Of a DNA stretch of 64,000 nucleotides, positions 1 through 64,000 are shown piece after piece. The translations under genes were made by a program, and so were the position numbers. Every line of letters begins with the position of its first letter. Positions within the stretch are counted from its first letter, which is position 1. The stretch is from Eubacteriales bacterium (GTDB taxonomy: Bacteria; Bacillota; Clostridia; Oscillospirales; CAG-272), in the NCBI GenBank assembly GCA_045580325.1, contig JAZNNR010000018.1, forward strand, positions 33,931 to 97,930. The letters run 5' to 3'. Below the pieces are notes generated by a model. That model was not told the origin of the DNA and did not search any database. It was given only the letters and a program-made list of their open reading frames with translations.

Positions 1-1
1 T

Positions 2-79
2 GTATGGCTTGCCGAAAAGGAATTTGATGCGATCAGAGACACAGAAGAATTTAAAGCAATTTTGAAACAATTAAAATGA
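2..79 (+). CDS. C-terminal fragment of a CDS entering from upstream of the window; product not assignable
   Basis: The frame is open from the window edge and reads VWLAEKEFDAIRDTEEFKAILKQLK, then TGA at 77-79. Only about 25 codons are visible. Confidence 0.3.
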   Translation, partial: VWLAEKEFDAIRDTEEFKAILKQLK

Positions 80-149
80 TTTATCGTGCATTGCGGGGGT
101 TTTACATTTGTGTCCACAAATGCAGTGCTTGTCAGAAAAAACAAACGGA

Positions 150-292
150 TTTTCAGGAAGCACTAATCCAAGGCTCTCCTTTTGGGAGAGCTCCCGCGAT
201 AGCGGGTGAGAGGGTGTGAATATTACCCTCTCCGTCAGCCTTCGGCTGCCACCTCTCCCATAGGGCGAGGCTTTCCGTCGGTTTATATGCAA
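150..292. repeat. GC-rich multi-hairpin intergenic element (stack of short palindromes)
   Basis: Read directly: CTCTCC-tttt-GGGAGAG, CCCGC-gata-GCGGG, GAGAGGGT-gtgaatatt-ACCCTCTC, CAGCC-ttc-GGCTG. The ORFs called across it (71..292 and 153..338, minus) are Arg/Gly/Pro-rich junk. Confidence 0.5.
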
Positions 293-294
293 AA

Positions 295-320
295 ACCTCG
301 CCTTTTAGGCGAGGTTTTTT
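295..320. terminator. Bidirectional intrinsic terminator
   Basis: ACCTCGCC-tttta-GGCGAGGT is flanked by an A-run on the left and a T-run on the right. Confidence 0.6.
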
Positions 321-376
321 AATCATTTGCGTAAGCAAATGTTCTTATTAAGACTTCGACTTCATTCGTAGGGCGC

Positions 377-404
377 AAAAACAGCACCCGAGAGGGTGCT
401 GTTT
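377..404 (-). terminator. Second terminator hairpin downstream of PFOR
   Basis: ACAGCACCC-gaga-GGGTGCTGT; on the minus strand it is followed by TTTTT. Confidence 0.55.
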
Positions 405-410
405 CTTGCT

Positions 411-436
411 AAAAGACGCTATGCGTCTTTTTTTAT
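411..436 (-). terminator. Intrinsic terminator immediately after the PFOR stop codon
   Basis: AGACGC-tatg-GCGTCT with A/T runs on both sides; it abuts the stop codon at 433-435. Confidence 0.6.
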
Positions 437-3400
437 TCGTAAAGTTTGCCGATTCTGGTAAGTCTGTCGTACTTAGCCTTTGCATTAGCTTCAGCCTGTG
501 CGAAGAGCTTTTCTGCTCTTTCGGGGAATGCCTGTGCAAGACGTGTATAACGAGCTTCACCTGTGATGAATTCCTTATAATCAGCTGTGGGCTCCTTGCT
601 GTCGAGAACGAACTTGGTCTCTGCTGCAGGATTGTATCTGAACATGTGCCAGTAGCCTGCGTCAACAGCCTTCTTCATTTCAGCCTGGCAGTTAGCCATA
701 CCGCCCTTGATCGAGTGCATTTCACAAGGAGCGTAACCGATGATGAGCGAAGGTCCGGGATATGCTTCAGCTTCTGCAAGTGCCTTGAGTGTCTGGTTCA
801 TATCAGCACCCATAGCGATCTGTGCTACGTAAACGTATCCGTAAGACATTGCGATCTCTGCGAGGTTCTTCTTGCCGATCGCCTTACCTGCTGCTGCAAA
901 CTGAGCAACCTGTCCGATCTGAGAAGCCTTGGAAGCCTGTCCGCCTGTGTTGGAGTAAACCTCGGTATCGAATACCATTACGTTTACGTCTTCGCCAGAT
1001 GCGAGTACGTGGTCAAGACCGCCGAAGCCGATATCGTATGCCCATCCGTCTCCACCGAAGATCCAAACTGCCTTCTTGGAGAGGTACTGCTTTTCAGCGA
1101 GGATCTTGGGAGCAACGGGGCATCCTTCTGCTGCTGCCTTTTCGAGTTCTGCAACGAGTGCCTTAGCTGCTGCCTGATTTTCAGAGCCGTTATTCTTAGT
1201 AGCGAGGAACTTCTCTGCTGCTGCCTTGAACTCGTCAGAAGCCTTATCGGATGCTGCCATTTCTTCTACCATGCCGATGAGCTTTTCGCGGATGGTCTTC
1301 TGACCGATATACATACCGAGACCGTGCTCAGCGTTATCCTCGAAGAGCGAGTTAGCCCATGCTACACCGTAGCCCGATTCCTTGTTTACTGTGTAAGGAG
1401 TTGCGGGAGCAGATCCACCCCAGATGGAAGAACATCCTGTAGCGTTAGAAACGTACATTCTTTCACCGAAGAGCTGTGTGATAAGACGAGCGTAAGAGGT
1501 TTCTGCACAACCTGCGCAAGATCCCGAGTACTCGAGAAGGGGCTGCTTGAACTGCGATCCCTTAACGGTAACGTTGATGAGTTCTTTCTTTTCTGCGACC
1601 TTTGCAACTGCGTAGTCGTAAGCTTCCTGCTGATCGAGCTGAGTAGCGATAGGCTTCATTTCGATAGCTGTGCCGAGCTTTTCGTTCTTGTTTACAGGGC
1701 AAGCCTTAACGCAGAGAGTACATCCCATACAGTCAAGAGGGCTTACTGCCATTGTAAACTTATAGGTTGTCTTAATAACGGGCTTAGCTGCGAACTTTGT
1801 AACTGCGGGTGCTGCTGCTGCCTCTTCTTCTGTCATAGCGAAAGGACGGATACAAGCGTGAGGACATACAAATGCACAGTTGTTACACTGGATACAGTGT
1901 TCGGGGTTCCACTGAGGAACGGAAACTGCAACGCCGCGCTTTTCGTATGCTGCGGAGCCCTGAGGGAATGTACCGTCAGCGTACTTAGCGAATGTTGCAA
2001 CGCTGAGCGAGTCGCCCTGCATCTTACCAACGGGAACAACGATGTCGTTAACGAATTCAACGAGCTCGTCTCTTGTTCCTGTTGCCTTATTGGAAGGAGC
2101 TGTTTCGCCTGCGTTTGCCCAAGAAGCAGGAACGTCAACCTTGGTAAGAGCGTCCTTACCGGCGTCGATAGCTGCATAGTTGAGGTCAACGATAGCCTGT
2201 CCCTTCTTGATGTAGGACTTATATGCTGCCTTCTTCATATACTCGATAGCTTCGTCGATAGGAAGGATCTTTGCGAGTGCGAAGAATGCAGACTGAAGAA
2301 CTGTGTTCTTAACCTTTGCGTTACCGAGGTCGATGGCGATCTTGGTAGCATTGATTGTGTAGAATTCGATATTGTTTTTAGCGATGTATGTCTTAACCGA
2401 TGCAGGAAGGTTAGCGTCAAGCTCTTCTGCGTTCCAAGGGCAGTCGAGAAGGAATCTACCGCCGGGTTTAACGTCGCTGATCATATCGTACTTCTTGAGG
2501 TACGCATTGTTGTGGCAAGCTACGAAGTCTGCCTTATTGATGTAGTAGGAAGACTTGATGGGGCTATCACCGAAACGGAGGTGAGAAATTGTAATACCCG
2601 ATGTCTTCTTGGAATCATACTGGAAGTATGCCTGAATGTATTTATCGGTATGGTCGCCGATGATCTTGATAGAGTTCTTGTTTGCACCAACTGTACCGTC
2701 GCCGCCGAGACCCCAGAACTTGCACTGGATCATATCAACGGGGGCGGTGTTAGGAGCAGCTACCTCAGTAAGAGAGTGTCCTGTGAGGTCGTCTACGATA
2801 CCGATAGTGAAGTGGTTCTTCTGCTCGCCTGCCATATTAGCGTAAACTGCGAAAATGGAAGCGGGTGTTGTATCCTTAGAACCAAGGCCGTATCTACCGC
2901 CGAGAACCTTAACGCTTCTGCCGCATTCGTTAAGACCAGCAACTACGTCGAGATAGAGAGGTTCGCCGAGAGAGCCGGGTTCCTTTGTTCTGTCAAGAAC
3001 AGAAACGACCTTTGCGCTTGCGGGGATAGCTTCTGCGAGCTTTTCAGCTACGAAGGGTCTGTAAAGTCTTACCTTAACAAGACCAACCTTTTCGCCCTTA
3101 GCTGTGAGGTAGTCAACAACCTCTTCTGCAACGTCGCAAACAGAGCCCATAGCGATGATAACGCGCTCTGCATCGGGTGCACCGTAGTAGTTGAAGAGCT
3201 TGTAGTTTGTACCGAGCTTTTCGTTAACCTTGTCCATATATTCCTCTACGATTGCGGGAAGTGCATCGTAGTAGGGGTTGCAGGACTCTCTGTGCTGGAA
3301 GAAGATGTCGCCGTTTTCAGCAGATCCGCGAAGTACGGGAGCTGTTTCGGGGTTGAGAGATCTGTTACGGAATGCTGCAACTGCGTCCCAGTCAAGCATC

Positions 3401-4002
3401 TCTGCGAGGTCTTTATAATCCCAAGCGGCAACCTTTGTGATCTCGTGAGATGTACGGAAGCCGTCGAAGAAGTTGAGGAAAGGAACCCTTCCCTTGATTG
3501 TAGCAAGGTGTGCAACTGCACCAAGGTCCATAACTTCCTGACCGTTGGACTCAGCCATCATAGCAAAGCCTGTCTGACGGCAAGCATATACGTCGGAATG
3601 GTCTCCGAAAATGTTAAGAGCGTGGGAAGCAACGCATCTTGCGGAAACGTGAATTACGCAAGGAAGAAGCTCACCTGCGATCTTATACATATTGGGGATC
3701 ATAAGGAGAAGACCCTGAGATGCGGTGTATGTAGTGGTGAATGCGCCTGCTGCGAGTGAGCCGTGAACTGTACCTGCAGCACCTGCCTCGGACTGCATTT
3801 CTACAACCTTAACGTTTGTGCCGAACACGTTCTTTGCGGGTTCGCCAAAAATGTTCTTGTTGGATGCCGACCAAGTGTCAGTAACTTCAGCCATATTGGA
3901 TGAAGGGGTGATAGGATAGATACCTGCTACCTCGGTGAACGCGTAAGAAACGTGCGCCGCGGCGGTATTACCGTCCATCGATACTTTTCTTCTGTTTATC
4001 AC
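433..4002 (-). CDS. nifJ: Pyruvate:ferredoxin (flavodoxin) oxidoreductase, single-polypeptide PFOR
   Basis: 1189 aa. N-terminal GIYPITPSS, two 4Fe-4S ferredoxin motifs (CIQCNNCAFVCPHACIRP and CMGCTLCVKACP) and a TPP-binding GGDGWAYDIGFGGLDHV. GTG start lies 9 nt after GGAGG. Confidence 0.95.
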   Translation of the reverse strand: MINRRKVSMDGNTAAAHVSYAFTEVAGIYPITPSSNMAEVTDTWSASNKNIFGEPAKNVFGTNVKVVEMQSEAGAAGTVHGSLAAGAFTTTYTASQGLLLMIPNMYKIAGELLPCVIHVSARCVASHALNIFGDHSDVYACRQTGFAMMAESNGQEVMDLGAVAHLATIKGRVPFLNFFDGFRTSHEITKVAAWDYKDLAEMLDWDAVAAFRNRSLNPETAPVLRGSAENGDIFFQHRESCNPYYDALPAIVEEYMDKVNEKLGTNYKLFNYYGAPDAERVIIAMGSVCDVAEEVVDYLTAKGEKVGLVKVRLYRPFVAEKLAEAIPASAKVVSVLDRTKEPGSLGEPLYLDVVAGLNECGRSVKVLGGRYGLGSKDTTPASIFAVYANMAGEQKNHFTIGIVDDLTGHSLTEVAAPNTAPVDMIQCKFWGLGGDGTVGANKNSIKIIGDHTDKYIQAYFQYDSKKTSGITISHLRFGDSPIKSSYYINKADFVACHNNAYLKKYDMISDVKPGGRFLLDCPWNAEELDANLPASVKTYIAKNNIEFYTINATKIAIDLGNAKVKNTVLQSAFFALAKILPIDEAIEYMKKAAYKSYIKKGQAIVDLNYAAIDAGKDALTKVDVPASWANAGETAPSNKATGTRDELVEFVNDIVVPVGKMQGDSLSVATFAKYADGTFPQGSAAYEKRGVAVSVPQWNPEHCIQCNNCAFVCPHACIRPFAMTEEEAAAAPAVTKFAAKPVIKTTYKFTMAVSPLDCMGCTLCVKACPVNKNEKLGTAIEMKPIATQLDQQEAYDYAVAKVAEKKELINVTVKGSQFKQPLLEYSGSCAGCAETSYARLITQLFGERMYVSNATGCSSIWGGSAPATPYTVNKESGYGVAWANSLFEDNAEHGLGMYIGQKTIREKLIGMVEEMAASDKASDEFKAAAEKFLATKNNGSENQAAAKALVAELEKAAAEGCPVAPKILAEKQYLSKKAVWIFGGDGWAYDIGFGGLDHVLASGEDVNVMVFDTEVYSNTGGQASKASQIGQVAQFAAAGKAIGKKNLAEIAMSYGYVYVAQIAMGADMNQTLKALAEAEAYPGPSLIIGYAPCEMHSIKGGMANCQAEMKKAVDAGYWHMFRYNPAAETKFVLDSKEPTADYKEFITGEARYTRLAQAFPERAEKLFAQAEANAKAKYDRLTRIGKLYE

Positions 4003-4221
4003 TTTGTGATACCTCCGAATAAATTATTTTTTTCATACGCTATTATTTTACCACCTTATTATCGAAATGTAAAGACCTTTTGATAAAGTTTTGTCAATTT
4101 TCTTTGTGAATTATTGATAAATTTTTTGTAAATTATAATTTTTATGGTAAAAAACGATTGTCAAACTAAAAAAAAATGTTAAAATTAAGATAAAACACTT
4201 TTTATGAAGGGATCTATACGT

Positions 4222-4467
4222 ATGCTTACTCTTGAAGCTAACAAAGAATTCACCGACACCCTGACTTCGACAACCGATAAAACAGCACAGCCTGTCAGCA
4301 AGAGTCTTAAGGATATATACTCGTCCTTTGCCAGTGTCAGCGTTTCCGAGCTTGAAAACGCTATCGTCGCAGCAACGGACAGAGATGAAAAGGTTCTTTA
4401 CAGAACTCTTCTCAACCTTAAGCTTCAGCTTGATCAGGAAAAGATAATCAATCAGACACTTCTTTGA
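4222..4467 (+). CDS. Small hypothetical protein (81 aa), candidate antitoxin-like partner of the downstream P-loop kinase
   Basis: The ORF track gives 4204..4467. The internal ATG at 4222 has a GAAGGGA Shine-Dalgarno 9 nt upstream, and the gene sits 48 nt upstream of the zeta-like gene. I recognise no motif in it. Confidence 0.5.
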   Translation: MLTLEANKEFTDTLTSTTDKTAQPVSKSLKDIYSSFASVSVSELENAIVAATDRDEKVLYRTLLNLKLQLDQEKIINQTLL

Positions 4468-4515
4468 TTTCATCACTTCAAATCACAGAAACGACCGGAG
4501 AGGAGGCGACAACGT

Positions 4516-5118
4516 ATGACAGCAAATGAGAACAAACCGAATTATATTATATTTGCCGGAATAAACGGTGCGGGCAAAACCGCTCTTTACAACGTTCTTT
4601 CTCCGCATACCGATCTCGGCACGCGCGTAAGCGTTGACGATATCGCCGCATCGCTCGGGGATTGGCGGGACACGCTCGTCCAGCTCAAAGCCGCAAGAAG
4701 CGCTATGAACCTTCTTGCCGACCTTATTGAAAAAAGAGTTTCGATAAATCAGGAAACTACTCTTCCCGGCGAAGCTATCGTGCGCTTTGCAAAGCAGGCG
4801 CGTGAGGCGGGATATTTTATCACCCTTTATTTCGTCGGCATAGAGAACGTCGAAATGGCTATTGAGCGAGTCAAGGAGCGCGTTGCAAAGGGCGGACACG
4901 GCATTGAAGAAGCAGTCATACGCAAACGATTTGCCGCGCTGGCGGGAAATCTTGCACGCCTTGTTCCCTACTGCGACGTTGTTTACCTTTACGACAATTC
5001 AAGACGTTTCAGACAGGTTGCCGTTATGAAGGGCGGAGTGATGGTCGACATCGACCCCGATATGCCTCTCTGGCTCAGACTTGTTCCGGGTGCGCCCGAA
5101 TATACCGGTGCTGTATAG
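4516..5118 (+). CDS. Zeta-toxin-like / COG4185-type P-loop kinase (AAA family ATPase)
   Basis: 200 aa with an N-terminal Walker A (IIFAGINGAGKTALY) and a strong RBS (GAGAGGAGG). Size and layout are typical of the zeta toxin domain. Confidence 0.7.
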   Translation: MTANENKPNYIIFAGINGAGKTALYNVLSPHTDLGTRVSVDDIAASLGDWRDTLVQLKAARSAMNLLADLIEKRVSINQETTLPGEAIVRFAKQAREAGYFITLYFVGIENVEMAIERVKERVAKGGHGIEEAVIRKRFAALAGNLARLVPYCDVVYLYDNSRRFRQVAVMKGGVMVDIDPDMPLWLRLVPGAPEYTGAV

Positions 5119-5176
5119 TAAAAACATATCTGCTAAAATTTGCAAATCATTTTAAAACAACGGAGTACTTATATAA

Positions 5177-6601
5177 ATGTCAAATAGCAGCAAGTACAAA
5201 AGGCTGATAAGCAACACGGCGATGATCGCCGTCGGCAGCTTCGGCTCGAAAATTCTGAAATATCTTCTCGTAAGATTTTATACAGAGCTTCTTTCTGCCG
5301 AAGAGTACGGTCTTGCCGAAAACCTGACCGAAATGGCAATTCTTTTGATTCCCGTAATATCGCTCGGCATAGCCGACGCCGTTCACAGATTCCTGATGGA
5401 CAAGAGCTATTCCCCCAAGGACGTATTTTCCTCGGGTATTGCGGCTTGGCTTATGGGCTCGCTTATCCTTGCCATAGTAATACCTATACTTTCCTCGATA
5501 AATTACTTCCACGACCACGTGTGGCTTATTTTACTCTACATTTCGGCTTCCATATTCCATTCGCTCTGCTCGCAGTTCGCAATATCGCTTAACAAATTCG
5601 GGCTCGGAGCTGTCGCGGGTATAGCCAACACGCTGACTATGCTTCTGTGCAACATTCTCTTCCTGCTTCCGCTCGGTATGGGCGTTACGGGATACGTCCT
5701 TTCTGTCATCGTTGCAGACGTAGTTGCCGCGCTTATTCTCATTTTCGCGCTGAAGCTCTGGAGATACGTTGACTTTACCGCGGTGCAAAAGGAAACTCTT
5801 AAAAAGATGCTCCGCTTCAGTATTCCGCTTATTCCGACCGCGGTTTTCTGGTGGATAATAAATGTTTCCGACAAATTTATGGTAACTGCATTTATCAGCG
5901 AAGCGGCAAACGGTATCTATTCTGCGGCATATAAGATCCCCTCGCTAATTATGTTCGTAAGCGGAATCTTCCTCGCTGCTTGGAAGAACTCGGCTATAAA
6001 CGAATTCGGAAACGAGGAAACGGGAAAATTCTATTCAACAGTCTTTAAAACGTCGTCGGGAATGTACTTTATGGTATCCTCGGTGCTTATCGCAGGAACG
6101 CCTATTCTCGTAAGACTTCTCTTCTCCGACGAATATCAGTCGGCTTGGGTATATGTCCCGATTCTGACCGCAGCTATGGTATTTTATAACTGCTCGTCCT
6201 TCTTTGGAAGTATATACACGGTCGTTAAAAAATCGACCTATTCGCTCTACACCTCGCTTATCGGCGCTATACTGAACGTAGCGCTGAATTATTTCCTGCT
6301 CGTAAATTACAAAGACGCTTACGGCGCGGCAGTTGCAACTCTCGTTTGCTATATTGCCGTATTCGTTATTCGCGCCATAAGCGTCCGTAAATTCATTAAC
6401 TTTGACATTTCGCCCGTAAAGACCACTCTGAACTCTGTCCTTATTATCGCACAGGTCGCTCTGGTAACACTTCGACCGAGGTTCTGGTTTATAGGCGGCA
6501 TACTCTTTGCGCTTGTCATAATTGCGCTCAACGTAAAGCCCTTTATTATACTTGCGCTGAACATTCTTAAAAAGCTGAAAAATCGCCGCAAAGCTGTCTG
6601 A
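5177..6601 (+). CDS. MOP-superfamily polysaccharide/oligosaccharide flippase (Wzx/SpoVB/MurJ-like)
   Basis: 474 aa with about 12-14 hydrophobic segments. The N-terminus (SNTAMIAVGSFGSKILKYLLVRFYT) is typical of the polysaccharide biosynthesis protein family. Confidence 0.75.
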   Translation: MSNSSKYKRLISNTAMIAVGSFGSKILKYLLVRFYTELLSAEEYGLAENLTEMAILLIPVISLGIADAVHRFLMDKSYSPKDVFSSGIAAWLMGSLILAIVIPILSSINYFHDHVWLILLYISASIFHSLCSQFAISLNKFGLGAVAGIANTLTMLLCNILFLLPLGMGVTGYVLSVIVADVVAALILIFALKLWRYVDFTAVQKETLKKMLRFSIPLIPTAVFWWIINVSDKFMVTAFISEAANGIYSAAYKIPSLIMFVSGIFLAAWKNSAINEFGNEETGKFYSTVFKTSSGMYFMVSSVLIAGTPILVRLLFSDEYQSAWVYVPILTAAMVFYNCSSFFGSIYTVVKKSTYSLYTSLIGAILNVALNYFLLVNYKDAYGAAVATLVCYIAVFVIRAISVRKFINFDISPVKTTLNSVLIIAQVALVTLRPRFWFIGGILFALVIIALNVKPFIILALNILKKLKNRRKAV

Positions 6602-6620
6602 TATACTAAGACAGGGGTGT

Positions 6621-7148
6621 TTACGCCCCTATCATAAGTATCAGTCCGAGGATAAGCATAATATCGTCGTCGTATTCTCCCGAGCTTCCGAGCATAAGGA
6701 GCCCTGTGAGCACCATATCCTCGAAGGTCATTTTTCGTACCGACGCCACGACGTCGCCCGTTTTATCGGCGATTTTTGTGCCCTCTGAAACGTCGCTGAA
6801 AGCATCTGTGCTTTCCTCTTTTATCTCTATAGCCTCATCGCGCTCTGCATCTGCCCTTCCGTCATTTTCAAGATCCGGAACTTCGGGAGTGGGTGGAGCT
6901 TTATCGGGATATACCGATACCTGCGACAGCGCCTCGGGCAAAAAGTCCTTTGGGTCGGGATACACTATAATCTCGCCCTCTCTATCCTCTGTAACAGGAA
7001 TGTCAAGAGCCATTATTGCTCGGGTCTCCGCCACAGTAGGCTCTGCCCTTGTCTTTATCGGCTCTGTTTTTTCAAGGGCTGTGTGAGGCGTAGGTGCAGG
7101 TCTGCTTCTTTGCGTGCGGTCGCCGCCGTAAAATCTTCTGCTATACAC
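6621..7148 (-). CDS. Hypothetical protein, acidic/Pro-rich with a C-terminal hydrophobic segment
   Basis: 175 aa. GTG start 7 nt after GGGAGGG; it begins 15 nt after the stop of the upstream gene. No motif recognised. Confidence 0.55.
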   Translation of the reverse strand: MYSRRFYGGDRTQRSRPAPTPHTALEKTEPIKTRAEPTVAETRAIMALDIPVTEDREGEIIVYPDPKDFLPEALSQVSVYPDKAPPTPEVPDLENDGRADAERDEAIEIKEESTDAFSDVSEGTKIADKTGDVVASVRKMTFEDMVLTGLLMLGSSGEYDDDIMLILGLILMIGA

Positions 7149-7163
7149 TAATGCACCCTCCCA

Positions 7164-7616
7164 TCACCTTTTAGAGTAAAGTCCGCCCGCCGCATCGGCA
7201 AGACCGATGATCTTTATCACGACGTCGAGCTTATCTCTTTTTTCATCGCTTAGGAAGGGACGCATAGCTTCAAGAAGCCTTATTCTGTCGCATGATTTTA
7301 TTTTTCGGTAAGAATGTCCGTGATTTTCGTGGTTTTCGCGATTTTTAGGTATATTTGATTCAAGCGGATTTGAGGCTGTATTTTTGACCTCGTATTTATT
7401 ACTGCTCTCGTTTACAGTATTACTTGTTTCCTGAAAAGCCTGCTGCTTGGGTTCTGAACTGTTATCGCTGTTATCTCCTATCCCAAGACCGCCGAGCAGT
7501 CCCGATGAGGAAAGCGTTCCCGCAAGGCTCATAACCTTTCCGAGAGCCTCGGGATCCTCGAGCATTTTGGCTATCACAGAGCCCATATCTCCCATATTAC
7601 TGATATTACCGTTCAT
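7164..7616 (-). CDS. Hypothetical protein, Ser/Asn/Gly-rich low complexity with a conserved-looking C-terminal helix
   Basis: 150 aa. The C-terminus reads RLLEAMRPFLSDEKRDKLDVVIKIIGLADAAG. It is the middle gene of a three-gene minus-strand operon. Confidence 0.55.
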   Translation of the reverse strand: MNGNISNMGDMGSVIAKMLEDPEALGKVMSLAGTLSSSGLLGGLGIGDNSDNSSEPKQQAFQETSNTVNESSNKYEVKNTASNPLESNIPKNRENHENHGHSYRKIKSCDRIRLLEAMRPFLSDEKRDKLDVVIKIIGLADAAGGLYSKR

Positions 7617-7645
7617 TTGATATGACCATACCTTTCAAGTTTATG

Positions 7646-7930
7646 TTATGTCGGTGTGCTATTGTCTGTGCCGTCGGGTGAAAGACCAAGCAGTTCGTTT
7701 GTCTTTTCACTGCCGAGCCGCGCGGCAAGTTTTTTTATGTCAGAATCGCTCGCGCGGGCTATCATAGCTCTGAGTGCCTCGCTGTTTGCGCTTAGAGCCG
7801 CAACCTGTGCTCTATTCATACCCATAGCACTAAGCGCAGAGGATATGACCTCGGCAAAGCTCTCCTTATCAAGATTGGCGAGCGCTCTTATCTTATCCGC
7901 GTCCTCGGCTGACATTTCGTATTTTTTCAT
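7646..7930 (-). CDS. Hypothetical small helical protein
   Basis: 94 aa with a strong RBS (AAAGGAGGG) 5 nt upstream of the ATG. It is the first gene of the 7930..6621 operon. Confidence 0.6.
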   Translation of the reverse strand: MKKYEMSAEDADKIRALANLDKESFAEVISSALSAMGMNRAQVAALSANSEALRAMIARASDSDIKKLAARLGSEKTNELLGLSPDGTDNSTPT

Positions 7931-8036
7931 AAATTCCCTCCTTTAGCGATTTATCTCACGCTTCAAGGTCAGTATATGCGCTTTTTTCGCGTTTGCCATA
8001 AAACTCACCAAAGCGCCATTCTTTTGGAGAATAAAT

Positions 8037-8579
8037 ATGATAACTGCTTCAAACACAGAAAGAAAGCTGATAGCTCTTTCCGATTCGCACGGAAATACAA
8101 GAAATCTTACAAAGATCTTTGAGATGCACCGCGACGCAGATGCTTTTATCCATCTCGGCGACGGAGCATACGAATTTTCAAGGCTGTGCAAGCTGTTCGG
8201 AGTTATCGGATACTCTGTTCTCGGCAACTGCGACCGCAGATTTATTTGCAGCGACGCGCAAGATCCTTATGCGGTAGCCTATTTTGCAAATTACAGATTT
8301 TTTATGACTCACGGACACCTTTACGGCGTGAAATCGGGGAGAGAAAATCTCATCGCACACGCAAGAAAGGCTCTTCCCGACGTTGATTTTGTACTTTACG
8401 GACACACGCACCTTCCCGAAAACAGATACATTCCCGCCGAAAGTGAGGGCGAAAAGCCGATATATCTTATAAATCCGGGCAGTATCTCTCAGCCTCGGCA
8501 GTCGCGCACTCCAACCTATGCGCTGATTCTGATAAAAGATAAAAATATCATTACAAATATTGCAGAGTTAAACGTTTGA
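8037..8579 (+). CDS. YfcE/MJ0936-family metallophosphoesterase (phosphodiesterase)
   Basis: 180 aa with the motif series SDSHGN ... HLGD ... GNCD ... THGH ... GHTH. Confidence 0.85.
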   Translation: MITASNTERKLIALSDSHGNTRNLTKIFEMHRDADAFIHLGDGAYEFSRLCKLFGVIGYSVLGNCDRRFICSDAQDPYAVAYFANYRFFMTHGHLYGVKSGRENLIAHARKALPDVDFVLYGHTHLPENRYIPAESEGEKPIYLINPGSISQPRQSRTPTYALILIKDKNIITNIAELNV

Positions 8580-8592
8580 AAGGACTTAAGAA

Positions 8593-9123
8593 ATGTTAAG
8601 CTATAAACCGAAAAGATATATGAAAAACGCGATCATTGCCGAAGCTGTCCTCTTTTTCGTGCTTATCGCGCTTGCCGTTATCGCGGCGCTTGACCTTGAT
8701 TACAGGGTATTAAGCCAAGGTCTTGTTTTCGTCGTTGCCGCAGGCATTCTTTACATAGCTATGAGATATATGCTCGCTCAGTACACCTACACGATTTCGA
8801 AAGACAGCTTTGAGGTCAGCCGTCTTTTAGGAAAAGTTCCGAACGTTCTTATTCTCGCCGAGATAAGCGAAAACGACAGTCTTGTGAGGATTTCGGGCAG
8901 AAAAGATCTCAAAAAATACGGAGTAACGAAAACAGAAAACGTCTGTGCCAACCTCGCTCCGCACGGACTTTATGCCTATATTTCGGTGTCGGAGGGCAAA
9001 AAGACGGCAATTCTTATCGAATGCGACGAGCTTTTTGCGCTTGCGGTCAGCGAAAGGATAAATATGAAAAAGCTTGCAAAAAAGAGCGAGAAACAGGAAG
9101 AAAACAGAGAAACGGAGGACTAA
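8593..9123 (+). CDS. Hypothetical membrane protein (two N-terminal TM helices)
   Basis: 176 aa. RBS GAAAGGA; two hydrophobic segments are followed by a soluble domain and a Lys/Glu-rich tail. Confidence 0.6.
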   Translation: MLSYKPKRYMKNAIIAEAVLFFVLIALAVIAALDLDYRVLSQGLVFVVAAGILYIAMRYMLAQYTYTISKDSFEVSRLLGKVPNVLILAEISENDSLVRISGRKDLKKYGVTKTENVCANLAPHGLYAYISVSEGKKTAILIECDELFALAVSERINMKKLAKKSEKQEENRETED

Positions 9124-9126
9124 GTT

Positions 9127-10854
9127 ATGGCTTTTGACGCAGGTATGGTACTTGCGATTGCAAGCGAGCTTGATGCACGTATTGTGGGCGCAAGAGTTGA
9201 AAAGGTGCATCAGCCCGAGCGAGACGAAATAGTACTCCTTCTTCACGTCGGACGTGAAAATCTCCGCCTTGTTATCTCTGCTTCGCCAAACAATCCGAGA
9301 ATACATCTTTCGACGGTAAGTAAGGAAAATCCGTCCGCTCCGCCGATGTTCTGCACGATGCTGAGAAAATATCTCACGGGCGCAAAGGTTCTCTCTATCC
9401 GCACGCTCGGATTTGAGAGAATAATTTTCATAGATTTCGAGGCGCACGATGACCTCGGTTATCCCTTCAAGGTTACGCTTGTTGCCGAGATCATGGGAAA
9501 ATACAGCAACCTTATTTTCTGCCACGGCGACAATATGAAGATACTCGGTGCTGTGCGTCCCGTCGATTTCACAACGAGCCGAGTAAGACAGGTGCTTTCG
9601 GGAATGCTCTACGAAGCACCTCCCGCACAGGACAAGAAAAATCCGCTCGAGGAAACGCGCGAGGGCTTTCTTGACTCTGCCCGCGAAAGCGAAAAGCGCC
9701 CCGACAAATTCATAACCGACACTTATCTTGGAATATCCGCGCTTGTTGCAAGAGAAATATCTCATCGCGGCGAAAAGTCGTGCGAGGCACTCTGCGACGA
9801 GTTTTTCAGATTTGTCGATATACTGAAATCGAGGGATTTCAAGGCTGTAATGATAGTTGACGAAAACTCGCGCCCCGTAGAATACTGCTTTTTCGACATT
9901 ATGCAGTATTCGGGCATGAAAAAGGTGTATTTCGACAGTATTTCACAGCTTATCGAAACATTTTTCTCCTCGCGCGACAACAGCGAGAGAGTAAAACAGC
10001 GCGCCGCAGACATATTCAAGATTCTTACAAACACTAAGGCGCGTCTTGAAAAAAAGACCGTCATTCAGCTTTCCGAGCTTGAGGAGTGCGAAAAAAAGGA
10101 AGAAATGCGAAGGCTTGGTGAGCTTATCACGGCAAATATTTATATGCTGAAAAAGGGTATGGCTCACGCAAGGGTAATCGACTATTACGAGGAAAACACC
10201 CCCGAAATAACGATTCCCCTTGACACACGGCTCACCCCCGCGCAAAACGCACAGGCTTATTTCAAAAAGTATACGAAAATGAAGAACGCCGAGCTTGAGA
10301 TCTCAAAACAGATTGAAAACACTGAGCGCGAGGTCGCCTACATCGACTCTGTGCTTGACAGCCTTTCGCGCGCTTCAGGGCAAAGCGAGCTTGACGAAAT
10401 AAGACGCGAGCTTGCCGAGGCAGGATACAGCTCGGTGCAAAAGCAAAGTCATTCAAAAAAGGCTCAGGTATCGGGTAAACCGATCGAATATGTAACGTCG
10501 GGCGGTTACAGGCTGCTCTGCGGAAAGAATAATCTGCAAAACGATTATATTACGACAAAGCTCGCCGAAAAGAGCGACTGGTGGTTCCATATCAAAAATG
10601 CTCCCGGCAGCCACGTGATAATGTTTGCGCGCGGTGAGGAGCCGTCAGCACAGGATTTTACAGAGGCGGCAACCGTTGCGGCTTACAACTCATCCCTTTC
10701 GGAAGGCAAAAACGTATCGGTCGATTACACCCTCGTAAAGCACATAAAAAAGCCGTCAGCATCAAAGCCCGGTTTTGTAACCTACACGACCTATTGGAGC
10801 GCGGTGGTTACCCCCGACCAAGAGCTGTGCGAAAGGCTGAGAAAGTCAAAATAA
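9127..10854 (+). CDS. rqcH: RqcH / NFACT-family ribosome quality-control protein (fibronectin-binding protein A-like)
   Basis: 575 aa. It has an N-terminal NFACT-N region, a central coiled coil, and a C-terminal NFACT-R/DUF814 region with WWFHIKNAPGSHVIM. Confidence 0.9.
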   Translation: MAFDAGMVLAIASELDARIVGARVEKVHQPERDEIVLLLHVGRENLRLVISASPNNPRIHLSTVSKENPSAPPMFCTMLRKYLTGAKVLSIRTLGFERIIFIDFEAHDDLGYPFKVTLVAEIMGKYSNLIFCHGDNMKILGAVRPVDFTTSRVRQVLSGMLYEAPPAQDKKNPLEETREGFLDSARESEKRPDKFITDTYLGISALVAREISHRGEKSCEALCDEFFRFVDILKSRDFKAVMIVDENSRPVEYCFFDIMQYSGMKKVYFDSISQLIETFFSSRDNSERVKQRAADIFKILTNTKARLEKKTVIQLSELEECEKKEEMRRLGELITANIYMLKKGMAHARVIDYYEENTPEITIPLDTRLTPAQNAQAYFKKYTKMKNAELEISKQIENTEREVAYIDSVLDSLSRASGQSELDEIRRELAEAGYSSVQKQSHSKKAQVSGKPIEYVTSGGYRLLCGKNNLQNDYITTKLAEKSDWWFHIKNAPGSHVIMFARGEEPSAQDFTEAATVAAYNSSLSEGKNVSVDYTLVKHIKKPSASKPGFVTYTTYWSAVVTPDQELCERLRKSK

Positions 10855-10867
10855 ATAAAAATGTTCA

Positions 10868-10905
10868 AAGCAGACAGATTTTTATTATCGGTCTGCTTTT
10901 TCTTT
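10868..10905 (+). terminator. Intrinsic terminator after rqcH
   Basis: AAGCAGAC-15 nt loop-GTCTGCTT followed by a T-run. Confidence 0.65.
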
Positions 10906-10958
10906 TGCCTCCCTCATATAATTGTTATAACGTTATATGCCGAAAGAGGTGCTTTAAC

Positions 10959-11528
10959 TTGAAAATACTTAACAGTCCCGACACGAGAAAAACGGGCAAG
11001 ATCTCTTTTATGGGGCGGGAGGTAATACTCTTTTCTATTGACATACCGCACTGCGACGATGAGGATAATATTTTAAACGCTCTTTTCTCGCAGAGCGCCG
11101 AAAGCTACGAAAAATATCTCGAAGGCTTTGCCGAAAAAGAGATATTTCCCGAGCTTAAAATTATGCTTGAAAGCGGTAAAAGGTCAAGAGAGATACGCGA
11201 CACGCTCGGAATACCGATAAGGGCGACGCTCGTATGGAAATTTTACTTTTTCAAAGAAAAATACCTTTCTCTGAGATGCGAAACAAGGCTTACATATTTT
11301 GACGGCAGAAGTATTTTTACTCTGAAAACACTGAACCTTGACAGCGAAAATATGATACTCAAAAAGGCAAAATATTTCTCGAAAAAAGCTCGCGCGAAAA
11401 ACCAGAATTTTTATATTCAAGGCTCGAAGATTTATACCTTTGAGAAAAATTCCGCCATATGTGAAAACTCTTATACAGTTCCCGAAGAAATTATTAAAAT
11501 TCGTACCTTCAAAATAGACAATATATAG
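10959..11528 (+). CDS. Hypothetical protein
   Basis: The track ORF 10794..11528 overlaps rqcH and its terminator. An in-frame TTG at 10959 follows AAGAGG by 9 nt, which I take as the start. No motif recognised. Confidence 0.5.
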   Translation: MKILNSPDTRKTGKISFMGREVILFSIDIPHCDDEDNILNALFSQSAESYEKYLEGFAEKEIFPELKIMLESGKRSREIRDTLGIPIRATLVWKFYFFKEKYLSLRCETRLTYFDGRSIFTLKTLNLDSENMILKKAKYFSKKARAKNQNFYIQGSKIYTFEKNSAICENSYTVPEEIIKIRTFKIDNI

Positions 11529-11589
11529 GCGATAAAATTGTGCAAAGTCAAGAAATCACAAAAAACAGCTTACAATTATATAAAAACTA

Positions 11590-11619
11590 TTGAAATCTTG
11601 TGTTAACTTATGGTATAAT
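11590..11619 (+). promoter_or_regulatory. Sigma-A type promoter of the V-ATPase operon
   Basis: TTGAAA, an 18 nt spacer ending in TGg, then TATAAT; about 70 nt upstream of the first operon gene. Confidence 0.6.
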
Positions 11620-11688
11620 TGGTATTAGATTGTTTTGACACCTTGGTGTCTGTGATCTTCCCCATACTAAACGAAAGGAATGATATAA

Positions 11689-12009
11689 ATGACAGGCAAA
11701 ATACTCGATGAAATTCTCTGTGCCGAAAAGAAGGCGAGCGATATAAGAGTTTCTGCTTCCGCCAAGGCTTCCGAGATAGTTTCGGACGCTAAAATAAAGG
11801 GCGAAGCACTCTGCCGCGAGGTCAGAGAAAGCTCTCAGACAAAGAGAAAAAACGCTTCTGCCGAGCTTTACCGCGCATCTGATGAATTTCTCGAAAAAGC
11901 CAAGGCAAATGCCGAAAACGAGGCTATGATAGTTTCTGCCGCGGCATCTGCCAATATCCCCGATGCAGTAAACTTCATAATCGGGAAGGTAGGAAGCCTA
12001 TGGCAATAG
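11689..12009 (+). CDS. V-type ATPase small coiled-coil stator subunit (G/H-like; occupies the NtpF position)
   Basis: 106 aa, an Ala/Glu/Lys-rich helix. It is the first gene of the operon and overlaps the subunit I start by 10 nt. Confidence 0.6.
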   Translation: MTGKILDEILCAEKKASDIRVSASAKASEIVSDAKIKGEALCREVRESSQTKRKNASAELYRASDEFLEKAKANAENEAMIVSAAASANIPDAVNFIIGKVGSLWQ

Positions 12010-13961
12010 TCAAGATGAAAAAGCTCACGCTTGCCGCCGCTGCCTGCGATGCAGACACTCTGATGCAAAAGCTCATGTGGACGGGAAGCGTAGAGGTTAC
12101 GGACGCCGCAGCATCGCTCGGCGGCGACAAGGATCTTCCACCTGACGAGAGATTTTCACAAAGGCTTTCAGAGCTTTACTTAAAGCAGAGTGAATACGAA
12201 AAGGCGATTTCCTTTCTGAAGGAATACGAAAAAGCTCCCAAAGGACTTTTCGCTAGGAGAAAGGCTTATACAAGAGAGCGCTACGATATGCCCGAAGAAA
12301 CATTTTCGTCGGCTGACTCTATTTCGCTTGAAGCGCACAAGATCTCCTCGGGACTTGACGACGTCTTCGCAGAAGAAGCAAGAATACGCGCTTCACTTTC
12401 TTTCCTTGCTCCTTGGAAGGATCTTGATCTTTCCCTTTCGGTGAAGGGTACTCTTACCACCGAGATAGTCGCAGGATCGCTTCCGAAGGATGTTGATTAC
12501 GATATGCTTCGTGAGGAGCTCTTCCTCGAATGCGAAAACGCTCTTATCGAAAAGGTTTCGGAAAATGAAAATTCCTCGCACGTTTGCGTTATAGCGCTTA
12601 AAGAGGATCTTGACAGGGTTACTTCACTGCTATCAAAAAAAGGATTTATCCGCGCCGATTTCTCGGCATACAAGCTCTCTGCCGCAGAGGAGTTCACAAG
12701 ACTTTCTCAGCGAAGCGAGATGCTCGAGATAGAGCGCTCAAACCTTAAAACCAAGGCTATGAAGCTCGCGCAGGAAACGCACATTCTCCGTCTTGCGTGT
12801 GATATAGTCAGCACAGAGATCTCCAGAACCGAAGCGCAGAAAAAGCTGATATGCACGAAATCGGCGGTAATACTCTCGGGCTGGGTTCCCGAAAAGAAGA
12901 CAGATGAAATAGACAAAATTCTCGAAGGCTATGAATGCTTCAGAGAATATTCAGACCCCGAGGAAGACGATGACGTGCCCGTTCTTCTTTCAAACAACAG
13001 TATTGCAAAGCCGTTTGAAAGCATAATCGATATGTACGTGCTTCCTACCTACGGCTCATTTGACCCGACTGCAATTATGGCGGTATTTTACTTCATAATC
13101 TTCGGTCTTATGCTTGCCGACGTGGTTTACGGTCTTATCCTTGCTATCGGAGGCTTCATAGCGCTCAAAAAGCTCGACCTCGGCAAAGGAATAAAGCAGC
13201 TTGTGAAGCTGTTTGCAATATGCGGTATCTCCTGTACTATTGCAGGCGTATTCCTCGGAAGCTATATGGGCGACCTTCCCTCCGCGATCGCAGTAGCGTT
13301 CGGCGGTGAGGCTTTTGAAATGCCGCTCACCCTTATAAATCCGCTTGAAGAGCCTATACTCTTTATCGTCGTATCACTCGTAGTCGGATTTGTGCATATG
13401 CTTGTCGGTCTTGGGATAAAATTCTACGTCGTATGCCGCGACTGTTCTTTCCTTAACGCCTTCTTCGACGTTGGCGGTTGGTTCATAGTTTTCGCGGGCG
13501 CAGGACTTATTTTCCTTCACAAGATAGTCGGAATCTCGGTTCTCGCTGTCGGTATCGCCGTTATGATGATCGGCGGTGCGCTCAGTAAAAAGGGAATCTT
13601 CGGAAGAGTGATCGGGGGATTCGGTGCGGTCTACGGCTTCGTCGGATTTGCATCTGACCTTATCTCTTATTCGAGAATCATGGCGCTCGGACTTACGTCG
13701 GCAATAATTGCAAGCGTTTTCAATATCCTTGCAACGATAGCACTTCCGAGTCCTGTCGGATTTATACTCTTTATAGTTGTTATTCTCGTAGGACATCTTC
13801 TCAACCTCGGAATCAACATAATCGGTACATTCGTTCACGCAAGCCGACTTCAGTATATAGAATTCTTCGGAAAATTCTATGAAGACGGCGGACGCAAATT
13901 CGTTCCTCTCACATCGAGTGAGAAATATACAAGCATAACAGCTCCTGAAGATCAGGACTGA
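12000..13961 (+). CDS. ntpI: V-type ATPase subunit I (a-subunit homologue)
   Basis: 653 aa. A soluble coiled-coil N-terminal half is followed by a multi-TM C-terminal half ending HASRLQYIEFFGKFY. Operon position supports the call. Confidence 0.9.
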   Translation: MAIVKMKKLTLAAAACDADTLMQKLMWTGSVEVTDAAASLGGDKDLPPDERFSQRLSELYLKQSEYEKAISFLKEYEKAPKGLFARRKAYTRERYDMPEETFSSADSISLEAHKISSGLDDVFAEEARIRASLSFLAPWKDLDLSLSVKGTLTTEIVAGSLPKDVDYDMLREELFLECENALIEKVSENENSSHVCVIALKEDLDRVTSLLSKKGFIRADFSAYKLSAAEEFTRLSQRSEMLEIERSNLKTKAMKLAQETHILRLACDIVSTEISRTEAQKKLICTKSAVILSGWVPEKKTDEIDKILEGYECFREYSDPEEDDDVPVLLSNNSIAKPFESIIDMYVLPTYGSFDPTAIMAVFYFIIFGLMLADVVYGLILAIGGFIALKKLDLGKGIKQLVKLFAICGISCTIAGVFLGSYMGDLPSAIAVAFGGEAFEMPLTLINPLEEPILFIVVSLVVGFVHMLVGLGIKFYVVCRDCSFLNAFFDVGGWFIVFAGAGLIFLHKIVGISVLAVGIAVMMIGGALSKKGIFGRVIGGFGAVYGFVGFASDLISYSRIMALGLTSAIIASVFNILATIALPSPVGFILFIVVILVGHLLNLGINIIGTFVHASRLQYIEFFGKFYEDGGRKFVPLTSSEKYTSITAPEDQD

Positions 13962-14007
13962 TTATAAAAACAAAAATTTTCTATTATAAATTTTGGAGGA
14001 CAAAACA

Positions 14008-14535
14008 ATGTTTACACTTCTTACAGCAGAAGCTGCTTCTTTCACATTCGGTCAGTATCTTTCTACTATGACCTTCGGTTCTGCACTTGCACTTCTCGGT
14101 GCTTTTCTCGCAGTTGGACTTGCAGGCTGGGGCTCTGCAAAGGGCGTTGGTCTTGTTGGACAGGCTGCAGCAGGCGTTATCTCTGAGGATCCCTCGGTAG
14201 CAGGTAAGGCTATCATTCTTCAGGCTCTTCCCGCAACGCAGGGTCTTTACGGCTTCGTTGTCGCTTTCCTTGTAATGCTCAAGGGCGGCGCTCTTAACGG
14301 CTCTATCTTCACTCTTACTCTCGAGCAGGGTATGTTCTTCCTCGTTGCTTGCCTTCCCATCGCTTTCGTTGGATTTTTCTCGGCTATACATCAGGCAAAG
14401 GTTGCCGCTGCGGGCGTTCAGATGATCTCAAAGCAGAAGGACAAGTTCGGTACGGCTATCACAAGTTCGGCGCTCGTTGAAACGTACGCACTCTTCGCGC
14501 TTCTCGTTTCCGCGCTTCTTATCCTCCTTTACTGA
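14008..14535 (+). CDS. ntpK: V-type ATPase proteolipid subunit K (double-hairpin c subunit)
   Basis: ATG at 14008 follows GGAGGA; the TTG start in the ORF track lies inside that RBS. Motifs: GSAKGVG, LPATQGLYGF, KVAAAGVQ, LVETYALF. Confidence 0.9.
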   Translation: MFTLLTAEAASFTFGQYLSTMTFGSALALLGAFLAVGLAGWGSAKGVGLVGQAAAGVISEDPSVAGKAIILQALPATQGLYGFVVAFLVMLKGGALNGSIFTLTLEQGMFFLVACLPIAFVGFFSAIHQAKVAAAGVQMISKQKDKFGTAITSSALVETYALFALLVSALLILLY

Positions 14536-14613
14536 TAAAACTGATAAAACTGATAAAATAAAGCTAAAATACCTAAAATCAAAACAAAATTTGTCAGAAA
14601 GGACGGCTTTTGT

Positions 14614-15267
14614 GTGAATTCAAGTGAAAAAATCACAGGCAGAATAATCGCGGTCGCTCAAAGCGAAGCTGACGAGATTCTCCTCGCGGCGCAGAAAGAA
14701 GCTGACGCCATTAACAAGGAATATAAAAAGAAAGCCGCCGAAATTGCGGCAAATGCAGAGTCAGAGGTAAGTGCCGACACAGAAATCATACGCTCGCGCA
14801 CGGTAGCATCTGCTCAGAAAATAAAGCGTAATTTACTACTCGAAGCAAAGAATGCAAAAATTGACGAGGCTTTTGAAAAGGCCCGCCAGAAGCTCCTTGG
14901 TCTTCCCGACGGGGACTATGAAAAAATGCTTTCGATAATGCTCGTATCGACTGTGAAAAAGCAGATCGAGTCAGAAAAGCTCTCACTCGAGCAGGACACA
15001 GACGGCGAAATAACCGTTTGCGAAAGCTACTCTGTAATTCTCTCGGGTGCGGATAAAAAAAGAGTTTCCGCCGATATGATAAAGGACGCGTCAGTGCTCG
15101 CCTTGGCATCAGGAAAGACTCTTTCACTTTCCGATGAAAATGCTGACATCGACGGCGGATTTATCCTGCGCTGCGGAGATATTGAGATAAACTGCTCGAT
15201 AGGTCTTATTCTTTCACAGATGAGAGATACCCTTGAGGGCGACGTTTACCGCATACTCTTTAATTAA
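14614..15267 (+). CDS. ntpE: V-type ATPase subunit E
   Basis: 217 aa. GTG start after GAAAGGA. A long N-terminal Ala/Glu/Lys helix precedes a globular C-terminus; operon position supports the call. Confidence 0.8.
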   Translation: MNSSEKITGRIIAVAQSEADEILLAAQKEADAINKEYKKKAAEIAANAESEVSADTEIIRSRTVASAQKIKRNLLLEAKNAKIDEAFEKARQKLLGLPDGDYEKMLSIMLVSTVKKQIESEKLSLEQDTDGEITVCESYSVILSGADKKRVSADMIKDASVLALASGKTLSLSDENADIDGGFILRCGDIEINCSIGLILSQMRDTLEGDVYRILFN

Positions 15268-15283
15268 AGGAGAGTGTGTTTAA

Positions 15284-16300
15284 ATGGCAAACGTAACAAG
15301 TGTAAAAAAAGCCGAAAAGGTGCGCGAAGACGATTATATTTACCTTTCCTCTATGGTCAGAACAAGAGAAAACCGCCGTATAAGCTACGATGCTCTTCTC
15401 AGAATGGCTGACGCAAAGGACCTTTCCGAGATGCTGAAAATGCTTCCCGAATACTCTATAGAGCCCATTTACAGCGAAAACGGTGCTTTTGATGCAGAGG
15501 AAACGGTCAATCGCTATCTCGCAGAAGAGTTTCGCGTCATAACAAAATCAATGCCGCAGCCGAGAATACTTGATTTTCTCAGAGTATCCTACGACTGCCA
15601 CAATCTCAAGACTGTTATTAAATGTATGGCAAGAGGAAGAGAGGACCTTGATGATCTTCTTATTGACCTCGCAACAGTACCCGCAAAGCAGGTTTACGGT
15701 GCTGTGAAAAGACGTGAGCTTGATATTTTTCCGAAAAATATGGCAAATGATTTTCCCAAAGCCGAGGCTGCTTTCTCGGAAAGCGGAGATCCCAAGCTGA
15801 TCGACTCTATTTTAGACGAGGCCTGCTACGCGGATATGCTCGACACGGTTCATTCTTATAACAAGGAATATTTCAGACGCCTTGTTGAGATTAAGATAGA
15901 CACGACGAATATCCTGACCGCTGTGCGTACTATGCGCCTTCGCGACACCACGGGACTTTTTGCAAGTATGTTTATTTGCGGCGGAAGCCTTGACCGTAAA
16001 TTCTTTGAAAAAGCGATGCTTTCGGGCGAAGGAGCTCTTATCTCTGCGCTTTCCTCGAGGGGTTACGCTGTCGCTTCGTCAAACGATACAGAGCTCTCGC
16101 TTACCACTCTTGCAAAAAACTGCGAAGCAATATATATGAAATACGTCGACAGCGCAAAGAGCGTTACCTTCGGTGCTGAAATATGCGTAGCTTATCTTAT
16201 AAAAGCATCTTACGCTCTGAAAATGCTCCGAATGATAGCTGCATCTAAACAAACGGGAGTTCTTCCCTCAAAAATCAAGGAAAGTATCGGAAAATTCTGA
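15284..16300 (+). CDS. ntpC: V-type ATPase subunit C (d-subunit homologue)
   Basis: 338 aa all-helical protein between subunits E and F; size and position are typical. Confidence 0.8.
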   Translation: MANVTSVKKAEKVREDDYIYLSSMVRTRENRRISYDALLRMADAKDLSEMLKMLPEYSIEPIYSENGAFDAEETVNRYLAEEFRVITKSMPQPRILDFLRVSYDCHNLKTVIKCMARGREDLDDLLIDLATVPAKQVYGAVKRRELDIFPKNMANDFPKAEAAFSESGDPKLIDSILDEACYADMLDTVHSYNKEYFRRLVEIKIDTTNILTAVRTMRLRDTTGLFASMFICGGSLDRKFFEKAMLSGEGALISALSSRGYAVASSNDTELSLTTLAKNCEAIYMKYVDSAKSVTFGAEICVAYLIKASYALKMLRMIAASKQTGVLPSKIKESIGKF

Positions 16301-16332
16301 TTTTTCCCTTTTAAAAGGCTGGTGAGCTTAAA

Positions 16333-16650
16333 ATGAACAAAATCGGTATAATAGGCGACACCGAAAGTACGCTCGGTTTTCTTGCGGTCGGATTTTCCGT
16401 CTTCCCTGTCGCTTCGGCAGAGGAAGCCTCAAAAACGCTCGTAAAGCTCGCGGGTGAGGGTTATGCGATAATATATATCACCGAAGACCTCGCGTGTGAA
16501 ATAACAGATACAATAGCAAAATACAAGGATACTCCCCTTCCCGCCGTTATTATGATACCCGGAAAATCGGGAAGCCGAGGAATCGGTATGCACAATATCA
16601 AAAAATCAGCAGAACGCGCTATCGGCGCAGATATACTTTTTAAAGAATAA
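16333..16650 (+). CDS. V-type ATPase subunit F
   Basis: 105 aa with N-terminal KIGIIGDTESTLGFLAVG, immediately upstream of subunit A. Confidence 0.8.
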   Translation: MNKIGIIGDTESTLGFLAVGFSVFPVASAEEASKTLVKLAGEGYAIIYITEDLACEITDTIAKYKDTPLPAVIMIPGKSGSRGIGMHNIKKSAERAIGADILFKE

Positions 16651-16710
16651 CATTTGCAAACTCTTATTGTTAAGAAAGGAACCGTTTAACAAACGGGGTA
16701 CTATACAAAA

Positions 16711-18483
16711 ATGGTAGAAGGAAGAATACTTAAGGTCTCGGGTCCTCTCGTTATCGCAGAGGGTATGAGAGAGGCTAATATGTTCGACGTTGTACGAGTC
16801 GGAGAAGCTAAGCTCATAGGCGAGATAATTGAAATGCACGGCGACAGAGCCTCTATACAGGTATATGAGGAAACAGCAGGCATCGGACGAGGCGACAAGG
16901 TCGTTTCGACGGGCGCTCCTCTTTCTGTTGAGCTCGGTCCCGGACTTATTACCGCTATCTATGACGGTATTCAGCGTCCGCTCGACGTTATTTATGAAAA
17001 ATACGGAACAAATATCATAAAGGGTATCGACGTTCCCGCACTGTCCCGAGAAAAGGTATGGCACTTTGATGCTGCCCTCTCGGCAGGCGACACGGTTCGC
17101 GGCGGCGATATTTACGGTACTGTAAAGGAAACAGAGCTTGTTACCCACAAAATTCTCGTTCCGCCGAAGACATCGGGTAAGATCATCGAAATAAACAGCG
17201 GTGATTACACTATTTCCGAGCCTGTCGGAAAGCTTGAAACAGATGACGGAAAGATAATCGACATCACTCTTTCTCATAAATGGCCTGTCCGTGTGGCGCG
17301 TCCTTACTCTGAAAAGCTTCCGCCTGTAACTCCTCTTGTTACAGGTCAGCGCACGATCGACACGCTTTTCGCTCTTGCAAAGGGCGGTACGGCATGCGTT
17401 CCCGGTCCTTTCGGAAGCGGCAAGACGGTCGTACAGCATCAGCTTGCAAAATGGAGCGACGTTGACATAGTTGTTTACGTAGGCTGCGGAGAACGCGGAA
17501 ACGAAATGACAGACGTTCTTCTCGAATTTCCCGAGCTTAAGGACCCGAGAAGCGGTGAGTCGCTTATGAAGCGTACAGTTCTTATCGCGAACACTTCCGA
17601 TATGCCGGTTGCGGCACGCGAAGCATCTATATACACAGGTATCACTATTGCAGAGTATTTCAGGGATATGGGATATTCTGTTGCAGTTATCGCAGACTCG
17701 ACGTCGCGTTGGGCAGAGGCACTCCGCGAAATGTCGGGACGTCTTGAAGAAATGCCCGGTGAAGAGGGCTACCCCGCATATCTTACCTCCCGTCTTGCTC
17801 AGTTTTACGAAAGAGCGGGCGAGGTAGTTTGTATCGGAAGCGACAGAAGAGTCGGTGCAGTATCGGCTATCGGTGCGGTATCCCCTCCCGGCGGCGACCT
17901 TTCCGAGCCTGTTGCACAGGCGACTTTGCGTATCGTTAAGGTGTTCTGGGGACTTGACGCATCTCTTGCGTACAGACGCCACTTCCCTGCTATCAACTGG
18001 CTGAACTCTTATTCGCTCTACCGCGACAGATTTGCCGAGTGGTTCAGAGATAACATTTCACCCGAGTGGAATGACAACAGCGCAAAGTTTATGAAGATAC
18101 TTCAGGAAGAAAGCGAGCTTGACGAGATCGTAAAGCTTGTCGGTATGGACGCTCTTTCGGCAAACGACAGACTCACCCTTGAGGTAGCGCGCTCTATCCG
18201 TGAGGACTTCTTACAGCAGAACGCCTTTGAGGACGTTGACTCTTATACTCCCCTTAAAAAGCAGGACGAGATGATGAAACTTATCCTTTACTTCTACGAA
18301 AAGGCCTCCGAGGCTCTTTCAAGAGGTGCGGACATCGAGGACATTTCATCTCTTGCAGTAAGAGAACAGATCGGCCGTGCAAAGAGTGTTGACAATGAAA
18401 ACTACCTCACGCACTTCGCCGCTATCGAGAAAGAAATCGACAAAGAGCTTGAGGAAGCGGTAGCAAAAGCATCGCAGATATAA
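16711..18483 (+). CDS. ntpA: V-type ATPase catalytic subunit A
   Basis: 590 aa. Walker A GPFGSGKT, Walker B region [15 protein letters not shown], and the non-homologous insert typical of A subunits. Confidence 0.97.
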
Positions 18484-18529
18484 AAGCTTACCCATACAAA
18501 ATACAATATAAGTTTAATATGGAGAACGT

Positions 18530-19900
18530 ATGATACGAGAATACAGAACAATAGAAGAAGTCGCCGGACCTCTGATGCTGATAAAGCAGATCGAAGGCGT
18601 AAAATATGACGAGCTCGGCGAGATCGAGCTTGAAAACGGCGAGATACGCCGTTGCAGAGTTCTTGAAGTAAATGGCTCCAACGTACTCGTTCAGCTTTTT
18701 GACAATGCTGCAGGACTCAATCTTTCTACAAGCAAGGTGCGTTTTTCGGGACACGGAGTTCAACTCCCCGTTTCGCAGGATATGCTTGGAAGAGTATTTA
18801 ACGGTATGGGCGAGCCTATCGACGATGGCCCTCGCATTATCCCTGAAAAAACTCTTGATATAAACGGTACACCTATAAATCCCGCCGCACGTATGTATCC
18901 CGATGAATTTATTCAGACGGGTATATCCTCTATCGACGGACTTAACACACTCGTTCGCGGACAGAAGCTCCCTATATTCTCGGGCTCGGGTCTGCCTCAC
19001 GCAAACCTTGCCGCACAGATAGCACGTCAGGCTAAGGTTCGCGGAAAGGACGAGAAGTTTGCGGTCGTGTTTGCCGCTATCGGTATCACCTTTGAAGAAG
19101 CAGACTTCTTCATTTCAGACTTCAAAAAGACGGGCGCTATCGACAGAACGGTGCTTTTCATCAACCTTGCAAGCGACTCGGCAATAGAAAGAATCACAAC
19201 TCCCCGTATGGCACTCACAGCCGCAGAGCATCTCGCCTTCGACTGCGATATGCACGTGCTTGTAATACTTACCGACATCACAAACTACGCGGAAGCGCTC
19301 CGTGAGGTTTCTGCAGCACGTAAGGAGGTCCCCGGACGCCGTGGATATCCCGGTAACCTTTATACCGACCTTGCTACTATGTACGAGCGTGCGGGACGTA
19401 AGAAGGGCAGTAATGGAAGTATCACTATGATACCGATACTCACAATGCCCGAGGACGACAAGACTCACCCTATCCCCGACCTTACGGGATATATCACAGA
19501 AGGTCAGATAATCCTTTCGCGCGACCTTTATAGAAAAGGATTCCTTCCGCCTGTTGACGTTCTTCCCTCGCTCTCCCGTCTTAAAGACAAGGGTATCGGT
19601 GAAAACAAGACGCGTATCGACCACGCAAACGTTATGAACCAGCTTTTCTCTAACTATGCACGTGGCAAGGAAGCAAAAGAGCTTATGGTCGTTCTCGGCG
19701 AAGCTGCGCTTTCCCCTATTGACCGACTTTACGCTAAATTCTCCGATGAATTTGAGGCTCAGTATATAAATCAGGGCTTCTATGAAAACAGAAGCATCGA
19801 AGAAACTCTTGAGATCGGTTGGAAGCTTCTTTCTATCCTTCCGAAGAGCGAGCTCAAGAGGATCAAGCCCGAATTTATCGAAAAATATTATCAGGGTTAA
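18530..19900 (+). CDS. ntpB: V-type ATPase subunit B
   Basis: 456 aa. Contains [30 protein letters not shown] and lacks a canonical P-loop, as expected for B subunits. Confidence 0.97.
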
Positions 19901-19937
19901 TAAAGGGCAACTAAAAAAGGAAACGAGGAAAAAGCCT

Positions 19938-20609
19938 ATGGCTGAAATTCGTGTAAATCCTACGCGTATGGAAATGAAGCGCATAAATGCGAGGCTCTCT
20001 ACCGCAAGACGCGGACACAAGCTTCTCAAAGACAAGCAGGATGAGCTTATGAAGCTCTTTCTTGAGGTCGTGCGCCAGAACAAAGCTCTGCGTGAGGATA
20101 TTGAAAATAGAATAATGAGTGTCCATAACAGCTTCACTCTCGCTTCTGCGGTATCGTCGCCTAAAATGCTTGAGGAGGCTCTTATGGTCCCGAAAAGTGA
20201 GTGCTCACTTGACGTTCAGTACAAAAATATGATGAGTGTAAACGTTCCCGTTTACAAGTTCGACATTACGGACAGTGCGGGCGGCGGATACAACTACGGA
20301 TTTGCGTTTACTCCCGGAGAGCTTGACGAAGCTGTCGGAGAGCTTACCGAGCTTCTTCCCGATATGATAAAGCTCGCTCAGACCGAAAAAACGGCTCAGA
20401 TGCTCGCTGAGGAGATCGAAAAAACACGCAGACGTGTCAACGCTCTTGAATACATTATGATACCGCAGTACGAAAAGACCATCAAAACGATAAAGATGAA
20501 GCTTGACGAGGTCGAAAGAGGTAATACTACCAGGCTTATGAAAGTCAAGGACCTTATGCTTGAAGCACAGATCAAGCAAAAACGCAAAAACGACGAGCTT
20601 GACAACTAA
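19938..20609 (+). CDS. ntpD: V-type ATPase subunit D
   Basis: The track ORF starts at 19782 inside subunit B. ATG at 19938 follows AACGAGGAAAAAG and gives MAEIRVNPTRMEMKR, the canonical D-subunit N-terminus. Confidence 0.9.
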   Translation: MAEIRVNPTRMEMKRINARLSTARRGHKLLKDKQDELMKLFLEVVRQNKALREDIENRIMSVHNSFTLASAVSSPKMLEEALMVPKSECSLDVQYKNMMSVNVPVYKFDITDSAGGGYNYGFAFTPGELDEAVGELTELLPDMIKLAQTEKTAQMLAEEIEKTRRRVNALEYIMIPQYEKTIKTIKMKLDEVERGNTTRLMKVKDLMLEAQIKQKRKNDELDN

Positions 20610-20621
20610 AATTAAAACCTC

Positions 20622-20651
20622 GCCCTCTGCACTTTCCTTCGTGCAGAGGGC
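20622..20651 (+). terminator. Hairpin after the V-ATPase operon (possible terminator)
   Basis: GCCCTCTGCAC-tttccttc-GTGCAGAGGGC. The T-run lies only about 20 nt further on, so this is not a textbook terminator. Confidence 0.4.
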
Positions 20652-20765
20652 AGACGGCGTGTTAGCTTATTTTTTCACTTATATAAGAATATAGACAAAC
20701 CCTGCAAAATATACTTTATTAAAGTAATTTTATTAGGTCAATTTATTTTGCGGAGGTTTACCAAA

Positions 20766-21236
20766 ATGTTTGTCTATTCTTTCAGAGCATCAAGCCTGAA
20801 GGCTTTTGCTACTATCAGTCTTGCACTACTTGTTCTCGTTACACTTATTCTGACCGTCCCCTCATACGGTGCTATCGAAACGGGCGCGGACGGAATATCC
20901 TATAGCGACGTCAAAAGCGCAAAGGACGCGGCGGATTTTTTAAAGCAGTTCGGGTGGAACGTTTCGGATACTCCCGTCCAAACGGTAGAAATAAAAGTCC
21001 CTTCCGAGTTTGACGGCGTATTTACCGAGTACAACGAGATACAGAAGCACCAAGGGCTCGACCTTGGCAAATACCGCCGCAAAAACGTAACACGCTACAC
21101 ATTTGAAGTAACAAATTATCCCGATGCTACGGGTACGGTTCTCGCAAGCGTTATCGTCTACAAGGGTAACGTTATCGCGGGCGATCTCTGTCAAAGCGGA
21201 GCAAACGGCTTTGTAGTCGGCTTTGACGGGAAATAA
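20766..21236 (+). CDS. Membrane-anchored protein, DUF4830-like
   Basis: ATG at 20766 follows GGAGG. It has an N-terminal TM helix and then DFLKQFGWNV...IPSEFDGVFTEYNEIQKHQGLDLGKYRRKNVTRYTFEVTNY, which resembles the DUF4830 pattern as I recall it. Confidence 0.6.
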   Translation: MFVYSFRASSLKAFATISLALLVLVTLILTVPSYGAIETGADGISYSDVKSAKDAADFLKQFGWNVSDTPVQTVEIKVPSEFDGVFTEYNEIQKHQGLDLGKYRRKNVTRYTFEVTNYPDATGTVLASVIVYKGNVIAGDLCQSGANGFVVGFDGK

Positions 21237-21273
21237 AAGATAAATTCGTTTAAAAGAAAGGAAAGAAAAGAAA

Positions 21274-22434
21274 ATGGAGCTTACCTACGTTGCGACCTGT
21301 CTTTTCGGACTTGAAAAATTTTTAGGAGAAGAAATCGACGCCCTCGGATATAAGCGTATATCGACTATCGACGGCCGCGTAACATTTACGGGAGATATTT
21401 CTGCCGTCGCGCGCTGTAATATCGGTATGCGCTTTGCCGAGAGGCTTTATATAAAGCTCGGAGAGTTCACCGCTGACAGCTTTGACTCTCTTTTTGAGGG
21501 CACAAAAGCGCTTCCTTGGGAAGATTATATCGGTATAAACGATGCCTTCCCCGTTTCGGGACATTCGGTAAAGAGCAAGCTTTTCAGTATTCCCGACTGT
21601 CAGTCTATCGTTAAAAAGGCTATCGTTGAGCGCCTTAAATCGAAATATCATATATCCTTTTTCGAAGAAAACAAAACGCTTTACAAAATAGAGTTTTTTA
21701 TTCTGAACGACAGCGCAAGTCTTATGATAGACACCTCGGGTGTTGCTCTTCACAAGAGAGGATACCGTCCCGCATCAAACATCGCACCGCTTCGCGAAAC
21801 TCTTGCGGCGGCACTTGTGAAGATCGCCCGTCCGCGCGAAGAGGTACTCTTCTGGGATCCTATGTGCGGCTCAGGCACTATCGCTATTGAGGCGGCTCTT
21901 ATGCAGACAAACTGCGCGCCCGGTGTGAACCGCCGCTTTGACTCTGAAAAATTCCCGCAGATCGACTCTTCCATTTGGGAAATGGCGCGCGAGGAAGCAA
22001 GAGATAATATAATACGCGACTCGCAGTTTGAGGTCTATGCCTCTGACATTGATATGAACTGCGTTGAGCTCACCCGCGACAACATACGCCGCGCAGGTGT
22101 GGGCGGTACGGTCAAGGCATTTCAGCGCAACGCACTCGAGATAAAAACTGGCGGCAGGCGAGGCACGGTCGTATGCAATCCGCCTTACGGAGAGCGTCTT
22201 TTCTCTATGGAACAGGCGCAGGAGCTTTATCGAAATATGGGACGAGCCTTCTCATCGCTTGACAACTGGCAGATATACGTGCTGACCTCTCACGAGGGCT
22301 TTGAAAGACTTTACGGCAGACGCGCGGACAAGGTCCGCAAGCTCTACAACGGTATGATAAAGTGTAACTTCTATCAATTTTTCAAAAAACAGGACTCTTT
22401 TTCCCAAAAACACAAAGGAAATTACAAGAAATGA
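21274..22434 (+). CDS. THUMP-domain class I SAM-dependent RNA methyltransferase (YpsC/RlmL-like)
   Basis: 386 aa. SAM-binding DPMCGSGTIAIEAAL and the catalytic NPPYGERL motif. Confidence 0.85.
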   Translation: MELTYVATCLFGLEKFLGEEIDALGYKRISTIDGRVTFTGDISAVARCNIGMRFAERLYIKLGEFTADSFDSLFEGTKALPWEDYIGINDAFPVSGHSVKSKLFSIPDCQSIVKKAIVERLKSKYHISFFEENKTLYKIEFFILNDSASLMIDTSGVALHKRGYRPASNIAPLRETLAAALVKIARPREEVLFWDPMCGSGTIAIEAALMQTNCAPGVNRRFDSEKFPQIDSSIWEMAREEARDNIIRDSQFEVYASDIDMNCVELTRDNIRRAGVGGTVKAFQRNALEIKTGGRRGTVVCNPPYGERLFSMEQAQELYRNMGRAFSSLDNWQIYVLTSHEGFERLYGRRADKVRKLYNGMIKCNFYQFFKKQDSFSQKHKGNYKK

Positions 22435-23762
22435 AGAAAAACGAGCTTTATACAGTAGAAATAAGCGATATGAACAATCTCGGCGCTGGAATATGCAAGA
22501 TCGACGGCAAGGTCGTTTTTGTGCGCGGCGGAGTTACGGGGGACAAGCTTGAAATTGGTATAATCAAAGACCTTTCAGACTACGCTGTCGCCCGTGTGAA
22601 CAAAATAATTGAGCCCTCACCTATCCGAGTCGAAAACACCTGTCCTTCATTCAAGCGCTGCGGCGGATGCTCTTTTCGCCACGTGAATTACGAAAACGAA
22701 AAGCTTTTCAAGAAAAATTACATAGAAAATGCCTTCAAAAAGGTCGGACTTTCGGTAAATATCGAGGACGTGCTTTCGACAGGCTGTCCCGACGGGTATC
22801 GCAACAAGGTACAGTACCCTGTCGGCAAGGATTGGGAGATCGGATTTTTCGCAGAGCACAGCCACGACATAGTTGAGGTTTCCGACTGTCCCTCTCAGGA
22901 CGAGAGCTTTGGCGCGATACTTGACGAGATAGTACGCTTCGGCAAGGAAAAAAAGATTCCGCCTTACGATTTTGAAAGCGGAAAAGGACTTGTTCGCCAT
23001 ATTTATCTGCGTAAAGGTCGCGGAAGCGGCGATATTATGGTCTGCCTTGTCATTAACGGCAAAACGATGCGCGAGGCTCCCGAGCTTGCAAAAATACTCG
23101 TTTCGCGCTTCCCTGCTGTCAAGTCGGTCATACTTAACATAAACGAAAAGCGCACGAACGTCATTCTCGGCGACAAAAACATAACCGTTTACGGAAGCGA
23201 CACCATAGAGGATATTTTCTGCAGACTTAAGGTGAAAATTTCGCCAAAATCATTCTATCAGGTGAACCGCGAATGTGCCGAGCTTATCTGCAAGAAAGCC
23301 GCAGAGCTTGCCGATCTGAAGCCGAGTGAAAAGCTTGTTGACCTTTTCTGCGGAATAGGCACTATCGGACTTTCGATGATAAAAGACTATCCGGAGTCGA
23401 GCCTTATCGGTGTTGAAATAATCCCCGACGCCGTTGAAAACGCCACGGAAAACGCTGCTCTGAATCATATGAAAAATACGAAATTCATCTGCGGTGATGC
23501 AAACTCGCCCGAAATATTCGAGGCCGACGTTATCGTGGTCGACCCGCCCCGCAAGGGCTGTGCAAGCGAGCTTATAAAACGCATTTCCGAGATCTCGCCG
23601 TCGAGAGTTATTTACGTTTCGTGCAATCCCGACACCCTCGCGCGCGACTGCAAGCTCTTTGATGCCGAGGGATACAAGGTTACAAGAGCATTTGCGGCTG
23701 ATATGTTTTCTCGCACGGGGCATGTGGAAAGTTTAGTTTGTCTGACTCGTCAGACAAACTAA
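22431..23762 (+). CDS. rlmD: 23S rRNA (uracil-C5)-methyltransferase, RlmD/RumA family
   Basis: 443 aa. N-terminal TRAM domain, Fe-S cysteines CPSFKRCGGCSF, SAM motif DLFCGIGTIG, DPPRKG and a C-terminal GHVES. The last 9 codons are a perfect 10-bp-stem hairpin (23736-23759). Confidence 0.85.
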   Translation: MKKNELYTVEISDMNNLGAGICKIDGKVVFVRGGVTGDKLEIGIIKDLSDYAVARVNKIIEPSPIRVENTCPSFKRCGGCSFRHVNYENEKLFKKNYIENAFKKVGLSVNIEDVLSTGCPDGYRNKVQYPVGKDWEIGFFAEHSHDIVEVSDCPSQDESFGAILDEIVRFGKEKKIPPYDFESGKGLVRHIYLRKGRGSGDIMVCLVINGKTMREAPELAKILVSRFPAVKSVILNINEKRTNVILGDKNITVYGSDTIEDIFCRLKVKISPKSFYQVNRECAELICKKAAELADLKPSEKLVDLFCGIGTIGLSMIKDYPESSLIGVEIIPDAVENATENAALNHMKNTKFICGDANSPEIFEADVIVVDPPRKGCASELIKRISEISPSRVIYVSCNPDTLARDCKLFDAEGYKVTRAFAADMFSRTGHVESLVCLTRQTN

Positions 23763-23763
23763 A

Positions 23764-24005
23764 GCGATATAAATCCCTCACAGGATTTGCGATATACGCC
23801 TCACTTCATTCGCGTGCGATATGCCTGCGGCTCGATATGTGCCTTCGACACGTGAGCGCACTGCGTGCGCTTTGGGGCGCGGGATTTATATTTGCGTACT
23901 TTCCAGCACGTTCGCCTTCGGCAAACATATCGCTGACAAGCGACGCTTGTCAATATCGCATTTGCAAGGCAAATATATCGCGCTCGGCAACGCTGAGCAT
24001 ATCGC
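23764..24005. repeat. Mirror-image array of (G/T)CGATAT heptamers alternating with variable short hairpins (array A1)
   Basis: GCGATAT at 23764, 23789 and 23816, and TCGATAT at 23832. ATATCGC at 23927, 23953, 23975 and 23999. Each interval holds a different palindrome. Confidence 0.85.
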
Positions 24006-24030
24006 TTACCGAATAAATGAGGTGAATATT

Positions 24031-24384
24031 ATGAATAAAACTATTAAAGAACTTGCAGTTGAACTTACCATAGAAATCACTGCCGTTTGTGATACTATCA
24101 AAGGCAGAGCTGTATTTGTTAGTCAGCTTTTGCGCTCCTGCTCTTCAATAGGTGCAAATAGCTATGAAGCAAAATATGCGCAAAGTACCGCAGACTTTGT
24201 AAATAAACTTGAAATAGCTCTCAAAGAATGTTATGAAACCGACTATTGGCTTGAAATACTGTTCAAGGTAGGCTCAATGGATGAAAACACCTATAAAACA
24301 CTTGCAAATAAATGCGGTATTATTCGCAGAAAACTCATCGCATCCATCACCACAGCAAAGGGGAGCAGTCGAGGACAAAAGTGA
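24031..24384 (+). CDS. Four-helix-bundle protein (23S rRNA intervening-sequence protein family)
   Basis: ATG at 24031 follows AATGAGGTGA. Motifs: SSIGANSYEAKYAQSTADFVNKLEIALKECYETDYWLEIL. The upstream part of track ORF 23821..24384 is read-through of the repeat array. Confidence 0.85.
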   Translation: MNKTIKELAVELTIEITAVCDTIKGRAVFVSQLLRSCSSIGANSYEAKYAQSTADFVNKLEIALKECYETDYWLEILFKVGSMDENTYKTLANKCGIIRRKLIASITTAKGSSRGQK

Positions 24385-24450
24385 TTTTTGAGCAAAACTC
24401 AAAAGTTCGTTTTACTGCTATTTAGTATAACATATGAAAGGAGTAAGGCA

Positions 24451-24957
24451 ATGATACCTTATTATTTGAAAAAATATATAACTGATGCAAAAGAGAAAAA
24501 GGATTCTACTGTTGGAATACTTGCTTCTTCTACAGGAAATACAAATTTAGAAATATATTTTTACGGTGATACTGTGAAAATAGAAAAAACACCGTACATA
24601 GTCGATGCCGAATTTCCATGCTTGATTGTTGCAAAAGACCCTGTAACAAACGAAAAGTTCACCATTTTTGACGGAATGAAGCACGGATATGATGCAATGT
24701 TTTGCAACGAGCCATGCAATGACGCCACAAGAGAATTAAGACATTATGAGTATTATAACGGGAAAGTGCAAATTACGCTTGGCTACTCAATTGATTACGA
24801 AGATGAACGAGATGAATATGAATTCAACGAAAACGGCGATGTCATATTGACGTATGGAACTTTAGATTGGGAGCAAGCAAAATCTATTGGATTCGATTGG
24901 CTTTCGTTGAAATTTGTAGATGTGAAAAAGGAATTTGTTGATCTTGAGTTGGCTTGA
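24451..24957 (+). CDS. Hypothetical cytosolic acidic protein (168 aa)
   Basis: ATG at 24451 follows GAAAGGAG. The sequence is AT-rich (about 35 percent G+C in one 60-nt line counted by hand). No motif recognised. Confidence 0.65.
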   Translation: MIPYYLKKYITDAKEKKDSTVGILASSTGNTNLEIYFYGDTVKIEKTPYIVDAEFPCLIVAKDPVTNEKFTIFDGMKHGYDAMFCNEPCNDATRELRHYEYYNGKVQITLGYSIDYEDERDEYEFNENGDVILTYGTLDWEQAKSIGFDWLSLKFVDVKKEFVDLELA

Positions 24958-24967
24958 CCACAAATTA

Positions 24968-25116
24968 TAAAATATACCTTTTGCTCTCTTGACCCATATA
25001 GAGAGTGTGTGTTTATTGACACGAAAATAAGTGCAAACCCGTAGGGGCTGGCGCCCACGACAGCCCGTGCGTATATTTAGGCTTTTCGGGACGTCGAGGA
25101 CGCCGGTCCCTACAAC
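24968..25116 (-). repeat. Repeat R copy A (contains a REP-like GTAG-hairpin...hairpin-CTAC element, family E1)
   Basis: 24968-25097 is identical base for base to 25731-25860 (130 nt). Contains GTAG-GGGCTG-gcgcccacga-CAGCCC and GGGAC-gtcgaggacgcc-GGTCC-CTAC. Confidence 0.9.
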
Positions 25117-25175
25117 AGAATGCTCGAAAGTTCATTTTACAGCAGTTTAGTATAACAGATTGAAAGGAAGCAAAA

Positions 25176-25733
25176 ATGCAGAAAAAATCACGCCAAAGAA
25201 AAGAACGACGAAACATGGACCGATCAACCTCTGATGTTCTATCAAGGCAAACGCAAACAATGAAAACAGCTTTCCTCGATTATTTAGGTGCTACAATTAT
25301 GTTTTTTGTGATGGCGCTCGTTGTATTTGTGGTTGGACTTTTGACCGAAGACGCATCGCATTCCAAACGTATTATTTTTGGTGCCACACCTATTATTCTT
25401 GGTTTCACTATATTTTTCGCTTTTCTTTTTCTTCGTCGATTTGTAATTTTTATAAAGATAAATAAGATCAAATCTTCAAGTGAACAAACTATCAAAATTA
25501 CTTGTAAGAAAGTGGCATTTTTAACTCAACCTATATCCAGAAATTCTTTCGTAATTATATGTATTGTTTTAACAGACGAAAACGGCAAAAAGTATTATGA
25601 CATAGTAAATGGAATTTCTGATATTGCTAAAAAAAGAACACGAGCGGAGCTATTAAACGCAAAGATTACACTTAATTGCTATGCGAATACAAAATTTGTG
25701 AAAACCTATCAGGTCGATACAGTCAAGGAGTAA
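25176..25733 (+). CDS. Hypothetical membrane protein (two TM helices plus a C-terminal domain)
   Basis: 185 aa with RBS GAAAGGAAG. It is flanked on both sides by repeat R. Confidence 0.65.
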   Translation: MQKKSRQRKERRNMDRSTSDVLSRQTQTMKTAFLDYLGATIMFFVMALVVFVVGLLTEDASHSKRIIFGATPIILGFTIFFAFLFLRRFVIFIKINKIKSSSEQTIKITCKKVAFLTQPISRNSFVIICIVLTDENGKKYYDIVNGISDIAKKRTRAELLNAKITLNCYANTKFVKTYQVDTVKE

Positions 25734-25882
25734 AATATACCTTTTGCTCTCTTGACCCATATAGAGAGTGTGTGTTTATTGACACGAAAATAAGTGCAAA
25801 CCCGTAGGGGCTGGCGCCCACGACAGCCCGTGCGTATATTTAGGCTTTTCGGGACGTCGAAGGCGCCGTCCCCTACCAAAAG
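25731..25882 (-). repeat. Repeat R copy B (E1 family)
   Basis: The first 130 nt are identical to copy A. It then diverges as GGGACGTCGAAGGCGCCGTCCCCTACCAAAAG. It starts on the stop codon of the preceding gene. Confidence 0.9.
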
Positions 25883-25992
25883 CCAAATTCTATATGCCCT
25901 TACGGATAATAAACCTCGCTATCGCTGCGGCGTATCGAAAAAATAAATTTTACGGAAGTACAAGTTAATATTCCGCTTAAAAGGAGCAAATA

Positions 25993-27096
25993 ATGAAAAG
26001 AAAAACAGGTAAGGATAAGAAGAAAATGACAACAGCGATAGTTTTGATAAGTATAGCGTCGGTGTTAGCTTTGACAGTGATAGGCTGGTGGATATTCTGC
26101 GTTTCAATGTACAATTCCAACTTTAACGTCCGTTGTGATGATTATGAGCCTTTTATGCTGCGAGTAGAAGATTTTGACCGACTTAAGTGCAAGGAATACA
26201 AATTCAAATCAGACAAGGGGCAGGAGCTTGCAGGATATCTATACAGTGCGGGGGAAGATCAGCGCGCAGTCGTGATCATTGCCCACGGATTTGGCGGCGG
26301 TCACAATTCATATATGGATGCAGCCAACTATTTCGCGCAAAACGGTTATTATGTTTTTGCCTACGACGCAACAGGTTGCCTGAGTAGTCAAGGCGACGGC
26401 GTGGGCGGAGTTCCGCAGGGTGTGATAGACCTTGATCACGCCATTTCATTTGTAGAAGAAAATGAGGATATTCCGAAGCTTCCCATCGTTCTTTTCGGAC
26501 ATAGCTGGGGTGCATATTCTGTAAGCGCTGTTTTGACATATCACCCCGAAGTCAAGGCAGTAATCGCATGCTCGGGCTTCAACAGAGCGTCCGATATGTT
26601 TGAATCGGGCGGAAAATCACAGGCAGGCAGCATAATTCATGCCATGATTCCGTTTATCAGAGTCCACGAGCAAGTCAAGTATGGCAAATATGCCTCAAAC
26701 ACCGCGATGGACGGCTTTGAAGCGGCGGAAAACACATCTGTAATGATAGTACATAGCGCAGATGACAACGTTATCGGCATAGAATACGGCTACGACAAAT
26801 ATTATGAAAAATACGAGAATGACGAGCGTTTTGTTTTTGTAAGATATGAGGACAAGGGGCACAACGACATTTTAAAGAACCCCGAGGACACTTATATGGA
26901 CGAAGTACAAGCCGAGTACACAAAGTGGCTTGAAACACTCGATTACGATTATAATTCAAAGGACAACAAAGACCGTTTCAGAGAAGAAAAGATTCAGTAT
27001 CTTAACGAAACTCTTGACCACGCAAGACTGAGTAACAGACTTGATACAGATATGTTCGCGCACTTTTTGGACTTCTATAATCAAGCCGTGCAGTGA
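25993..27096 (+). CDS. Membrane-anchored alpha/beta hydrolase
   Basis: 367 aa. N-terminal TM helix, nucleophile elbow GHSWGAY, HGFGGG oxyanion region, and a late Asp/His (HSADDNV and KGHND). Confidence 0.8.
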   Translation: MKRKTGKDKKKMTTAIVLISIASVLALTVIGWWIFCVSMYNSNFNVRCDDYEPFMLRVEDFDRLKCKEYKFKSDKGQELAGYLYSAGEDQRAVVIIAHGFGGGHNSYMDAANYFAQNGYYVFAYDATGCLSSQGDGVGGVPQGVIDLDHAISFVEENEDIPKLPIVLFGHSWGAYSVSAVLTYHPEVKAVIACSGFNRASDMFESGGKSQAGSIIHAMIPFIRVHEQVKYGKYASNTAMDGFEAAENTSVMIVHSADDNVIGIEYGYDKYYEKYENDERFVFVRYEDKGHNDILKNPEDTYMDEVQAEYTKWLETLDYDYNSKDNKDRFREEKIQYLNETLDHARLSNRLDTDMFAHFLDFYNQAVQ

Positions 27097-27097
27097 T

Positions 27098-27129
27098 ACG
27101 GACCGTCGAGGACGCCGATTCCTACCAAA
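27098..27129 (-). repeat. Partial E1 element (hairpin-CTAC half only)
   Basis: GGACCGTCGAGGACGCCGATTCCTACCAAA begins 2 nt after the hydrolase stop. It shares the GTCGAGGACGCC core with the other copies. Confidence 0.75.
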
Positions 27130-27137
27130 TGATAACG

Positions 27138-27203
27138 TCGATATGCGCTTCACGCTCGATATGCCGCTTGCGGCTCGATATGTTTTGCCTGACGGCAAAA
27201 CGA
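27138..27203 (+). repeat. Three TCGATAT + hairpin units (array A2)
   Basis: CGATAT at 27139, 27157 and 27176, followed respectively by GCG-cttca-CGC, GCCG-ctt-GCGGC and GTTTTGCC-tgac-GGCAAAAC. Confidence 0.85.
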
Positions 27204-27228
27204 GATTTTACATCACACAGGTGAAACC

Positions 27229-28032
27229 ATGAACAACGTAAACAAAACACTATACATTCCGCTCTACGGCAAGGCTTTTGTGAGCAAAAAAGGAATTATC
27301 CTTCACGACGAAAAAGCCGAGGAAATATGGTCGGCGGAAGGCTTTAAATTAAAAGGTAAGTCAAAATCGAAATGGCTCGCCTACTATATGGGAATGCGCT
27401 CTGCCGTTTTTGACAGCTGGGTTAAAGAAAAAATGAGCGCTACACGTGATGCCGTGATACTCCACGTCGGCTGCGGAATGGACTCAAGAGCTTTGCGTAT
27501 CGGCGAAACAGGGCATTTATGGTACGACATTGACTTTCACAAGGTCATAGAGGAGCGCAAAAAATATTACGCCGAATCGGGCAATTATCATATGCTCGGA
27601 ATCGACGTAAGAAGTGCTGATTTTACTGAAAATATAGAAGGATGCGAAAACGCGATAATTATTATGGAAGGCGTGAGTATGTATCTTGAAACTGAAGAAC
27701 TAAGGCTTTTATTTAAAAAGCTGACAAAGCACTTTGGGAGCGTCCGCGTTCTTATGGACACTTATACCCTTTTTGCCGCCAAAATGTCAAAATTCAAAAA
27801 TCCTATAAACGACGTCGGAGTTACCACTGTTTACGGACTCGATGATCCGAAAATCTTAGAGGAAAACACAGGCGTGAAATTTATAAAAGAGCATGAAATG
27901 ACTCCCGATATTTTGATAAACGAGCTTAAGGGAATAGAAAAATCGGTATTCAAGAGGGTTTTTGCGGGTAAATTTTCCAAAAAGCTTTACAGGCTTTACG
28001 AGTTCGCAGGTAGCTCTGCTTACGGCAGATAG
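27229..28032 (+). CDS. Class I SAM-dependent O-methyltransferase (LCMT/TcmP-like)
   Basis: 267 aa with VILHVGCGMDSRALR, which matches the GxGxDxR SAM motif of the leucine carboxyl methyltransferase family. Confidence 0.7.
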   Translation: MNNVNKTLYIPLYGKAFVSKKGIILHDEKAEEIWSAEGFKLKGKSKSKWLAYYMGMRSAVFDSWVKEKMSATRDAVILHVGCGMDSRALRIGETGHLWYDIDFHKVIEERKKYYAESGNYHMLGIDVRSADFTENIEGCENAIIIMEGVSMYLETEELRLLFKKLTKHFGSVRVLMDTYTLFAAKMSKFKNPINDVGVTTVYGLDDPKILEENTGVKFIKEHEMTPDILINELKGIEKSVFKRVFAGKFSKKLYRLYEFAGSSAYGR

Positions 28033-28298
28033 ATCGGAAGCATATCGTAAACGATGTCTTTCAGATGGCAAGGCTCCACCTCCTCGGTAGCGATAAGATA
28101 AAGAAATCGCTCGGCGACTCTGCTCTCACGGCAGACGTCCCTCGCAAATTCGCACTCGTCTTGTGTATCTCCGACAAACTCGGCAGACACCGAAAAGATC
28201 CCTTCGCCAAGCTCACCGTGCTCTTCAAAAAGCATGTATTTTATGCTTCTGCCTGACGGCAGATGCTTAATTAGTTCTATAATTTTATTATTTTTCAT
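28020..28298 (-). CDS. Hypothetical small protein (92 aa)
   Basis: ATG at 28298 gives MKNNKIIELIK. It converges on the methyltransferase gene and overlaps its 3' end by 13 nt. Confidence 0.55.
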   Translation of the reverse strand: MKNNKIIELIKHLPSGRSIKYMLFEEHGELGEGIFSVSAEFVGDTQDECEFARDVCRESRVAERFLYLIATEEVEPCHLKDIVYDMLPIYLP

Positions 28299-28568
28299 AT
28301 TTTCTTTCCGCAAACACAATATATTGTATTTTTTCTCTTTCGGTCTGAATTTATGATACCATATTTTGATAATCTATTATACTATCCGAGTTGCAATTTT
28401 TTCGACATATTTGTGCGCTAAATGCTCAAAATCGGGTGCTTTTGACACTTTAGAACATTTTTATTGTGCATTTTATCAAATAGCATTCGCTTCGTATTGC
28501 AAAAATCAAAAAAATATGTAAAATATACTATATGTTCCATACACAGTTTTAGTTAAAGGAGTACTTAA

Positions 28569-29189
28569 ATGAAAGAAAACAAGACACAAAGCTCTGGCAA
28601 ATTCAAAAAGATTTTCTCTCTTGCCTGGGTGTTTTTCAAGATCGGTCTTCTTACCTTTGGCGGCGGTTACGCTATGATACCGATAATTCAGTCAGAGGTG
28701 TCCGAAAAACGCAAATGGATAAGCGAAGAAGAGCTTATGCAGGTTATTACGATCGCCGAATCGACTCCCGGCCCCATCGCAATAAACGCGGCGACCTACG
28801 TCGGATATAAGATCTGCGGATTTTTTGGATCTCTTGCGGCAACCGTTTCGGTCGTTCTTGCTCCCTTTACGATCATATATCTGATCTCGCTCTTCCTCGA
28901 GCAGTTTATGGAGTTTAAAGTGGTTGAAAACGCATTCAAGGGAATTCAGATCGCAGTTGCTTTCCTCATTCTCTCTGCGGGAATAAAGTTCATAAAGAAG
29001 CTGAAAAAACAGCCCTTCCCTATCATCACGGTCGCTCTGACGGTTACAGTTATGCTGCTGCTTGACATTTTTGCTCTTTCCTTCTCATCGGTATATCTCA
29101 TTCTTATGGGCGCTTTTGCCGGACTTATGCTTACTGTTGTCCAGCGCATACAAAGCAAAAATAAAGCGGACAAGGAGGAAAACAAATGA
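28569..29189 (+). CDS. chrA: Chromate transporter family protein (short-chain CHR, first half of pair)
   Basis: 206 aa with LLTFGGGYAMIPIIQ and TIAESTPGPIAINAATYVGY. Confidence 0.85.
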   Translation: MKENKTQSSGKFKKIFSLAWVFFKIGLLTFGGGYAMIPIIQSEVSEKRKWISEEELMQVITIAESTPGPIAINAATYVGYKICGFFGSLAATVSVVLAPFTIIYLISLFLEQFMEFKVVENAFKGIQIAVAFLILSAGIKFIKKLKKQPFPIITVALTVTVMLLLDIFALSFSSVYLILMGAFAGLMLTVVQRIQSKNKADKEENK

Positions 29190-29791
29190 TTTATCTTGAG
29201 CTCTTTCTCACATTTTTCAAGATAGGAATAGTTTCCTTCGGCGGCGGATACGCTATGCTCGCTCTTATGCGCGACGAAATAATGGCTCACGGCTGGCTCG
29301 GCGATGAAATGATAAAGAATTTTATCGGTATAGCCGAATCGACTCCCGGTCCTATCTCGGTCAATATGGCAACATTCGTCGGAAGCTCGCAGGCAGGATT
29401 TTTAGGTGCGCTCTGCGCGACTCTCGGTCTTATTCTCCCCTCGTTTATAATAATACTCATAATAGCAGCTCTTTTGAAATCTCTTATGAAAAACGTTTAC
29501 GTAAACGGAGCGCTTGAAGGAGCACAGCCCGTAGCTGTCGGTCTTATCGCCGCAACGGGTATCAGCTTTATGATCTCTATCGTTTTCCCGAGCTTTGGTA
29601 ACGTAAACATTCTCGAAGCGGTAAAAAACATCAAAACCGACGTCGAAACCTATATTATGGCGGCTCTTGTCTTTGGTTTTATGCTTGTTTTCAAGAAAAT
29701 AAAGAAAAAACAGCCCTCGCCCGTTCTACTCATTCTTGTAGCGGCGCTTCTCGGCGTTGTAATCTGCCCACTCGCAGAGCTTATAAAGTAA
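29186..29791 (+). CDS. chrA: Chromate transporter family protein (short-chain CHR, second half of pair)
   Basis: 201 aa with IVSFGGGYAMLALM and GIAESTPGPISVNMATFVG; a 4-nt overlap with the first half. Confidence 0.85.
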   Translation: MIYLELFLTFFKIGIVSFGGGYAMLALMRDEIMAHGWLGDEMIKNFIGIAESTPGPISVNMATFVGSSQAGFLGALCATLGLILPSFIIILIIAALLKSLMKNVYVNGALEGAQPVAVGLIAATGISFMISIVFPSFGNVNILEAVKNIKTDVETYIMAALVFGFMLVFKKIKKKQPSPVLLILVAALLGVVICPLAELIK

Positions 29792-29797
29792 CCAGCC

Positions 29798-30571
29798 ATG
29801 AAAGATATTCCTTACGAGCTTGCAATTCCGGGCGACCCTGAAAGATTTAAAAATGCCTGCGATCTTGCACGAAACAGCGCGCACAGCGACGAGCAGTCAA
29901 GCGAGATAGGCACTCTTTCGGAGCGAAGACTTCACTCGGTACTGAAATTTTACTACGAAAGCGATCAAAGCCTTCACGAAATAAAGGTCGGACGCTTTTT
30001 TGCCGACATTCTTACAGGTAAGCAGATAATAGAAATTCAGACGGGCGACCTCGGACGGCTCGGCAAAAAATTAGACGTTTTTCTAAAAGAACACAACGTT
30101 ACGGTCGTGCATCCTATGGCTAAAAACTGCGTTATTACGCGAATTGATCCCGAAACAGGAGAAGCACTCAGCCGAAGAAAAAGTTCTGTTCACGCCGATA
30201 TTTACAGCGCTGTGCCGCAGCTTTACCGCATAAGACCTTATCTGTCGAGTCCGAGTCTCGCGATCCGACTTGTATTTCTCTCGCTCGAGGAATACAGGAC
30301 TCCTAACTGCAGTAAGCGCGGAAGCCGCAAGGGCTCTGTTCGACTTGAACGCTTCCCCGAGGAGCTTCACTACGAAATAGACCTCTCCGTACCCGAGGAT
30401 TACAAGATATTTCTGCCAAAGGAGCTTCCCGAGCTCTTCACCTCGGGCGATATAAAAAGGCTTACCCGATGCAGAGAAGCCGCCACCCTTATGCTGATCC
30501 TCACCACCGTCGGCGTGGTAGAACGTATAGGCAAACGCGGGAATGCTTATGTTTATAAAATTAAACATTAG
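29798..30571 (+). CDS. Hypothetical protein, possible PD-(D/E)xK nuclease fold
   Basis: 257 aa. The segment GTLSERRLHSVLKFYYE...HEIKVGRFFADIL...IIEIQTG resembles the D...E-x-K/Q core of restriction-endonuclease-like proteins. The fold assignment is tentative. Confidence 0.6.
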   Translation: MKDIPYELAIPGDPERFKNACDLARNSAHSDEQSSEIGTLSERRLHSVLKFYYESDQSLHEIKVGRFFADILTGKQIIEIQTGDLGRLGKKLDVFLKEHNVTVVHPMAKNCVITRIDPETGEALSRRKSSVHADIYSAVPQLYRIRPYLSSPSLAIRLVFLSLEEYRTPNCSKRGSRKGSVRLERFPEELHYEIDLSVPEDYKIFLPKELPELFTSGDIKRLTRCREAATLMLILTTVGVVERIGKRGNAYVYKIKH

Positions 30572-30646
30572 GGTTCCACGCCAAAGAACTTTTATAAAAA
30601 ACAAAGAAACACTTATGACCGTACAAATCATAAGTGTTTTTTATAT

Positions 30647-31861
30647 TTATAGTGTTTTAGCCGCGTCAACAAGCGAGTCCTTTTTATTTTTGACCTCGCC
30701 CTCGATGACGAGCCATAGCAGCTTTTTGAGTATGCGTCCCATTTCGGCTGACTGCGGTATTCCTGCATCTGCAAGGTCTTTTCCACTCACGTCGAGCGAT
30801 TTTATCGACAGACACGCGTTTTCTTTTATCAGCTTTTCAGCGCATTCGCGTATTTTTATAAGGTTTCCCGTGTCCGCCCTGTGATAGCTGTCAAACGCTT
30901 CTCTGAGAGAAATTATCTTGTCAAGATCGTCGAAAGTATTTTCCGTGAGAAGATGTGAGACATCTTTTTCGAAGCGTTCCGACGCAAAATTCGGCATCTC
31001 AAAGGAAAGTGATGACACGAGCTTTTTGACAAGCCTATGGGTTTCGTTATCCGTTTTAAGTGTGCGGATCATTCCCCCCGCGTCTTCTGCGCTCATATGC
31101 GAGAAGAGTGCCGCATATCTTACCGTATGGTCCTTTGGGCAGTGTGAGAGAACCTCTATATTTTCAGCAGGAATTTCACCGAAAAGCTCTGAAAGGACAG
31201 GATAAAACTGCTTTAATATTTTAGTCGCGCCATTTCCTAAAATAAGCTTTGTAAGCTCTGCGTAAATTCGCTCTACCGATATATTTTTCAGAAGACCTCT
31301 GTTTCTTATAACCGACTTTGCCGTTTTTTCTTCCACCTCAAATTCAAGGACCGAGGCAAAACGCATAGCCCGCAGTATACGAAGTCCGTCTTCGTTAAAT
31401 CTTGTATCGGCATCTCCTACGCACCTTATTATCTTACGCTCTATATCCTTTTCACCGTCAAAAAGGTCGATAAGTCCCTCGTCTGGATTATACGCCATAG
31501 CGTTTACGGTAAAATCACGTCTTGAAAGGTCTTCCGATATATTTCTGACAAAGGTAACCTTCTCGGGATGTCTGTTATCGAGATATTTCCCATCGGTACG
31601 GAAGGTCGTTATCTCTATATTTTCGCCCTCATATACAACGGTAACAGTGCCGTGCTTAAGACCTGTCAGAATTATATCGCAGTCGGGAAAGCTTTCAGAG
31701 GTTTCCGAAGGGAAAGCATCTGTTGTTATATCAAAATCGTGCGGTACTTTACCCATAAGCATATCACGCACGCATCCGCCTACCGCGTAGCCGTGATGAC
31801 CGTGATCCTTCAGCCTGTCAATTACCGCGCATATTTTCTCGGGCAGATTTATCTCACGCAT
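30647..31861 (-). CDS. cca: CCA-adding tRNA nucleotidyltransferase
   Basis: 404 aa. Contains GYAVGGCVRDMLMGKVPHDFDITT and RDFTVNAM (class II nucleotidyltransferase head). Confidence 0.9.
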   Translation of the reverse strand: MREINLPEKICAVIDRLKDHGHHGYAVGGCVRDMLMGKVPHDFDITTDAFPSETSESFPDCDIILTGLKHGTVTVVYEGENIEITTFRTDGKYLDNRHPEKVTFVRNISEDLSRRDFTVNAMAYNPDEGLIDLFDGEKDIERKIIRCVGDADTRFNEDGLRILRAMRFASVLEFEVEEKTAKSVIRNRGLLKNISVERIYAELTKLILGNGATKILKQFYPVLSELFGEIPAENIEVLSHCPKDHTVRYAALFSHMSAEDAGGMIRTLKTDNETHRLVKKLVSSLSFEMPNFASERFEKDVSHLLTENTFDDLDKIISLREAFDSYHRADTGNLIKIRECAEKLIKENACLSIKSLDVSGKDLADAGIPQSAEMGRILKKLLWLVIEGEVKNKKDSLVDAAKTL

Positions 31862-31929
31862 ACTATTCCCTTCCTTTCCAAATAGCTGTCTTTACATAAT
31901 TATACTTTAACTTATCCTCATTGTCAAGT

Positions 31930-31972
31930 AAAAAGAGAAAAATCGGAATGTGCCGCAAAGCACATTCCGATT
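31930..31972 (-). terminator. Intrinsic terminator after the ABC/unknown locus
   Basis: AATCGGAATGTGC-cgcaaa-GCACATTCCGATT, with a T-rich run on the minus strand. Confidence 0.7.
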
Positions 31973-31999
31973 TGAGTTTATACTCTCTGTGTTTGGCTA

Positions 32000-33046
32000 T
32001 TAACCTGTAATACCCGAACGTTCAATACCCTGAATGAGGTATCTCTGACAGAACAGATATATGATGACAAGCGGGAATCCAACAAGAATTGCACAAGTAT
32101 TCTTGATGGTCGGCTGATAAAGCGCTCCGGCTGCTCCGCTCTCCTTGATAAGCTCTGTAAGAGAAGCGGGAACGTCCTGCGCAAAATATGCCAGCGTCTG
32201 TACGCTTTGGTTGTTTGTGTAGAAGGTCATCGAATAGAAGTTATCTGCCCAAGTCCACGAGAACGCGAATACGAAGATCGTGATCATCATCGGGATAGAG
32301 ATAGGAAGAATGATCTTAAAGAAGGTTCTTGTTACACTTGAACCGTCAATATAAGCCGATTCTTCAAGCTCGTCGGGAACGCCGCGATAGAACTGTCTCA
32401 TCATAAATATGTAAAGACCGTTCTTAAGACCGATACCCGTCAGCGAAAGAATTACGAAGGGATACATTGTATTAAGCAGCGAGATCTTTCCAATTCCTAA
32501 GAGTTCAAAAAGTCCGAGAATATCAAAGTTCTTAAACTGAAGGAAGAGCGCGTACTTAATAGTCTGTGTAGGTACCATCATTGTTATAAGCACAAAGGTG
32601 AAGAGAATACCGCTTCCCTTGAACTTATACTTTGCAAATCCGTATCCAACAAGGCTACATACGAAGGTCTGAAGAAGTGCACAAACTATTGACAAAAGTC
32701 CTGTGGTCAAAACAGCTTCCAAATAGTTGTTTTCTATGATCAGTGCCTTATACGTATCGATTGTGAAATGCTTCGGTACAAAGTTTACGGTAACGTCCGC
32801 AAAATCTTCAACGCTCATAAACGATTCGGTTATTACCGAAAACCAAGGGTTGAGGATTATATAGCACATACCAATGAGAATTACGTAGCGGAAAATCTTC
32901 CAAAGTAACGTAGTAGCAAAGTGCATTGACAGATACTTTGTTTTGAATCTTTTCCATCTGGAGGTTCTCTCAAATTCAACGCGAATCTTATTCTTTGATT
33001 CTTTGAGAACTTTGGAATTTGTATTAGCTGAATTCATATCTTGCAC
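32000..33046 (-). CDS. Carbohydrate ABC transporter permease (MalG-like)
   Basis: 348 aa, six TM helices, EAA loop EESAYIDGSSVTRTFFKIILP. Confidence 0.85.
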   Translation of the reverse strand: MQDMNSANTNSKVLKESKNKIRVEFERTSRWKRFKTKYLSMHFATTLLWKIFRYVILIGMCYIILNPWFSVITESFMSVEDFADVTVNFVPKHFTIDTYKALIIENNYLEAVLTTGLLSIVCALLQTFVCSLVGYGFAKYKFKGSGILFTFVLITMMVPTQTIKYALFLQFKNFDILGLFELLGIGKISLLNTMYPFVILSLTGIGLKNGLYIFMMRQFYRGVPDELEESAYIDGSSVTRTFFKIILPISIPMMITIFVFAFSWTWADNFYSMTFYTNNQSVQTLAYFAQDVPASLTELIKESGAAGALYQPTIKNTCAILVGFPLVIIYLFCQRYLIQGIERSGITG

Positions 33047-33052
33047 CTCCTG

Positions 33053-34066
33053 TTAATCTCTTCTCTGATAGAAGACGAATGTCTTTATCAGTGCCGCTAC
33101 CACTGCAACTATCGCAACTACGATAAGGAAATATACCCACGCCATTGCGGTTGCTATGGTTTGAGATTTTGAACTGTAATAGCTCTGAATGTACGACATA
33201 ACAGAGTTATCTGCTTTTGTAAACGAGTCTATAACCGTGTATATAGAGTTTACAAGGATCATGGGGCTTATCATCGGGAAGGTTACCTTCCAGAAGGTTT
33301 CCCAGGTCGTTGCACCGTCTATGCTACAAGATTCATATATCGCAGGAGATATTGACTGAAGTCCTGCAAGGAATATAAGAATCTGTACACCCGCATCGTT
33401 AACGATATTATAAATATCGTTAACGAGGTCGGTAATATACTTAACAAGTCCGGTTCCTATTTTCATATTAGAAAATAGTACTGTAATATCGGCAGCAGAT
33501 ATGATCTGATCTGTTGCAGATTCGCCCTGCAAGCCCTGATCGATCGATCCTGATGCGCCTGCAGCTGCTCCTGTGGAGCTGAGCATACCGTCTATAAGAC
33601 CGGTAGAAAGAATAACCGGTACGAAGAGGATCGCTCTGAACGCTGCTCTACCTACCATCTTCTGATTAAGAAGAATAGCAAGGAAGAGTGAAAGGAAGAC
33701 TATCGCAGGAATGTTAAGTGCGATTTCTAAAAGTCCGCCTACAAGGATCTGTGTAAAGTCTGTATCGTCAAGAAGAGCTGCCTTATAGTTTTCAAATCCT
33801 ACAAAGCTTACATTTGTTCCAATGTATTCCTGGAAGCTGAGGAGGACCGAGTTGAACAGTATCGGGAGATAGAGAACTACCAGACCGATAACAAAGGGCA
33901 TTACGAATATCCAACCTGCGCGGGATTTCTTTCTGTCGAGAGAAACTACCTTCTTTCGCTTAGGAGAAGATGCTTTTACTTCTTTGGGGGCTTTTTCCTT
34001 TACGGCTTTTTCGGGCTTCTGCTTTTCAGGCTTCTGCTTTGCCGTCTTTTTTACTGCTTTATCCAT
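33053..34066 (-). CDS. Sugar ABC transporter permease (MalF-like) with a Lys-rich N-terminal tail
   Basis: 337 aa, EAA loop YESCSIDGATTWETFWKVTFP. Confidence 0.85.
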   Translation of the reverse strand: MDKAVKKTAKQKPEKQKPEKAVKEKAPKEVKASSPKRKKVVSLDRKKSRAGWIFVMPFVIGLVVLYLPILFNSVLLSFQEYIGTNVSFVGFENYKAALLDDTDFTQILVGGLLEIALNIPAIVFLSLFLAILLNQKMVGRAAFRAILFVPVILSTGLIDGMLSSTGAAAGASGSIDQGLQGESATDQIISAADITVLFSNMKIGTGLVKYITDLVNDIYNIVNDAGVQILIFLAGLQSISPAIYESCSIDGATTWETFWKVTFPMISPMILVNSIYTVIDSFTKADNSVMSYIQSYYSSKSQTIATAMAWVYFLIVVAIVAVVAALIKTFVFYQRRD

Positions 34067-34084
34067 TATTCATCTCTCCTTTCT

Positions 34085-37000
34085 TTAATCTGCGATTGTT
34101 TCGGGGTAATACTTACCGAACGAGAACGCGCCTATTTCGTATGTAACTCCGTCTATATCAACTGTTACGTCGAACGCATTGTAGTTCAGTATGAAGCTTA
34201 CTCCGTTTGAATATGTCATATAAACGATCGTTGTATCGTCTATTACAAGATCCATAGGATTGTTGTAAACAAATTCTTCGTATGCGAAGGGTGCGATTTC
34301 TTCTGCTGTATACTCAATTCCTGCAGCTTCTGCTTCAAGTCTCTTGCTTTCAGCAAATGCAAGTTGCTTGAGATATACTGACAAAGCTTCTTCGCGTTTT
34401 GCACAGTACTCTGAATACTGTCTGTCGTATTCAGCTTCTTGGAACTTGATTTCGTTTTCTTCAAGAACTCTTGTTCCTGTTACAAAGTCGTGAGATACGA
34501 TAGTTTCCGTCTGAAGATCGTGGAGAGCTCCATTGACAATACCGTAGGTCTTAACTATGTCTGAATACCAGTTCTTAAAGTCGACAGAATAATAATCCGA
34601 ATATAACGAATATTCCTTAAGCTCTGCTGAGTTCTGCATTATGAGGATATAGAAGGGCGATGCGCCGTTTTCTATTATCTTAAGGATCTCGTAATTTACA
34701 TCACCCTGCATATTGGTAGGAGTACCTGCGATGTTGATATATCCGTGAAGAACGATACCGAGGAAAGGTACAGATGCACTTGTTCTGATATAGTTACTTC
34801 CGTCAAGCTCTACGTTGAGTATATGATCAACATACTTCCAGGTGTATGAGTTACCTTGGCTTACCATTACGCTATTGAAAGCTCCGTCTATCTTGGAAAG
34901 CAGCTCGGTCGTATAGTCCTTACTGTCTTCTCTGTTGAGCGGATTGTCCTCATTAAAGTCTGTACTGAGGTCGCTTCCGAGAGTACTTACGGAAACGTTG
35001 CCCTTGCTGAACTTCGACATTGCCTTGCTGAAGTAATCATACATCTTGTTGTACGAAGCAGGAGATACACATGTAGATCCTACGTACTGGAAGGACTGAT
35101 ATACCGAAGAGTATGCTCTCTTACCGGTGTAACGGTCGTCAACAGTCTTAAGAGAATCTTTGGTATGTGAATACTTGTCAAAGAACTTTGTGGCGTCAAC
35201 GTTTGCAAAGTCAAAATCAGGGAATACTTCGAGGAGACCGTTTGTCTTCTCTGCGTATGCGATGAGATCATTGTATCCGTCATTACCGCCGAGAACCTTC
35301 TCGAACTTAACGGTGGTGGGAGCAAGAGTATACATCCAACCGCCCTCGGTAAATCCGGTAAGCTTAACCTTGATGTTAGTGATTTCCGATTCTCCGAAAA
35401 GCTCATACATCTTCTTAACGTCATTAAAAGTTGAAAGAGGTGTATCTACCCATGTGGGAACAGTCATTATAATTTCCTGAACCTCGACCATACCAAATGT
35501 TTCAAGATAAAGCGGAATACTGTCAGCAACATCTGTGATTGCGCTTATAATACCTGCGTTTACAAGGTGTGTACGGTACGCATCAGCCATTCCGACGTAA
35601 GATGCTTTATACTGCGAATTTTCATTATCGCTCAGAAGCATATACTTAACTGTAAAGCAGCCTGTATATTTTCTGTCCGAAGTAATTGTCCATTCGTTAT
35701 CACCTGCGCCCGAGATAGAGTCTCCGAGGTTATAAGAGTCTGTACTTCTGGGATAGAATGTCGCATATGCGGAGTTGTAAGGATGTCTTACGCCTGCGCC
35801 GTGATCGGATGTGATATATGCAAGTGCTTCGCCCTCTGTTATGATTGCAAACATACCTTCGGGAGAAATCGTTGTAATCTCTTCATAAACGATTACCGTT
35901 TCTGTTTCAACAACAGGATTTCCGTCAGGATAGTACATCTGCTTTCCATCGCTTGTCAAGATGTAGAAAGGAATCGGCTGACCTGTAATATCATAGATCA
36001 AATTACCTGCGTTATCACGCTGATAGATAATTTCTTCGGTCTTGGAGATTATTTCTCCCTTCTCGACCTTCTTATTTTCACTTACAACACCGAATACAGG
36101 AGCTGTAAATACTGCGCTCTTGCCGTCATACTTACCCTTTTCAAAGGAAAGCTGGTGGTAACCGTAGTCCGCGCCGTACACCTGTCCTGAAAGCGTATAC
36201 TGTAATCCGGTAGCCATTATATCCTCGTTACGAATTATCGTACCGCTTCCGTCGGGAACGAAGTTATAACCCTTATCGCTACCCGTAGATGCTCCCATAT
36301 ATGGGAGAAGTGTAATGTTCTGAAGCTGATATGCTTCTTCATCAAAGCTGATACTGTTTGCGGGAATTGTTGCAACAAGACCTTCATCAGTTATCTCATA
36401 TTCTACTGCAACATAGAAGACCGCATTTGCGTTTGCCGCTCCGACATATCCTGTGATTTCGTGGTCGCGGGCAACTTCTTCGTAGTTATAGTGAGGACAG
36501 AATCTCTTAATATAGCCTTCAAGCTCGTTAAGCTGCTTTTCAGATGTTTCAGCCTTCGGGTCGATTACATATATAGCCATCTTATCCTTAGCTTCTTTTG
36601 TAATAGCAGACACAAGATTCGGGCTCAGAGTATTCTTTGTAAGTTTGTCAAGACCGATAGTTATTTCTTCCTTGTAATATCTTGTTTTGGTACAAGGATA
36701 TGTTTCGTAATAAGACTCGATAACCGAGAGTGCTTCGTTTGCGTTGGGGTCAACGAGCTTATAGTAAGTTAAGATCTTTTTGTAGATATAAAGATCTTCA
36801 ACAGGATCAATGAACGCCATGATCTGCTGTTCGAATCTTGTTGCTTCGATCCATCTCGGAACGAGCGAACGTGAGGATTCTTTACCGAGTGTGTATTCTA
36901 CGCGAATACCACTCTTGATGTTTTTAACGGTGATCTGACCGTAAACAGCACTTTCTGAATAGCTGTAGAAGGTTCTTCCGATACCTTCATTCTCGAGGTC

Positions 37001-37387
37001 CTTGAATCTTACAACAACCTGAGAGAGAAGCTCTTCTTTTACACTGCTTACGTTTACCTTGGAAACATCGTGAGGGTTTGAGAGAAGTATCTGCCCTGTC
37101 GAAACACACTGAACAGCAATTTCTCCCGAGTACGGATCTATATAGAGTTTGTAGTCGCCATTGGGACTAGACTTCTTATAGGTCATCGTAGCAAGTTTTT
37201 CTTCTTTACTTTCGTATTCTGTGGTAAGGTAAGTCGCGAGTATTTCACTCGTTGACATTACCACCGTTTCCTCTTCGGGAATGGAGGTTGCCTCATCAGC
37301 TGAAACAGGAAGTAAAAATGTAAATGTTGTAATGAGCATGCACACAAGTGCTATCATCGCAAAATATCTTGTATTTTTCGTTATCAT
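34085..37387 (-). CDS. Large secreted protein of unknown function (about 1100 aa; DUF5696-like by context)
   Basis: ATG at 37387 follows AAAGGAGG. Signal-peptide-like N-terminus (FAMIALVCMLITTFTFLLPVSA). I recognise no catalytic motif, and the DUF assignment rests only on remembered gene context. Confidence 0.6.
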   Translation of the reverse strand: MITKNTRYFAMIALVCMLITTFTFLLPVSADEATSIPEEETVVMSTSEILATYLTTEYESKEEKLATMTYKKSSPNGDYKLYIDPYSGEIAVQCVSTGQILLSNPHDVSKVNVSSVKEELLSQVVVRFKDLENEGIGRTFYSYSESAVYGQITVKNIKSGIRVEYTLGKESSRSLVPRWIEATRFEQQIMAFIDPVEDLYIYKKILTYYKLVDPNANEALSVIESYYETYPCTKTRYYKEEITIGLDKLTKNTLSPNLVSAITKEAKDKMAIYVIDPKAETSEKQLNELEGYIKRFCPHYNYEEVARDHEITGYVGAANANAVFYVAVEYEITDEGLVATIPANSISFDEEAYQLQNITLLPYMGASTGSDKGYNFVPDGSGTIIRNEDIMATGLQYTLSGQVYGADYGYHQLSFEKGKYDGKSAVFTAPVFGVVSENKKVEKGEIISKTEEIIYQRDNAGNLIYDITGQPIPFYILTSDGKQMYYPDGNPVVETETVIVYEEITTISPEGMFAIITEGEALAYITSDHGAGVRHPYNSAYATFYPRSTDSYNLGDSISGAGDNEWTITSDRKYTGCFTVKYMLLSDNENSQYKASYVGMADAYRTHLVNAGIISAITDVADSIPLYLETFGMVEVQEIIMTVPTWVDTPLSTFNDVKKMYELFGESEITNIKVKLTGFTEGGWMYTLAPTTVKFEKVLGGNDGYNDLIAYAEKTNGLLEVFPDFDFANVDATKFFDKYSHTKDSLKTVDDRYTGKRAYSSVYQSFQYVGSTCVSPASYNKMYDYFSKAMSKFSKGNVSVSTLGSDLSTDFNEDNPLNREDSKDYTTELLSKIDGAFNSVMVSQGNSYTWKYVDHILNVELDGSNYIRTSASVPFLGIVLHGYINIAGTPTNMQGDVNYEILKIIENGASPFYILIMQNSAELKEYSLYSDYYSVDFKNWYSDIVKTYGIVNGALHDLQTETIVSHDFVTGTRVLEENEIKFQEAEYDRQYSEYCAKREEALSVYLKQLAFAESKRLEAEAAGIEYTAEEIAPFAYEEFVYNNPMDLVIDDTTIVYMTYSNGVSFILNYNAFDVTVDIDGVTYEIGAFSFGKYYPETIAD

Positions 37388-37404
37388 CTTTTTTCCTCCT
37401 TTCA

Positions 37405-39600
37405 TCAGCTACGGTATTGAATTTCGGTTATTATGTTACTTATGAAGCTTATCATCTTCGTGAAGAGTCCTGTGAAGAGTGCGCATATGAACATAATTAT
37501 TGCCATACCACCGATCGTACCAAGAATTGTTGCGATATTCTTTCCGAGCGAGTAGTCGTGCGTTACCATTGTAGAACAGAAGAGGAGAAGTCCGATCCAT
37601 ACGTAACATACCGATATGATAAGAGTAATGAAGGTTGCTTCTGTATCTGTTACACAGTAGGTAAGAAGTGTTGTTATAAATATGATAAGCGGGATAGGTG
37701 CAAGTGAATAGCAGCTTGCAATAAACACGTCCTTGAGGCTTCCTTCTCCATTGAACAGCGTGGTAAGACACCAGTTCGCTATCGTCCAGAGAAGAAGGGG
37801 AACGAGAAGTGCGCTGAGCTGCATAATTACGCTCGACATTGAACCTCTCGGGTTGAATATGAACGCTTCGCCGACTGCCTGATAGGTAAATGCGAGAACC
37901 GCAAGTCCGAGCCAAGCAAGTGCTCCGCGAACAGATCCGCGCTTTTCGTGTTTAAGATCCCAGAATCCGTCAAACGGATGGAATATAAGGTGGAATGCGT
38001 AGAAGAATTCTTCTTTGAAGGTCTTTCTTCTTCCCGAAATTGCCGCCTTAGCATTGACCTTAGCGGCAAACCTAAAGAGCCAACCTATAAGGAAGATCGC
38101 AACCACGGGAACTACGATAATCCAAATAATGTTCTTTTCAACAAAAGCTTTTCTCCAAAGCTTGAATGCTGCGGAATATCCTACTGTATCATATGCTACC
38201 TTATAATATTCCATTGCGGTTTCATAGTCGCCGTTACGGTAATACGCATCACCGAGTCCGATATACGCCGCGTCAAAGTTGTTGTTTCTCTGAAGAACCG
38301 CCTTCCAGTCGTCTATCGACAGCTCGAATTCACGGTTATTGTTGTGCTTAATAGCTGTAAGAAGGAGATCGCCGTACTCTGTGCGTTTGAAGATCGTGAA
38401 CGAGTTTGTATGCGCATCGAGTATGAGCATATCACTTCCGTGGTAAGCTATCGAAGAAACCTTATTAAACTCACCTGTCTGAGCACCGTTGGTTGTTCCG
38501 GGCTTATCTCCGAATGCGAAGAGAAGCTCACCCTGCTTATTGTAGGTGTAGACCTTACTTCTCTTTTCGTCGATGATAGAATATGTACCTTCTTCACCCA
38601 TCGCGATAGAAACGATGTCCGAGATACCTGTCGTCTGTCCGAAAGAGGAAGCCGAGGAAGATCTTACAAAAATTGCAACCTCTCCCATAGGTGCGAAGAA
38701 TCCGTTTCTCTTCATTATATCATCACCCGAGGTGTTTATCTTCTTAACAGTAGCATAGTCGCCCACTTTACTGTAAAGAGCACCCTCTGCGTTTATCGCT
38801 TCATCGGGCGGAGGAACCTTGGTTACCCAAAGGAAGCCCTCGTCGTCAATAGTAATATTGTTAAACGGCGATGAAATGTTCTTTTCAGAAGCTTCGAGCT
38901 GTTCTTGTGTCTGGAAGTTTCTCCAGATAATATCGAAAAGACTGTAAACTGCCTTTGTTGCACCGATATATCCGCAGAATTCTCCGTCGTCGTTAAGGGT
39001 CATAACGCCCTGATAGAGCTGAGGAGAAACAACGTAAATTCTCTTTGAGCTGCTTACCGCAACCGCCTTGGGCTTGTAGATCTCGCCTTCTTCAAGAACG
39101 TCCGAAGAGGGTTTGTCGAGATGTCTGAGATATTTTCCGTTTGCATCGAAAATAACTATTCTCATATTTTCGGTATCTGCAACGTAGATATACTTTTCAT
39201 TTATATATCCGTCATTTCCGTCTGATTCGACACCTTCCCATACGAACACGCCCTGACAGCCGCTGAGAGAGTCATAAGCGATACCGTTCATATTGGTAAA
39301 CTGCGAGATCTCAAATTTGAGATTATAGTATTTATCAAGTACTACTACTCTGTTATTGAACGGGTCTGCAATATAAATATTGCCGTCGCTGTCCGTCTTA
39401 ATATCCGAAGGAGAGCTAAGCGGGACAGCAAGACCTATCGTACTTGAATCGATAGTTCTGTACGGAGAATACGCATCGGGAGATATAAGAGATTCACCGT
39501 CTATCGAGTAGGTATATGTTGCCGCGTTTGCAATAAAGGGGCAAAGCACCATAACAAGGCAGCATATAAGTGCAATTCTGGATATAATTACTTTTTTCAC
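37405..39600 (-). CDS. NHL-repeat beta-propeller / TPR / Yip1-type membrane-domain fusion protein
   Basis: 731 aa with a signal peptide. NHL-like repeats (DSDGNIYIADPFNNRVVVLD and IYVADTENMRIVIFDANGKY), a TPR (GLGDAYYRNGDYETAMEYYKVAY), and a C-terminal five-TM domain beginning FHPFDGFWDLKHEKRGS. Confidence 0.7.
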   Translation of the reverse strand: MKKVIISRIALICCLVMVLCPFIANAATYTYSIDGESLISPDAYSPYRTIDSSTIGLAVPLSSPSDIKTDSDGNIYIADPFNNRVVVLDKYYNLKFEISQFTNMNGIAYDSLSGCQGVFVWEGVESDGNDGYINEKYIYVADTENMRIVIFDANGKYLRHLDKPSSDVLEEGEIYKPKAVAVSSSKRIYVVSPQLYQGVMTLNDDGEFCGYIGATKAVYSLFDIIWRNFQTQEQLEASEKNISSPFNNITIDDEGFLWVTKVPPPDEAINAEGALYSKVGDYATVKKINTSGDDIMKRNGFFAPMGEVAIFVRSSSASSFGQTTGISDIVSIAMGEEGTYSIIDEKRSKVYTYNKQGELLFAFGDKPGTTNGAQTGEFNKVSSIAYHGSDMLILDAHTNSFTIFKRTEYGDLLLTAIKHNNNREFELSIDDWKAVLQRNNNFDAAYIGLGDAYYRNGDYETAMEYYKVAYDTVGYSAAFKLWRKAFVEKNIIWIIVVPVVAIFLIGWLFRFAAKVNAKAAISGRRKTFKEEFFYAFHLIFHPFDGFWDLKHEKRGSVRGALAWLGLAVLAFTYQAVGEAFIFNPRGSMSSVIMQLSALLVPLLLWTIANWCLTTLFNGEGSLKDVFIASCYSLAPIPLIIFITTLLTYCVTDTEATFITLIISVCYVWIGLLLFCSTMVTHDYSLGKNIATILGTIGGMAIIMFICALFTGLFTKMISFISNIITEIQYRS

Positions 39601-39612
39601 TTTGCTACCTCC

Positions 39613-40494
39613 TTAATCCTTCATACCCGATGTACCCATCGTTTCAATAATGTTACTCTGGCTGATTACGAATACCATAATCGGTACCATCATCATTACA
39701 ACTGTTGCAGCAGCGCCTGCACCCGAACGGGTGATACCGCCGCTTACGATCTGGTTGATCGCATAGTTAAGTGTTTTGAGCTGTTCACTGTAAATGTAGA
39801 TCGTACTACCTGTGTTCCAAAGGTCCTTGAACGAGTACATGATAAGAGTCAGCCATGCGGGTTTAACCATCGGCATCGCGATGACCCAGAATGTCTTAAA
39901 CTCTCTTGCTCCGTCGATACGGGCACTTTCAAGCACCGCGTCCGAAACCGAGCTTTCCATAAACTGTTTCATAAGGTAAAGTCCGAGAGATGAACCCCAC
40001 GCAGGAACGATGATCGCCCAAACTGTATCGATCATACCGATATACGACATGATAATGAAGCTTGCGAGCGCTCCAACTGTTGCGTGGAACATCAGCGAAA
40101 GAACAACTGTCTGGAAGAGTACGTTCTTACCGGGGAATTTCATCTTTGCAAGTACGTATGCAGCCATCGAAGCAATAATAAGATGTCCGAACGTACCGCC
40201 TACCGAAATAAGCACGGTATTAAATATGTATCTTGAGAAAGGAACCCAGCTCTGACCCATAAGTCTGAACAGGTCTCCGAAGTTCTTTCCTGTCGGGTGT
40301 ATAACGTAGAACTTAGGCGGGAAGTACCAAAGCTCATCAAGAGGTTTCAGTGCTTGCATTATAGTGTAAAGCATAGGAAGGAACATTACAACTCCCATAA
40401 TTGCAAGGAAGACGAATATTCCCGTGTCGCCGCCTCTTGAACGGTTGAGCACGACCTTATGCTTTCTTACTCTCATTTTCTGTACTTTTGCCAT
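39613..40494 (-). CDS. Carbohydrate ABC transporter permease (MalG-like)
   Basis: ATG at 40494 follows AAGGTGGGA by 7 nt and begins 1 nt after the upstream stop. EAA loop LESARIDGAREFKTFWVIAMP. Confidence 0.85.
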   Translation of the reverse strand: MAKVQKMRVRKHKVVLNRSRGGDTGIFVFLAIMGVVMFLPMLYTIMQALKPLDELWYFPPKFYVIHPTGKNFGDLFRLMGQSWVPFSRYIFNTVLISVGGTFGHLIIASMAAYVLAKMKFPGKNVLFQTVVLSLMFHATVGALASFIIMSYIGMIDTVWAIIVPAWGSSLGLYLMKQFMESSVSDAVLESARIDGAREFKTFWVIAMPMVKPAWLTLIMYSFKDLWNTGSTIYIYSEQLKTLNYAINQIVSGGITRSGAGAAATVVMMMVPIMVFVISQSNIIETMGTSGMKD

Positions 40495-40495
40495 A

Positions 40496-41464
40496 TCACG
40501 TTCCCACCTTCGATAAGAGTTTTTTAACAAGACCGTTTGCTCCGATCATCAGAAGGAAGAGCAGCGTTGCAATAGCAGATGCGTAACCGATCTCGAAACG
40601 TGCGCCGCCGTAGTCGTCAAGGTGGTGCATTATTGTCCATGCGGCATAGTCGGTTGACGGGAATCCGCAAAGGTCGGTAACGACCGCACCGAATCCGAAG
40701 GACTGTGTTATAGCAAGCACCGCACCGAAGAGAAGCTGAGGCTTCATATACGGAAGGGTGATGTACCAAAGTTCTTGCCATCTGTTTGAAATACCGTCAA
40801 CTGCGCCTGCCTCATAAAGCGAACGGTCAACAACCTGAAGTCCTGCGATAAAGTTCAGGAAGGCTGTACCGAGCGAGAGCCAAAGGGCAACTACGATACA
40901 AAGGGTCATGATATATTTTGCGTCCGCGAACCAAAGTATCGGTTTGTCGATAATACCCAGGTCGAGAAGAACGCCGTTTACGTATCCGTAAGCATCACTT
41001 GAAAATGCTGTCTTCCAAATGAGATATACGGAACCACCGATGTTCGGTGCATAGAAGATCAAAGTAACAAGTGCTCTGAGCTTCGGACCGAGCTCGTTTA
41101 TAAACCATGCTACACAGAATGAAAGTAGGTATGAAACGGGACCGATTATTGCAGCGAAAATAAGTGTATTCTTACATGCAGTGATGAACAGGTCATCTGC
41201 AAGGAAGAGTCTTGTATAGTTTTCAATTCCTGCCCACTGTGCAGGTTCAAGCATATTAAATCTTGTAAAGCTGAGTACCAACGATACTAGAACCGGAAGA
41301 ATGGTAAAGAGGAGGAAGACAAGATAATACGGTGCAAGCATAACGTATGCTACCCAATTATTCTTCATTTCCTTCCAGGTCCATGCCAGTTTGGACATAT
41401 CCTTTCTGGCTACCGGTTTTTTAACATCATTGGAGGGTGTTTTTGCTTTTGCTTTTGCTGACAC
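40496..41464 (-). CDS. Sugar ABC transporter permease (MalF-like)
   Basis: 322 aa, EAA loop YEAGAVDGISNRWQELWYITLP. Confidence 0.85.
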   Translation of the reverse strand: MSAKAKAKTPSNDVKKPVARKDMSKLAWTWKEMKNNWVAYVMLAPYYLVFLLFTILPVLVSLVLSFTRFNMLEPAQWAGIENYTRLFLADDLFITACKNTLIFAAIIGPVSYLLSFCVAWFINELGPKLRALVTLIFYAPNIGGSVYLIWKTAFSSDAYGYVNGVLLDLGIIDKPILWFADAKYIMTLCIVVALWLSLGTAFLNFIAGLQVVDRSLYEAGAVDGISNRWQELWYITLPYMKPQLLFGAVLAITQSFGFGAVVTDLCGFPSTDYAAWTIMHHLDDYGGARFEIGYASAIATLLFLLMIGANGLVKKLLSKVGT

Positions 41465-41549
41465 TTTTTAACCACTCCTTAATATTATTTTTGCGCCCGG
41501 CGGAAGCCGCGTAGCTTCCGCCTGCCAAATCTAAAAAACTTATGTCAGT

Positions 41550-44500
41550 TTAGTTCTTCTTTTCAGTATAGTTAGTACCGAAAGAAACCTCAAAGTATGC
41601 CATTCCGAATTCCTGACGTTTTCTTGTAAGCTCCATATTGATATCGTAGATATATTTAAGGAGTTCTTCTTCTGCGTCTGCACCGGCATTATAAAGTTCG
41701 GCATTATAAACTTCGTTGAACGCGAAGGTTACGTAACGGCCGATAATATATCCTCCGGGATATTCTTCAACGCCCACGAGGTTGTTCACCTGTCCCATAA
41801 GGTTGTTATACTCACTTGTTGTCCAAGAGAGGGACGCGAGCGCTTCTTTATTTGCCGTAGTATGCTTATATTCAGAGCCAAAGAGTGCGGTAAGTTCATT
41901 TGCGTAGTCTGCCTGAGTTGCTTCAGAAACATACCACTTCATAAACTTCCATGCAAAGTTTGTAAGGTGTTCAGATCTGTCATCGTCAGCAAGCATAATG
42001 ATTGCCGAAACGTTTACAACTGCATCGTTGTTTTCGGAAACTGTTCCGTCTTCGTTGTACGTTGTCCACGCAGGAAGCGGAACGAACTCCCAAAGTCCCT
42101 GAATTTCAGTTGCAAATATGCTGAGGTGTGTATATGTTGAGTAAGCCATAATGCCTATCGGAATTTCACCTGTACGGAAACGGTTAGGGAAATCGTAGAT
42201 AAGCGGCTGACCAAAGTCTGTAAAGAGTGATGTAAGATACGAGAAGGATGCAAGCGCCTTATTACTGTCGAAGTTGATTCTTCTACCGTCATCTGCATAA
42301 CGTGTACCTCCCATCTGATAGAGGAAGAGATCAAGTCCTGCGAGATACGACGGGAATGCGATCTGCATGTTATTCTCACTGAGAGTATCCATTACAGTTT
42401 TCATTTCGTCCCAGGTCTTAGGAACTGTAAGTCCGAGCTCGTTAAGAACGTCCGCGCGGTAGAACATCATATAGAAGTCAAGCGTTTCGGGAAGTCCGTA
42501 TATTGTCTCGGAGCGAACCTCTTTACCTTTTTCATCAATTCTGAGGTCATAAAGAGTAACGGGAACCCACGTTGCAGGTGAGAACCAGCTCTGGAGCTCG
42601 TCAAATCCTTCAAATTCGTCAAGCGGCTGAACCGCGCCACGTATAGCCCAGTTGATTACGTCGCCCGCAATATGTCCGTGCGATACGTCAGGTCCTACGC
42701 CTGCAAGAACCGAAGGAAGAAGCGCACCGGGTGCAACGAGCTTAAGGTCAACGTTTGCTTCTGTATAGTTCTTTGCAAAATCAGAGTTTATGAGGCTTCT
42801 GAGAACCTGTGCCTGGTCGCGTCCGAGCGTTGTCCAAACCTCAATTTTGTTGTTGGGGTCGGAAACAACGGTAGCACCGAGCTGGCTGTAATCAGACGTA
42901 AAGCTCTTGAAGAACTGGCAAATTTCAAACCAGATAGCCTGGAAGAAGTTTGCGTTTGCCTTGGGAAGCTCTTCACTTCCGGGTGTTCTTACTATAATGT
43001 AGTCAAGCTCAAGAGGCTGCTTTGCGCAGTTCTGGATCCAAGAACCGACAGTTCCGAGGTTTTCCTTAAGGTTATCAACGTTTGCTGCAACCTTGGAATC
43101 ACTTTCACCCATACGCTCGAGAAGCTGTGCAACAGTTCTGAGTGTCGCGGTGTACGAACCGCCGCTTCCAACCTCTTTCTGAAGCTTATCCGCGATGTCG
43201 TAAAGCTTCTTTGACTGTGCGAGAAGCTCGTTCATTTCGTTAGGAATAACGTTATAGAAGCCGTAGTCGCGGTATTTATCGGGGTCAGTACCCGTTATCA
43301 TAAGGATCTTTACGTATATATCTGTTATCGTATTAAGCGATTCGGTAACATCGAGAAGGATGTCAGCCATATCTCCGAGTCCTGCTTCGAGCTCGATATA
43401 GTTTGTTCCCTTTTCGAGATATACCTTATATGTAACGAGTTCTCCGTTCTTATCCTTCTTAGCGCTGTTGATGACCGAGGTCTGCCAAGAATCGTCAAAG
43501 TTAAATCTAAGGTAGTTTGCTTCTTTAAAAGGAACGATTGCATCTTCGCCGTTATTTATCATGCTCTGTGTAGCAACACGAATAATACGCGAAGAGAATC
43601 CACCTTCGTTTACCGACTGACGGAAACGAAGAACTATTTCATAGAAGCCGCTTTCGTCAACGTTTACAGTGTAGCGTGCCCACTGTCCGACACCCTGCCA
43701 CTTTTCACCGCCGTCGCCGCCGATAGCGTTAAGATACTGAATATAGGGCGACTGAGGTTCGTTGATCGAGCTTGTTCTGTCTGCGAAAGGATATACGGTA
43801 GTTTCAGATGTTGCGGTAGGATATTCTGCCTGAAGCTTCAGATAGAAATCTGCAACGTCCTTAGCACCGCTACTCTCCCAATGCTTAACGTACTCGTCAT
43901 ACGAGAACTCATCTGTTTCGTAGTCGTACGGGAATATCTCAACCTCAAGCAGTACCATAGCTTCGCGCTGTGCCTGAAGCTGAATGGTATTTCTTCCTGC
44001 GGGGAAATAGAACTGAAGAGCTTCGATATGGTATCCCGAAGAGTCGGTAGCAACGTATGTAGAAACCTCGTCTACCATGATCTTTCCGGGCTTGGATTCA
44101 TTTCCGTCTATATCGTTTGCAAATACAGGGTAAGCATAAAGTCCTTTTGTATCGGTAAGCTTTTCGCCTGTTTTCTTGAATGTGAGCGCATTATTTTCAA
44201 TAGTACGCTCGAGTATGTTGCCTTTAACGTCAACGTATTCGTAAACGATCTTACCGTTATCACTTACATAGCGGTATATTACGTTTCCGTCCGCGTCAAG
44301 CTGATATGTGTCCATATCGTCCTTCCAGACCTTTGTCAAGGTAAGGTAACGCGCTTCGTAGTAAGGAACTTCCTCGTTGATGTAGAAGGTTCTCTCTATT
44401 GAGGTTGCCTTGGATGCTTCCTCAGCGATCGGTACGTACTTGAATTTAACTGCGTACATACCCTCCTTCATATCAAACGGAATATCCCAACCGACTATAC

Positions 44501-44828
44501 CGTCGGAAGGAAGATAGAGTCCCTTATAATCTTTCCCTGCGGAGTCCTTGAACTCGAGGGTTTTAAGTAAATCGACGTCAACACTAGTAATATCTTTATT
44601 ATAGCTTATGATGTCATCACCGGTGAGAATATAGTTTTCTGTACCCTTCTCTACTCCTTCATGCTCAATGAGGTAATCCTTATATTTGGAAACCTTCAAT
44701 AACTCAGAAAGAGAAGCAGACTGATAGCCATCGTCTGTTTCGGCTGCCGCAGTAGCAGTACTCGGCACAACGAGAACAAGAACAGCGAGCAAAAAAGCTA
44801 TAATCCTACATTTTTTTGAATAGGCCAT
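41550..44828 (-). CDS. Giant extracellular solute-binding protein (N-terminal beta-rich/CBM-like region plus C-terminal family-1 SBP domain)
   Basis: 1092 aa with a signal peptide. The C-terminal ~450 aa has SBP_bac_1-like blocks (IEVWTTLGRDQAQVL, GLPETLDFYMMFYRADVLNELGL, PKTWDEM). First gene of the operon. Confidence 0.75.
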   Translation of the reverse strand: MAYSKKCRIIAFLLAVLVLVVPSTATAAAETDDGYQSASLSELLKVSKYKDYLIEHEGVEKGTENYILTGDDIISYNKDITSVDVDLLKTLEFKDSAGKDYKGLYLPSDGIVGWDIPFDMKEGMYAVKFKYVPIAEEASKATSIERTFYINEEVPYYEARYLTLTKVWKDDMDTYQLDADGNVIYRYVSDNGKIVYEYVDVKGNILERTIENNALTFKKTGEKLTDTKGLYAYPVFANDIDGNESKPGKIMVDEVSTYVATDSSGYHIEALQFYFPAGRNTIQLQAQREAMVLLEVEIFPYDYETDEFSYDEYVKHWESSGAKDVADFYLKLQAEYPTATSETTVYPFADRTSSINEPQSPYIQYLNAIGGDGGEKWQGVGQWARYTVNVDESGFYEIVLRFRQSVNEGGFSSRIIRVATQSMINNGEDAIVPFKEANYLRFNFDDSWQTSVINSAKKDKNGELVTYKVYLEKGTNYIELEAGLGDMADILLDVTESLNTITDIYVKILMITGTDPDKYRDYGFYNVIPNEMNELLAQSKKLYDIADKLQKEVGSGGSYTATLRTVAQLLERMGESDSKVAANVDNLKENLGTVGSWIQNCAKQPLELDYIIVRTPGSEELPKANANFFQAIWFEICQFFKSFTSDYSQLGATVVSDPNNKIEVWTTLGRDQAQVLRSLINSDFAKNYTEANVDLKLVAPGALLPSVLAGVGPDVSHGHIAGDVINWAIRGAVQPLDEFEGFDELQSWFSPATWVPVTLYDLRIDEKGKEVRSETIYGLPETLDFYMMFYRADVLNELGLTVPKTWDEMKTVMDTLSENNMQIAFPSYLAGLDLFLYQMGGTRYADDGRRINFDSNKALASFSYLTSLFTDFGQPLIYDFPNRFRTGEIPIGIMAYSTYTHLSIFATEIQGLWEFVPLPAWTTYNEDGTVSENNDAVVNVSAIIMLADDDRSEHLTNFAWKFMKWYVSEATQADYANELTALFGSEYKHTTANKEALASLSWTTSEYNNLMGQVNNLVGVEEYPGGYIIGRYVTFAFNEVYNAELYNAGADAEEELLKYIYDINMELTRKRQEFGMAYFEVSFGTNYTEKKN

Positions 44829-44941
44829 TAGTTTTTCCTCCTGATAGAAATGGTTTTGCGATTAGTGCAGACTTTTTTCCTACTTTTTAACGGATGGTTC
44901 TGACTTTTAAGCAGCTTCTCTCATACAAGCCGTAGAAAAAC

Positions 44942-44987
44942 AAAAAAATCGCCGACAACGCACAGTTCGCGCAGGCGTCGCCGCGAT
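44942..44987 (-). terminator. Leader terminator (attenuator) inside the 5' UTR of the ABC/unknown operon
   Basis: Minus-strand RNA AUCGCGGCGACGC-13 nt loop-GCGUUGUCGGCGAU forms 13 bp with one bulge, followed by U7. It lies between the promoter (45024-45052) and the ATG (44828). Confidence 0.55.
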
Positions 44988-45023
44988 TTTTCGAAGTTAT
45001 ATTGTCTGCGAACTGTTGTAGAA

Positions 45024-45052
45024 ATAATAACACATTTCTTTAAAATTGTCAA
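45024..45052 (-). promoter_or_regulatory. Sigma-A type promoter of the 44828..32000 operon
   Basis: On the minus strand: TTGACA, 17 nt, TATTAT. Confidence 0.6.
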
Positions 45053-45501
45053 GAGACCATTATTTACATAATAGGTATAAAAAGTCCGTACACAAGGTAA
45101 ATATCTCCCTTTTGTACTACTTTTTTCAAGACCGTTTTTTTAAATCATTTTTTCCGAGTGTTCACACTGTGCCTTGCGTTTCAAATTTCGGATTCAGGTC
45201 TTTATCTACTCTTGGGGTTATTTCTCTGAAAATTCGGGAAATTTGGTTTGGTTTTGTCCGTTTTTAGTGTTTTACAGCATATTATACTCTTTTGGGCATA
45301 CTGACGAATATTTTAAAAACCTATTTTTTTCATATTTTTTACACTTTAATCATTTGTAAAATTTGCACAATTTTCGAGCCTTTTTTTCTACATTTAGACG
45401 AAAATCATTTTTTGCAAAATTTCATTGATTTTTTCTATATTTTTTGCTCTTTTTTCTTTATTTTTATCAATTTCCTTTGTTATACTTTTTTAATTTTGCT
45501 A

Positions 45502-45530
45502 TTGACAAATCATACTCGGGGTGTTATAAT
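45502..45530 (+). promoter_or_regulatory. Consensus sigma-A promoter of the small sigma-like gene
   Basis: TTGACA, 17 nt, TATAAT; both hexamers are perfect. Confidence 0.7.
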
Positions 45531-45578
45531 AAAAATACGAACATTTGTTCTTTTATCAGAAAGGAGATTTTACCCGTA

Positions 45579-45935
45579 ATGTCAAATTGGCTGTTCAAAT
45601 TTGAAAAATACCGTTCAGACAAAATGCTGCTTGAAACACACAGATCGCATCTGAAAACACTTCTCGATGATTATGGATACGCGCGGGAAGACAGCAGGGT
45701 CGTGCCTGTAATAAATGCGATTTCCGAACTTGAAATCTCCCTTGAAGATACCGAAAGTCAGCTCGACTCTTATGTTGCAAGTGCGTCCACTCCGCGCGAA
45801 GCCGCAAAACGTGCCGACGAAAAGCTTTTTTTAACCTATCGGTACATTCACAATATGACTATGGAAGAAACGGCGGAAGAAATGTGTGTAAGCAGAGATA
45901 CGGTATACCGCATACGAAGACGTATTGCAAACTAA
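45579..45935 (+). CDS. Small sigma-70 region-4-like HTH protein (118 aa)
   Basis: ATG at 45579 follows AAAGGAG. The C-terminus LFLTYRYIHNMTMEETAEEMCVSRDTVYRIRRRI matches the region 4.2 HTH pattern. The upstream part of the track ORF is AT-rich junk. Confidence 0.65.
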   Translation: MSNWLFKFEKYRSDKMLLETHRSHLKTLLDDYGYAREDSRVVPVINAISELEISLEDTESQLDSYVASASTPREAAKRADEKLFLTYRYIHNMTMEETAEEMCVSRDTVYRIRRRIAN

Positions 45936-45996
45936 CCTTTTTAACCCATTTTAGCTTTAAACAGCTCAAATATTTTCATTTTTCTTTTAAATCTAC

Positions 45997-46025
45997 TTGA
46001 CAAAATGCTCACTTGGTGCTACAAT
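45997..46025 (+). promoter_or_regulatory. Promoter of the T-box leader
   Basis: TTGACA (45997-46002), 17 nt, TACAAT (46020-46025). Confidence 0.65.
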
Positions 46026-46031
46026 TAACTA

Positions 46032-46318
46032 AACCGCTGACGAAGAGATAACGTCGGTAGCGCACTCACAGAGAGTCGGGGATGCTGGGATCCCGACAGA
46101 AAGCGGACCTGCAAATGGACTTCCGAGGGCTTTGACGATAGCGTATTCATACGATTTATACGAAGGTAGTCAAGGACGGGCGCTCCCGTTACAGAGTACA
46201 GATGTATCACGCATCTACAAAGGCGGACGCTTCGTGCGTCAATCAAGGTGGCACCGCGAATCAAATGCAAGCATTTATTCGTCCTTGACAGAACACCCCT
46301 TCTGTCAAGGATTTTTTA
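46032..46318 (+). promoter_or_regulatory. T-box riboswitch leader, probable Trp (UGG) specifier
   Basis: Stem I elements (GAAGAGA, AGAGAG, GCUGGGA). Candidate specifier UGG at 46116-46118, followed by A. T-box core GGTGGCACCGCG at 46247-46258. Terminator TCCTTGACAGAA-cacccct-TCTGTCAAGGA plus T6 at 46282-46317. Confidence 0.85.
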
Positions 46319-46426
46319 TTTACGGAGCTGAAATTTATGATCTTACTTACAAAACGATGGCGAAAGCCAAATTTTAAGAAGCATTTTTGAACTTTAACTT
46401 GTTAATAATGAAAGGAATTTTATATT

Positions 46427-47644
46427 ATGGAATTTGGCGGAATCAATTTTGACACATATTTTAAAAACTATCCCGATCAGAACGGGTATTTCGGAAAATA
46501 CGGCGGCTGTTACGTATCCGACGAGCTCACAAAGGCGATGCAGGAGATCACAGAGGCTTACTTCACTATCTGCAAGTCGCGCAAGTTCATCGACGAGCTT
46601 CGCCGCATACGCAGAGAATTTCAGGGTCGTCCTACTCCTATTTCCCATCTTGAGCGTCTTTCAAACAAGCTCGGCAACGTTCAGCTCTACGTTAAGCGCG
46701 AGGATCTGAACCATTCGGGCGCACACAAGCTCAATCACTGTATGGGCGAGGCTCTTCTTGCGAAATATATGGGCAAGAAGAAGGTAATTGCCGAAACAGG
46801 TGCAGGACAGCACGGCGTTGCTCTTGCGACAGCTGCGGCATATTTCGGTCTTGAATGCGATATTTATATGGGCTCTGTTGATATTAAGAAGCAGGCTCCC
46901 AACGTTGCAAGAATGAAGATTCTCGGCGCAAACGTTGTTGAGGTAACTCATGGACTTGCAACCCTCAAGGAAGCTGTTGACGACGCTTTCGCGGCATACG
47001 CAAAGGAGTACAAGGACGCTATCTACTGCATCGGTTCGGTTCTCGGACCTCATCCCTTCCCTATGATGGTGCGCGACTTCCAGAGCGTTGTCGGTATCGA
47101 AGCAAGAGAGCAGTTCACCGAAATGACAGGAGAGCTTCCCGACGCGATCGTAGCCTGTGTTGGCGGCGGCTCTAACGCGGCAGGATTTTTCTCGGGATTC
47201 CTCAACGATCCCGTAGAGATATACGGCATCGAGCCTCTCGGACGCGGTCCAAAGCTCGGCGATCACGCAGCAAGTCTTAAATACGGCACGGAAGGCATTA
47301 TGCACGGCTTCAACTCGATCATGCTCAAGGACGAAAACGGCGAGCCTGCGCCCGTTTATTCGGTAGCAAGCGGTCTTGACTATCCTTCCTCGGGTCCCGA
47401 GCACGCATTCCTGCGCGACCTCGGCAGAGTTAAGTACGACGTTATCAACGACGATGAAACTATCGACGCATTCTTCGAGCTTTCGAGAATGGAAGGCATT
47501 ATCCCCGCTATCGAAAGCGCACACGCGGTAGCTTACGGAATCAAGCTCGCACAGCGTATGAGCCACGGCTCTGTTCTTATCAACCTCTCGGGCAGAGGCG
47601 ACAAGGATATGGACTACGTAATTGAGAATTATGGAATAAGATAA
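46427..47644 (+). CDS. trpB: Tryptophan synthase beta chain (stand-alone)
   Basis: 405 aa. Contains [22 protein letters not shown] (PLP lysine region) and GGGSNAAG. No trpA or other trp genes are adjacent. Confidence 0.9.
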
Positions 47645-47649
47645 TCGGA

Positions 47650-47727
47650 GGGGCGTTGCCCCTGAACCCCACTCAGGAAACTTTTGAAAAAGTTTCCTGA
47701 TAACCTTCAAAACTTTATAGAAAAGTT
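47650..47727 (+). repeat. Three-hairpin intergenic repeat, family E3 copy a
   Basis: GGGGC-gtt-GCCCC; CAGGAAACTTTT-ga-AAAAGTTTCCTG; AACTTT-atag-AAAGTT. The order and core (CTTTTGAAAAAG...CAAAACTTT) match 55085-55151. Confidence 0.75.
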
Positions 47728-47730
47728 AAG

Positions 47731-47763
47731 GGCTTCTGCTGAAAAGCAGAAGCCTTTGGTTTT
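47731..47763 (+). terminator. trpB intrinsic terminator
   Basis: GGCTTCTGCT-gaaa-AGCAGAAGCC followed by TTTGGTTTT. Confidence 0.8.
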
Positions 47764-47770
47764 ATAAATT

Positions 47771-47823
47771 TGAGATAAAATCACACCAATATTTAATGCT
47801 GAACTCACCGACAAATTGAAATT
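47771..47823 (-). repeat. Cassette 3'-boundary module B (long form)
   Basis: The minus strand directly after the HAD stop reads AATTTCAATTTGTCGGTGAGTTCAGCATTAAATATTGGTGTGATTTT, homologous to the sequence after the 51761 gene stop. Confidence 0.7.
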
Positions 47824-48606
47824 TTACAAACTCTTTAATATCCTATGTTCTATAAATTTTGCAACACCATCGGCATCGTTGCTTTCTATAACATAATCAG
47901 CAACAGATTTAACTTCATCAATTCCATTGGAAACAGCAATACCCAACCCGCACATTTTTATCGGTTCAATATCGTCTTGGTCATCTCCAAAATAGGCCGT
48001 TTCATTAGGAGAACAGTTACAAATATCCAGCATTGCCTTAATGCCATTCCACTTTGTTGCTGTTGTGTTCATTATTTGCAATAAATAACCATGAGCAATT
48101 GTATAATGCAAATCTTCTGTCAATTCTTTTTTGACAAAGTAAAGTGTTTCCTCGCTGTCAAGGTGAACCAGTATTTTTAATACGCCTTCCTTGTTGGCAA
48201 TGCCAATCAAATTGTTTGAAACAATTGTTTTGTAATCTTCAATAGGATGATTTGAGTATGCACGGTCTCCTGTTTCGAGGGTAATTCGAAGATTAGGATA
48301 GCATTTTAACGCATTCAATAAATGCTCGGCACTTCTTTGACAGATAGCATAATCCACTTGTTGATTTCTGTGGATTATTCTTGCACCATTGGAAACAACC
48401 ATTGCATCAAAGCCAATCAAATCACCAAATTGTTTTGTTGTACGTAATGGTCTGGCTGTGGCAACCATGATGTTAATTCCACGTTTCTTACATTCTTTAA
48501 GGACTTTGATAGTACGCGCGGATAGGGTTTTATCTGTATGTAGCAAAGTTCTATCTAAATCCACGACAATAGTCTTAACACTTGCAGTGTTTATCATTGC
48601 TATCAC
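47824..48606 (-). CDS. Cof-type HAD-IIB family hydrolase
   Basis: 260 aa. Motif I VVDLDRTLL and motif IV FGDDQDDIEPIKMCGLGIAVSNG. Confidence 0.85.
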   Translation of the reverse strand: MIAMINTASVKTIVVDLDRTLLHTDKTLSARTIKVLKECKKRGINIMVATARPLRTTKQFGDLIGFDAMVVSNGARIIHRNQQVDYAICQRSAEHLLNALKCYPNLRITLETGDRAYSNHPIEDYKTIVSNNLIGIANKEGVLKILVHLDSEETLYFVKKELTEDLHYTIAHGYLLQIMNTTATKWNGIKAMLDICNCSPNETAYFGDDQDDIEPIKMCGLGIAVSNGIDEVKSVADYVIESNDADGVAKFIEHRILKSL

Positions 48607-48628
48607 ATCCTTTCGTCAAATTGGAATT

Positions 48629-48952
48629 TTACATTCTAATTTCCGTATGAAAATATTGTTCTTGAAATGCAACTTGCCGCATAATTTCATCTTTTGTAAA
48701 GGATACACCTTCTGGTGCTACAACCCACTTTTCTTCTATGTCATCATATCTATGAATGATGGCAATTACTTTGCCACTAAACTCTTTAATGGGTTCATTT
48801 ACGCCAACTATGTATGCATCTTGTTCTTCTCCGTCAGCAGCTACAATACCCTCTATATAGCCGTAGTTGACAGAATAGTAGATGTCTTTATGCTCTGGAT
48901 GATATGTTCCTAATGGGCGATCAACAATAACCTTAACAAATTTTCCTAACAT
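48629..48952 (-). CDS. Small inorganic-pyrophosphatase-like protein
   Basis: ATG at 48952 follows GAGGT by about 6 nt and gives MLGKFVKVIVDRPLGTYHP...NYGYIEG...DGEEQDAYIVG...RYDDIEEKWVV, which resembles short PPase-family proteins. The alternative start at 48982 overlaps the upstream stop. Confidence 0.6.
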   Translation of the reverse strand: MLGKFVKVIVDRPLGTYHPEHKDIYYSVNYGYIEGIVAADGEEQDAYIVGVNEPIKEFSGKVIAIIHRYDDIEEKWVVAPEGVSFTKDEIMRQVAFQEQYFHTEIRM

Positions 48953-48978
48953 TTTAACCTCGACAAAACAGAATTTGT

Positions 48979-49203
48979 TCATTTCTTTTTCTTGTTAAGA
49001 TAGATAATAACGGCAATCAAAATGGCCACAATTATTGCCGAAATCAATCCACCAACGATCAGCCAATGTGTTTGGTAAGTAAGAAATCTAGCAGTAGGGC
49101 CATCTGCACCACCGATAATGCCAACGGATGAGGCTTCATTGTTACAACCACCAAGGCACAATACAAGAATTAATAATGAAACAAAAATCATTAACTTTTT
49201 CAT
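48979..49203 (-). CDS. Small lipoprotein with a C-terminal TM anchor (74 aa)
   Basis: ATG at 49203 follows AAAGGAG. Lipobox LILVLCLGGC. C-terminal hydrophobic helix plus a KKKK tail. Confidence 0.6.
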   Translation of the reverse strand: MKKLMIFVSLLILVLCLGGCNNEASSVGIIGGADGPTARFLTYQTHWLIVGGLISAIIVAILIAVIIYLNKKKK

Positions 49204-49246
49204 ACACGGACACTCCTTTGTCAAGTTTTTCAACCTATTAGACCTA

Positions 49247-49413
49247 TTCAAGTTTATCGATTAGATACCTAAGTGAAATAATTATATCATAAAAATTCCA
49301 AAAAGTAAATAGGACGGCTCAATTTTTTACAAATTGAACCGCCCTACGTCTTGTAGGGACAGGCGTCCTCGACTGTCCGCTTATTACGGCGGCAGCAAGC
49401 CACCGCCCTACAA
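49247..49413 (+). repeat. E1+P module copy 1 (REP-like element fused to a leftward promoter and shared 5' UTR)
   Basis: About 97 percent identical to 52373-52531 (roughly 5 substitutions and one 8-nt indel by hand alignment). Core: CCGCCCTAC-gtctt-GTAGGGACAG-gcgtcctcga-CTGTCC...GGCGG-cagcaagcca-CCGCCCTAC. Confidence 0.9.
49281..49309 (-). promoter_or_regulatory. Promoter carried by E1+P copy 1, driving the lipoprotein/PPase-like/HAD operon
   Basis: On the minus strand: TTTACT, 17 nt ending TGa, TATAAT. Confidence 0.65.
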
Positions 49414-49519
49414 AAAGAGTCATAATGATTCTATTAAAAACCGTTATGACTCAAAAAGATTGCAAAACATTGCAATTCTAAATAATTTATGGTACAATGT
49501 AAAAGAGGAGCGTGAGTAT

Positions 49520-50392
49520 ATGGAACTGTATGCAAGTGATATGTTCTTTCGTGGCGGTAACGAAAAAGAACAAGCATATGATTGTTGTATTCATGGAAAT
49601 ATTATTTTTAAAATTGGGGATAATTTACTCTCTGATAACACAGAGTGGTGTGTAAGCGCCTCGGCATATAGGTTCTTGCATACTCTCTTTGAAAATCATT
49701 TTATGGGTGCAGAAGAGTTTATGATTTCTTGTTGTGGACATTTTATGGTTCCGTCGGAAGATAAAATGTCTGTAAGTATCGTCGGTTGCAGTAATGGTAT
49801 TGATTTCAACATTATTCACGAAGACGAAAGCATTACCATTGTAACAGCAGATGATGCTGAATATCATATTCCCTTTGAGGACTATAAAAAGGCGGTTATA
49901 TCTTTTGCTGAACAAGTAATGGACTTCTACAAAGCAAACCCACCCCGTGAGTTTGAAGACGATTTTAACAAAGACGGATATAGTGCTTTTATCACCGAGT
50001 GGTATTCGCTATATGACAAAGCAATTTCAATGCTGAATGAGATTCCGAAAATCAATCCCATTACTTTTGAAGATTATGAAGCTTGCACTGAAAATGAAAT
50101 TACGGGTATAAGTAAGGCAGGAATATCGCTTAAATCATTTGGTTTTATCAATTTCAAAGAGTGTGCATATAATTTTAAGCAAACAGAGGGCGGTTCGGGA
50201 AAGTGTGTCGGAGAAAGAGAAATCACAAACCTTTCATTTACTTTCTACACATCGCCCAAACCGATTATGATTAAGTTCATTGAGAAAAACAAGTTTATTG
50301 AGTTTATCACAAAAGAAAACACGATATATCGTTTTAATAAACTCCAAAAAGAGATTTTGAAATATGGATATAGCACAAGAGATATGACATAA
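49520..50392 (+). CDS. Hypothetical protein (290 aa)
   Basis: ATG at 49520 follows AAGAGGAG. Its own promoter is TTGCAA, 17 nt, TACAAT at about 49470-49497. The first 62 codons of track ORF 49334..50392 are read-through of the E1 repeat. Confidence 0.7.
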   Translation: MELYASDMFFRGGNEKEQAYDCCIHGNIIFKIGDNLLSDNTEWCVSASAYRFLHTLFENHFMGAEEFMISCCGHFMVPSEDKMSVSIVGCSNGIDFNIIHEDESITIVTADDAEYHIPFEDYKKAVISFAEQVMDFYKANPPREFEDDFNKDGYSAFITEWYSLYDKAISMLNEIPKINPITFEDYEACTENEITGISKAGISLKSFGFINFKECAYNFKQTEGGSGKCVGEREITNLSFTFYTSPKPIMIKFIEKNKFIEFITKENTIYRFNKLQKEILKYGYSTRDMT

Positions 50393-50404
50393 TAAGGAGG
50401 CTTT

Positions 50405-50683
50405 ATGTCACATAGTAAATATAATAAAAGAGGTCACTCACTATATTTAGATAATTGGAATCCGAATGCAAAAAAATATATCAACGAATGCAAAATATGC
50501 GGATATAAAGGTTATAGTCCTGCAATAGAAGAATCCGACTTTTTAAGCAACAGCGACAAAGATCTCTTTACATTTTCAATTAACAAGGCAATATATGAGG
50601 AATTGACCAAAACATTTTCCGCGTTAGAATTGGATGAGTACGGTCGTTGTAAGGATTGTGCAAGAATTCAAGATAAAAAGTAA
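50405..50683 (+). CDS. Hypothetical zinc-ribbon-like small protein (92 aa)
   Basis: Two Cys pairs (CKICGYKG and CKDCARIQ) and RBS AAGGAGG, 12 nt after the upstream gene. Confidence 0.6.
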   Translation: MSHSKYNKRGHSLYLDNWNPNAKKYINECKICGYKGYSPAIEESDFLSNSDKDLFTFSINKAIYEELTKTFSALELDEYGRCKDCARIQDKK

Positions 50684-50690
50684 TTAGATA

Positions 50691-50727
50691 AAAATGGCTA
50701 TGACATTCCGTGTGTCATAGCCATTTT
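50691..50727. terminator. Bidirectional terminator after the 49520-50683 gene pair
   Basis: AAAATGGCTATGAC-9 nt-GTCATAGCCATTTT. Confidence 0.75.
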
Positions 50728-50733
50728 AAAATA

Positions 50734-50770
50734 ATTTGCACCAAGTTTGCACCAAAGCACAAAACCAAGC
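50734..50770. repeat. Fragment of boundary module B (TTTGCACCAA direct repeats)
   Basis: ATTTGCACCAAGTTTGCACCAAAGCACAAAACCAAGC, compared with GTTGCACCAAATTTGCACCAAAATCACACCAAC at 51695-51727. Confidence 0.6.
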
Positions 50771-50779
50771 ATAAGAAAA

Positions 50780-50812
50780 CCCCGAAAACCGTGATGGTTT
50801 CGGGGTCTTTGA
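50780..50812 (-). terminator. Probable terminator downstream of the GNAT gene
   Basis: CCCCGAAA-10 nt-TTTCGGGG, with TTTTCTT following on the minus strand. Confidence 0.55.
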
Positions 50813-50906
50813 ATACTCTTTGAAATAATACAGGTCATCTCTTTTTTCGGGGGATTAAGCACGCCGTTTGACACCGTAAATAACATTCTGCAAAGAATTT
50901 GCCAAA

Positions 50907-51359
50907 TCACTTTTTCATCTCCATATAAGGAATAACCTCGTAGCCGCATTTTTTATAAACGTTCACGGCTCTTTCGTTTTCTTCTTCGACTTCCAAGCGA
51001 AATATTGCCCCGGGGTACTTATCTTCAATGAATTTAAGAAAACGGCTTCCGATTCCCAAGCCTCTATACTCGGTTTTAATATATATATCCTCGCTCCACA
51101 TACACGGCTTTCCGAATTCTGTGGAAAAGCTTTTGGCAACCATAGCGTATCCTTGTATTTCTTCTGCGTTTTCAAAAATATATCCTTCAAGATACGGATT
51201 ATCACTAAGGCAGGCATTTATGTCTGCTTCGAATATTTCCTGCGAGCCGTTAGTTAATACCGCAGGAGAAGCATAGAAGACTCTCATCATTTCGAGAACC
51301 TGTCCTCTGTCCTTCTCTTCCATACCTCTGATTACACTTTGCACTTTATTTGCCTCCAT
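50907..51359 (-). CDS. GNAT-family N-acetyltransferase
   Basis: Acetyl-CoA motif EYRGLGIGSRFLKFIE. The track start at 51389 lies inside the -10 box of the upstream promoter, so ATG 51359 (MEANKVQ) is preferred. It has no clear Shine-Dalgarno. Confidence 0.8.
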   Translation of the reverse strand: MEANKVQSVIRGMEEKDRGQVLEMMRVFYASPAVLTNGSQEIFEADINACLSDNPYLEGYIFENAEEIQGYAMVAKSFSTEFGKPCMWSEDIYIKTEYRGLGIGSRFLKFIEDKYPGAIFRLEVEEENERAVNVYKKCGYEVIPYMEMKK

Positions 51360-51387
51360 ATTGAAATTCGGGTTATTTATCGTGTGC

Positions 51388-51416
51388 ATTATACCATAAT
51401 TTCGGCAAAAAGTAAA
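51388..51416 (-). promoter_or_regulatory. Promoter carried by E1+P copy 2, driving the GNAT gene
   Basis: On the minus strand: TTTACT, 17 nt ending TGg, TATAAT. Confidence 0.65.
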
Positions 51417-51512
51417 TAGGACTTTTTACAAATTGAACCGCCATACGTCTTGTAGGGACAGGCGTCCTCGACTGTCCACCTGTTACGGCAGCAGTAAGCT
51501 GCCGCCCTACAA
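51388..51512 (+). repeat. E1+P module copy 2
   Basis: AAAAAGTAAATAGGACTTTTTACAAATTGAACCGCCATACGTCTTGTAGGGACAGGCGTCCTCGACTGTCC...GGCAGCAGTAAGCTGCCGCCCTACAA. The second hairpin has compensatory changes (GGCAGC/GCTGCC versus GGCGG/CCGCC). Confidence 0.85.
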
Positions 51513-51516
51513 CCAA

Positions 51517-51578
51517 AACAGACCCCACAAAACCGTGAGGTCTGTAAAAATATTGTTCGAAGAACTTATCTCTTTGAG
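51517..51578 (-). repeat. Copy 3 of the rpsI tail plus terminator (module T)
   Basis: The minus strand reads TCA AAG AGA TAA (S K R stop), then GTTCTTCGAACAATATTTTT, then hairpin ACAGACC..GGTCTGT. It is near-identical to the sequence after the real rpsI stop. Confidence 0.85.
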
Positions 51579-51596
51579 TTTTAGCAATACCGTTTG

Positions 51597-51683
51597 ATAT
51601 CGTGAATATCGTGGAAATATCGTGTGATATCGTGCATTTATCGTGTGTTTTCGTGCGATATCGTGAATATCGTGAGTATCGCC
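51597..51683 (-). repeat. Nine phased (A)TATCGTG / CACGATAT repeats with a period of about 10 bp (array A3)
   Basis: TCGTG begins at 51600, 51609, 51620, 51630, 51641, 51651, 51661, 51670 and 51679. Spacings are 9, 11, 10, 11, 10, 10, 9 and 9. Confidence 0.9.
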
Positions 51684-51689
51684 CTATAA

Positions 51690-51760
51690 AGTGTTGCACC
51701 AAATTTGCACCAAAATCACACCAACATTCAACGCTGTTCTGCTCGACAAATTGGAATTTG
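51690..51760 (-). repeat. Cassette 3'-boundary module B (long form)
   Basis: The minus strand after the TGA of the 51761 gene reads CAAATTCCAATTTGTCGAGCAGAACAGCGTTGAATGTTGGTGTGATTTTGGTGCAAATTTGGTGCAAC. Confidence 0.7.
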
Positions 51761-52363
51761 TCATTTTGTAACACACCAAATAGCTAATGGCACATAGCAG
51801 CTCACTAATACGAGTCTTTGCCAAAGACCACCGTGTCTCAAAACAGTATTTGCGAATTTTTCTTTCTCCCCCATAATGAAGAAGCAGAAGAACAAGAACG
51901 TTGCAATAAAGCTAACAAGCGAGATCGCTCCCATAATTATATCTCCCGCTTGAAACTGCATTATTGCCAAGAGCAACGGTACAGCAATTAATGTCATAAA
52001 TCCGATCGCAGAAGCACCGCCGTGAATTTTAGTCAGTGCATCCTCGTCTTGTCTGTTCTCGTTCAATGGACAAAAGCCCGAAATAATCTCACAGCCGATA
52101 CCGTATATTGCAAGTAATATCCATATTGCGATTGCCAAGCCACCGATGTTTTCTTGATACAACGCATACGGAGCAATACAGAAAACGACACCCGAGAGAA
52201 TGCACCACACATTGTAAATCCACTTCACAGGACTTTGCCGTGAGCCCAGTACCGAGAGTGCCATTTCTTTATGCTTATAGTTTGGATAAAAATGCGCAAG
52301 CAACAATGGTAGTAGATTATCTGCTACCAAAATAATAATCCATAATATTTTCATGTATTTCAT
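51761..52363 (-). CDS. Integral membrane protein (DUF998-like, six TM helices)
   Basis: 200 aa, hydrophobic throughout. The N-terminus ILWIIILVADNLLPLLLAHFYPNYKHKEMALSVLG resembles DUF998 as I recall it. Confidence 0.65.
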   Translation of the reverse strand: MKYMKILWIIILVADNLLPLLLAHFYPNYKHKEMALSVLGSRQSPVKWIYNVWCILSGVVFCIAPYALYQENIGGLAIAIWILLAIYGIGCEIISGFCPLNENRQDEDALTKIHGGASAIGFMTLIAVPLLLAIMQFQAGDIIMGAISLVSFIATFLFFCFFIMGEKEKFANTVLRHGGLWQRLVLVSCYVPLAIWCVTK

Positions 52364-52372
52364 CTCGTCAAA

Positions 52373-52531
52373 TTCAAGTTTATCGATTAGATACCTAAGT
52401 GAAATAATTATATCATAAAAATCCCAAAAAGTAAATAGGATTTTTTACAAATTAAACCGCCCTACGTCTTGTAGGGACAGGCGTCCTCGACTGTGCGACT
52501 ATTACGGCGGCAGCAAGCCACCGCCCTACAA
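52373..52531 (+). repeat. E1+P module copy 3
   Basis: About 97 percent identical to copy 1. It is directly followed by module T copy 2. Confidence 0.9.
52407..52435 (-). promoter_or_regulatory. Promoter carried by E1+P copy 3, driving the DUF998-like gene
   Basis: On the minus strand: TTTACT, 17 nt ending TGa, TATAAT. Confidence 0.65.
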
Positions 52532-52535
52532 CAAA

Positions 52536-52603
52536 AACAGACCCCACAAAAATGTGAGGTCTGTAAAAATATTGTTCGAAGAACTTATCTCTTCGAGAAC
52601 TGT
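52536..52603 (-). repeat. Copy 2 of the rpsI tail plus terminator (module T)
   Basis: The minus strand reads CAG TTC TCG AAG AGA TAA (Q F S K R stop), against the real gene CAG TTC AGC AAG AGA TAA. The same spacer and terminator hairpin follow. Confidence 0.9.
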
Positions 52604-52616
52604 TACGACGTTAAGA

Positions 52617-52639
52617 AAACACTCCGGTGGAGTGTTTTA
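52617..52639. terminator. Perfect bidirectional hairpin
   Basis: AAAACACTCC-ggt-GGAGTGTTTT. Confidence 0.5.
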
Positions 52640-52685
52640 GTCGGAACCGCAGCGGCTATGCCGCGAGGATACCTCAGTTCAGCCG

Positions 52686-52722
52686 CAAAAATAAACAGAC
52701 CCCACAAAAACGTGAGGTCTGT
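52686..52722 (-). terminator. rpsI intrinsic terminator (module T, native copy)
   Basis: On the minus strand: ACAGACCTCAC-guuuuu-GUGGGGUCUGU followed by UUAUUUUU, 20 nt after the rpsI stop. Confidence 0.8.
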
Positions 52723-52742
52723 AAAAATATTGTTCGAAGTGA

Positions 52743-53144
52743 TTATCTCTTGCTGAACTGAGGTGCACGACGTGCTGCCTTGAGACCGTACTTCTTTCTT
52801 TCCTTCATACGAGGGTCGCGAGTGAGGAATCCTGCCTTCTTAAGAGGTGCGCGGAATTCATCGCCTGCGAGAAGAAGTGCTCTTGCAATACCGTGGCGAA
52901 TTGCTCCTGCCTGTCCGGAGAAGCCGCCGCCCTTAACGGTGCAAACTACATCGAACTTACCAACTGTGTCGGTAACTCCGAAGGGCTGGTTTATAACCAA
53001 CTTGAGTGTGTCAAGTCCAAAATAATCATCAATGTCGCGTCCGTTGATGGTAACCTTACCGGTGCCGGCGAACAAACGAACTCTTGCAACAGATTTCTTT
53101 CTTCTTCCTGTGCCGTAAAAATACGGCTTTGCGCTTGTATACAT
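52743..53144 (-). CDS. rpsI: 30S ribosomal protein S9
   Basis: 133 aa with [19 protein letters not shown] and a C-terminal [20 protein letters not shown]. Confidence 0.97.
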
Positions 53145-53166
53145 CGTTTTATTCTCCTTTCACCGA

Positions 53167-53595
53167 TTAAAATTCGTAGTTAACGGGCTGCTGTGCCTCG
53201 TTGTTGTGGTTTGCGCCACGATAGATCTTAAGACGTGTGAGGCTCTTTTCGCCGATCGAGTTCTTAGGAAGCATACCCTTAACTGCAAGCTTCATTGCAA
53301 GGTCGGGCTTTTCGTTCATAAGAGTGCGATAGTTTGTAGCCTTGAGTCCGCCGATGTATCCGGAGTGGCGATAGTAGAACTTCTGATCAAGCTTCTTACC
53401 TGTAAGAATAGCCTTTTCAGCGTTTACGATGATTACGTATTCGCCGCAATCAACGTGGGGTGTGTATTCGGGACGGTGCTTACCGTTAAGAATGTTTGCC
53501 GCTGCTGCTGCAGTCTTACCGAGGGGCTTATTTGCCGCATCGATAATGTACCACTTACGCTCAACGGTTTCTTTTTTTGCCATGTAAGTTGACAT
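53167..53595 (-). CDS. rplM: 50S ribosomal protein L13
   Basis: 142 aa with KWYIIDAANKPLGKTA and YYRHSGYIGGLK. Confidence 0.97.
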   Translation of the reverse strand: MSTYMAKKETVERKWYIIDAANKPLGKTAAAAANILNGKHRPEYTPHVDCGEYVIIVNAEKAILTGKKLDQKFYYRHSGYIGGLKATNYRTLMNEKPDLAMKLAVKGMLPKNSIGEKSLTRLKIYRGANHNNEAQQPVNYEF

Positions 53596-53656
53596 TTTGA
53601 GTTACTCCTTAAAATTTATATATATTTTTTACTAACCTAATTTAGACAGCTTTGTG

Positions 53657-53685
53657 ATTATACCATCATTTTCTTTCAATGTCAA
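53657..53685 (-). promoter_or_regulatory. Consensus promoter of rplM-rpsI
   Basis: On the minus strand: TTGACA, 17 nt ending TGg, TATAAT, with AT-rich UP-like sequence upstream. Confidence 0.7.
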
Positions 53686-54045
53686 TAGTTTTTTTAATAT
53701 TTATTTCATCCAAATCAAAAAAACACGCTATAATCTCTTGTTTTCTCGTTTTTTCTCGTTTTTTCTCGCTTTCGCTCTTTATGTCATCACAAAAAGTTAA
53801 CAAATTATTTTTCGCAGTCTACCCAAAATGACAAAATATACGCGCACCTTAGTGCATAATCTATATTTGCAGGGGATATATGGCGGATATACTTAAAGGC
53901 TCGGGCGGGGACGGGAGCTATGGCTTCTGTCATTTTTTTACGAGGCAGCAAAGGCTCGCATAGCATATTCGCCGCCCTGCACGAATAAAGATGTAATGAA
54001 CACGGAGAAACAACAAACGGGAAAATATGAAAGGAAGAAAACAAA

Positions 54046-54996
54046 ATGACCGAGATCTCACAAAAAAAATATCTGCCTGAAGGAAGTCTGCTTGGCAGTA
54101 TAACAAATTTCGAATATCTTTCATCGCAGCGCGGACTTGAACGAGCCATAGCCGACGGGGTAATACTCGAAGCTATCGCAACAAGCTGCGACGCGGCGCG
54201 CGACTTGACAGTTGACCTTGGCTGTATGCGGGGAGTGATCCGCCGAAGCGACGCGGCGCTCGTTCAGGAGGGCGAAAGTGTAAAGGACATCGCCATAATA
54301 TCGCGCGTAGGAAAACCTGTATGCTTCAAGGTGCTTGCTATATGCGAGGACGAAAACGGCAAGCCGTATGCCCTACTCTCACGTAAAAGCGCACAGGAAG
54401 AGTGTATGCGCTCATTTATCAGCGAGCTGATGCCGGGCGACATAATTGACGCTCGGGTAACCCATCTTGAGCATTTCGGAGCTTTTGTGGACATCGGGTG
54501 CGGGATTCCTTCCCTGCTATCGATAGACTGCATATCGGTATCGAGAATATCGCATCCGCGCGACCGTTTTTATGTAGGGATGCCTATACGCGCGGTCATA
54601 AAAAGCATCGACGAGGAAAGCGGCAGAATATTCGTGAGCCACAAGGAGCTTCTCGGCACTTGGGAGGAAAATATAGAAAGGTTCAGCATCGGTCAGACTG
54701 TAATGGGATACGTGCGAAGCGTTGAGGATTACGGAATATTTATCGAGCTGACACCAAATCTTGCAGGACTTGCCGAGTATCACGAGGGCATAAAGGTCGG
54801 AGAATCGGCGGCAGTCTACATAAAAAACATCATTCCCGAGCGAATGAAGATAAAGCTTGTAATAATTGACACCGCAAAATCGCGCGAGGTGCCCGACAAG
54901 CTTGAATATTTTATTCCCGACGAGCTTTGCCATATCGACCTGTGGAGATATTCGCCGAAGGCAAATCAGAGGGTTATTGAAAGCAGATTTTGCTGA
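54046..54996 (+). CDS. S1 RNA-binding domain protein (multiple S1 repeats)
   Basis: 316 aa. S1 signatures GDIIDARVTHLEHFGAFVDIG and GQTVMGYVRSVEDYGIFIELTPNLAGL. Confidence 0.8.
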   Translation: MTEISQKKYLPEGSLLGSITNFEYLSSQRGLERAIADGVILEAIATSCDAARDLTVDLGCMRGVIRRSDAALVQEGESVKDIAIISRVGKPVCFKVLAICEDENGKPYALLSRKSAQEECMRSFISELMPGDIIDARVTHLEHFGAFVDIGCGIPSLLSIDCISVSRISHPRDRFYVGMPIRAVIKSIDEESGRIFVSHKELLGTWEENIERFSIGQTVMGYVRSVEDYGIFIELTPNLAGLAEYHEGIKVGESAAVYIKNIIPERMKIKLVIIDTAKSREVPDKLEYFIPDELCHIDLWRYSPKANQRVIESRFC

Positions 54997-55005
54997 TAAA
55001 AACAG

Positions 55006-55041
55006 AAACGGGAGGCAGATAGCCTCCCGTTTGTTTATTTT
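55006..55041 (+). terminator. Intrinsic terminator after the S1-domain gene
   Basis: AAACGGGAGGC-agata-GCCTCCCGTTT followed by GTTTATTTT. Confidence 0.8.
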
Positions 55042-55084
55042 CGTTTTAAATAAAATTATGATAACGCATCAAGGCGGTGACTCA

Positions 55085-55151
55085 AGGGACTCCGTCCCTT
55101 AAGAAACCCTGCGAGCTTTTGAAAAAGCTCGACCAAAACTTTTCTAAAGTT
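55085..55151 (+). repeat. Three-hairpin intergenic repeat, family E3 copy b
   Basis: AGGGA-ctcc-GTCCCT; GAGCTTTT-ga-AAAAGCTC; AAACTT-ttct-AAAGTTT. Same order as 47650-47727, with different stems. Confidence 0.75.
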
Positions 55152-56032
55152 TAGGTATTATTTATATCATAGATAGCGTCAGCTACCTTTGCAAACTGAA
55201 AGACGTCGAGCGTTTCTCCGCGCACCGTGGGCGAAAATCCGAGCGAAACGACGATTTCAGTGAGCTTTTCCTTATTAAGACCCGAAATCTTTCCGCCGAG
55301 CGCAGAGCCGACTGCATTGACGAGTGTCTTACGTCTTTGCATAAATGCGGCACGGACAACCTCGAAAAAGAGCTTCTCGTCCTTCGGTTTTACTTCCTTT
55401 TCCTTGAAAATATCTATTCTGACAACGCTTGAATCGACCTTCGGTGCGGGAATAAAGCTTCCTGCCGAAACAGATGCGATCTTATAGGGTCTACCGTAAT
55501 ACGCCACAAACGCGCTTATTGCACCGTACTCGTCGCTTCCCGCTTTGGCGACAAGTCTGTCGGCAACCTCTTTTTGCACCATTACGGTAACAGAATCAAG
55601 AGGAAGTCCCGACTCGAGCAGCATAGTTATTATCGGAGTCGTTATGTAATAAGGGAGATTAGCGCAGACACGCACCTCGGCGCAGTCCGAGAAATTCTCT
55701 TCGATTATAGCAGGCAGATCTGCCTTGAGAACGTCCTGACAGATAACGCGCACGTTGTCCTTGCCCTCGAGGGTCTTGCCGAGTATTGCGACCATATCGG
55801 GATCTATTTCGAGCGAAACGACTTTTTTGGCGGCGTCAGCAAGCTCGACTGTCATAACGCCGATTCCCGGTCCGATCTCAAGAATACCGCAGTCCCCCGA
55901 CGCTCCGCTTCCTGCGACTATTTTTTTAACAACGCCCTCGTTAACGAGAAAATTCTGACCGAATTTTTTCTTGAAATCGGTCTGCTCTTCTCCGAGGAGC
56001 GCACGTATCGTAGATATATCGGTAAGCTTCAT
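55151..56032 (-). CDS. rsmA: 16S rRNA (adenine1518/1519-N6)-dimethyltransferase
   Basis: Contains KKFGQNFL, EIGPGIGVMT and NLPYYITTPII. I prefer the start at 56032 (MKLTDIST); the track start at 56062 remains possible. Confidence 0.92.
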   Translation of the reverse strand: MKLTDISTIRALLGEEQTDFKKKFGQNFLVNEGVVKKIVAGSGASGDCGILEIGPGIGVMTVELADAAKKVVSLEIDPDMVAILGKTLEGKDNVRVICQDVLKADLPAIIEENFSDCAEVRVCANLPYYITTPIITMLLESGLPLDSVTVMVQKEVADRLVAKAGSDEYGAISAFVAYYGRPYKIASVSAGSFIPAPKVDSSVVRIDIFKEKEVKPKDEKLFFEVVRAAFMQRRKTLVNAVGSALGGKISGLNKEKLTEIVVSLGFSPTVRGETLDVFQFAKVADAIYDINNT

Positions 56033-56212
56033 TACACCTAAATTTTCCTTTCGGGAAATCATAATTTTACGTTTATCGCTTTATTATATTATAAAAAAAG
56101 TAAAATTGCAAGTTATATTTACAAAAAGGAGATATTTTGCTCTTTATTTTTCAAAAAAATAGAAAAAAGGTCTTGCAAAACTCTCAAAACTATGTTATAA
56201 TTCATTTTGTTC

Positions 56213-56285
56213 GCTGGTATGGCTCAGTTGGTAGAGCAGCTGATTCGTAATCAGCAGGTCGCCGGTTCAAGTCCGGCTACCAGCT
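56213..56285 (+). tRNA. tRNA-Thr (anticodon CGU)
   Basis: Acceptor stem GCTGGTA/TACCAGC, D-loop AGCTCAGTTGGTAGAGC-like, anticodon arm GCTGA-TTCGTAA-TCAGC, T-arm GCCGGTTCAAGTCCGGC. No encoded CCA. Confidence 0.9.
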
Positions 56286-56295
56286 TAACGTAAAA

Positions 56296-56325
56296 AATCC
56301 TGTCGCACAGCGACAGGATTTTTTG
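56296..56325 (+). terminator. Terminator after tRNA-Thr
   Basis: AATCCTGTCG-caca-GCGACAGGATT followed by TTTTT. Confidence 0.8.
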
Positions 56326-56343
56326 TTTTATTAAATAAGCCCC

Positions 56344-56751
56344 TCACTTCATCAGCTCATCGGTAAGTCTGATAATTTCGGGGGCTATTCTTTTCCGCTC
56401 CCTCTTAACGATACGGTTGTAGGTGGGGTAAGCGAAGCTGACAAGGACAATACCCACAGTCCCGACAGGAATCCCGATAAGCATACACACCGAGCTGGCA
56501 AGTCCGATAATTTCTCCGATGTCGGTCATTGCAAGGCTCATTCCTATTCCCATAATAAGTGTACCGACAATACCAAGTACAAGCGAAATAACCGTTGCCT
56601 TTTGCGTAACGGAGGCATCGAGTCTGCGAAGCTCTTCCATCTTATCCTCGGTTTTTTCGGGCTCTGAATATTTCTTTCTGATTGCCTTTATTTCTTCCTG
56701 CTCCTTTGCAGAGTAGGTGAATTCAAACGTTTCTTTGTTTTCCATTTTCAC
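56344..56751 (-). CDS. Small two-TM membrane protein, paralogue of 59533..59898
   Basis: 135 aa. It shares GxGMSLxMTDIG and a C-terminal basic helix with the 121-aa protein. It is the last gene of the two-component operon. Confidence 0.7.
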   Translation of the reverse strand: MKMENKETFEFTYSAKEQEEIKAIRKKYSEPEKTEDKMEELRRLDASVTQKATVISLVLGIVGTLIMGIGMSLAMTDIGEIIGLASSVCMLIGIPVGTVGIVLVSFAYPTYNRIVKRERKRIAPEIIRLTDELMK

Positions 56752-57632
56752 TCCTTGGCTGTCTTTAACAGCTTTATCTTTTTTGTTCCTTGTACTATCA
56801 TATAGATCGCCATAGCGATGATAAACGCCGATATCAGTCCGCCCGACACACCAAGAAAAATGCGGCGGTCTGTTAAAGACATTGTTTCGCTGCCGAAGGT
56901 GGTCAGCATTGTAGATTCAAGTGTTAACATAGACACACACGCCGAGGCAAGACTGACCATTTTAGATGCCGAATACACGGGACTGTTATATTTTCGGTAT
57001 TTTATCGTATTGATTATCGCAACTGTAAGCGAAGTAAACGTATACGCCGCAAGTGCAATCGTCGTGATAACGTGATGATTAAAGGTCCTGTTCCAATATA
57101 CCATAAAGAATATGATCAGCGCAAGTGCCATATTCATCATAAGAAAGACGATACCGCAGGCGCGGTATCTTTTCAGCTCACTGAGCATAAGCTCCCCGGG
57201 TCTGTGCCTACTTGTATGGTGCACCAAAAAGAAGCGCATCACAGCAAGAGAAATATAGTATCCCGCCAGGGAATAGAACCAAAAGGTGTGATGCCAGAAA
57301 CCCATTCCGAGCTGCAACAGTGCGTAGGCTATATTCCAGATCAGCGTTCCGTAGAGAGATACGTTCACCCGAAGTCTTGTATCGTCCTGCCATATCCTCG
57401 CATACTTGTTCTCATTTTTAAAGGCTCTGAAAAAACGGATCAGATAGGGAACCTTAAAGCACCAAACCGTTAGCGTATAAGCTGCAAGAACGTAAGAAAT
57501 GATCGAAACAAGCGAATCTGTTCCTAAAAAGACCATCGAATACACAAGAAATACCGTAGCTATCGGAACAAGGATGATCATAATGGCAATATGGGGAAAC
57601 AGAAGTGATTTTCCGATTTTTTTCCAGTCCAT
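56748..57632 (-). CDS. Polytopic membrane protein of unknown function
   Basis: 294 aa with about 8 hydrophobic segments. A 4-nt overlap with the downstream gene and a 1-nt gap from the kinase gene. Confidence 0.7.
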   Translation of the reverse strand: MDWKKIGKSLLFPHIAIMIILVPIATVFLVYSMVFLGTDSLVSIISYVLAAYTLTVWCFKVPYLIRFFRAFKNENKYARIWQDDTRLRVNVSLYGTLIWNIAYALLQLGMGFWHHTFWFYSLAGYYISLAVMRFFLVHHTSRHRPGELMLSELKRYRACGIVFLMMNMALALIIFFMVYWNRTFNHHVITTIALAAYTFTSLTVAIINTIKYRKYNSPVYSASKMVSLASACVSMLTLESTMLTTFGSETMSLTDRRIFLGVSGGLISAFIIAMAIYMIVQGTKKIKLLKTAKE

Positions 57633-57633
57633 A

Positions 57634-58701
57634 TCAGATCCTCCGTATTCTTACCGTGAAGGCAGAGCCCTTCCCTACCGAGCTTTCCACGTGGATCTCA
57701 CCCTGCATAATATCGATCACTCTTTTTACAAGCGCAAGTCCGAGTCCGTTACCCTGAACAGAATGGGAAGTATCACCCTGATAAAATTTTTCAAATATAT
57801 GCGCTCCGACCTCGGGAGTCATACCGCAGCCCGTGTCGCTCACCTTAACGGTAGCGTGATGCTCGGTTGCGCTGAGAGAGACTGTTACTTTGCCGCCCGA
57901 CGGGGTAAACTTAAACGCGTTCGAGAAGAGGTTATTCCACACGTGGCTTAGCAGTTCTGCGTCTGCTTTTACCCTTACGTTTTCGTCAATTTCGGTTTCA
58001 AGCTCTATATTTGCCTTTTCCCACACGTTTTCATACCGTAAAAGACACTCGCAAAGCTGTTCACCAAGGTCAAATTCGCTCACCTGCGGATAGATCTGCT
58101 GATTTTCAAGACGGTTAAGCTTTAAAATATTTGTCATCATATCTGCCATACGGCGAGAGCTGTCTGTAACACCCTTAGCGTATTCTATTCGCTTTTCATC
58201 ACTCAAATCGGGGCTCTGAAGGAGTGTTCCGTAATTCTGCATTACGGCAAGAGGCGTTTTCATTTCGTGGGATACGTTGGCAATAAAATCTGTGCGCAGG
58301 GTCTCAACACCCCCAAGCTCCTCTACCATTTTGTTGATCGCCATAGCGATCTGATTAAAGCCCTCCATGCCCGAGCTGTGCATAGGCTTTACACGAACGG
58401 AAAAATCGCCTGCCATAATCTTTTCGGTTGCTTCGGTAATTATTTTCGTCGGTCGCTCTACCATTATTTTGCGGCGAATATAGTCTGCAAGCTTGAAAAG
58501 AAAGGTAATCAAGATCACATTCCAAAAGGTAATCTTCGCGGCGGTAGCGATATTGTCGGAAGTCAGCTCAAGTCCCGTTGTTTCGGAGAGTACGCTTACA
58601 AACAGCATCATACAGCAGGATACGATAAATCCAACTGTCAAAAAGAAGAGTAAAAAGCTGCTGACCGAACCCAGTATGCTTCGCAGTGTCATTTTTTTCA
58701 C
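57634..58701 (-). CDS. Sensor histidine kinase (two TM, HAMP, HisKA, HATPase_c)
   Basis: H-box SHEMKTPL, N-box NLFSNAFKF, G-boxes DTGCGM and GLGLALVKRV. Confidence 0.92.
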   Translation of the reverse strand: MKKMTLRSILGSVSSFLLFFLTVGFIVSCCMMLFVSVLSETTGLELTSDNIATAAKITFWNVILITFLFKLADYIRRKIMVERPTKIITEATEKIMAGDFSVRVKPMHSSGMEGFNQIAMAINKMVEELGGVETLRTDFIANVSHEMKTPLAVMQNYGTLLQSPDLSDEKRIEYAKGVTDSSRRMADMMTNILKLNRLENQQIYPQVSEFDLGEQLCECLLRYENVWEKANIELETEIDENVRVKADAELLSHVWNNLFSNAFKFTPSGGKVTVSLSATEHHATVKVSDTGCGMTPEVGAHIFEKFYQGDTSHSVQGNGLGLALVKRVIDIMQGEIHVESSVGKGSAFTVRIRRI

Positions 58702-59369
58702 TTTATCACCGCCTTGTATCCAAGTCCGTGAACAGTCTTTATCTCAAAAGCTTCACAGTCTGCAAGCTTGGCGCGGAGCTTTGTCATATATACGTCGACC
58801 GCTCTCGGTGCGGTCTCGCTGTCGGCATCCCAAAACTCGTCCATAAGCTGTGTTCTTGTAAAGGTTTTCTTCGGGTAGCTGAGCAGCTTATAGAGAATAC
58901 TGAACTCGCGGCTCGTAAGGGCTATTTCCTGATCTCCCAAATAGGCGGTATGCTCATCGGCATCCATATGGAAGTTACCGATTTCAAGCCTTTTAGATGA
59001 TGCAATTTTCGCGCGTCTAAGGAGCGCTCCGATCCTTAAAAAGAGCTCGTCGAGATCAATAGGCTTTACCATATAATCATCTACCCCGATACGAAAGCCT
59101 CTTTGCTTGGAAGCAATATCGTCGCGGGCAGTCATAAAAAGTATCGGAATGTCCTCATTTAGTTCTCTTACGTTGCGGGCAAACTCGAAGCCGTCAATTC
59201 CGGGCATCATAATATCAGAAACGATAAGATCAAACACGTTTTCATAAAGTGCATCGTATGCCTCGCTTGCATTAAGACAGCCTGTCGCCTCATATCCGCT
59301 ATGATTTAAAAAGGAGCAAACCGTTCTGTTTAGTTCTTTATCATCTTCTACAACCAATATCTTAAACAC
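58698..59369 (-). CDS. OmpR-family response regulator
   Basis: Receiver domain (ILVVEDD and DLIVSDIMMPGIDG) plus a winged-helix C-terminus (LTSREFSILYKLLSYPKKTFTRTQL). Confidence 0.95.
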   Translation of the reverse strand: MFKILVVEDDKELNRTVCSFLNHSGYEATGCLNASEAYDALYENVFDLIVSDIMMPGIDGFEFARNVRELNEDIPILFMTARDDIASKQRGFRIGVDDYMVKPIDLDELFLRIGALLRRAKIASSKRLEIGNFHMDADEHTAYLGDQEIALTSREFSILYKLLSYPKKTFTRTQLMDEFWDADSETAPRAVDVYMTKLRAKLADCEAFEIKTVHGLGYKAVIK

Positions 59370-59486
59370 AGCGTTACCTCCGCAAATAACCGTGATTTTT
59401 TATAGTATAGCACTTAAATGTTAAAGTTTTGTTTACGTTTAGGATTTTTTATGAAAAAGATCACTTTCAGTAACAGAAATAGCGTT

Positions 59487-59522
59487 AAAAAGCGAAACGG
59501 CAAAAAGCCGTTTCGCTTTTTT
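59487..59522 (-). terminator. Terminator after the 121-aa membrane protein gene (bidirectional hairpin)
   Basis: AGCGAAACGGC-aaaaa-GCCGTTTCGCT with A/T runs on both sides. Confidence 0.75.
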
Positions 59523-59532
59523 GTATCTTAGC

Positions 59533-59898
59533 TTAACCTTTTATAATCTTGTCGCTGAGAGCGATGATCTTGTCTGCGTACTTTTTGCGGCGCGATGCAA
59601 GGATTCCCTTGTAGATAGGATAGTTGATAATTGTCATAATCAGACCTACAACGCCAACGGCAATACCCGGGATCATGGGATCGCTGATGCCAACCACCGA
59701 GCCTATATCTGTCATAACAAGGCTCATGCCTGCTCCCATAATAATTGCGGAGATACTGCCGAAAAGATATGCGAACACGTTTGCGGGACGCTTCACCTTT
59801 GTATCAAGCTCACGCAGTGCATCAAGCTCGGTAGCTTCCTTTTCCATATACTGTGTGCGGATCTTCTGTGCCATAAACTGCTGATCATTCTTGTTCAT
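59533..59898 (-). CDS. Small two-TM membrane protein, paralogue of 56344..56751
   Basis: 121 aa with the shared core GAGMSLVMTDIGSVVGI. It is transcribed separately, with its own terminator. Confidence 0.7.
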   Translation of the reverse strand: MNKNDQQFMAQKIRTQYMEKEATELDALRELDTKVKRPANVFAYLFGSISAIIMGAGMSLVMTDIGSVVGISDPMIPGIAVGVVGLIMTIINYPIYKGILASRRKKYADKIIALSDKIIKG

Positions 59899-60002
59899 AA
59901 TAAATTACCTCTCTTTGTTTGTTGTTTTTTCTTTTGTGCCCTTATTATATCTGCCGTTTGTTTTTGATTTTTTTGAGAAATGTTTAAGTTTTATTAAAAA
60001 TA

Positions 60003-60041
60003 AAAGATCCTGTCTTTTATTCGACAGGATCTTTGGTTTTT
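60003..60041. terminator. Bidirectional terminator
   Basis: AAAGATCCTGTC-ttttattc-GACAGGATCTTT with T-runs on both strands. Confidence 0.75.
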
Positions 60042-60050
60042 AAAATTCAT

Positions 60051-60239
60051 TTAATAATCGATCGTTACAACAACCTTGTGGCATTTTTCACATCTGTACG
60101 CAGGCGAGCCCGAAGCAAAGAGCTTAATATCGTCTTTTCCTTTAATAATAGTAAATTTATCCTCGTTTTTACTCCACAGAGCTCTTTGACCGTAAAAATA
60201 ACCGAGCTCCATTTCTCTACCGCATTTTGGACATTTCAT
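60051..60239 (-). CDS. Small zinc-ribbon protein (62 aa)
   Basis: CPKCG ... CEKCH cysteine pairs at the two ends of the protein. Confidence 0.6.
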   Translation of the reverse strand: MKCPKCGREMELGYFYGQRALWSKNEDKFTIIKGKDDIKLFASGSPAYRCEKCHKVVVTIDY

Positions 60240-60272
60240 TTTTAAAGCCTCCGTTTCAAAATTTATTTTACA

Positions 60273-60581
60273 TTATTTCTTATCTTTATTTTCCCTTCTA
60301 CGCTTAACAAGCCGCCAGATCGCCCAAGCCACGCCGCAGACCAAGAGGAAAAAAGCGGCACACACGGCAAGTGCGACAAATCCGACACGGTCCCAGCCGT
60401 CAAAAAACAATGACAAGACGGCAAACACAGCAGTCAGCAGTGAAAAGAGATAAACAGGGATAAGGCGCACGTGTCTGCTTTTCACCTTGAAGCAAAGCAG
60501 AAGTTGAATAAGCAGCACGATGACCGCTACAATATAAACAAAAATATCGGTTCTTATTTCAAACGATCCGAAATGAAGCAT
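60273..60581 (-). CDS. Small membrane protein (three TM helices, basic C-terminal tail)
   Basis: 102 aa, hydrophobic, ending with the tail KRRRENKDKK. Confidence 0.6.
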   Translation of the reverse strand: MLHFGSFEIRTDIFVYIVAVIVLLIQLLLCFKVKSRHVRLIPVYLFSLLTAVFAVLSLFFDGWDRVGFVALAVCAAFFLLVCGVAWAIWRLVKRRRENKDKK

Positions 60582-60594
60582 AGCTTTGCCCCTT

Positions 60595-61377
60595 TCAAAA
60601 TTCTTCTTTTATTCTCTGAACACCTATAAGCTTAAAATTATTATCAAAAGAAAACAGCACTCCGTTAAGTGTTATCTTGCCCGAGGCGAGCTTAAAGCGC
60701 GTGGGCATCTTGGTCTTAAACTTTGAGATCACGTTTTCTACCTCGACGCCGAGCGCAGACTCTTCACAGCCGCACATACCGACGTCTGTGATATAGCCGC
60801 TTCCCTTTGGCAGTATCTGCTCGTCGGCGGTAGTTACGTGGGTATGCGTTCCGAAGATCGCGTTTACACGCCCGTCAAGGTAATATCCGAGTGCTTTTTT
60901 CTCTGCTGTTGCTTCGGCGTGAATATCGAGAACAGAAATATCGTATCTTCCCTTTTCTCTTTCGATTATCTTATCGACCGTTTCAAAAGGGCAAGCGAGC
61001 GAGTCCATAAACATAGTTCCGAGAATATTTATCACAAGTACTCTCGCAACACCCGTTTCAAAGATCGTATATCCCTTTCCGGGAACTGACGGGGGATAAT
61101 TTGCAGGTCTTATAATTTCCTCTTTATCGTCGAGATAGCTGTAAATACGGTTCTTTTTCCACACGTGGTTACCGCTTGTTATCACGTCCACTCCCGCAGT
61201 GAAAAGGTCTTCGGCATCGTCGGGATTTATTCCGTTTCCCTCGGCAGCGTTTTCTCCGTTTGCTACTATCATAGAAACGTCGTATTTTCTACGTATTGCG
61301 CCGAGATTTTTCTGCATACAGGACAGTGTGTCGGGTCCGACTATATCGCCCAGACAAAGCAAATTAAAATTTCCCAT
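60595..61377 (-). CDS. ymdB: YmdB-family metallophosphoesterase (TIGR00282; 2',3'-cyclic-nucleotide phosphodiesterase)
   Basis: ATG at 61377 gives MGNFNLLCLGDIVG, with NGENAAEGNGI and SGNHVW. The 32 extra codons in the track ORF run through a long hairpin. Confidence 0.9.
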   Translation of the reverse strand: MGNFNLLCLGDIVGPDTLSCMQKNLGAIRRKYDVSMIVANGENAAEGNGINPDDAEDLFTAGVDVITSGNHVWKKNRIYSYLDDKEEIIRPANYPPSVPGKGYTIFETGVARVLVINILGTMFMDSLACPFETVDKIIEREKGRYDISVLDIHAEATAEKKALGYYLDGRVNAIFGTHTHVTTADEQILPKGSGYITDVGMCGCEESALGVEVENVISKFKTKMPTRFKLASGKITLNGVLFSFDNNFKLIGVQRIKEEF

Positions 61378-61390
61378 CGAAATTTCCCTT

Positions 61391-61476
61391 CTAAAAATAA
61401 AACTAAAAAACGATGCGGTGCCAACGGACTTTAGATAACTCTGTAAGGTTATCTGACCGCAAGTCCGCGGCACCGC
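61391..61476 (-). terminator. Long three-segment hairpin plus T-run between rny and ymdB (terminator/attenuator)
   Basis: GCGGTGCC/GGCACCGC, GGACTT/AAGTCC and AGATAAC/GTTATCT give 21 bp in total across 61415-61476. On the minus strand the stem is followed by AUCGUUUUUU. Confidence 0.55.
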
Positions 61477-61622
61477 TTTTGTAACATATTCAATATATAC
61501 TTATACGGAGATCTCCGTCTTTTTTTCAAAGGAGTTTTATATTATCATATGTTATCCGCAAGGCCTCCTATTCTCTCGGAAGCACATCTGCGTGGTTGAA
61601 ATGTTAATGTTTTTCTTGCAAA

Positions 61623-63164
61623 TTATTTTGCATAGTCAACGGCACGGCTTTCACGAACCACATTTACCTTGATCTGTCCCGGATATTTAAGTTCCGCTTC
61701 TATCTTCTTTGCAATTTCTCTTGCAAGAAGCACCATATCGGTATCGGATACCATTTCGGGCTTGACCATAATGCGAATTTCTCTACCTGCCTGAATTGCG
61801 AACGATTTTTCTACGCCGGGAAGGCTTTCAGCCAGCTCTTCCATCTTCTGAAGTCGCTTGATATAATTCTCAACGTTTTCTCTGCGTGCGCCCGGACGTG
61901 CTGCCGAAATAGCATCTGCCGCCTGAACGATAAACGCAATTACCGAGTGAGATTCTATATCTCCGTGGTGCGCTTCGATTGCGTGTATGATTTCTTCGCT
62001 TTCCTTATACTTCTTGGCGAGTTCTACGCCGATCTGAACGTGTGAGCCCTCTGTTTCGTGTGTCATCGCCTTTCCTATGTCGTGGAGAAGTCCGGCGCGC
62101 TTTGCTACCATACTGTCAACTCCAAGCTCATCGGCAATCATGCCTGAAAGGAGCGATACCTCAACCGAGTGCATCAAAACATTTTGTCCATAACTTGTGC
62201 GGTACTTAAGTCTTCCGAGGATCTTTACGAGATCTGCGTGTATTCCGTGAATACCTGTATCAAACGTTGCACGTTCTCCTGCCTGCTTGACACTCGCTTC
62301 GACCTCTTTTTTAGATTTTTCGACGATCTCCTCTATCCTTGCGGGATGGATTCTTCCGTCAACAATAAGCTTTTCGAGAGTAAGTCTTGCAACCTCACGG
62401 CGTACAGGATCAAATCCTGAAAGTGTGATCGCCTCGGGAGTATCGTCTATTATGAGATCTACACCCGTCAGAGTTTCTATCGCTCTGATATTTCTTCCCT
62501 CACGGCCGATTATTCGACCCTTCATTTCGTCATTGGGGAGCGGAACTACCGAAATAGTAGCCTCTGCCACCTGATCGGACGCACATCTTGCAATCGCAAG
62601 AGATATGATATTCTTTGCCTTATCATCGGCAACTTCCTTGAGCTTTTCCTCGATTTCAACGAGTCTGAGCGCTGCCGAATGCTTGGCTTCGTCCTCTATC
62701 TGAGAAATGATTTCCTGCTTTGCTTCTTCTACCGTATATCCGGAAATTTTTTCAAGTCTATCAAGCTGTATTGCTCTGATCTTCTGAATCTCGCCTGTAA
62801 GCTCGTTATTTTCCTTGATCTTTTTATCAAGTATTTCTTCCTTGCGTTCAGCGGCTTCTATCTTTTTATCAAGAGCTTCTTCTCTCGAAACGCATCTGCG
62901 TTCAAGTCTTGAAAGTTCACTTCTTCTTTCCTTGATCTCGCGTTCAAATTCCTTATTGGAACGCATGATCTCTTCTTTGGCTTCTATCAAAGCTTCTTTC
63001 TTCTTGGTTTCTGCTGCTTTTACACCTTCTTCAAGGATTCTTTTTGCTTCTTTACTTGCCGAGCCTATTTTAGATTCAGCGATCTTCTTACGTATAAGAA
63101 CACCTGCAAGAATACCGACAACAAGCGCCGCTGCAGCAACCAAGATCCAAATCCAATCTTCCAT
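61623..63164 (-). CDS. rny: Ribonuclease Y
   Basis: 513 aa. N-terminal TM helix, coiled coil, KH domain ([13 protein letters not shown]) and HD domain (LLHDIGKA). Confidence 0.97.
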
Positions 63165-63344
63165 CTTTGCACCTCCTTATTAAGTTTTTTATTTTTCAAA
63201 TTTAACAATACTGCACTAAGTATCTAGAACATATCTATTTTACTACAAAACAAGCCGTTTGTCAATACGGCAAACGGCTTGCTTTATCAAAATAATGTTA
63301 ATATTTATAGAGTTTTGTCTTTTTTATAACAATTTATAGAAAAA

Positions 63345-64000
63345 TTATATTTTCTTATCAAGGCTCGATACCATAGCGTACGCTATATACTGACAGACGA
63401 AATATCCTACAACTGCAAATCCGATCTTATACACGAAAGGCAGTACAAGGAAAAGATATTCGGACACAAGCACGGGCGCGCCGTAGCTATTTATCGAATC
63501 AACGGTATCGGTAATACAGAATATAAGCTGTGTCGCAAGATAGACAAAAACAGGAAGAGCTACCGAAGCGTTCAGAAGTGAATTTTTCGGAAGTCCTGCC
63601 ACGAGCGTTTCGTGAGAGAGCTTTCTGCCGCTCGCTTTTATCGAAGAAACTCTGAGCTTTGCCGCAAAGAAGGCCGCGCACATTACCACCATCAGCATAA
63701 GCACGTTCATAAAGTAAGATATCATAGCCCACCAAACGAGCATCTCGTCGTGCATCTGCGTGAGAGTATAATTTGAGAGCACAAACGTACCGAGCCCCGA
63801 AAGAACATATTCGTCTATCACAGCGTAAAGCCAAAGAACAAAGGGCTTCAGCAGAACGACCAAAAACAAAAAGGAGAGCGCTTCTATCCAGAACAGCCTT
63901 GACGCAAGCTTATTTTCGTGAGCGAAAACACAGCAGACTATCAGAGCGCACTGCGCAAGAAATGCCGTAGTTACCGCAAGCTCGGAAAGCTTACTGAAAA
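63345..64000 (-). CDS. Polytopic membrane protein of unknown function, 5' end outside the window
   Basis: The track ORF starts at a TTG at 63869, but I translated the same frame by hand and it stays open to position 64000 (...AFLAQCALIVCCVFAHENKLASRLFWIEALSF...). The gene therefore probably starts beyond the window. Confidence 0.6.
   Translation of the reverse strand, partial: FSKLSELAVTTAFLAQCALIVCCVFAHENKLASRLFWIEALSFLFLVVLLKPFVLWLYAVIDEYVLSGLGTFVLSNYTLTQMHDEMLVWWAMISYFMNVLMLMVVMCAAFFAAKLRVSSIKASGRKLSHETLVAGLPKNSLLNASVALPVFVYLATQLIFCITDTVDSINSYGAPVLVSEYLFLVLPFVYKIGFAVVGYFVCQYIAYAMVSSLDKKI

Follow-up and report, generated by a model that had tools for sequence, protein, structure and literature searches.

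In streptococci, IMEs and ICEs with tyrosine integrases are known to integrate at the 3' end of rpsI, and tandem accretion and decayed elements occur among them (PMC5357655). Other described systems to which the present locus has to be compared are the integrons, whose complete forms are absent from Firmicutes (PMC4889954), and the GTAG repeats, which a 2013 survey placed only in Proteobacteria, Cyanobacteria, Chloroflexi and PVC (PMC3733652). The window, by which we mean the whole 64-kb stretch of DNA that was analysed, carries in the region called island 2 three copies of a repeat, E1, each of them beside a predicted promoter, P, oriented towards unrelated cargo genes (Table 1). The reading we propose, with a probability of about 0.7, is that island 2 was built up at the 3' end of rpsI from small cassette units that lack an integrase and accreted there in tandem.

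Part of the evidence for this reading is the presence of direct repeats of the rpsI 3' end, found at the resident gene and again in remnants that lie between and beyond the cargo genes. The Ser codon of the D4b remnant differs synonymously from that of the resident rpsI, and a further remnant, of 50 nt, is found in strain L131. The CACGATAT iterons that adjoin the core, and that are probably arm-type binding sites, are also found next to the core in L131, L144, L145 and L150. The rpsI site is polymorphic for presence and absence: strain L123 is without the DUF998 unit, which the D4 repeats bound, and in five others (L121, L122, L124-L126) a large ParA/ParB/SpaA element starts exactly after the rpsI stop codon. 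It is the recurrent context of rpsI remnant, terminator, hairpin, P, siteA, cargo, siteC, iterons and core that leads us to tandem accretion at this gene. Next to copy 1, in the lipoprotein slot, neither an rpsI core nor iterons can be recognised, and the tentative assignment of this copy to an old unit is drawn from module similarity. No homolog of an integrase occurs in the 64 kb of the window, and integrases are present in relatives, so the window units are filed as integrase-less members, either decayed or CIME-like; they may be fossils.

Table 1. Features of island 2, with positions in the window
Feature	Position	Strand
siteC and degenerate distal module D7, closing cargo slot 1; the shared terminator follows (47731-47754)	47766..47823	-
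Cargo 1b: PPase-like gene (48629-48952) and HAD hydrolase gene (47824-48597)	47824..48952	-
Internal junction site AAAATTCCAATTTGACGAAAGG between the PPase-like and HAD genes	~48607-48630	-
Internal junction site AACAAATTCTGTTTTGTCGAG between the lipoprotein and PPase-like genes; L131 homology breaks at 48972	48959..48979	-
Cargo 1a: small lipoprotein gene, 74 aa	48979..49203	-
Leader copy 1; last 19 nt, 49246-49264 (CTAATCGATAAACTTGAAT), junction siteA, where cargo homology between strains breaks	49246..49280	-
Predicted promoter P copy 1: -35 TTTACT 49309-49304, 17-nt spacer ending TGa, -10 TATAAT 49286-49281	49281..49309	-
P-module hairpin GGCGGTTCAATTTgtaaaAAATTGAGCCGTCC, intact in copy 1; T-rich tail overlaps the -35	49312..49343	-
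E1 core copy 1: inverted doublet of REP-like units	49353..49411	.
GGTGCAAA repeats, after the older att remnant	50727-50750	
Older att remnant downstream of GNAT: AAAAGAGATGA (50836-50846) and type 2 terminator	50767..50846	-
Cargo 2: GNAT acetyltransferase, start GTG 51344	50907..51344	-
Predicted promoter P copy 2: TTTACT-17-TATAAT with TG; hairpin 3' arm deleted here	51388..51416	-
E1 core copy 2; type 2 stem with compensatory change CGGCAGC/GCTGCCG	51452..51510	.
D4a: rpsI 3' remnant encoding SKR* (core CTCAAAGAGATAA, 51566-51578) and intrinsic terminator 51518-51545; proposed att junction of two accreted units	51511..51583	-
CACGATAT iteron array (putative arm-type sites)	51600..51685	-
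siteC CAAATTCCAATTTGTCGAG and distal module with TTGGTGCAAATTTGGTGCAACAC, after DUF998	51701..51760	-
Cargo 3: DUF998 gene	51761..52363	-
Leader copy 3; siteA 52364-52390 (CTAATCGATAAACTTGAATTTGACGAG)	52364..52406	-
Predicted promoter P copy 3	52407..52435	-
E1 core copy 3	52471..52529	.
D4b: rpsI 3' remnant CAGTTCTCGAAGAGATAA encoding QFSKR* (core 52585-52597) and terminator 52537-52564	52530..52602	-
rpsI (52743-53144; core 52743-52755) with its own terminator 52695-52722; proposed attachment target	52688..53144	-

The motif TCCTATTTACT-17 nt-TGnTATAAT occurs in the 64-kb window as three minus-strand copies, each beside E1, and a promoter scan finds at these places (49309..49281, 51416..51388 and 52435..52407) TTTACT-17-TATAAT with TG before the -10 and 10/12 hexamer matches, which bears out the three promoters that an earlier note on this DNA had claimed next to E1. 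The pattern TTTACT-N14-TGnTATAAT matches exactly these three P copies and nothing else in the 64 kb, and the invariant 30-mer CGTCTTGTAGGGACAGGCGTCCTCGACTGT has three exact occurrences in the window against 0 expected from shuffles. On the minus strand each E1 copy is followed by TCCTATTTACTTTTTG and then by TTATG(A/G)TATAAT, the hexamers being kept between copies while the spacer sequence differs. The same note placed this sequence immediately after E1 in all three copies; it is there in all three, but in copy 1 it is separated from E1 by 8 nt (TTGAGCCG), which are the 3' arm of a hairpin belonging to the P module and not to E1. P is a near-consensus promoter of the sigma-A type with an extended -10, as predicted from its sequence, and would be active as such. 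A scan of viral contigs for the P core gives 6 matches, all of them unrelated promoters, so that the hexamer region by itself is generic; the common descent of the P copies would be indicated not by the likeness of their hexamers but by the hairpin and the siteA that flank them.

The hairpin constitutes the sharp left edge of the module, at GGCGGTTCAA, in all 18 metagenome copies. Its 5' arm is GTAGGGCGG, at the E1 tail, which was considered as a third GTAG unit and rejected as such. The leader common to copies 1 and 3, another point of the earlier note, is confirmed (49246-49314 and 52372-52440, 99% identical). In 18 metagenome contigs the combination of hairpin, P and siteA is followed by cargo ORFs that are unrelated to one another, at least 15 in all, and strains of the species to which the window belongs add 5 cargo sets preceded by the unit of P and leader. 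The context always has the same order: the rpsI 3' end or its remnant, with the core CTCnAAGAGATAA, then terminator, optional REPs, hairpin, P, siteA, cargo, siteC, GGTGCAAA repeats, CACGATAT iterons and core; relatives L144, L145, L148 and L166 have this same layout, as do the window units. Our literature search found no description of a hairpin-promoter-siteA module.

The link with an integrase comes from relatives, in several of which (L150, L152, L157, L165-L168) a tyrosine integrase is encoded. The 3' end of its gene lies directly before the hairpin in L150, L152 and L157, and the stretch from the integrase gene to siteA is 93-95% identical among these three, the cargo being unrelated past the siteA end. 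The L150 integrase, of 387 aa, matches PF00589 at 1.9e-27; the element that encodes it also carries Rep_OBD+helicase (RCR-type Rep) and ArdA genes, and a 16-nt direct repeat, CTCCAAGAGATAATTA, lies at the rpsI stop and recurs beyond the iterons. Another L150 protein, of 315 aa, shares with integrases only an N-terminal SAM-like domain and is not similar to the 387-aa one. In L166, the array of P and siteA is found after attR, outside the element that carries the integrase, so the P module could be a resident feature of the locus downstream of rpsI and not a part of every element.

These relatives bear on a purely local history, in which segmental duplication and homologous recombination in one lineage would have produced the three copies and P would be an ordinary gene promoter. 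Such a history would fit the mosaic similarity of the copies, since copies 1 and 3 share the leader and copies 2 and 3 the terminator, as well as the absence of a recombinase from the window. We nevertheless hold it to be very unlikely: the same module recurs in the 18 metagenome contigs with different cargo and upstream context, including the position right after an integrase gene, the units are flanked by rpsI 3' remnants with a synonymous difference, and L150 has the att direct repeat. The idea of a mobile promoter and leader able to serve any ORF, put forward in the earlier note, survives in part under tandem accretion: the unit is conserved, is borne on mobile DNA before all these ORFs and shows exchange at the leader end, but P does not insert alone before genes and is one end of an att module that would target rpsI.

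The E1 copies themselves (plus strand, 49322-49416, 51421-51515 and 52440-52534) have a mutual identity of 88-95%. In copy 1 the core comprises a type 1 unit, GTAGGG-GGACAG..CTGTCC (49353-49378, plus strand), and a type 2 unit, CGGCGGC..GCCACCG-CCCTAC (49387-49411), and the general forms of these REP units are GTAGGG + GGAC[N]..[N']GTCC and GTAGGG + CGGTGGC..GCCGCCG. Among 143 units, the variable position of the stem forms a Watson-Crick pair in 97%, four types of pair being represented; 41% would be expected if its two bases varied independently. In sequence and structure the units agree with the GTAG super-family of REP/BIME repeats, and E1 is, to judge from these features, a doublet of REP-like, GTAG-tagged hairpins of a family that appears widespread in Oscillospirales genomes: its core is found in at least 120 loci of many Oscillospirales MAGs, with cases of several contigs from one MAG, frequently as inverted pairs and also at contig ends. 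What is conserved is the individual hairpin unit and not one global fold, the folding z-scores of E1 being only -1.8 to -5.4 and its structures inconsistent among copies. E1 as a known structured RNA was rejected, Rfam scans, one with the gathering threshold and one with a permissive E-value, having returned no family for E1, P or the leader. A RAYT-like ORF of L102 scores, once its in-frame REP inserts are removed, 79.5 bits with NF047646 (cut-off 80) and 26.2 bits with Y1_Tnp (cut-off 23); no RAYT-like gene was seen in the 64-kb window, whose matches are REP-coded peptides only.

The adjacency of E1 and P in all three window copies, together with the wide distribution and mobile look of the REP-like units, raises the alternative that E1 and P form a single MITE-like mobile element whose outward promoter would switch on the genes in front of which the element inserts; small repeats with promoters that read outward are known, Correia elements being an example. 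The fusion of E1 to P, as claimed in the earlier note, is contradicted by the comparison of strains. In L131-L134 the 64-nt E1 core segment (49348-49411 in the window), which is bounded by the direct repeat (A)CCGCCCTAC, is precisely missing while P, the leader and the lipoprotein gene are kept. An additional P copy, in L131, has no REP doublet, and in relatives the hairpin of P is preceded by other REP types or by none. That note had also asked whether other E1 copies carry P: none of the 143 sampled type 1 cores in other species lies next to P, the E1 tail or the leader, and P is always found within the grammar that runs from core and terminator to siteA. The single-element alternative is therefore extremely improbable, and in the accretion model the E1 doublet would have landed between the terminator and the hairpin, to be gained or lost independently of P.

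The three cargo sets are unrelated, as had been stated: a DUF998 gene, a GNAT gene, and a lipoprotein gene accompanied by a weak PPase-like match and a HAD hydrolase gene. The GNAT gene was thought to lack a Shine-Dalgarno, which is wrong: the frame has a GTG at 51344, and GGAGG stands ahead of it at a distance of 8 nt; the gene calls in sister strains give the product that results, of 145 aa. Exact-protein look-ups gave no record of the 290-aa and 92-aa proteins, and for HAD and DUF998 matches only in contigs of ~1 kb, the DUF998 one being decisive. The DUF998 cassette, with its limits between CGAG and ATG on one side and after TTTGTCGAG on the other, recurs at 99.4% identity, with 4 differences over 625 nt, in contig L161, where both the promoter and the downstream sequence are different. 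In strain L123, DMP19 replaces the lipoprotein, PPase and HAD genes, the swap being exactly between siteA and siteC, and in L131-L134 the lipoprotein gene is the sole cargo at that slot.

The cargo boundaries are marked by siteA and by siteC, a ~20-nt motif (ACAAATTCCAATTTGTCGAG) found after the stop codon of almost every cargo gene (23 matches against 5.6 in shuffles); in viral contigs it has 3 matches, inside coding regions, as by chance. The two sites share a direct repeat of 11-12 nt. The junctions inside multi-gene cargo are hybrids, made of the left part of siteC and the right part of siteA, and closely precede the Shine-Dalgarno of the gene that follows. A related motif, AAATTTTGATTTGTCGG, adjoins REP clusters in other Oscillospirales species, so that the cassette system proposed below may be widespread.

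One explanation of these motifs would be a role at the RNA level, in which siteA and siteC are conserved for expression, as partners in 5'/3' pairing, as a processing site or as a translation-initiation region. The position of siteA at the predicted mRNA 5' end, where it ends in GACGGAGG just before the start codon, would suit this role, as would that of siteC right after stop codons and before the next Shine-Dalgarno, and parts of the two sites can pair, judging by their sequence. Nevertheless, the motif is itself palindromic, its copies are direct repeats and no compensatory changes are seen in its arms; in L114 it flanks an oppositely oriented cargo gene with its own terminator. We consequently rejected pairing between the 5' and 3' UTRs as the main explanation. 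The homology breakpoints moreover coincide with the motif, which is a signature at the DNA level, and an RNA-level role as a whole appears improbable.

The exchange of cargo resembles the exchange of integron cassettes, and tandem accretion at rpsI could be extended by a more tentative proposal, namely that gut Oscillospirales carry a functional analogue of the integron: a hairpin-P-siteA platform, linked to a tyrosine integrase and anchored at rpsI, where P would play the role of Pc and where single-gene cassettes ending in the ~20-bp siteC would be captured, stacked into operons and exchanged by a reaction not described so far. The candidate recombinases would be the adjacent tyrosine integrase, the 315-aa Int-like protein or the HUH Rep. 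The proposal would explain why the DUF998 cassette is found almost unchanged behind another promoter and before another flank, why homology between strains and between elements ends at siteA or siteC, why siteC stands behind nearly all cargo stop codons, with hybrid junctions within the arrays, and why an integrase gene lies directly upstream of P and siteA in three relatives. We consider it possible but doubtful. The apparent crossover is at the edge of the ~20-bp palindromic motif and not at its centre, which is atypical of the core site of a simple tyrosine recombinase; the sites do not have the attC architecture, nor do their arms vary in the compensatory manner; and the integrase is not of the integron type (TIGR02249, 67 bits against a cut-off of 265). 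Several cases could be explained by homologous recombination between conserved flanks, or by deletion between the direct repeats shared by siteA and siteC; the sites are putative targets of a recombinase.

The model we propose for tandem accretion combines these observations. Each unit would run, in the same sense as rpsI, from one core to the next in the order given above, with its cargo genes each provided with their own Shine-Dalgarno. In the circular form of such a unit, siteC, the GGTGCAAA repeats, the iterons, the core and the segment from the terminator through siteA would be joined into a single att module, ~400 nt long; when the unit integrates at the core, this module would be split and P thereby placed just downstream of the terminator, reading into the cargo. 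Complete relatives such as L150 would supply the tyrosine integrase, the RCR-type Rep and ArdA, the hairpin, P, siteA and the cargo lying between the integrase gene and the right arm, and the integrase-less units of the window would be decayed copies or would have moved in trans, as described for CIMEs. P would make each unit an independent transcription unit past the upstream terminator, and the turnover of the cargo would take place exactly at siteA and siteC. What the sequences show directly is the anatomy, the direct repeats and the diversity of the cargo, as well as the differences between strains and the separability of E1; the activity of P, the movement of integrase-less units by an integrase and the way in which cargo is exchanged are inferred.

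The puzzling repeat pattern of island 2 would in this way be explained as the footprint of serial integration at rpsI, and the small accessory genes of uncultured gut Clostridia would come with their own promoter, insulated by a terminator. The GTAG-tagged REP-like repeats, with a candidate RAYT-like gene, are extended to Oscillospirales. The exact boundaries of the cargo at siteA and siteC point to a mechanism of cassette exchange in a phylum without integrons. If it is real, this exchange would give gut bacteria a new way of capturing genes, and would also offer a compact natural expression cassette.

Compared with the REP/BIME/REPIN repeats and their RAYTs, E1 has the same GC-rich, GTAG-tagged hairpins in an inverted doublet, the same extragenic position, just downstream of a terminator, and a spread over many loci in many genomes, with a candidate RAYT-like gene in a carrier genome; its units differ in belonging to Clostridia and in the long and conserved loop of type 1 (GTCGAGGACGCC). 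Like the Correia/CREE repeats and the outward promoters borne by IS, the locus has a promoter supplied to an adjacent gene from a repeated sequence, whereas here the promoter is on the att module and not on the REP-like repeat, and the gene that it would drive travels with it.

With integrons the locus has in common a predicted promoter that lies by the recombinase gene and before a putative exchange site for mostly promoterless single-gene cargo, each gene having its conserved site, and the arrangement of cassettes in arrays with the newest insertion next to a fixed anchor. The anatomy of platform and promoter is there in the form of P, siteA, cargo with only a Shine-Dalgarno and multi-gene arrays, their function and mode of insertion being presumed. 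In contrast to integrons, the integrase is not IntI and its gene has the orientation of the cargo, the exchange sites being palindromic motifs of ~20 bp and not attC hairpins of 57-141 nt, with no GTTRRRY or RYYYAAC boxes visible in the siteC sequence, and there would be a second level of recombination at the rpsI core.

The locus also resembles the streptococcal IMEs and ICEs of rpsI, such as IMESag-rpsI, which integrate at the last codons of this gene with a direct repeat of the gene end, encode a tyrosine integrase together with an RCR-type Rep or relaxase-like protein, and occur as related or decayed units in tandem at one site; the CIMEs of Streptococcus thermophilus are, as the window units would be, integrase-less and flanked by att sites. 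Unlike all of these, the present units belong to an uncultured gut lineage of Oscillospirales, are very small (0.65-2.5 kb) and possess a conserved module of hairpin, promoter and siteA, oriented towards one variable slot for cargo, at the end of which siteC stands.

The promoter P (TTTACT-17-TGnTATAAT), which lies beside each of the three copies of the GC-rich repeat E1 in island 2, the locus downstream of rpsI, is best read as a component of the att module carried by integrative units that target rpsI; E1 beside it is a REP-like insertion, incidental to P's unit. The earlier note had fused E1, P and a leader into one mobile unit, and what it observed is borne out: TCCTATTTACTTTTTG ... TTATG(A/G)TATAAT follows every E1 on the minus strand (3/3 copies), a consensus scan recovers the three promoters at the coordinates tabulated below, the leader that comes next is common to copies 1 and 3 over 33-35 nt (99% identity, family D5), and the three cargo sets are unrelated (DUF998; GNAT; and a set of three genes, for a lipoprotein, a product with weak PPase-like similarity and a HAD hydrolase). 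All P copies have the TG upstream of the -10 and match 10/12 hexamer positions, and TTTACT-N14-TGnTATAAT has three matches in the whole 64 kb, exactly these copies. E1 itself is ~95 nt long, its copies being 88-95% identical, and its invariant 30-mer occurs three times in the window and never in shuffles. The GNAT gene was wrongly said to lack a Shine-Dalgarno: an in-frame GTG lies 8 nt after GGAGG and gives the 145-aa product called in sister strains. In the case of the PPase-like gene, the longest ORF begins within a junction motif, and the second ATG, after GAGG, is the likely start.

Coordinates of the features discussed
Feature	Locus	Position	Strand
rpsI	window	52743-53144	minus
E1, copies 1, 2, 3	window	49322-49416; 51421-51515; 52440-52534	plus
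P, copies 1, 2, 3	window	49309..49281; 51416..51388; 52435..52407	minus
GNAT GTG start	window	51344	
PPase-like longest ORF	window	48629-48982	
PPase-like second ATG (likely start)	window	48952	
290-aa and 92-aa genes	window	49520-50392; 50405-50683	plus
CACGATA(T/A) repeats	window	51600-51685	
Tandem motif TTGGTGCAAA(T/C)TTGGTGCAA	window	50727-50750; 51690-51712	
Same motif	L131	~9010-9035	
Same motif	L150	~8660-8690	
RumA-like methyltransferase gene	window	22431-23762	
Island 1	window	24388-27125	plus
Island 1, 146-nt repeats	window	24968-25113; 25731-25876	
Island 1, promoter-like/leader segment	window	24398-24435; 25123-25160	
rpsI 3' remnant (50 nt)	L131	9154-9103	
RAYT-like gene	L102	424-1032	
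Unit bounded by inverted AAATTnnnnTTTGTCGG	L065	2530-2850	
TnpB-like genes	L165; L168	2925-4184; 3969-5237	

The fusion of E1 to P is contradicted by four strains of the same species (L131-L134), in which a 64-nt REP doublet is precisely missing at the copy 1 site (...AACCGCCCTAC|AAAAAGAGTC..., flanks 96-97% identical to the window). The doublet is bounded in the window by a 9-10 nt direct repeat, and the strains without it keep P, the leader and the lipoprotein gene intact. L131 has an additional P copy ahead of a 165-aa gene, with only the hairpin GGGCGGTTCAA..TTGAGCCGTCC before it, and the metagenome relatives carry other REP types or no REP upstream of the module's hairpin. Nor does P accompany the cores sampled in other species: none of them is followed by the E1 tail, P or the leader (0/143).

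The limits of P's own unit emerge from a metagenome scan with the hairpin and P as query, which returned 18 contigs. In all 18 the module has a sharp left edge at GGCGGTTCAA and runs through P into a leader ending CTAATCGATAAACTTGAATTTGACGRAGG (siteA), beyond which at least 15 different ORFs are found. Upstream lies an intact rpsI 3' end with terminator (L145, L148), rpsI remnants (..AAGAGATAA) with terminator, sometimes preceded by CACGATAT iterons (L143, L144), or a tyrosine integrase gene, represented by its 3' end (L150, L152, L157) or by remnants of that end (L143, L149, L153). The idea of a mobile promoter-plus-leader serving varied cargo is correct in substance; the unit and the mechanism differ from those proposed, P lying in the att module of the integrative units. 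As a separate observation, six unrelated viral contigs (L135-L140) have the promoter core CCTATTTACT..TTATGnTATAAT ahead of a Shine-Dalgarno and start codon; from this, the CCTA extension preceding the -35 would seem to be a promoter form that these hosts favour.

The complete element in L150 runs from rpsI and its core CTCCAAGAGATAATTA (the last codons of the gene) through a terminator and GGTGCAAA repeats, a 315-aa protein with an integrase SAM-like domain, Rep_OBD+helicase, ArdA, a 387-aa integrase (PF00589, 1.9e-27), the hairpin, P and siteA, a nitroreductase-like cargo gene, ACAAATTCCAATTTGTCGAG (siteC), GGTGCAAATTTGGTGCAAC, and then CACGATAT iterons to the core CTCCAAGAGATAATTA again (16 nt). 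Units without integrase lie between two cores in L144, L145 and L148. In L166 the integrase is directly followed by its arm and core, and a hairpin-P-siteA-GNAT-siteC array lies beyond that core. More distant integrase homologs (59-74% identity) likewise have a promoter and a cargo gene, in one case an AIPR abortive-infection gene, between their own gene and the core. TnpB-like genes (OrfB_IS605 / Cas12f1-like_TNB) sit in elements with integrase homologs, beside ArdC-like genes (L165, L168). Runs of 5-8 CACGATA(T/A) repeats always adjoin the rpsI-derived core, on the cargo side (window, L131, L144, L145, L150); they are probably arm-type binding sites for integrase or excisionase. The tandem motif TTGGTGCAAA(T/C)TTGGTGCAA occurs on both att-region arms: it follows the second terminator type and closes the siteC module.

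Island 2 can be read as tandem units at rpsI. Going away from the target, the true core and terminator (D4c) come first, followed by an 85-nt remnant and by the DUF998 unit: D4b (a QFSKR-stop rpsI remnant with a synonymous Ser codon, and terminator), E1, P, siteA, DUF998, siteC with GGTGCAAA repeats, and iterons. The GNAT unit comprises D4a (an SKR-stop rpsI remnant and terminator), E1, P, GNAT, the further remnant AAGAGATGA, a second terminator type and GGTGCAAA repeats. Beyond two genes on the opposite strand, the lipoprotein unit consists of hairpin, E1, P, siteA, the three genes lipoprotein, PPase-like and HAD, a degenerate siteC module and a terminator shared with the core genome. The two opposite-strand genes, whose 290-aa and 92-aa products have no Pfam match (the latter with CxxC pairs), are kept between strains, diverge from P copy 1, with a TTGCAA-17-TACAAT promoter of their own. 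In L123 the DUF998 unit, bounded by D4 repeats, is missing, and DMP19 replaces the three-gene cargo, the swap extending exactly from siteA to siteC. In L121, L122 and L124-L126 a large element that encodes ParA, ParB and a SpaA-domain protein of 1563 aa starts at the base after the rpsI stop codon; the sample of L131 also yielded this element, and the 50-nt rpsI remnant of L131 adjoins sequence that we read as the element's far end. From this element and the remnant, two different integration systems seem to use rpsI here, distinguished by a short and a long direct repeat. No integrase homolog is found in the 64-kb window.

The window holds a second array of small unrelated genes, island 1, immediately behind a RumA-like methyltransferase gene; in streptococci, rumA is known as a target of integration. 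Its genes (a 23S_rRNA_IVP protein, two ORFs without Pfam match, an alpha/beta hydrolase) are separated by 146-nt repeats (97% identical, with REP-like GTAGGG hairpins) and a shared promoter-like/leader segment.

In the working we propose, the circular unit would join siteC, GGTGCAAA repeats, iterons, core, terminator, hairpin, P and siteA in one ~400-nt att module. Integration at the core would place the terminator-hairpin-P-siteA half ahead of the cargo and the siteC-repeats-iterons half behind it. As a consequence of this split, P would restart transcription just past the terminator and read into cargo genes, which bring only a Shine-Dalgarno. The hairpin has a T-rich tail, which overlaps the -35. 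Both the promoter activity of P and the action of an integrase on units devoid of int are what we infer.

E1 is by its sequence a REP/BIME-like cluster, a reading that rests on its tagged hairpins, its spread, stem covariation and a RAYT-like ORF. It consists of two hairpins in inverted orientation, each GTAGGG/CCCTAC-tagged: type 1, GTAGGG-GGACAG gcgtcctcga CTGTCC, and type 2, CGGCGGC agcaa GCCACCG-CCCTAC. In a scan of one genome per species the type 1 core occurs at no fewer than 120 loci; among the matches listed, all hosts are gut/rumen MAGs of Oscillospiraceae, Acutalibacteraceae or unclassified Clostridia, and the cores often lie at contig ends or as inverted pairs with unrelated flanks. 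Of 143 units, 97% have a Watson-Crick pair at the single variable stem position, with all four pair types in use (41% if independent), and in window copy 2 the type 2 stem shows a compensatory change. The RAYT-like gene of L102 contains three in-frame REP-like units, encoding VGTGVLDCPQ twice and GQSRTPVPT once; on their removal the ORF scores 79.5 bits against the NCBIfam REP-associated tyrosine transposase (cut-off 80) and 26.2 bits against Pfam Y1_Tnp (cut-off 23). E1 matches no Rfam family. Firmicutes are not among the groups listed in the 2013 survey of GTAG repeats (PMC3733652), and group 1 RAYTs have been reported in Clostridia (PMC5581495).

The cargo boundaries are exact. The DUF998 cassette of L161 is 99.4% identical to that of the window from CGAG|ATG to TTTGTCGAG|, and lies there behind a different promoter (TTGAAA-17-TATAAT) with different downstream sequence; among L150, L152 and L157, identity is 93-95% between the integrase gene and siteA, past which the sequences are unrelated. 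Nearly all cargo stop codons are followed by siteC (23 matches, 5.6 in shuffles), and junctions within multi-gene cargo resemble siteC/siteA hybrids, which look as though the att module had been cut out precisely from between two cargos. A related motif, AAATTTTGATTTGTCGG, adjoins REP units in other species; in L114 it flanks cargo genes in either orientation, and in L065 it bounds a unit of ~300 nt. Inverted AAATTnnnnTTTGTCGG copies in other species, which also flank cargo genes in either orientation (L114, whole locus), bound ~300-nt units with REP-like hairpins (L065); these may form a family of MITE-like or att-like modules akin to siteA/siteC.

In conclusion, literature searches found no description of this promoter/site module, and for the most part we see a variant form of what is already known, namely REP elements, an ordinary strong promoter and the accretion of IMEs at rpsI. 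Several tyrosine-integrase families of IMEs and ICEs target the 3' end of rpsI in streptococci, where direct repeats both short and long, tandem accretion and decayed elements have been described (PMC5357655); island 2 is a structure of this kind in another clade. The exact junctions, which are the part worth pursuing, resemble the cassette exchange of integrons, complete forms of which are absent from Firmicutes (PMC4889954). They fall outside the integron definition, however, the 387-aa integrase being other than IntI and the sites other than attC.

Follow-up and report, generated by a model that had tools for sequence, protein, structure and literature searches.

Why should the end of a ribosomal protein gene, together with its terminator, be present three times in succession, once in the intact gene and twice behind it, with a different serine codon in each copy? 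This question is raised by a 64-kb stretch of DNA (hereafter the window) from an uncultured Oscillospiraceae-like member of the Clostridia, in which rpsI, the gene for ribosomal protein S9, is followed by such a ladder. In streptococci, the 3' end of rpsI is the target of tyrosine-integrase ICEs and IMEs (PMC4701971, PMC5704250), and decay to integrase-less elements followed by accretion is an existing model (PMC4701971; PMC5704250 section 2.3). A first-pass annotation of the window ascribed the additional copies to incoming DNA rather than to decay of a local duplication, and placed an attachment site at the last codons and terminator of rpsI. Here the ladder, the units between its steps and their counterparts in other contigs and species are described, and the possible origins of the arrangement are weighed.

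Tail and terminator copies downstream of rpsI

The target gene, rpsI, was called as a complete coding sequence on the minus strand (52743..53144) with rplM upstream of it (53167-53595), and the exact RpsI protein of the window was found on 12 public contigs, annotated PF00380. Its last codons are CAG TTC AGC AAG AGA TAA; after a spacer of 20 nt comes the hairpin ACAGACC..GGTCTGT (52722-52695). Mapping of the identity limits of the three copies gave a common core of 59 nt, composed of AAGAGATAA, the 20-nt spacer and the 12-bp terminator hairpin, and all three cores lie at this locus on the minus strand. Copy 1 (52693..52751; hairpin 52695-52722) is the native rpsI end, in which the spacer following AAGAGATAA is TCAC plus TTCGAACAATATTTTT. 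Copy 2 (52535..52601; hairpin 52537-52564) comprises the displaced tail AGTTCTCGAAGAGATAA (52585-52601) and the core at 52535-52593, and copy 3 (51516..51578; hairpin 51518-51545) comprises the displaced tail CTCAAAGAGATAA (51566-51578) and the core at 51516-51574. Pairwise identities among the cores were 55/59, 57/59 and 55/59 (93-97%). The three copies named in the first-pass annotation are real: pattern searches allowing up to 3 mismatches returned exactly three matches in the window for the hairpin and exactly three for the tail, spacer and hairpin start, against 0 in 100 shuffles. The 59-nt block is absent from the rest of the 64-kb window, occurs only after rpsI in conspecific contigs, and had zero matches in viral contigs when tail, spacer and hairpin were searched together.

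As had been claimed, the serine codons in copies 1, 2 and 3 are AGC, TCG and TCA, with the neighbouring 9 nt identical. The first 4 nt past the stop codon are TCAC in copy 1 versus GTTC in copies 2 and 3, and the hairpin loops differ among the copies (CG, CA and GG). All three hairpins are intrinsic terminators with 12-bp stems, 6 G-C pairs, 4-nt loops and a T-run after the stem. Copies 2 and 3 have a longer stretch in common, 191 nt at 88% identity (51388-51578 versus 52407-52597), which continues beyond the terminator through a REP-like element into the beginning of a promoter and is long enough for homologous recombination or for assembler chaining of strain variants. A dyad in copy 2, TCGAAGA-GATAAGT-TCTTCGA, was considered as a core site and dropped because it is not conserved in the RE-linked tails of other species.

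The proposal that the displaced tails derive from other functional rpsI alleles was borne out for the codons, since TCG, TCA, TCC and AGC all occur in the functional rpsI of relatives, and TCG also in contigs encoding the same RpsI as the window; for the spacer it was not, no functional allele with exactly GTTC having been found among the relatives' rpsI ends examined. In their spacers and terminators, the displaced copies are similar to the native flanks of rpsI in other species.

Polymorphism of the site in contigs with identical RpsI

Contigs encoding an identical RpsI present at least four states of the site at the same nucleotide. Contig L003 has a single 59-nt block, whose left side aligns to window copy 1, up to 52693, and whose right side aligns to copy 3, the alignment resuming at 51574 and going downstream; relative to L003, the window thus has 1119 additional bp, with the repeat at both ends. 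L003 has only a unit with a GNAT acetyltransferase gene, directly after its single rpsI terminator, and represents the site without further inserts, versus the window, L007 and L001, which represent it with them. Homology ends exactly at the stop codon in L001, L002, L004, L005 and L006. The L001-type insertion, at least 10 kb long, starts at the base after the stop codon and encodes ParA, ParB and a 1563-aa SpaA-domain protein. In L007 the site is occupied by a mini element of another kind, together with a displaced TCC tail. The insert boundaries lie at or past the stop codon in the window, L001-L007, L024, L046 and L048, leaving the rpsI coding sequence intact. The sequence TCGGACGCAAATTTACAAC after rpsI in L057, L066, L078 and L096 was taken as the start of the large element, a reading withdrawn because these four have no ParA or ParB homologs; it may be native flank there.

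Cassettes and the RE module

The inserts form a low-GC island (32-41% GC versus 47-54% in the flanks) in which units of similar build follow one another on the minus strand. The segment 52372..52534 holds the REP-like element D2 (52440-52534), followed by the conserved cassette promoter and 5' UTR, D5 (52372-52440), the promoter TTTACT-17-TATAAT being at 52435-52407. The cargo gene of cassette C1 (51761..52363) encodes a DUF998 membrane protein of 200 aa (PF06197, E 4.6e-20) and is missing from L003. The right end of C1 is the RE module (51579..51765; repeats delimited by TRF), which directly abuts tail copy 3. Cassette C2 (50907..51515) comprises a D2 copy (51421-51515), a promoter (51416-51388) and the GNAT acetyltransferase gene (50907-51389). 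The REP-like repeats D2 and D8 are dispersed in the window, and the D5 copies are 99% identical.

The RE module is ~190 nt long and consists of D7, TTTTGGTGCAAATTTGGTGCAAC, about eight copies of CACGATAT at a period of ~10.5 nt and then AAACGGTATTGCTAAAA, with GGTGCAA present twice; its direct repeats, two of 11 nt and about eight of 10.5 nt, adjoin the core. This repeat-rich module is likely a protein-binding arm of an attachment site, to judge by its layout. Modules 89-94% identical to that of the window were found in L024 (two copies), L046 and L048, and one of 70% identity in L038, whereas RpsI of L024, L046 and L048 is only 77-81% identical to that of the window. In these arrays RE is always downstream of rpsI and directly abuts CTCNAAGAGATAA. 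Arrays of L024, L046, L048, L094 and L003 also contain the motifs CTATTTACTTTT and AATCGATAAACTTGAA of the promoter and UTR. Two cassettes stand in tandem in L024, in which the serine codon is TCG at rpsI and TCC at the displaced copy. Repeats of CTCNAAGAGATAAT bound the cassettes in L024 and L048, and there the repeat common to both junctions is only 13-14 nt, with differing flanking spacers and terminators. In the window, L067, L086 and L046, on the other hand, the insert has nearly the same terminator on either side, which counts against the insertion model.

The RE module had no match in viral contigs, phage records or plasmids, so no autonomous parent of the RE cassettes is known. Look-ups of the exact DUF998, GNAT and HAD proteins for further conspecific arrangements returned one 761-nt contig or nothing. 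Direct repeats of TTGGTGCAA, and CACGATATTCACGATATC, also adjoin integrase genes in unrelated viral contigs; their position is suggestive of arm-type sites, the sequences being too short to build on.

Beyond C2 lies a fourth, decayed site (50736..50870, minus strand), recognized by sequence inspection and blastn. It includes a short RE end, TCAAACGGCGTGCTTAATCCCCCG, a decayed tail, AAAAAAGAGATGA (50835-50847), a terminator of a different type, CCCCGAAA..TTTCGGGG (50780-50806), and GGTGCAA twice (50736-50756). By blastn it resembles the native rpsI flank of L027 and L021 and the displaced copy in L007, and its terminator is of the type at the left end of the large L001 insertion. The island ends with a distal unit (47766..49416, minus strand) made up of D2 (49322-49416), a D5 promoter (49246-49314), genes of 90 and 117 aa, a HAD hydrolase gene (47824-48606) and a truncated RE/D7 end (47766-47824). 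Between D5 and D7, L003 has a DMP19 gene as cargo versus the HAD operon in the window.

Mini element E

Between copies 1 and 2 lies E (52602..52692, minus strand), a structured element of ~90 nt. Its parts are the hairpin H1 (52652-52664), a core of CTAAAA, the P2 hairpin and TTTCTTAACG (52609-52640), and the 3' strand of helix P1, TCGTAAC (52602-52608). Its left arm is an inverted native rpsI tail, ACCTCAGTTCAGC (52671..52683, plus strand), a perfect 13-nt complement of 52752-52764; inverted tails are also found after rpsI in L048 (13+13 nt), L024 (16 nt) and L043 (13 nt). The CGTCGT that precedes copy 2, read in the first-pass annotation as a decayed Arg-Arg, belongs to this element instead, being the conserved TTAACG and the 3' strand of P1; other E copies read TTAACGCCCCGAC, TTCACGCTTCGAC and TTAACGCCGAGAC at that position.

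E is found between native and displaced rpsI tails in five genomes (the window, L007, L067, L086 and L211), and the tails linked to it are TCN in six independent loci. Among contigs with identical RpsI it is present or absent, and the window and L007 carry different variants. As a dispersed, multi-copy, non-coding element it was detected at at least 120 metagenome loci, with a strong preference for the 3' ends of tRNA genes and rpsI, and it adjoins tRNA 3' ends in gut and sediment metagenomes. It lies in either orientation relative to tRNA genes and in the same orientation as rpsI at rpsI. Members of the family are ~90-160 nt long, and in them inverted and direct target copies flank a structured spacer; tandem arrays occur, and duplicated target tails form the flanks in many taxa. 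These flanks vary with the target: they consist of tails of the target gene, 13-24 nt long or longer, and in some cases extend over the terminator (24-84 nt).

The secondary structure of E is conserved and covarying, with an A-tract, a stem and a U-tract. Fixed-offset pairing of helix P1 across all metagenome copies was weakly above the control, P1 being supported only in the rpsI-linked subset. No Rfam 15 match was obtained for E in the window and seven E-bearing loci at E-values up to 1. None of 134 copies was the end of a long element, as judged by a tail repeated >400 nt upstream, and the E-tail junction had no match in viral contigs. L126 and L127 have a few recombinase-like ORFs at distances of 0.5-1.3 kb from E.

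Integrases at the site in relatives

Tyrosine integrase genes are located 120-500 nt past rpsI in 6 of 80 related species representatives (L069, L080, L081, L087, L089 and L092). A gut virome record likewise has a tyrosine integrase 120-500 nt after rpsI, and another virome record has an integrase gene followed by a 54-nt displaced rpsI tail. The tyrosine integrases of L011 and L012 were confirmed by Pfam. In the 64-kb window, Pfam searches of the island ORFs, and phmmer and custom-HMM searches of every ORF of 120 aa or longer, yielded no recombinase. The regions up to 10 kb from the RE arrays of four other species likewise yielded none, and no integrase adjoins E or the RE arrays.

A model of site-specific accretion and its alternatives

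The last codons and stop codon of rpsI, with the spacer and terminator, probably constitute an attachment site at which several kinds of element insert by site-specific recombination. The comparisons with other contigs and species support the attachment site of the first-pass annotation, and, as the window and the surroundings of the arrays contain no integrase, we infer a tyrosine integrase acting in trans. An incoming element would carry its own rpsI tail (TCN AAG AGA TAA) at one end and a spacer and terminator at the other, so that rpsI would stay intact and terminated, and each insertion would push the previous tail and terminator downstream. Repeated insertion, that is tandem accretion, would then produce the ladder of tails, the units reading away from rpsI as E (~90 nt), C1 (promoter, DUF998, RE), C2 (promoter, GNAT, short RE end) and a putative older unit starting with a decayed tail and a different terminator. 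Having no recombinase, C1, C2, E and the older unit behave as non-autonomous units that would need to be moved by an integrase encoded elsewhere. In L024 the crossover would lie to the right of the serine codon, inside AAGAGATAA or immediately past it; for the window, a position in the spacer or terminator would also be possible. For a purely conservative exchange to fit the near-identical terminators on both sides of an insert, the element would itself have to have brought a host-like terminator.

Local tandem duplication of the rpsI 3' flank with random decay, and no mobile DNA, would account for the 191 nt that copies 2 and 3 have in common, REP-like element and promoter start included, and for the nearly identical terminators. 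We nevertheless consider it very improbable, because RE and E recur at the same junction in other species, far more conserved than their hosts, and the site is polymorphic among contigs with identical RpsI. The difference of the serine codon at all three positions beside 9 identical nucleotides, and the TCN tails linked to E in six independent loci, also speak against it, and the joining of displaced tails to mobile modules so much better conserved than the hosts is in line with the origin from incoming DNA that had been suggested. Chance is an even poorer explanation: that the hairpin and spacer belong to a generic terminator family, beside which an SKR-stop-like sequence arose fortuitously, is hardly credible, even though the hairpins are good intrinsic terminators and the window has dispersed REP-like repeats (D2, D8). 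This possibility had been raised with the original claim, and the block proved to be limited to this locus in the window and to rpsI in conspecific contigs, with zero viral-contig matches, while the tails adjoining RE or E elsewhere are the same rpsI tail with terminators that differ among species.

Homologous recombination with related strains, or assembler chaining via the ~190-nt repeat, could have stacked rpsI-downstream regions without a dedicated recombinase. The long blocks common to the units (191 nt; D5 at 99%; D7), the exchange of cargo between conserved flanks (HAD operon versus DMP19 in L003), the lack of a nearby integrase and the possibility that the window is metagenome-assembled all agree with this explanation, which we hold to be unlikely. 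The junction repeats of 13-14 nt in L024 and L048, with unrelated flanks, are too short for ordinary homologous recombination; tandem arrays are found in several independent assemblies, RE joins the tail at exactly the same nucleotide in the different species, and the large L001 insertion starts exactly at the stop codon. For E itself, a primary role as structured RNA or as terminator-insulator in 3' UTRs, with no mobility and with the flanking duplications secondary, is unlikely as well. Its conserved covarying structure, with A-tract, stem and U-tract as in a bidirectional terminator, its orientation matching that of rpsI and an inverted tail able to pair with the rpsI mRNA end favour such a role, whereas a fixed regulatory RNA would not be expected to vary between presence and absence, or between the window and L007 variants, among contigs with identical RpsI, to lie in either orientation relative to tRNA genes, or to form tandem arrays with duplicated target tails in many taxa. 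The structured-RNA and mobile-element readings of E are compatible with each other.

Within the model of site-specific accretion, a further and tentative suggestion, which we regard as possible rather than probable, is that the RE cassettes and E are two undescribed families of non-autonomous site-specific elements. The RE cassettes may be ~1-kb units in which a promoter and one cargo gene are combined with a repeat-rich arm, forming integron-like arrays at the rpsI stop codon, and their hosts may be several uncultured Clostridia. E may insert at tRNA and rpsI 3' ends in either orientation; its movement may proceed by recombination of a folded single strand, or through integrases acting in trans.

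Comparison with known systems

The same gene and the same end are targeted by the streptococcal ICE/IME_rpsI, among them IMESag-rpsI and ICEs with an ICESt3-type conjugation module (PMC4701971, PMC5704250, PMC5090054). Common features are an intact gene, direct repeats containing the gene end as bounds, and tyrosine integrases, here in relatives of the window. The window differs in its host, which belongs to a different order of Firmicutes, and in its units, which are only 0.1-1.2 kb long, lack integrase, relaxase and conjugation genes and form conserved non-autonomous families. CIMEs and tandem accretion, as for ICESt1/ICESt3 at fda, are likewise integrase-less, att-retaining and tandem, with internal hybrid att sites (PMC5704250 section 2.3). 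As in CIMEs, att-like sites are kept in the window and genes for integration and transfer are absent. CIMEs have been described as what individual ICEs or IMEs leave behind on decay, whereas the window units have promoter and RE modules conserved across species with one cargo gene each, and give the impression of a dedicated cassette family, not of random remnants.

Integron arrays also consist of single-gene cassettes in tandem with a conserved 3' recombination module and a recombinase outside the cassettes. They differ from the array in the window, whose target is a gene end and which has no adjacent IntI, attI or Pc (searches of the window and of the 10 kb next to the arrays gave no tyrosine recombinase). 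Integron cassettes are mostly promoterless, whereas each window cassette has a TTTACT-17-TATAAT promoter, and attC is a palindrome with RYYYAAC and GTTRRRY boxes, whereas RE is built of direct repeats. The SCC and pseudo-SCC cassettes of staphylococci form arrays at the 3' end of another housekeeping gene, rlmH (orfX), similarly with direct repeats containing the gene end as bounds and with some cassettes lacking recombinase genes; unlike the window units, they use serine recombinases (Ccr), are tens of kb long and have unrelated sequences.

E resembles MITEs and REP elements in being small, non-coding, structured, multi-copy and dispersed, and differs from them in having neither transposase-type terminal inverted repeats nor a short fixed target-site duplication. 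Folded single-strand sites, such as attP(+) of the CTX phage and attC of integrons, offer an analogy: a single strand of E would fold into a hairpin presenting a duplex copy of the target. E has no sequence similarity to attP(+) or attC; the single-strand reading is drawn by analogy, and a role of Xer or IntI would be hypothetical. Targeting of rpsI is known from streptococci, and the cassette family and E look new.

Implications

The locus extends integration at the rpsI 3' end to uncultured gut Clostridia, with a different use of the site: here it is occupied by arrays of very small cassettes that have no integrase, are built with conserved promoter and arm modules and bring one accessory gene each. 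E marks insertion events at tRNA and rpsI ends across many phyla and is a tractable substrate for studying the recruitment of short non-coding DNA to gene-end attachment sites, which could be useful elsewhere. If the cassettes move in trans, they would provide a cheap route for the exchange of single genes between species, one that would be invisible to integrase-based finders of mobile elements.

Copies of the rpsI 3' end in the window

The rpsI gene (52743-53144, minus strand, downstream of rplM) ends in CAG TTC AGC AAG AGA TAA, followed by a 20-nt spacer and a 12-bp hairpin with a T-run. Pattern searches with three mismatches allowed, for the hairpin and for the tail, spacer and hairpin start, each returned exactly three matches in the window, all at the rpsI locus, and a shuffled-sequence control gave 0 expected matches for either pattern. 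A block of 59 nt is common to the three copies (52693-52751, 52535-52593 and 51516-51574; pairwise identity 55-57 of 59 positions), in which the Ser codon reads AGC, TCG and TCA, respectively; the three copies of the tail and terminator, and their codons, are thus as described in the first-pass annotation. In copies 2 and 3 the homology runs on for ~130 nt past the block, taking in a REP-like element and the first part of a promoter, and totals 191 nt at 88% identity. A fourth tail, decayed and with a different terminator, was located at about 50835-50806. The tail and spacer of copy 2 (52576-52596, minus strand) also form a dyad, TCGAAGA-GATAAGT-TCTTCGA, with the stop codon at its centre and its pairing completed by the TCG codon; this dyad is not conserved in the other species compared.

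From about 47766 to 52690 the window has 32-41% G+C, compared with 47-54% in the flanking core genes. The proteins encoded in this island are all accessory (DUF998, GNAT, two unknowns, two small proteins and a HAD hydrolase) and include no recombinase, and a custom integrase HMM detected no tyrosine recombinase in the whole 64 kb. At 47766-49314, between a promoter/5' UTR module and part of a repeat-rich end, lies an operon of 90-aa, 117-aa and HAD-hydrolase genes; on L003, a contig with the same RpsI, a DMP19-family gene occupies the corresponding interval (4642-5232), a cargo swap between conserved flanks. The PALP (tryptophan-synthase-beta-like) gene (46427-47644) is preceded by a T-box leader (46028-46289, plus strand), whose score of 85.8 bits is slightly under the Rfam gathering score of 93, so that a default search overlooks it. 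A second repeat-rich region (24398-27125) holds a 146-nt direct repeat (24968-25113 and 25731-25876, 97% identity), a promoter-like 38-mer repeated at 24398 and 25123, and three occurrences (25087, 25850 and 27099) of the REP-like motif CGGGACGTCGAGGACGCCGGTCCCTAC, which is related to the element beside the rpsI terminators.

Polymorphism among contigs with identical RpsI

L003 carries a single copy, in the order rpsI, terminator, REP-like element and GNAT gene. Its 59-nt block aligns on the left to window copy 1 (99.4%) and on the right to copy 3 and downstream sequence (95%), so that the 1119 bp extra in the window are bounded by the repeat on both sides. For L001, L002, L004, L005 and L006, homology to the window ends precisely with the final base of the stop codon, beyond which ParA, ParB and a SpaA-domain protein of 1563 aa are encoded in a stretch of at least 10 kb. 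The functional rpsI of L007-L010 has TCG, and in L007 an insert of ~190 nt is followed by a displaced tail with TCC. Given these differing states, the site is polymorphic at a single nucleotide position among members of what is very likely one species.

rpsI ends in relatives, phage records and streptococci

A scan of species-representative genomes yielded 80 loci from Oscillospiraceae-like Clostridia, mostly animal- or human-gut MAGs; the top RpsI identity was only 86%, and the species of the window is therefore absent from the representatives. AGC, TCC, TCA and TCG are all present in functional rpsI genes of these relatives. Displaced tails were found downstream of rpsI in five loci (L036, L054, L067, L074 and L086), and a convergent tyrosine integrase gene 120-500 nt past rpsI in six (L069, L080, L081, L087, L089 and L092). 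Matches to the last ~55 nt of rpsI were also found in nine human-faecal "Bacteriophage sp." records that carry no annotation, in most cases close to an end of the record. MT836114 has an integrase gene after the rpsI end; in MT835962 the order is an integrase gene and then a displaced rpsI tail of 54 nt. The products of both integrase genes match PF00589. In streptococci, tyrosine-integrase ICEs and IMEs target the rpsI 3' end (PMC4701971; PMC5704250). A Lawsonibacter genome (L074, 10402-13075; see also L088) has 2.6 kb separating rpsI (AGC) from a displaced tail of 54 nt (TCC) and encoding a 465-aa Fe-S/hydrogenase-like protein and a rubrerythrin-like protein, as judged by sequence alone; as no integrase is present, this is another integrase-less island at the rpsI site.

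The repeat-rich module next to copy 3

Just upstream of copy 3, the repeat-rich right end of the DUF998 cassette (RE module, ~190 nt, 51579-51765) contains two 11-nt TTGGTGCAAAT repeats and about eight CACGATAT repeats with a period of about 10.5 nt, and its end AAACGGTATTGCTAAAA passes directly into CTCAAAGAGATAA. The module recurs at 94% identity in L024 (two copies) and L046, 89% in L048 and 70% in L038, always downstream of rpsI and abutting CTCCAAGAGATAA, in genomes whose RpsI is only 77-81% identical to that of the window. A promoter and 5' UTR module (CTATTTACTTTT..TATGGTATAAT..AATCGATAAACTTGAA) is common to the arrays, and the cargo gene that follows it differs from unit to unit.

L024 and L048 have the same element-type flank beside rpsI (own terminator, inverted tail copy and CATGAATTG repeats), and the tail after the RE module is followed by another spacer and terminator, similar to the flank native to L046 or L044. 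Only a 13-14 nt repeat is common to the two junctions, which argues for site-specific rather than homologous recombination. The crossover in L024 would lie to the right of the Ser codon, since the gene retains TCG and the displaced copy has TCC. Two copies of the direct repeat TTTGGTGCAAATTTGGTGCAA lie in the window island (50736-50756 and 51694-51720), and the repeat is also present in unrelated viral contigs (L014/L017, IMGVR_UViG_3300046506_000122; L016; L018); in L014 it has a tRNA 3' end with its terminator on one side and an integrase gene on the other. CACGATATTCACGATATC occurs once per contig in five viral contigs (L220-L224), after a conserved terminator; in L223, a tyrosine recombinase gene has its 3' end just upstream of this site.

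The mini element between copies 1 and 2

Copies 1 and 2 are separated by a structured mini element of ~90 nt, here termed E, which consists, in this order, of hairpin H1, helix P1, a core (CTAAAA, a P2 hairpin and TTTCTTAACG) and the P1 3' strand, the last passing straight into AGTTCTCG AAG AGA TAA. The CGTCGT before copy 2, taken in the first-pass annotation for decayed Arg codons, is instead formed by TTAACG of E and the P1 3' strand. In L007, L067, L086 and L211, too, E separates the native rpsI tail from a displaced one, and L135 has a copy cut by the contig end; the linked Ser codon is TCG in the window and TCC (four) or TCA (one) in these five loci. Compensatory changes were observed in 14 of 29 predicted pairs across five complete copies. 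E had no match in Rfam, and no description of it was found in the papers searched.

A metagenome scan for the E core, with a pattern that left the pairing of two variable stretches free, returned at least 120 loci from gut, fermentation and sediment samples. Among the matches listed, 120 of 134 copies showed perfect complementarity between the variable stretches, which made up 42 different stem pairs, and 30 copies lay no more than 250 nt downstream of a tRNA 3' end (23 opposite to the tRNA, 7 in the same orientation). In many cases the final 15-24 nt of the tRNA, sometimes together with the terminator, are repeated directly on either side of E; some copies are in tandem arrays, and none was found within a long element. 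Several genomes have nearly identical terminators to the left and right of E.

An inverted version of the target tail is often present in the left arm of E. The one in the window (52671-52683) is 13 nt long and perfectly complementary to the native AGC allele (52752-52764), and inverted tails likewise mark the left end of inserted units in several species (L048, 3357-3383; L024, 10460-10475; L043). Tail, terminator and an inverted tail just past the terminator could form one long predicted hairpin. Some metagenome copies of E are located a few hundred nt upstream of p51, ParA and ParB homologs (L146, E at 2740-2772; L173, E at 605-637; L162), genes that open the large insertion after rpsI in L001. 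Three consecutive tyrosine-recombinase-like ORFs (L126, 4991-8200) lie about 460 nt from a copy of E, and in L127 an integrase-like ORF lies 1.25 kb from it.

Proposed insertion history of the site

On these comparisons, we regard the rpsI end as an insertion hotspot and the ladder of displaced tails and terminators downstream of the gene as a record of successive insertions. With repeats of this length, a metagenome assembler could have chained strain variants into such an arrangement; however, the RE-to-tail junctions and the tandem arrays were found again in independent assemblies. Outward from rpsI, the window carries E, the DUF998 cassette, the GNAT cassette with a shortened RE end, and an older unit, which in its tail and terminator is similar to the rpsI flank native to L021 and L027 as well as to the left end of the large L001 insertion. 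The enzyme would most likely be a tyrosine integrase supplied in trans, and a putative hairpin-forming unit with two inverted core copies would explain both the left-end inverted tails and the two orientations of E. The ladder agrees with a published scheme in which integration is followed by decay to integrase-less units and then by accretion (PMC5704250), with the difference that the units in the window appear to belong to conserved non-autonomous families.

What the first reader, a model, noticed from the sequence alone, without database searches (positions are those of the whole stretch)
51597..51683. Nine ATATCGTG repeats phased at the helical period
The TCGTG cores start at 51600, 51609, 51620, 51630, 51641, 51651, 51661, 51670 and 51679. 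The spacings are 9, 11, 10, 11, 10, 10, 9 and 9, with a mean of about 9.9 bp. All sites therefore face one side of the helix.
The array lies between boundary module B of one cassette and the T/E1/P modules of the next. It shares the CGATAT core with arrays A1 and A2, but has no room for hairpins. Phasing like this is typical of cooperative protein-binding arrays (iteron-like or partition-site-like) or of intrinsically bent DNA. The ORFs predicted across it (for example ...SCDIVHLSCVFVRYREYREYR...) are translation artefacts.
Basis: seen in the sequence. Interest (0 to 1): 0.6.

Follow-up and report, generated by a model that had tools for sequence, protein, structure and literature searches.

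The report
Phased protein-binding repeats in an attachment-site arm
The 10-bp-phased repeat array is real and conserved in many uncultured gut Clostridia, and it sits in one arm of the attachment site of small mobile elements that insert at the end of the ribosomal gene rpsI, so it most likely binds a recombination accessory protein rather than acting as a plasmid iteron or partition site.

Summary
There are eight exact TCGTG cores at the stated positions (spacings 9-11 bp, mean 9.9). Only six are full ATATCGTG; the ninth unit is GTATCGCC.

The array is not a local slippage product. The same irregular array sits in a conserved ~200-bp module in at least 23 species-level MAGs (Eubacteriales/Oscillospiraceae) and in dozens of metagenome contigs. 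The module is 85-94% identical where rpsI is only 75-80% identical.

Read on the minus strand, the module follows a cargo gene:
- B1;
- TTGGTGCAA x3, 11-bp phased;
- ACGATAT x1-10;
- a copy of the last codons of rpsI (CTCCAAGAGATAA);
- hairpin and terminator.

Related loci hold intact integrative mobilizable elements (IMEs) at rpsI. They encode a lambda/Tn1549-like tyrosine integrase and an excisionase-like ORF, and end in this module. The window's cassettes lack an integrase and look like tandem deletion derivatives.

Best reading: the array is an accessory-protein binding platform (excisionase/RDF type, or integrase arm sites) in the P arm of an att site. Binding itself is untested. This is a new member of a known kind, of moderate interest.

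The parts
51597..51683 (-). ARR, the array in question. On the minus strand it reads GCGATAC followed by 8 x (C)ACGA(T/A)A(T/A) units at 9-11-bp spacing. It is the variable-number part of the module.
   Evidence: The same unit order is seen in 29 copies of 102-103 nt, and unit number ranges from 1 to 10 across 67 copies.
51694..51724 (-). B2: three TTGGTG(C/T)(A/G)A direct repeats at 11-bp spacing. These are candidate integrase arm-type sites.
   Evidence: The same repeats recur on the other side of the core-terminator block (L163, L253, window 50736-50755). Both sets read TTGACGCAA in the divergent L059.
51725..51761 (-). B1: conserved start of the module, directly after the stop codon of the DUF998 cargo gene. 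It contains the palindrome CAAATTCCAATTTG (51747-51760).
   Evidence: It begins at or within a few nt of the upstream stop codon in most aligned copies, with exceptions (L128 has a 75-nt gap).
51579..51596 (-). Spacer CAAACGGTATTGCTAAAA between the last array unit and the core. Its length is constant (18 nt) in type I copies.
51566..51578 (-). Core copy 3, CTCAAAGAGATAA. It duplicates the last codons and stop codon of rpsI (S K R stop) and is the att core-like direct repeat.
   Evidence: In L253 the two ends share only CTCCAAG, followed by AGATAA at one end and CGCTGA at the other.
51518..51545 (-). Intrinsic terminator that follows the core, of the same kind as the native rpsI terminator.
51761..52363 (-). 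Cargo gene of this cassette (DUF998 membrane protein, 200 aa).
   Evidence: The whole unit 52692-51575 is absent from strain L196, which is otherwise 95-96% identical.
52585..52602 (-). Core copy 2, CAGTTCTCGAAGAGATAA. It is a second copy of the rpsI end with a synonymous Ser codon and marks the left boundary of the DUF998 cassette.
52743..52760 (-). The true 3' end of rpsI (CAGTTCAGCAAGAGATAA), which is the attB-side core.
51388..51416 (-). P promoter module (TTTACT-17-TGnTATAAT) of the next cassette.
   Evidence: The module recurs in front of unrelated cargo genes in other species.
50907..51389 (-). Cargo gene of the next cassette (GNAT acetyltransferase, 160 aa).
50736..50755 (-). A pair of TTGGTGCAA repeats after the terminator of the GNAT cassette (P'-arm-like B2 copy). 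It is preceded at 50835-50843 by a degenerate core (AAGAGATGA).

Best explanation
The array is part of one arm (the P arm) of an attachment site. The site belongs to a family of small integrative mobilizable elements (IMEs) that insert by tyrosine-integrase recombination into the last codons of rpsI in a clade of uncultured gut Eubacteriales/Oscillospiraceae.

**Layout of an integrated element:** rpsI-core, hairpin, terminator, (TTGGTGCAA repeats), element genes, xis-like ORF, int, promoter, cargo gene, B1, TTGGTGCAA x2-3, ACGATAT x n, core.

**The window's units.** The DUF998, GNAT and neighbouring units keep only promoter, cargo and att arms. They are integrase-less deletion derivatives stacked in tandem, like CIMEs (att-flanked remnants that lack their own integrase). 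Window 51388-51761 is therefore an internal, attP-like junction.

**Inferred mechanism.** The TTGGTGCAA repeats occur on both arms and are the integrase arm-type sites. The ACGATAT units lie between these repeats and the core, in the P arm (one intact IME, L253, also has a single ACGATAT in its other arm). They would bind a small accessory recombination protein cooperatively, one monomer per turn. The most likely candidate is the element's excisionase-like RDF; the integrase N-domain is the alternative. Binding would bend or wrap the arm to assemble or direct the recombination complex.

**Shown:** the anatomy, the conservation, the core duplication, the intact relatives and the strain-level gain or loss of a unit. 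**Inferred:** which protein binds, and that the 9-unit form (as opposed to 2-3 units) is functional.
For: **The module is conserved and far from unique.**
- It was found in at least 23 species-level genomes and in most of 55 metagenome loci.
- It is 85-94% identical where rpsI and rplM are 70-80% identical.

**A duplicated rpsI end follows every copy.**
- Every copy is followed by CTCCAAGAGATAA plus the same kinds of hairpin and terminator that follow rpsI itself.
- In L253 the identity between the two ends is only CTCCAAG, followed by AGATAA at one end and CGCTGA at the other. Both read K/R-stop, the signature of crossover inside the gene end.

**Intact elements exist in related loci.**
- L163, L253 and L256 lie directly after rplM-rpsI.
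- L163 carries a Rep_OBD-helicase protein. All three carry ArdA, a 61-66-aa ORF and a tyrosine integrase.
- The module lies at the far end of L163, L253, L255 and L257. L256's contig stops before that end.

**The integrase is of the heterobivalent type.**
- The AlphaFold model (pLDDT 86) has an N-terminal three-strand sheet plus helix ahead of the SAM-like and catalytic domains.
- Its best PDB matches are Tn1549 integrase and full-length lambda integrase.

**The small ORF resembles an excisionase.** It hits TIGR01764 (excisionase family) at E 2e-4 to 3e-3 in three orthologues, below the curated cut-off.

**The int-less cassettes look like decay products.** 3' fragments of int (residues 328-387 and 362-387) lie just after array-core-terminator in L063, L020 and L181.

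**A unit is gained or lost between strains.** L196, 95-96% identical, lacks exactly window 52692-51575. The indel is bounded by core/terminator direct repeats.

**The core motif and its phasing persist.**
- Variation is concentrated in the spacers, while the ACGATA hexamer is kept.
- L059 (72% identical) keeps ACGATA at 9, 10, 10, 22, 9, 10, 9 bp with different spacers.
- The 'type II/III' arms of L253, L255 and L257 keep three ACGAT units in the same position.

**Literature.**
- RDF sites are direct repeats about one helical turn apart: 5-7 sites for Apl and at least 6 cox-boxes at 10-11 bp (PMC7498355, PMC3936717).
- IMEs integrated at the 3' end of rpsI are known in streptococci (PMC5090054).
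Against: - No binding has been shown.
- The window has no integrase or Xis homologue, so this copy may be inert.
- The excisionase assignment rests on sub-threshold hits only.
- Unit number is bimodal: 2-3 units versus 7-11. Nine sites is more than any RDF array I know of, so much of the long array could be a slippage expansion.
- The 60-bp difference between the two forms is not a whole number of 10.5-bp turns.
- Mean spacing is 9.7-9.9 bp, shorter than the 10-11 bp reported for Cox and Apl.
- A more distant IME (L258) keeps B2 and the core but has no ACGATAT, and its Xis-like protein is not unusually divergent.
- L253 also has one ACGATAT on the other arm.
- Homologous recombination between the ~100-bp duplicated blocks would give the same tandem structure without site-specific recombination.
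Confidence: 0.55

Rival explanations
1. Only two or three ACGATAT units are functional. The 9-unit form is a neutral tandem expansion (replication slippage or unequal exchange between the 18-bp direct repeats CACGATATTCACGATATC) that hitch-hiked with a successful element.
For: - About half of the unbiased copies have only 2-3 units.
- The 42-nt short form is exactly what deletion between the two flanking 18-bp repeats would give.
- Intermediate and longer forms differ by whole units.
- Intact IMEs of the type II/III kind manage with three dispersed units.
Against: - The 102-nt form keeps the same unit order and length in 29 copies from many species.
- It is present in an intact IME (L163) whose integrase cluster has 244 member sequences.
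- Spacers vary more than the ACGATA hexamer along the whole array, not only at its ends.
- The divergent L059 keeps seven phased units.
Confidence: 0.18
2. The repeats are iterons of a replication or transfer origin (ori/oriT) recognised by the element's Rep_OBD-helicase protein. B1 would be the nick hairpin, as in pMV158-type origins with 11-bp direct repeats.
For: - Intact relatives encode a Rep_OBD plus SF3-helicase protein.
- RepB-family proteins bind phased direct repeats (my own knowledge of the pMV158 dso).
- B1 can form a 7-bp hairpin, and one compensatory change is visible in L020.
Against: - The array is 3-4 kb from rep, separated from it by ardA, xis, int and cargo.
- Other short repeats lie right next to rep: GGACATAT in L163, and 9- and 14-bp repeats in L255.
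- The array is always 18 nt from the duplicated rpsI core.
- B2 is split across the core onto both arms, which fits integrase arm sites better.
- The B1 palindrome is not kept in L059.
Confidence: 0.1
3. The element acts as RNA: an unstructured 3'-UTR platform of CACGAUAU motifs between stop codon and terminator, binding an RNA-binding protein or acting as a Rho-loading (C>G) stretch.
For: - The module always has the orientation of the upstream gene.
- It lies between that gene's stop codon and an intrinsic terminator, so it is transcribed.
- The array strand is C-rich and G-poor and is predicted to be unstructured.
Against: - The orientation is already explained by the element's layout: cargo is transcribed towards the att end.
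- There is no Rfam match and no covariation (0 of 41 pairs).
- In L257 the module follows int directly, after int's own terminator-like hairpin.
- The B2 repeats recur after the terminator, where they would not be in the transcript.
Confidence: 0.07
4. One reading: a partition (parC/parS-like) centromere, or intrinsically bent DNA.
For: - Phased direct repeats of about 10 bp resemble ParR-parC arrays (my own knowledge; PMC9426499 and PMC5016525 were listed).
- Sister strains carry a ParA/ParB island at the same rpsI site.
Against: - There are no par genes next to any copy of this module.
- The module is chromosomal, with several copies in tandem.
- The ParA/ParB island has different repeats and no ACGATAT array in its first 700 bp.
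- Predicted curvature is average: 42nd percentile, against a strong signal for an A-tract control.
- There are no plasmid or phage matches.
Confidence: 0.03

Closest known systems
RDF (excisionase) binding arrays in att arms: lambda Xis X1-X1.5-X2, P2 Cox boxes, 186 Apl sites
   Same: - Short direct repeats about one helical turn apart.
- They lie in one arm, between integrase arm-type sites and the core.
- Individual sites are degenerate.
- 5-7 or more sites are known for Apl and Cox (PMC7498355, PMC3936717).
- A small wHTH-like ORF sits just upstream of int in intact relatives.
   Different: - Up to 9-10 units, with a bimodal copy number (2-3 versus 7-11).
- Mean spacing is 9.7-9.9 bp rather than 10-11 bp.
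- The cognate protein is only weakly recognisable as an excisionase.
- No binding data exist.
- This particular copy sits in an integrase-less remnant.
Tn916/Tn1549-type and lambda-type heterobivalent integrase att sites (arm-type direct repeats on both arms)
   Same: - The integrase of the intact relatives models like Tn1549 and lambda integrase, with an N-terminal sheet-plus-helix domain.
- 11-bp direct repeats (TTGGTGCAA) occur on both arms.
- A 7-bp identity (CTCCAAG) lies at the crossover.
   Different: - Tn916-type elements insert with low specificity. These elements are specific for the rpsI end.
- It is not settled which repeat family (B2 or the array) is the integrase arm site.
IMESag-rpsI and other streptococcal ICEs/IMEs integrated at the 3' end of rpsI, and CIMEs (PMC5090054, PMC5357655)
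   Same: - Tyrosine-integrase elements target the 3' end of rpsI.
- They are flanked by att direct repeats.
- Integrase-less att-flanked remnants exist, and accretion in tandem is known.
   Different: - The host clade is different (uncultured Oscillospiraceae).
- The gene content is different: Rep_OBD-helicase and ArdA, rather than Rep_trans and a MOBV relaxase.
- Here there are long tandem runs of single-gene units, each with the same portable promoter module.
Integron cassette arrays (attC)
   Same: Tandem, strain-variable single-gene units (GNAT, small membrane proteins and so on) are separated by a conserved recombination-site module next to a fixed chromosomal anchor.
   Different: - There is no IntI and no attC-type imperfect palindrome; the DNA fold is unremarkable.
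- Each unit carries its own promoter and terminator.
- The repeats are direct, not inverted.
BOX/REP-type mosaic intergenic repeats with a variable-number internal module
   Same: A modular, multi-copy intergenic element whose middle module varies in copy number, located between a stop codon and a terminator.
   Different: - The copies I could place are mostly tied to the rpsI end or its duplicates, rather than scattered.
- There is no RNA structure or covariation.

Membership tests
att site of a site-specific integrative element (tyrosine integrase, 3'-end-of-gene target) | A direct repeat of the target-gene end (core) at both boundaries of the element. | tested here: met
   - rpsI-end copies lie at window 52743-52760, 52585-52602 and 51566-51578, with a degenerate copy at 50835-50843.
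- The same is seen in all related loci.
- L253 has a 7-bp identity, CTCCAAG, at its two ends.
att site of a site-specific integrative element (tyrosine integrase, 3'-end-of-gene target) | An integrase gene is present in the element. | tested here: not met
   - There is no integrase homologue anywhere in the 64-kb window.
- It is met only in relatives: L163, L253, L255, L256, L257 and L258.
- Fragments of the int 3' end occur in int-less units elsewhere.
- The window copy is therefore filed as a remnant (CIME-like), not as an autonomous element.
att site of a site-specific integrative element (tyrosine integrase, 3'-end-of-gene target) | Presence/absence polymorphism bounded by the core repeats. 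| tested here: met
   Strain L196 (95-96% identical) lacks window 52692-51575. The junction lies inside the duplicated core/terminator block.
att site of a site-specific integrative element (tyrosine integrase, 3'-end-of-gene target) | Excision to a circle and an empty attB site. | not testable with these tools
   This needs read-level data or PCR.
Heterobivalent-integrase arm-type sites | The integrase has a separate N-terminal arm-binding domain. | tested here: met
   - The model has strands 14-18, 21-30 and 36-44 plus helix 51-70 ahead of the SAM-like domain.
- Full-length lambda integrase aligns over 369-379 columns.
- Pfam does not recognise the domain.
Heterobivalent-integrase arm-type sites | The same short repeat occurs on both arms of the att site. 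| tested here: met
   - This is met for TTGGTGCAA (B2).
- Both sets change together to TTGACGCAA in L059.
- It is not met for the ACGATAT array, which is essentially on one arm only.
RDF/excisionase binding array | Direct repeats about one helical turn apart. | tested here: met
   Spacings are 9-11 bp, with a mean of 9.9 in the window and 9.7 in the family.
RDF/excisionase binding array | Position between the arm-type sites and the core, on one arm. | tested here: met
   The order B2, array, 18 nt, core holds in all type I copies. ACGAT units occupy the same interval in L253, L255 and L257.
RDF/excisionase binding array | A cognate RDF gene is present. | tested here: inconclusive
   - A 61-68-aa ORF lies directly upstream of int in six relatives.
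- It hits TIGR01764 at E 2e-4 to 3e-3, below the cut-off.
- Its HTH_17 and Phage_Cox hits are weak.
- A PDB sequence search was not significant.
- No such ORF exists in the window.
RDF/excisionase binding array | Cooperative binding and bending by the RDF. | not testable with these tools
   This needs EMSA or footprinting.
Plasmid iterons / replication origin | The repeats lie beside the rep gene or an AT-rich unwinding region of a replicon. | tested here: not met
   - The window has no rep gene.
- In intact relatives the array is 3-4 kb from rep, and other repeats lie next to rep.
- There is no plasmid match.
Partition centromere (parC/parS/tubC) | The array lies adjacent to a parA/parM/tubZ adaptor operon. 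| tested here: not met
   No par genes lie next to any copy.
Integron attC | An imperfect inverted repeat that folds as a single-stranded hairpin, with IntI nearby. | tested here: not met
   The DNA fold has z = -1.2 and shows no long hairpin. The repeats are direct, and there is no integron integrase.
Intrinsically curved DNA | Predicted curvature well above the genome background. | tested here: not met
   The end-to-end/contour ratio is 0.968, against a window mean of 0.964 (42nd percentile). The A-tract control gave 0.56. The wedge parameters were taken from memory.
Structured or known RNA family | An Rfam match or covarying base pairs. | tested here: not met
   There is no Rfam hit at gathering or E-value thresholds. 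None of 41 predicted pairs shows compensatory change.

The most novel reading that the evidence does not exclude
The rpsI locus of these gut Clostridia works as an integron-like gene-capture platform built on a lambda/Tn916-type recombination system. Integrase-less mini-elements would be captured, stacked and exchanged in trans by the integrase and Xis of resident or visiting IMEs. Each mini-element has a portable promoter, one to three cargo genes and an attP-like site with an expandable RDF array. The number of ACGATAT units would tune how readily each cassette is excised.
Probability: 0.2. Interest if true: 0.7.

Novelty: new member of a known kind. Interest (0 to 1): 0.45.

Why it matters
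- **It explains the window's repeats.** The cassettes and boundary modules between about 47.7 and 52.8 kb become a stack of decayed integrative elements anchored at the end of rpsI.
- **It identifies an undescribed element family.** These rpsI-targeting IMEs occur in uncultured gut Eubacteriales/Oscillospiraceae, and their att-site anatomy is unusually easy to read.
- **It gives mobile-element biologists a natural test series.** The att arms carry 1 to 10 phased accessory sites, which could show how site number affects excision control. There is also a possible integron-like route of gene exchange in Gram-positive gut bacteria.
- **It helps annotation.** The module marks cassette boundaries, and the ORFs called across it should be dropped.

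Tried and rejected
- **Local slippage product.** Rejected: the same irregular array occurs in many species.
- **Known RNA family or structured RNA.** No Rfam hit, no covariation, and folds no better than expected apart from the terminator.
- **attC-like hairpin.** The DNA fold is unremarkable.
- **Intrinsic curvature.** The predicted value is average.
- **Plasmid or phage origin.**
  - No blastn match in PLSDB or INPHARED.
  - The module's B2 junction (AATTTGGTGCAACACTTTAT) is absent from IMG/VR.
  - The three-unit TATCGTG pattern gave 17 unrelated IMG/VR arrays.
- **Literature search for the sequence.** No hits. A search on rpsI with gene cassettes was uninformative.
- **XRE-HTH genes as a co-occurring binder.** They are present in 8 of 23 loci, but as ordinary cargo at variable positions.
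- **TATCGTG arrays in Bacteroidales, Prevotella and Proteobacteria from the pattern scan.** These are unrelated 9- or 11-bp tandem repeats, some of them coding.
- **Close integrase relatives in viral contigs.** Only relatives of 33% identity or less were found.
- **Arm-binding domain by Pfam.** Not recognised. The structure model was used instead.
- **Covariation between the Xis-like protein and the array motif.** Inconclusive.
- **Exact-protein look-up of the DUF998 cargo.** It returned only a 761-bp contig.

Full report

Window 51597-51683 holds eight exact TCGTG cores at 51600, 09, 20, 30, 41, 51, 61 and 70. Six of them are full ATATCGTG. Two are variants (TTATCGTG, TTTTCGTG), and the ninth unit is degenerate, GTATCGCC. 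The spacings are 9, 11, 10, 11, 10, 10, 9, 9, with a mean of 9.875 bp.

Tandem Repeats Finder reports the array with period 10 or 21. Eight cores in 75 bp against 0.05 expected gives P of about 1e-15. The observation therefore stands, except that "nine ATATCGTG" overstates the regularity.

"All on one face" is only approximate. At 9.7-9.9 bp per unit against 10.5 bp per turn, the sites rotate about 170 degrees or more across the array.

**2. Immediate context**

The array is intergenic, between two minus-strand genes: a DUF998 membrane protein (51761-52363) and a GNAT acetyltransferase (50907-51389). The order on the minus strand is:

- DUF998 stop codon;
- module B (51761-51691);
- the array;
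- a short spacer;
- CTCAAAGAGATAA (51578-51566);
- an intrinsic terminator (51545-51518);
- the E1 repeat;
- a strong promoter module TTTACT-17-TGnTATAAT (51416-51388);
- the GNAT gene.

rpsI and rplM lie just upstream, at 52743-53595 on the minus strand. The region from 48 to 52 kb has 36-38% G+C against 43-49% around it.

**3. It is a conserved element, not a local accident**

A pattern scan of one genome per species found the same irregular array in 23 loci. The order of unit variants is identical. The hits come from about 23 Eubacteriales, Clostridia and Oscillospiraceae gut MAGs.

Similarity covers a sharply bounded stretch of about 200 bp, window 51562-51761, often in several copies per locus. 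A second scan, anchored outside the array, returned 55 metagenome loci, most of them carrying the module.

The module is 85-94% identical between genomes whose rpsI and rplM genes are only 70-80% identical. That points to horizontal spread, strong constraint, or both. Nothing similar exists in the plasmid or phage collections, or in IMG/VR for the module's B2 junction. There is no Rfam match.

**4. Variation within the array**

Among 67 complete copies, the stretch between the two anchors is bimodal. Seventeen copies are 42 nt long (three units) and 30 are 102-103 nt (nine units). Intermediates and longer forms differ by whole units. In the length-unbiased metagenome set, 18 of 36 copies have 2-3 units and 14 of 36 have 7-11.

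The short form is exactly what deletion between the two 18-bp direct repeats CACGATATTCACGATATC would produce.

Within the 102-nt form, variation is concentrated in the spacers. The ACGATA hexamer averages about 0.6 minor alleles per position, against about 3 in the spacers. A rank test that used the full 8-mer as the core was not significant (P=0.20).

A 72%-identical homologue (L059) keeps seven ACGATA units at 9, 10, 10, 22, 9, 10 and 9 bp, with entirely different spacers. The motif and its roughly 10-bp phasing are therefore what is conserved. That favours a binding site over a neutral minisatellite.

**5. The key to the context is a duplicated rpsI end**

In every related species rpsI ends with ...CAGTTCTCCAAGAGATAA, followed by a small hairpin and a terminator. 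Every array is followed by AAAACTCCAAGAGATAA and the same kinds of hairpin and terminator.

The window has the true rpsI end at 52743-52760. It has copies at 52585-52602 and 51566-51578, and a degenerate copy at 50835-50843.

In L253 the two ends of an intact element share only CTCCAAG, followed by AGATAA at rpsI and CGCTGA at the far end. Both encode the same C-terminus and a stop codon. This is the classical footprint of site-specific integration into the 3' end of a gene.

**6. Intact elements exist**

A motif search found a tyrosine recombinase in L163. Pfam annotates the island after rpsI as follows:

- a SAM-like protein;
- a Rep_OBD-helicase protein;
- ArdA;
- a 64-aa ORF;
- a 387-aa integrase;
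- the P promoter;
- a nitroreductase cargo gene;
- B1, B2, a nine-unit array and the core.

Integrase homologues of 74-75% identity sit in islands with the same ArdA, small ORF and int order directly after rplM-rpsI in L253 and L256. L255 and L257 (74% and 66% identical) show int followed by B2, three dispersed ACGAT units, the core, a hairpin and a terminator. In L257 this is followed by integrase-less P-D5-GNAT cassettes.

The integrase model (pLDDT 86) has an N-terminal three-strand sheet plus helix. It matches Tn1549 integrase and full-length lambda integrase best. It is therefore a heterobivalent integrase, a type that needs arm-type sites.

The small ORF before int hits the excisionase family TIGR01764 at E 2e-4 to 3e-3 in three orthologues. 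These hits are below the curated cut-off. The HTH_17 and Cox hits are weak.

**7. The cassettes are decayed elements**

3' fragments of int (residues 328-387, 362-387 and 364-387) lie just after array-core-terminator in L063, L020 and L181. This is the product expected if an internal deletion removed everything from the left end into int.

A strain 95-96% identical to the window (L196) lacks exactly window 52692-51575, which spans core, terminator, E1, P, DUF998, B and the array. The indel is bounded by the duplicated core/terminator block. The same strain has a DMP19 gene where the window has three genes, between the same P/D5 and B modules.

Other strains with an identical RpsI protein carry a different ParA/ParB/SpaA island right after the rpsI stop codon. 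The end of rpsI is thus an integration hot spot, as is known for streptococcal IMEs (PMC5090054).

The window itself has no integrase or Xis homologue.

**8. What the array most likely does**

The TTGGTGCAA repeats (B2, 11-bp phased) occur on both sides of the core block. In L059 both sets have changed together to TTGACGCAA. That is the behaviour expected of integrase arm-type sites.

The ACGATAT units lie between B2 and the core, essentially on one arm. This is the position and form of RDF sites: lambda Xis, P2 Cox and 186 Apl bind direct repeats one helical turn apart, with 5-7 or more sites, and bind cooperatively with bending (PMC7498355, PMC3936717).

I therefore read the array as a cooperative binding platform for the element's excisionase-like protein, or alternatively for the integrase N-domain. 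The platform would shape the P arm during recombination.

- **Shown:** the anatomy and the comparative evidence.
- **Inferred:** the identity of the binder, and the functionality of nine units as opposed to three.

**9. Rivals**

- **Partly neutral expansion of a 2-3-site motif.** This is compatible with the main reading and quite possible.
- **Rep iterons or oriT.** Intact relatives encode a Rep_OBD protein, but other repeats lie beside rep, and the array is tied to the core instead.
- **An RNA-level 3'-UTR function.** The module is transcribed, but there is no structure or covariation, and B2 recurs after the terminator.
- **Partition site or bent DNA.** There are no par genes beside any copy, and predicted curvature is average.

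**10. Open points**

- An inverted copy of the rpsI end lies after the terminator.
- Unit number is bimodal.
- ACGATAT is absent from a more distant IME (L258), with no matching divergence in its Xis-like protein.

**Verdict**

This is a real and conserved feature, best explained as an att-arm accessory-site array of a previously undescribed rpsI-targeting IME family. The copy in the window lies inside a stack of integrase-less remnants. It is a new member of a known kind, of moderate interest.

Noticed in passing
L193-L195, L197, L198 (conspecific strains); corresponds to window 52743: Strains with an identical RpsI protein carry a different island directly after the rpsI stop codon: a 51-aa ORF, ParA, ParB_N, a 300-aa protein and a 1563-aa SpaA-domain surface protein. 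TTTGACC-type repeats follow the terminator. This is a second kind of rpsI-targeting element.
   Followed up: partly
window 23765-23833, 23927-23999, 27139-27176: These are clusters of GCGATAT / ATATCGC heptamers, each followed by a different small hairpin. Two sets of four are in inverted orientation, and there is also a 19-bp-period trio. They look REP/BIME-like and share only the CGATAT hexamer with the array.
   Followed up: partly
window 52671-52683; L025, L068, L144 after their terminators: An inverted copy of the last 13-27 nt of rpsI lies just downstream of the rpsI-type terminator. The block duplicated at each junction is therefore core, hairpin, terminator, inverted core (about 100 bp). 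Its role is unknown.
   Followed up: partly
window 52435-52407, 51416-51388, 49309-49281 (minus strand): The same promoter module (TTTACT-17-TGnTATAAT, with the D5 5'-UTR) precedes unrelated cargo genes in the window and in many other species, including directly after int in L163.
   Followed up: partly
window 49345-49413, 51443-51512, 52463-52531; fragment at 25093-25115: The E1 repeat (GTAGGG, two internal hairpins, CCCTAC) is inserted between terminator and promoter modules. It is a separate small repeat family.
   Followed up: no
window 49246-47763 versus L196 4642-5243: Between the same P/D5 and B modules, the window has three genes (90 aa, 117 aa and a HAD hydrolase), while the 95%-identical strain L196 has a single DMP19 gene. 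This is a cassette replacement between strains.
   Followed up: partly
L086, L089, L091, L094, L098, L100 (Bacteroidales, Prevotella and Paludibacteraceae MAGs): Long 11-bp tandem arrays ATCTATCGTG(C/T) lie next to ATCTACGTTAC and ATCCTCCGTGC arrays, after terminators. They are unrelated to this module.
   Followed up: no
window 24968-25113 and 25731-25876: A 146-nt direct repeat, 97% identical, lies in another low-G+C stretch (24-26 kb, 37% G+C).
   Followed up: no
L255 2925-4184; L258 3969-5237: A TnpB (OrfB_IS605/Cas12f-like) gene lies at the left side of two of the integrase-bearing islands.
   Followed up: no
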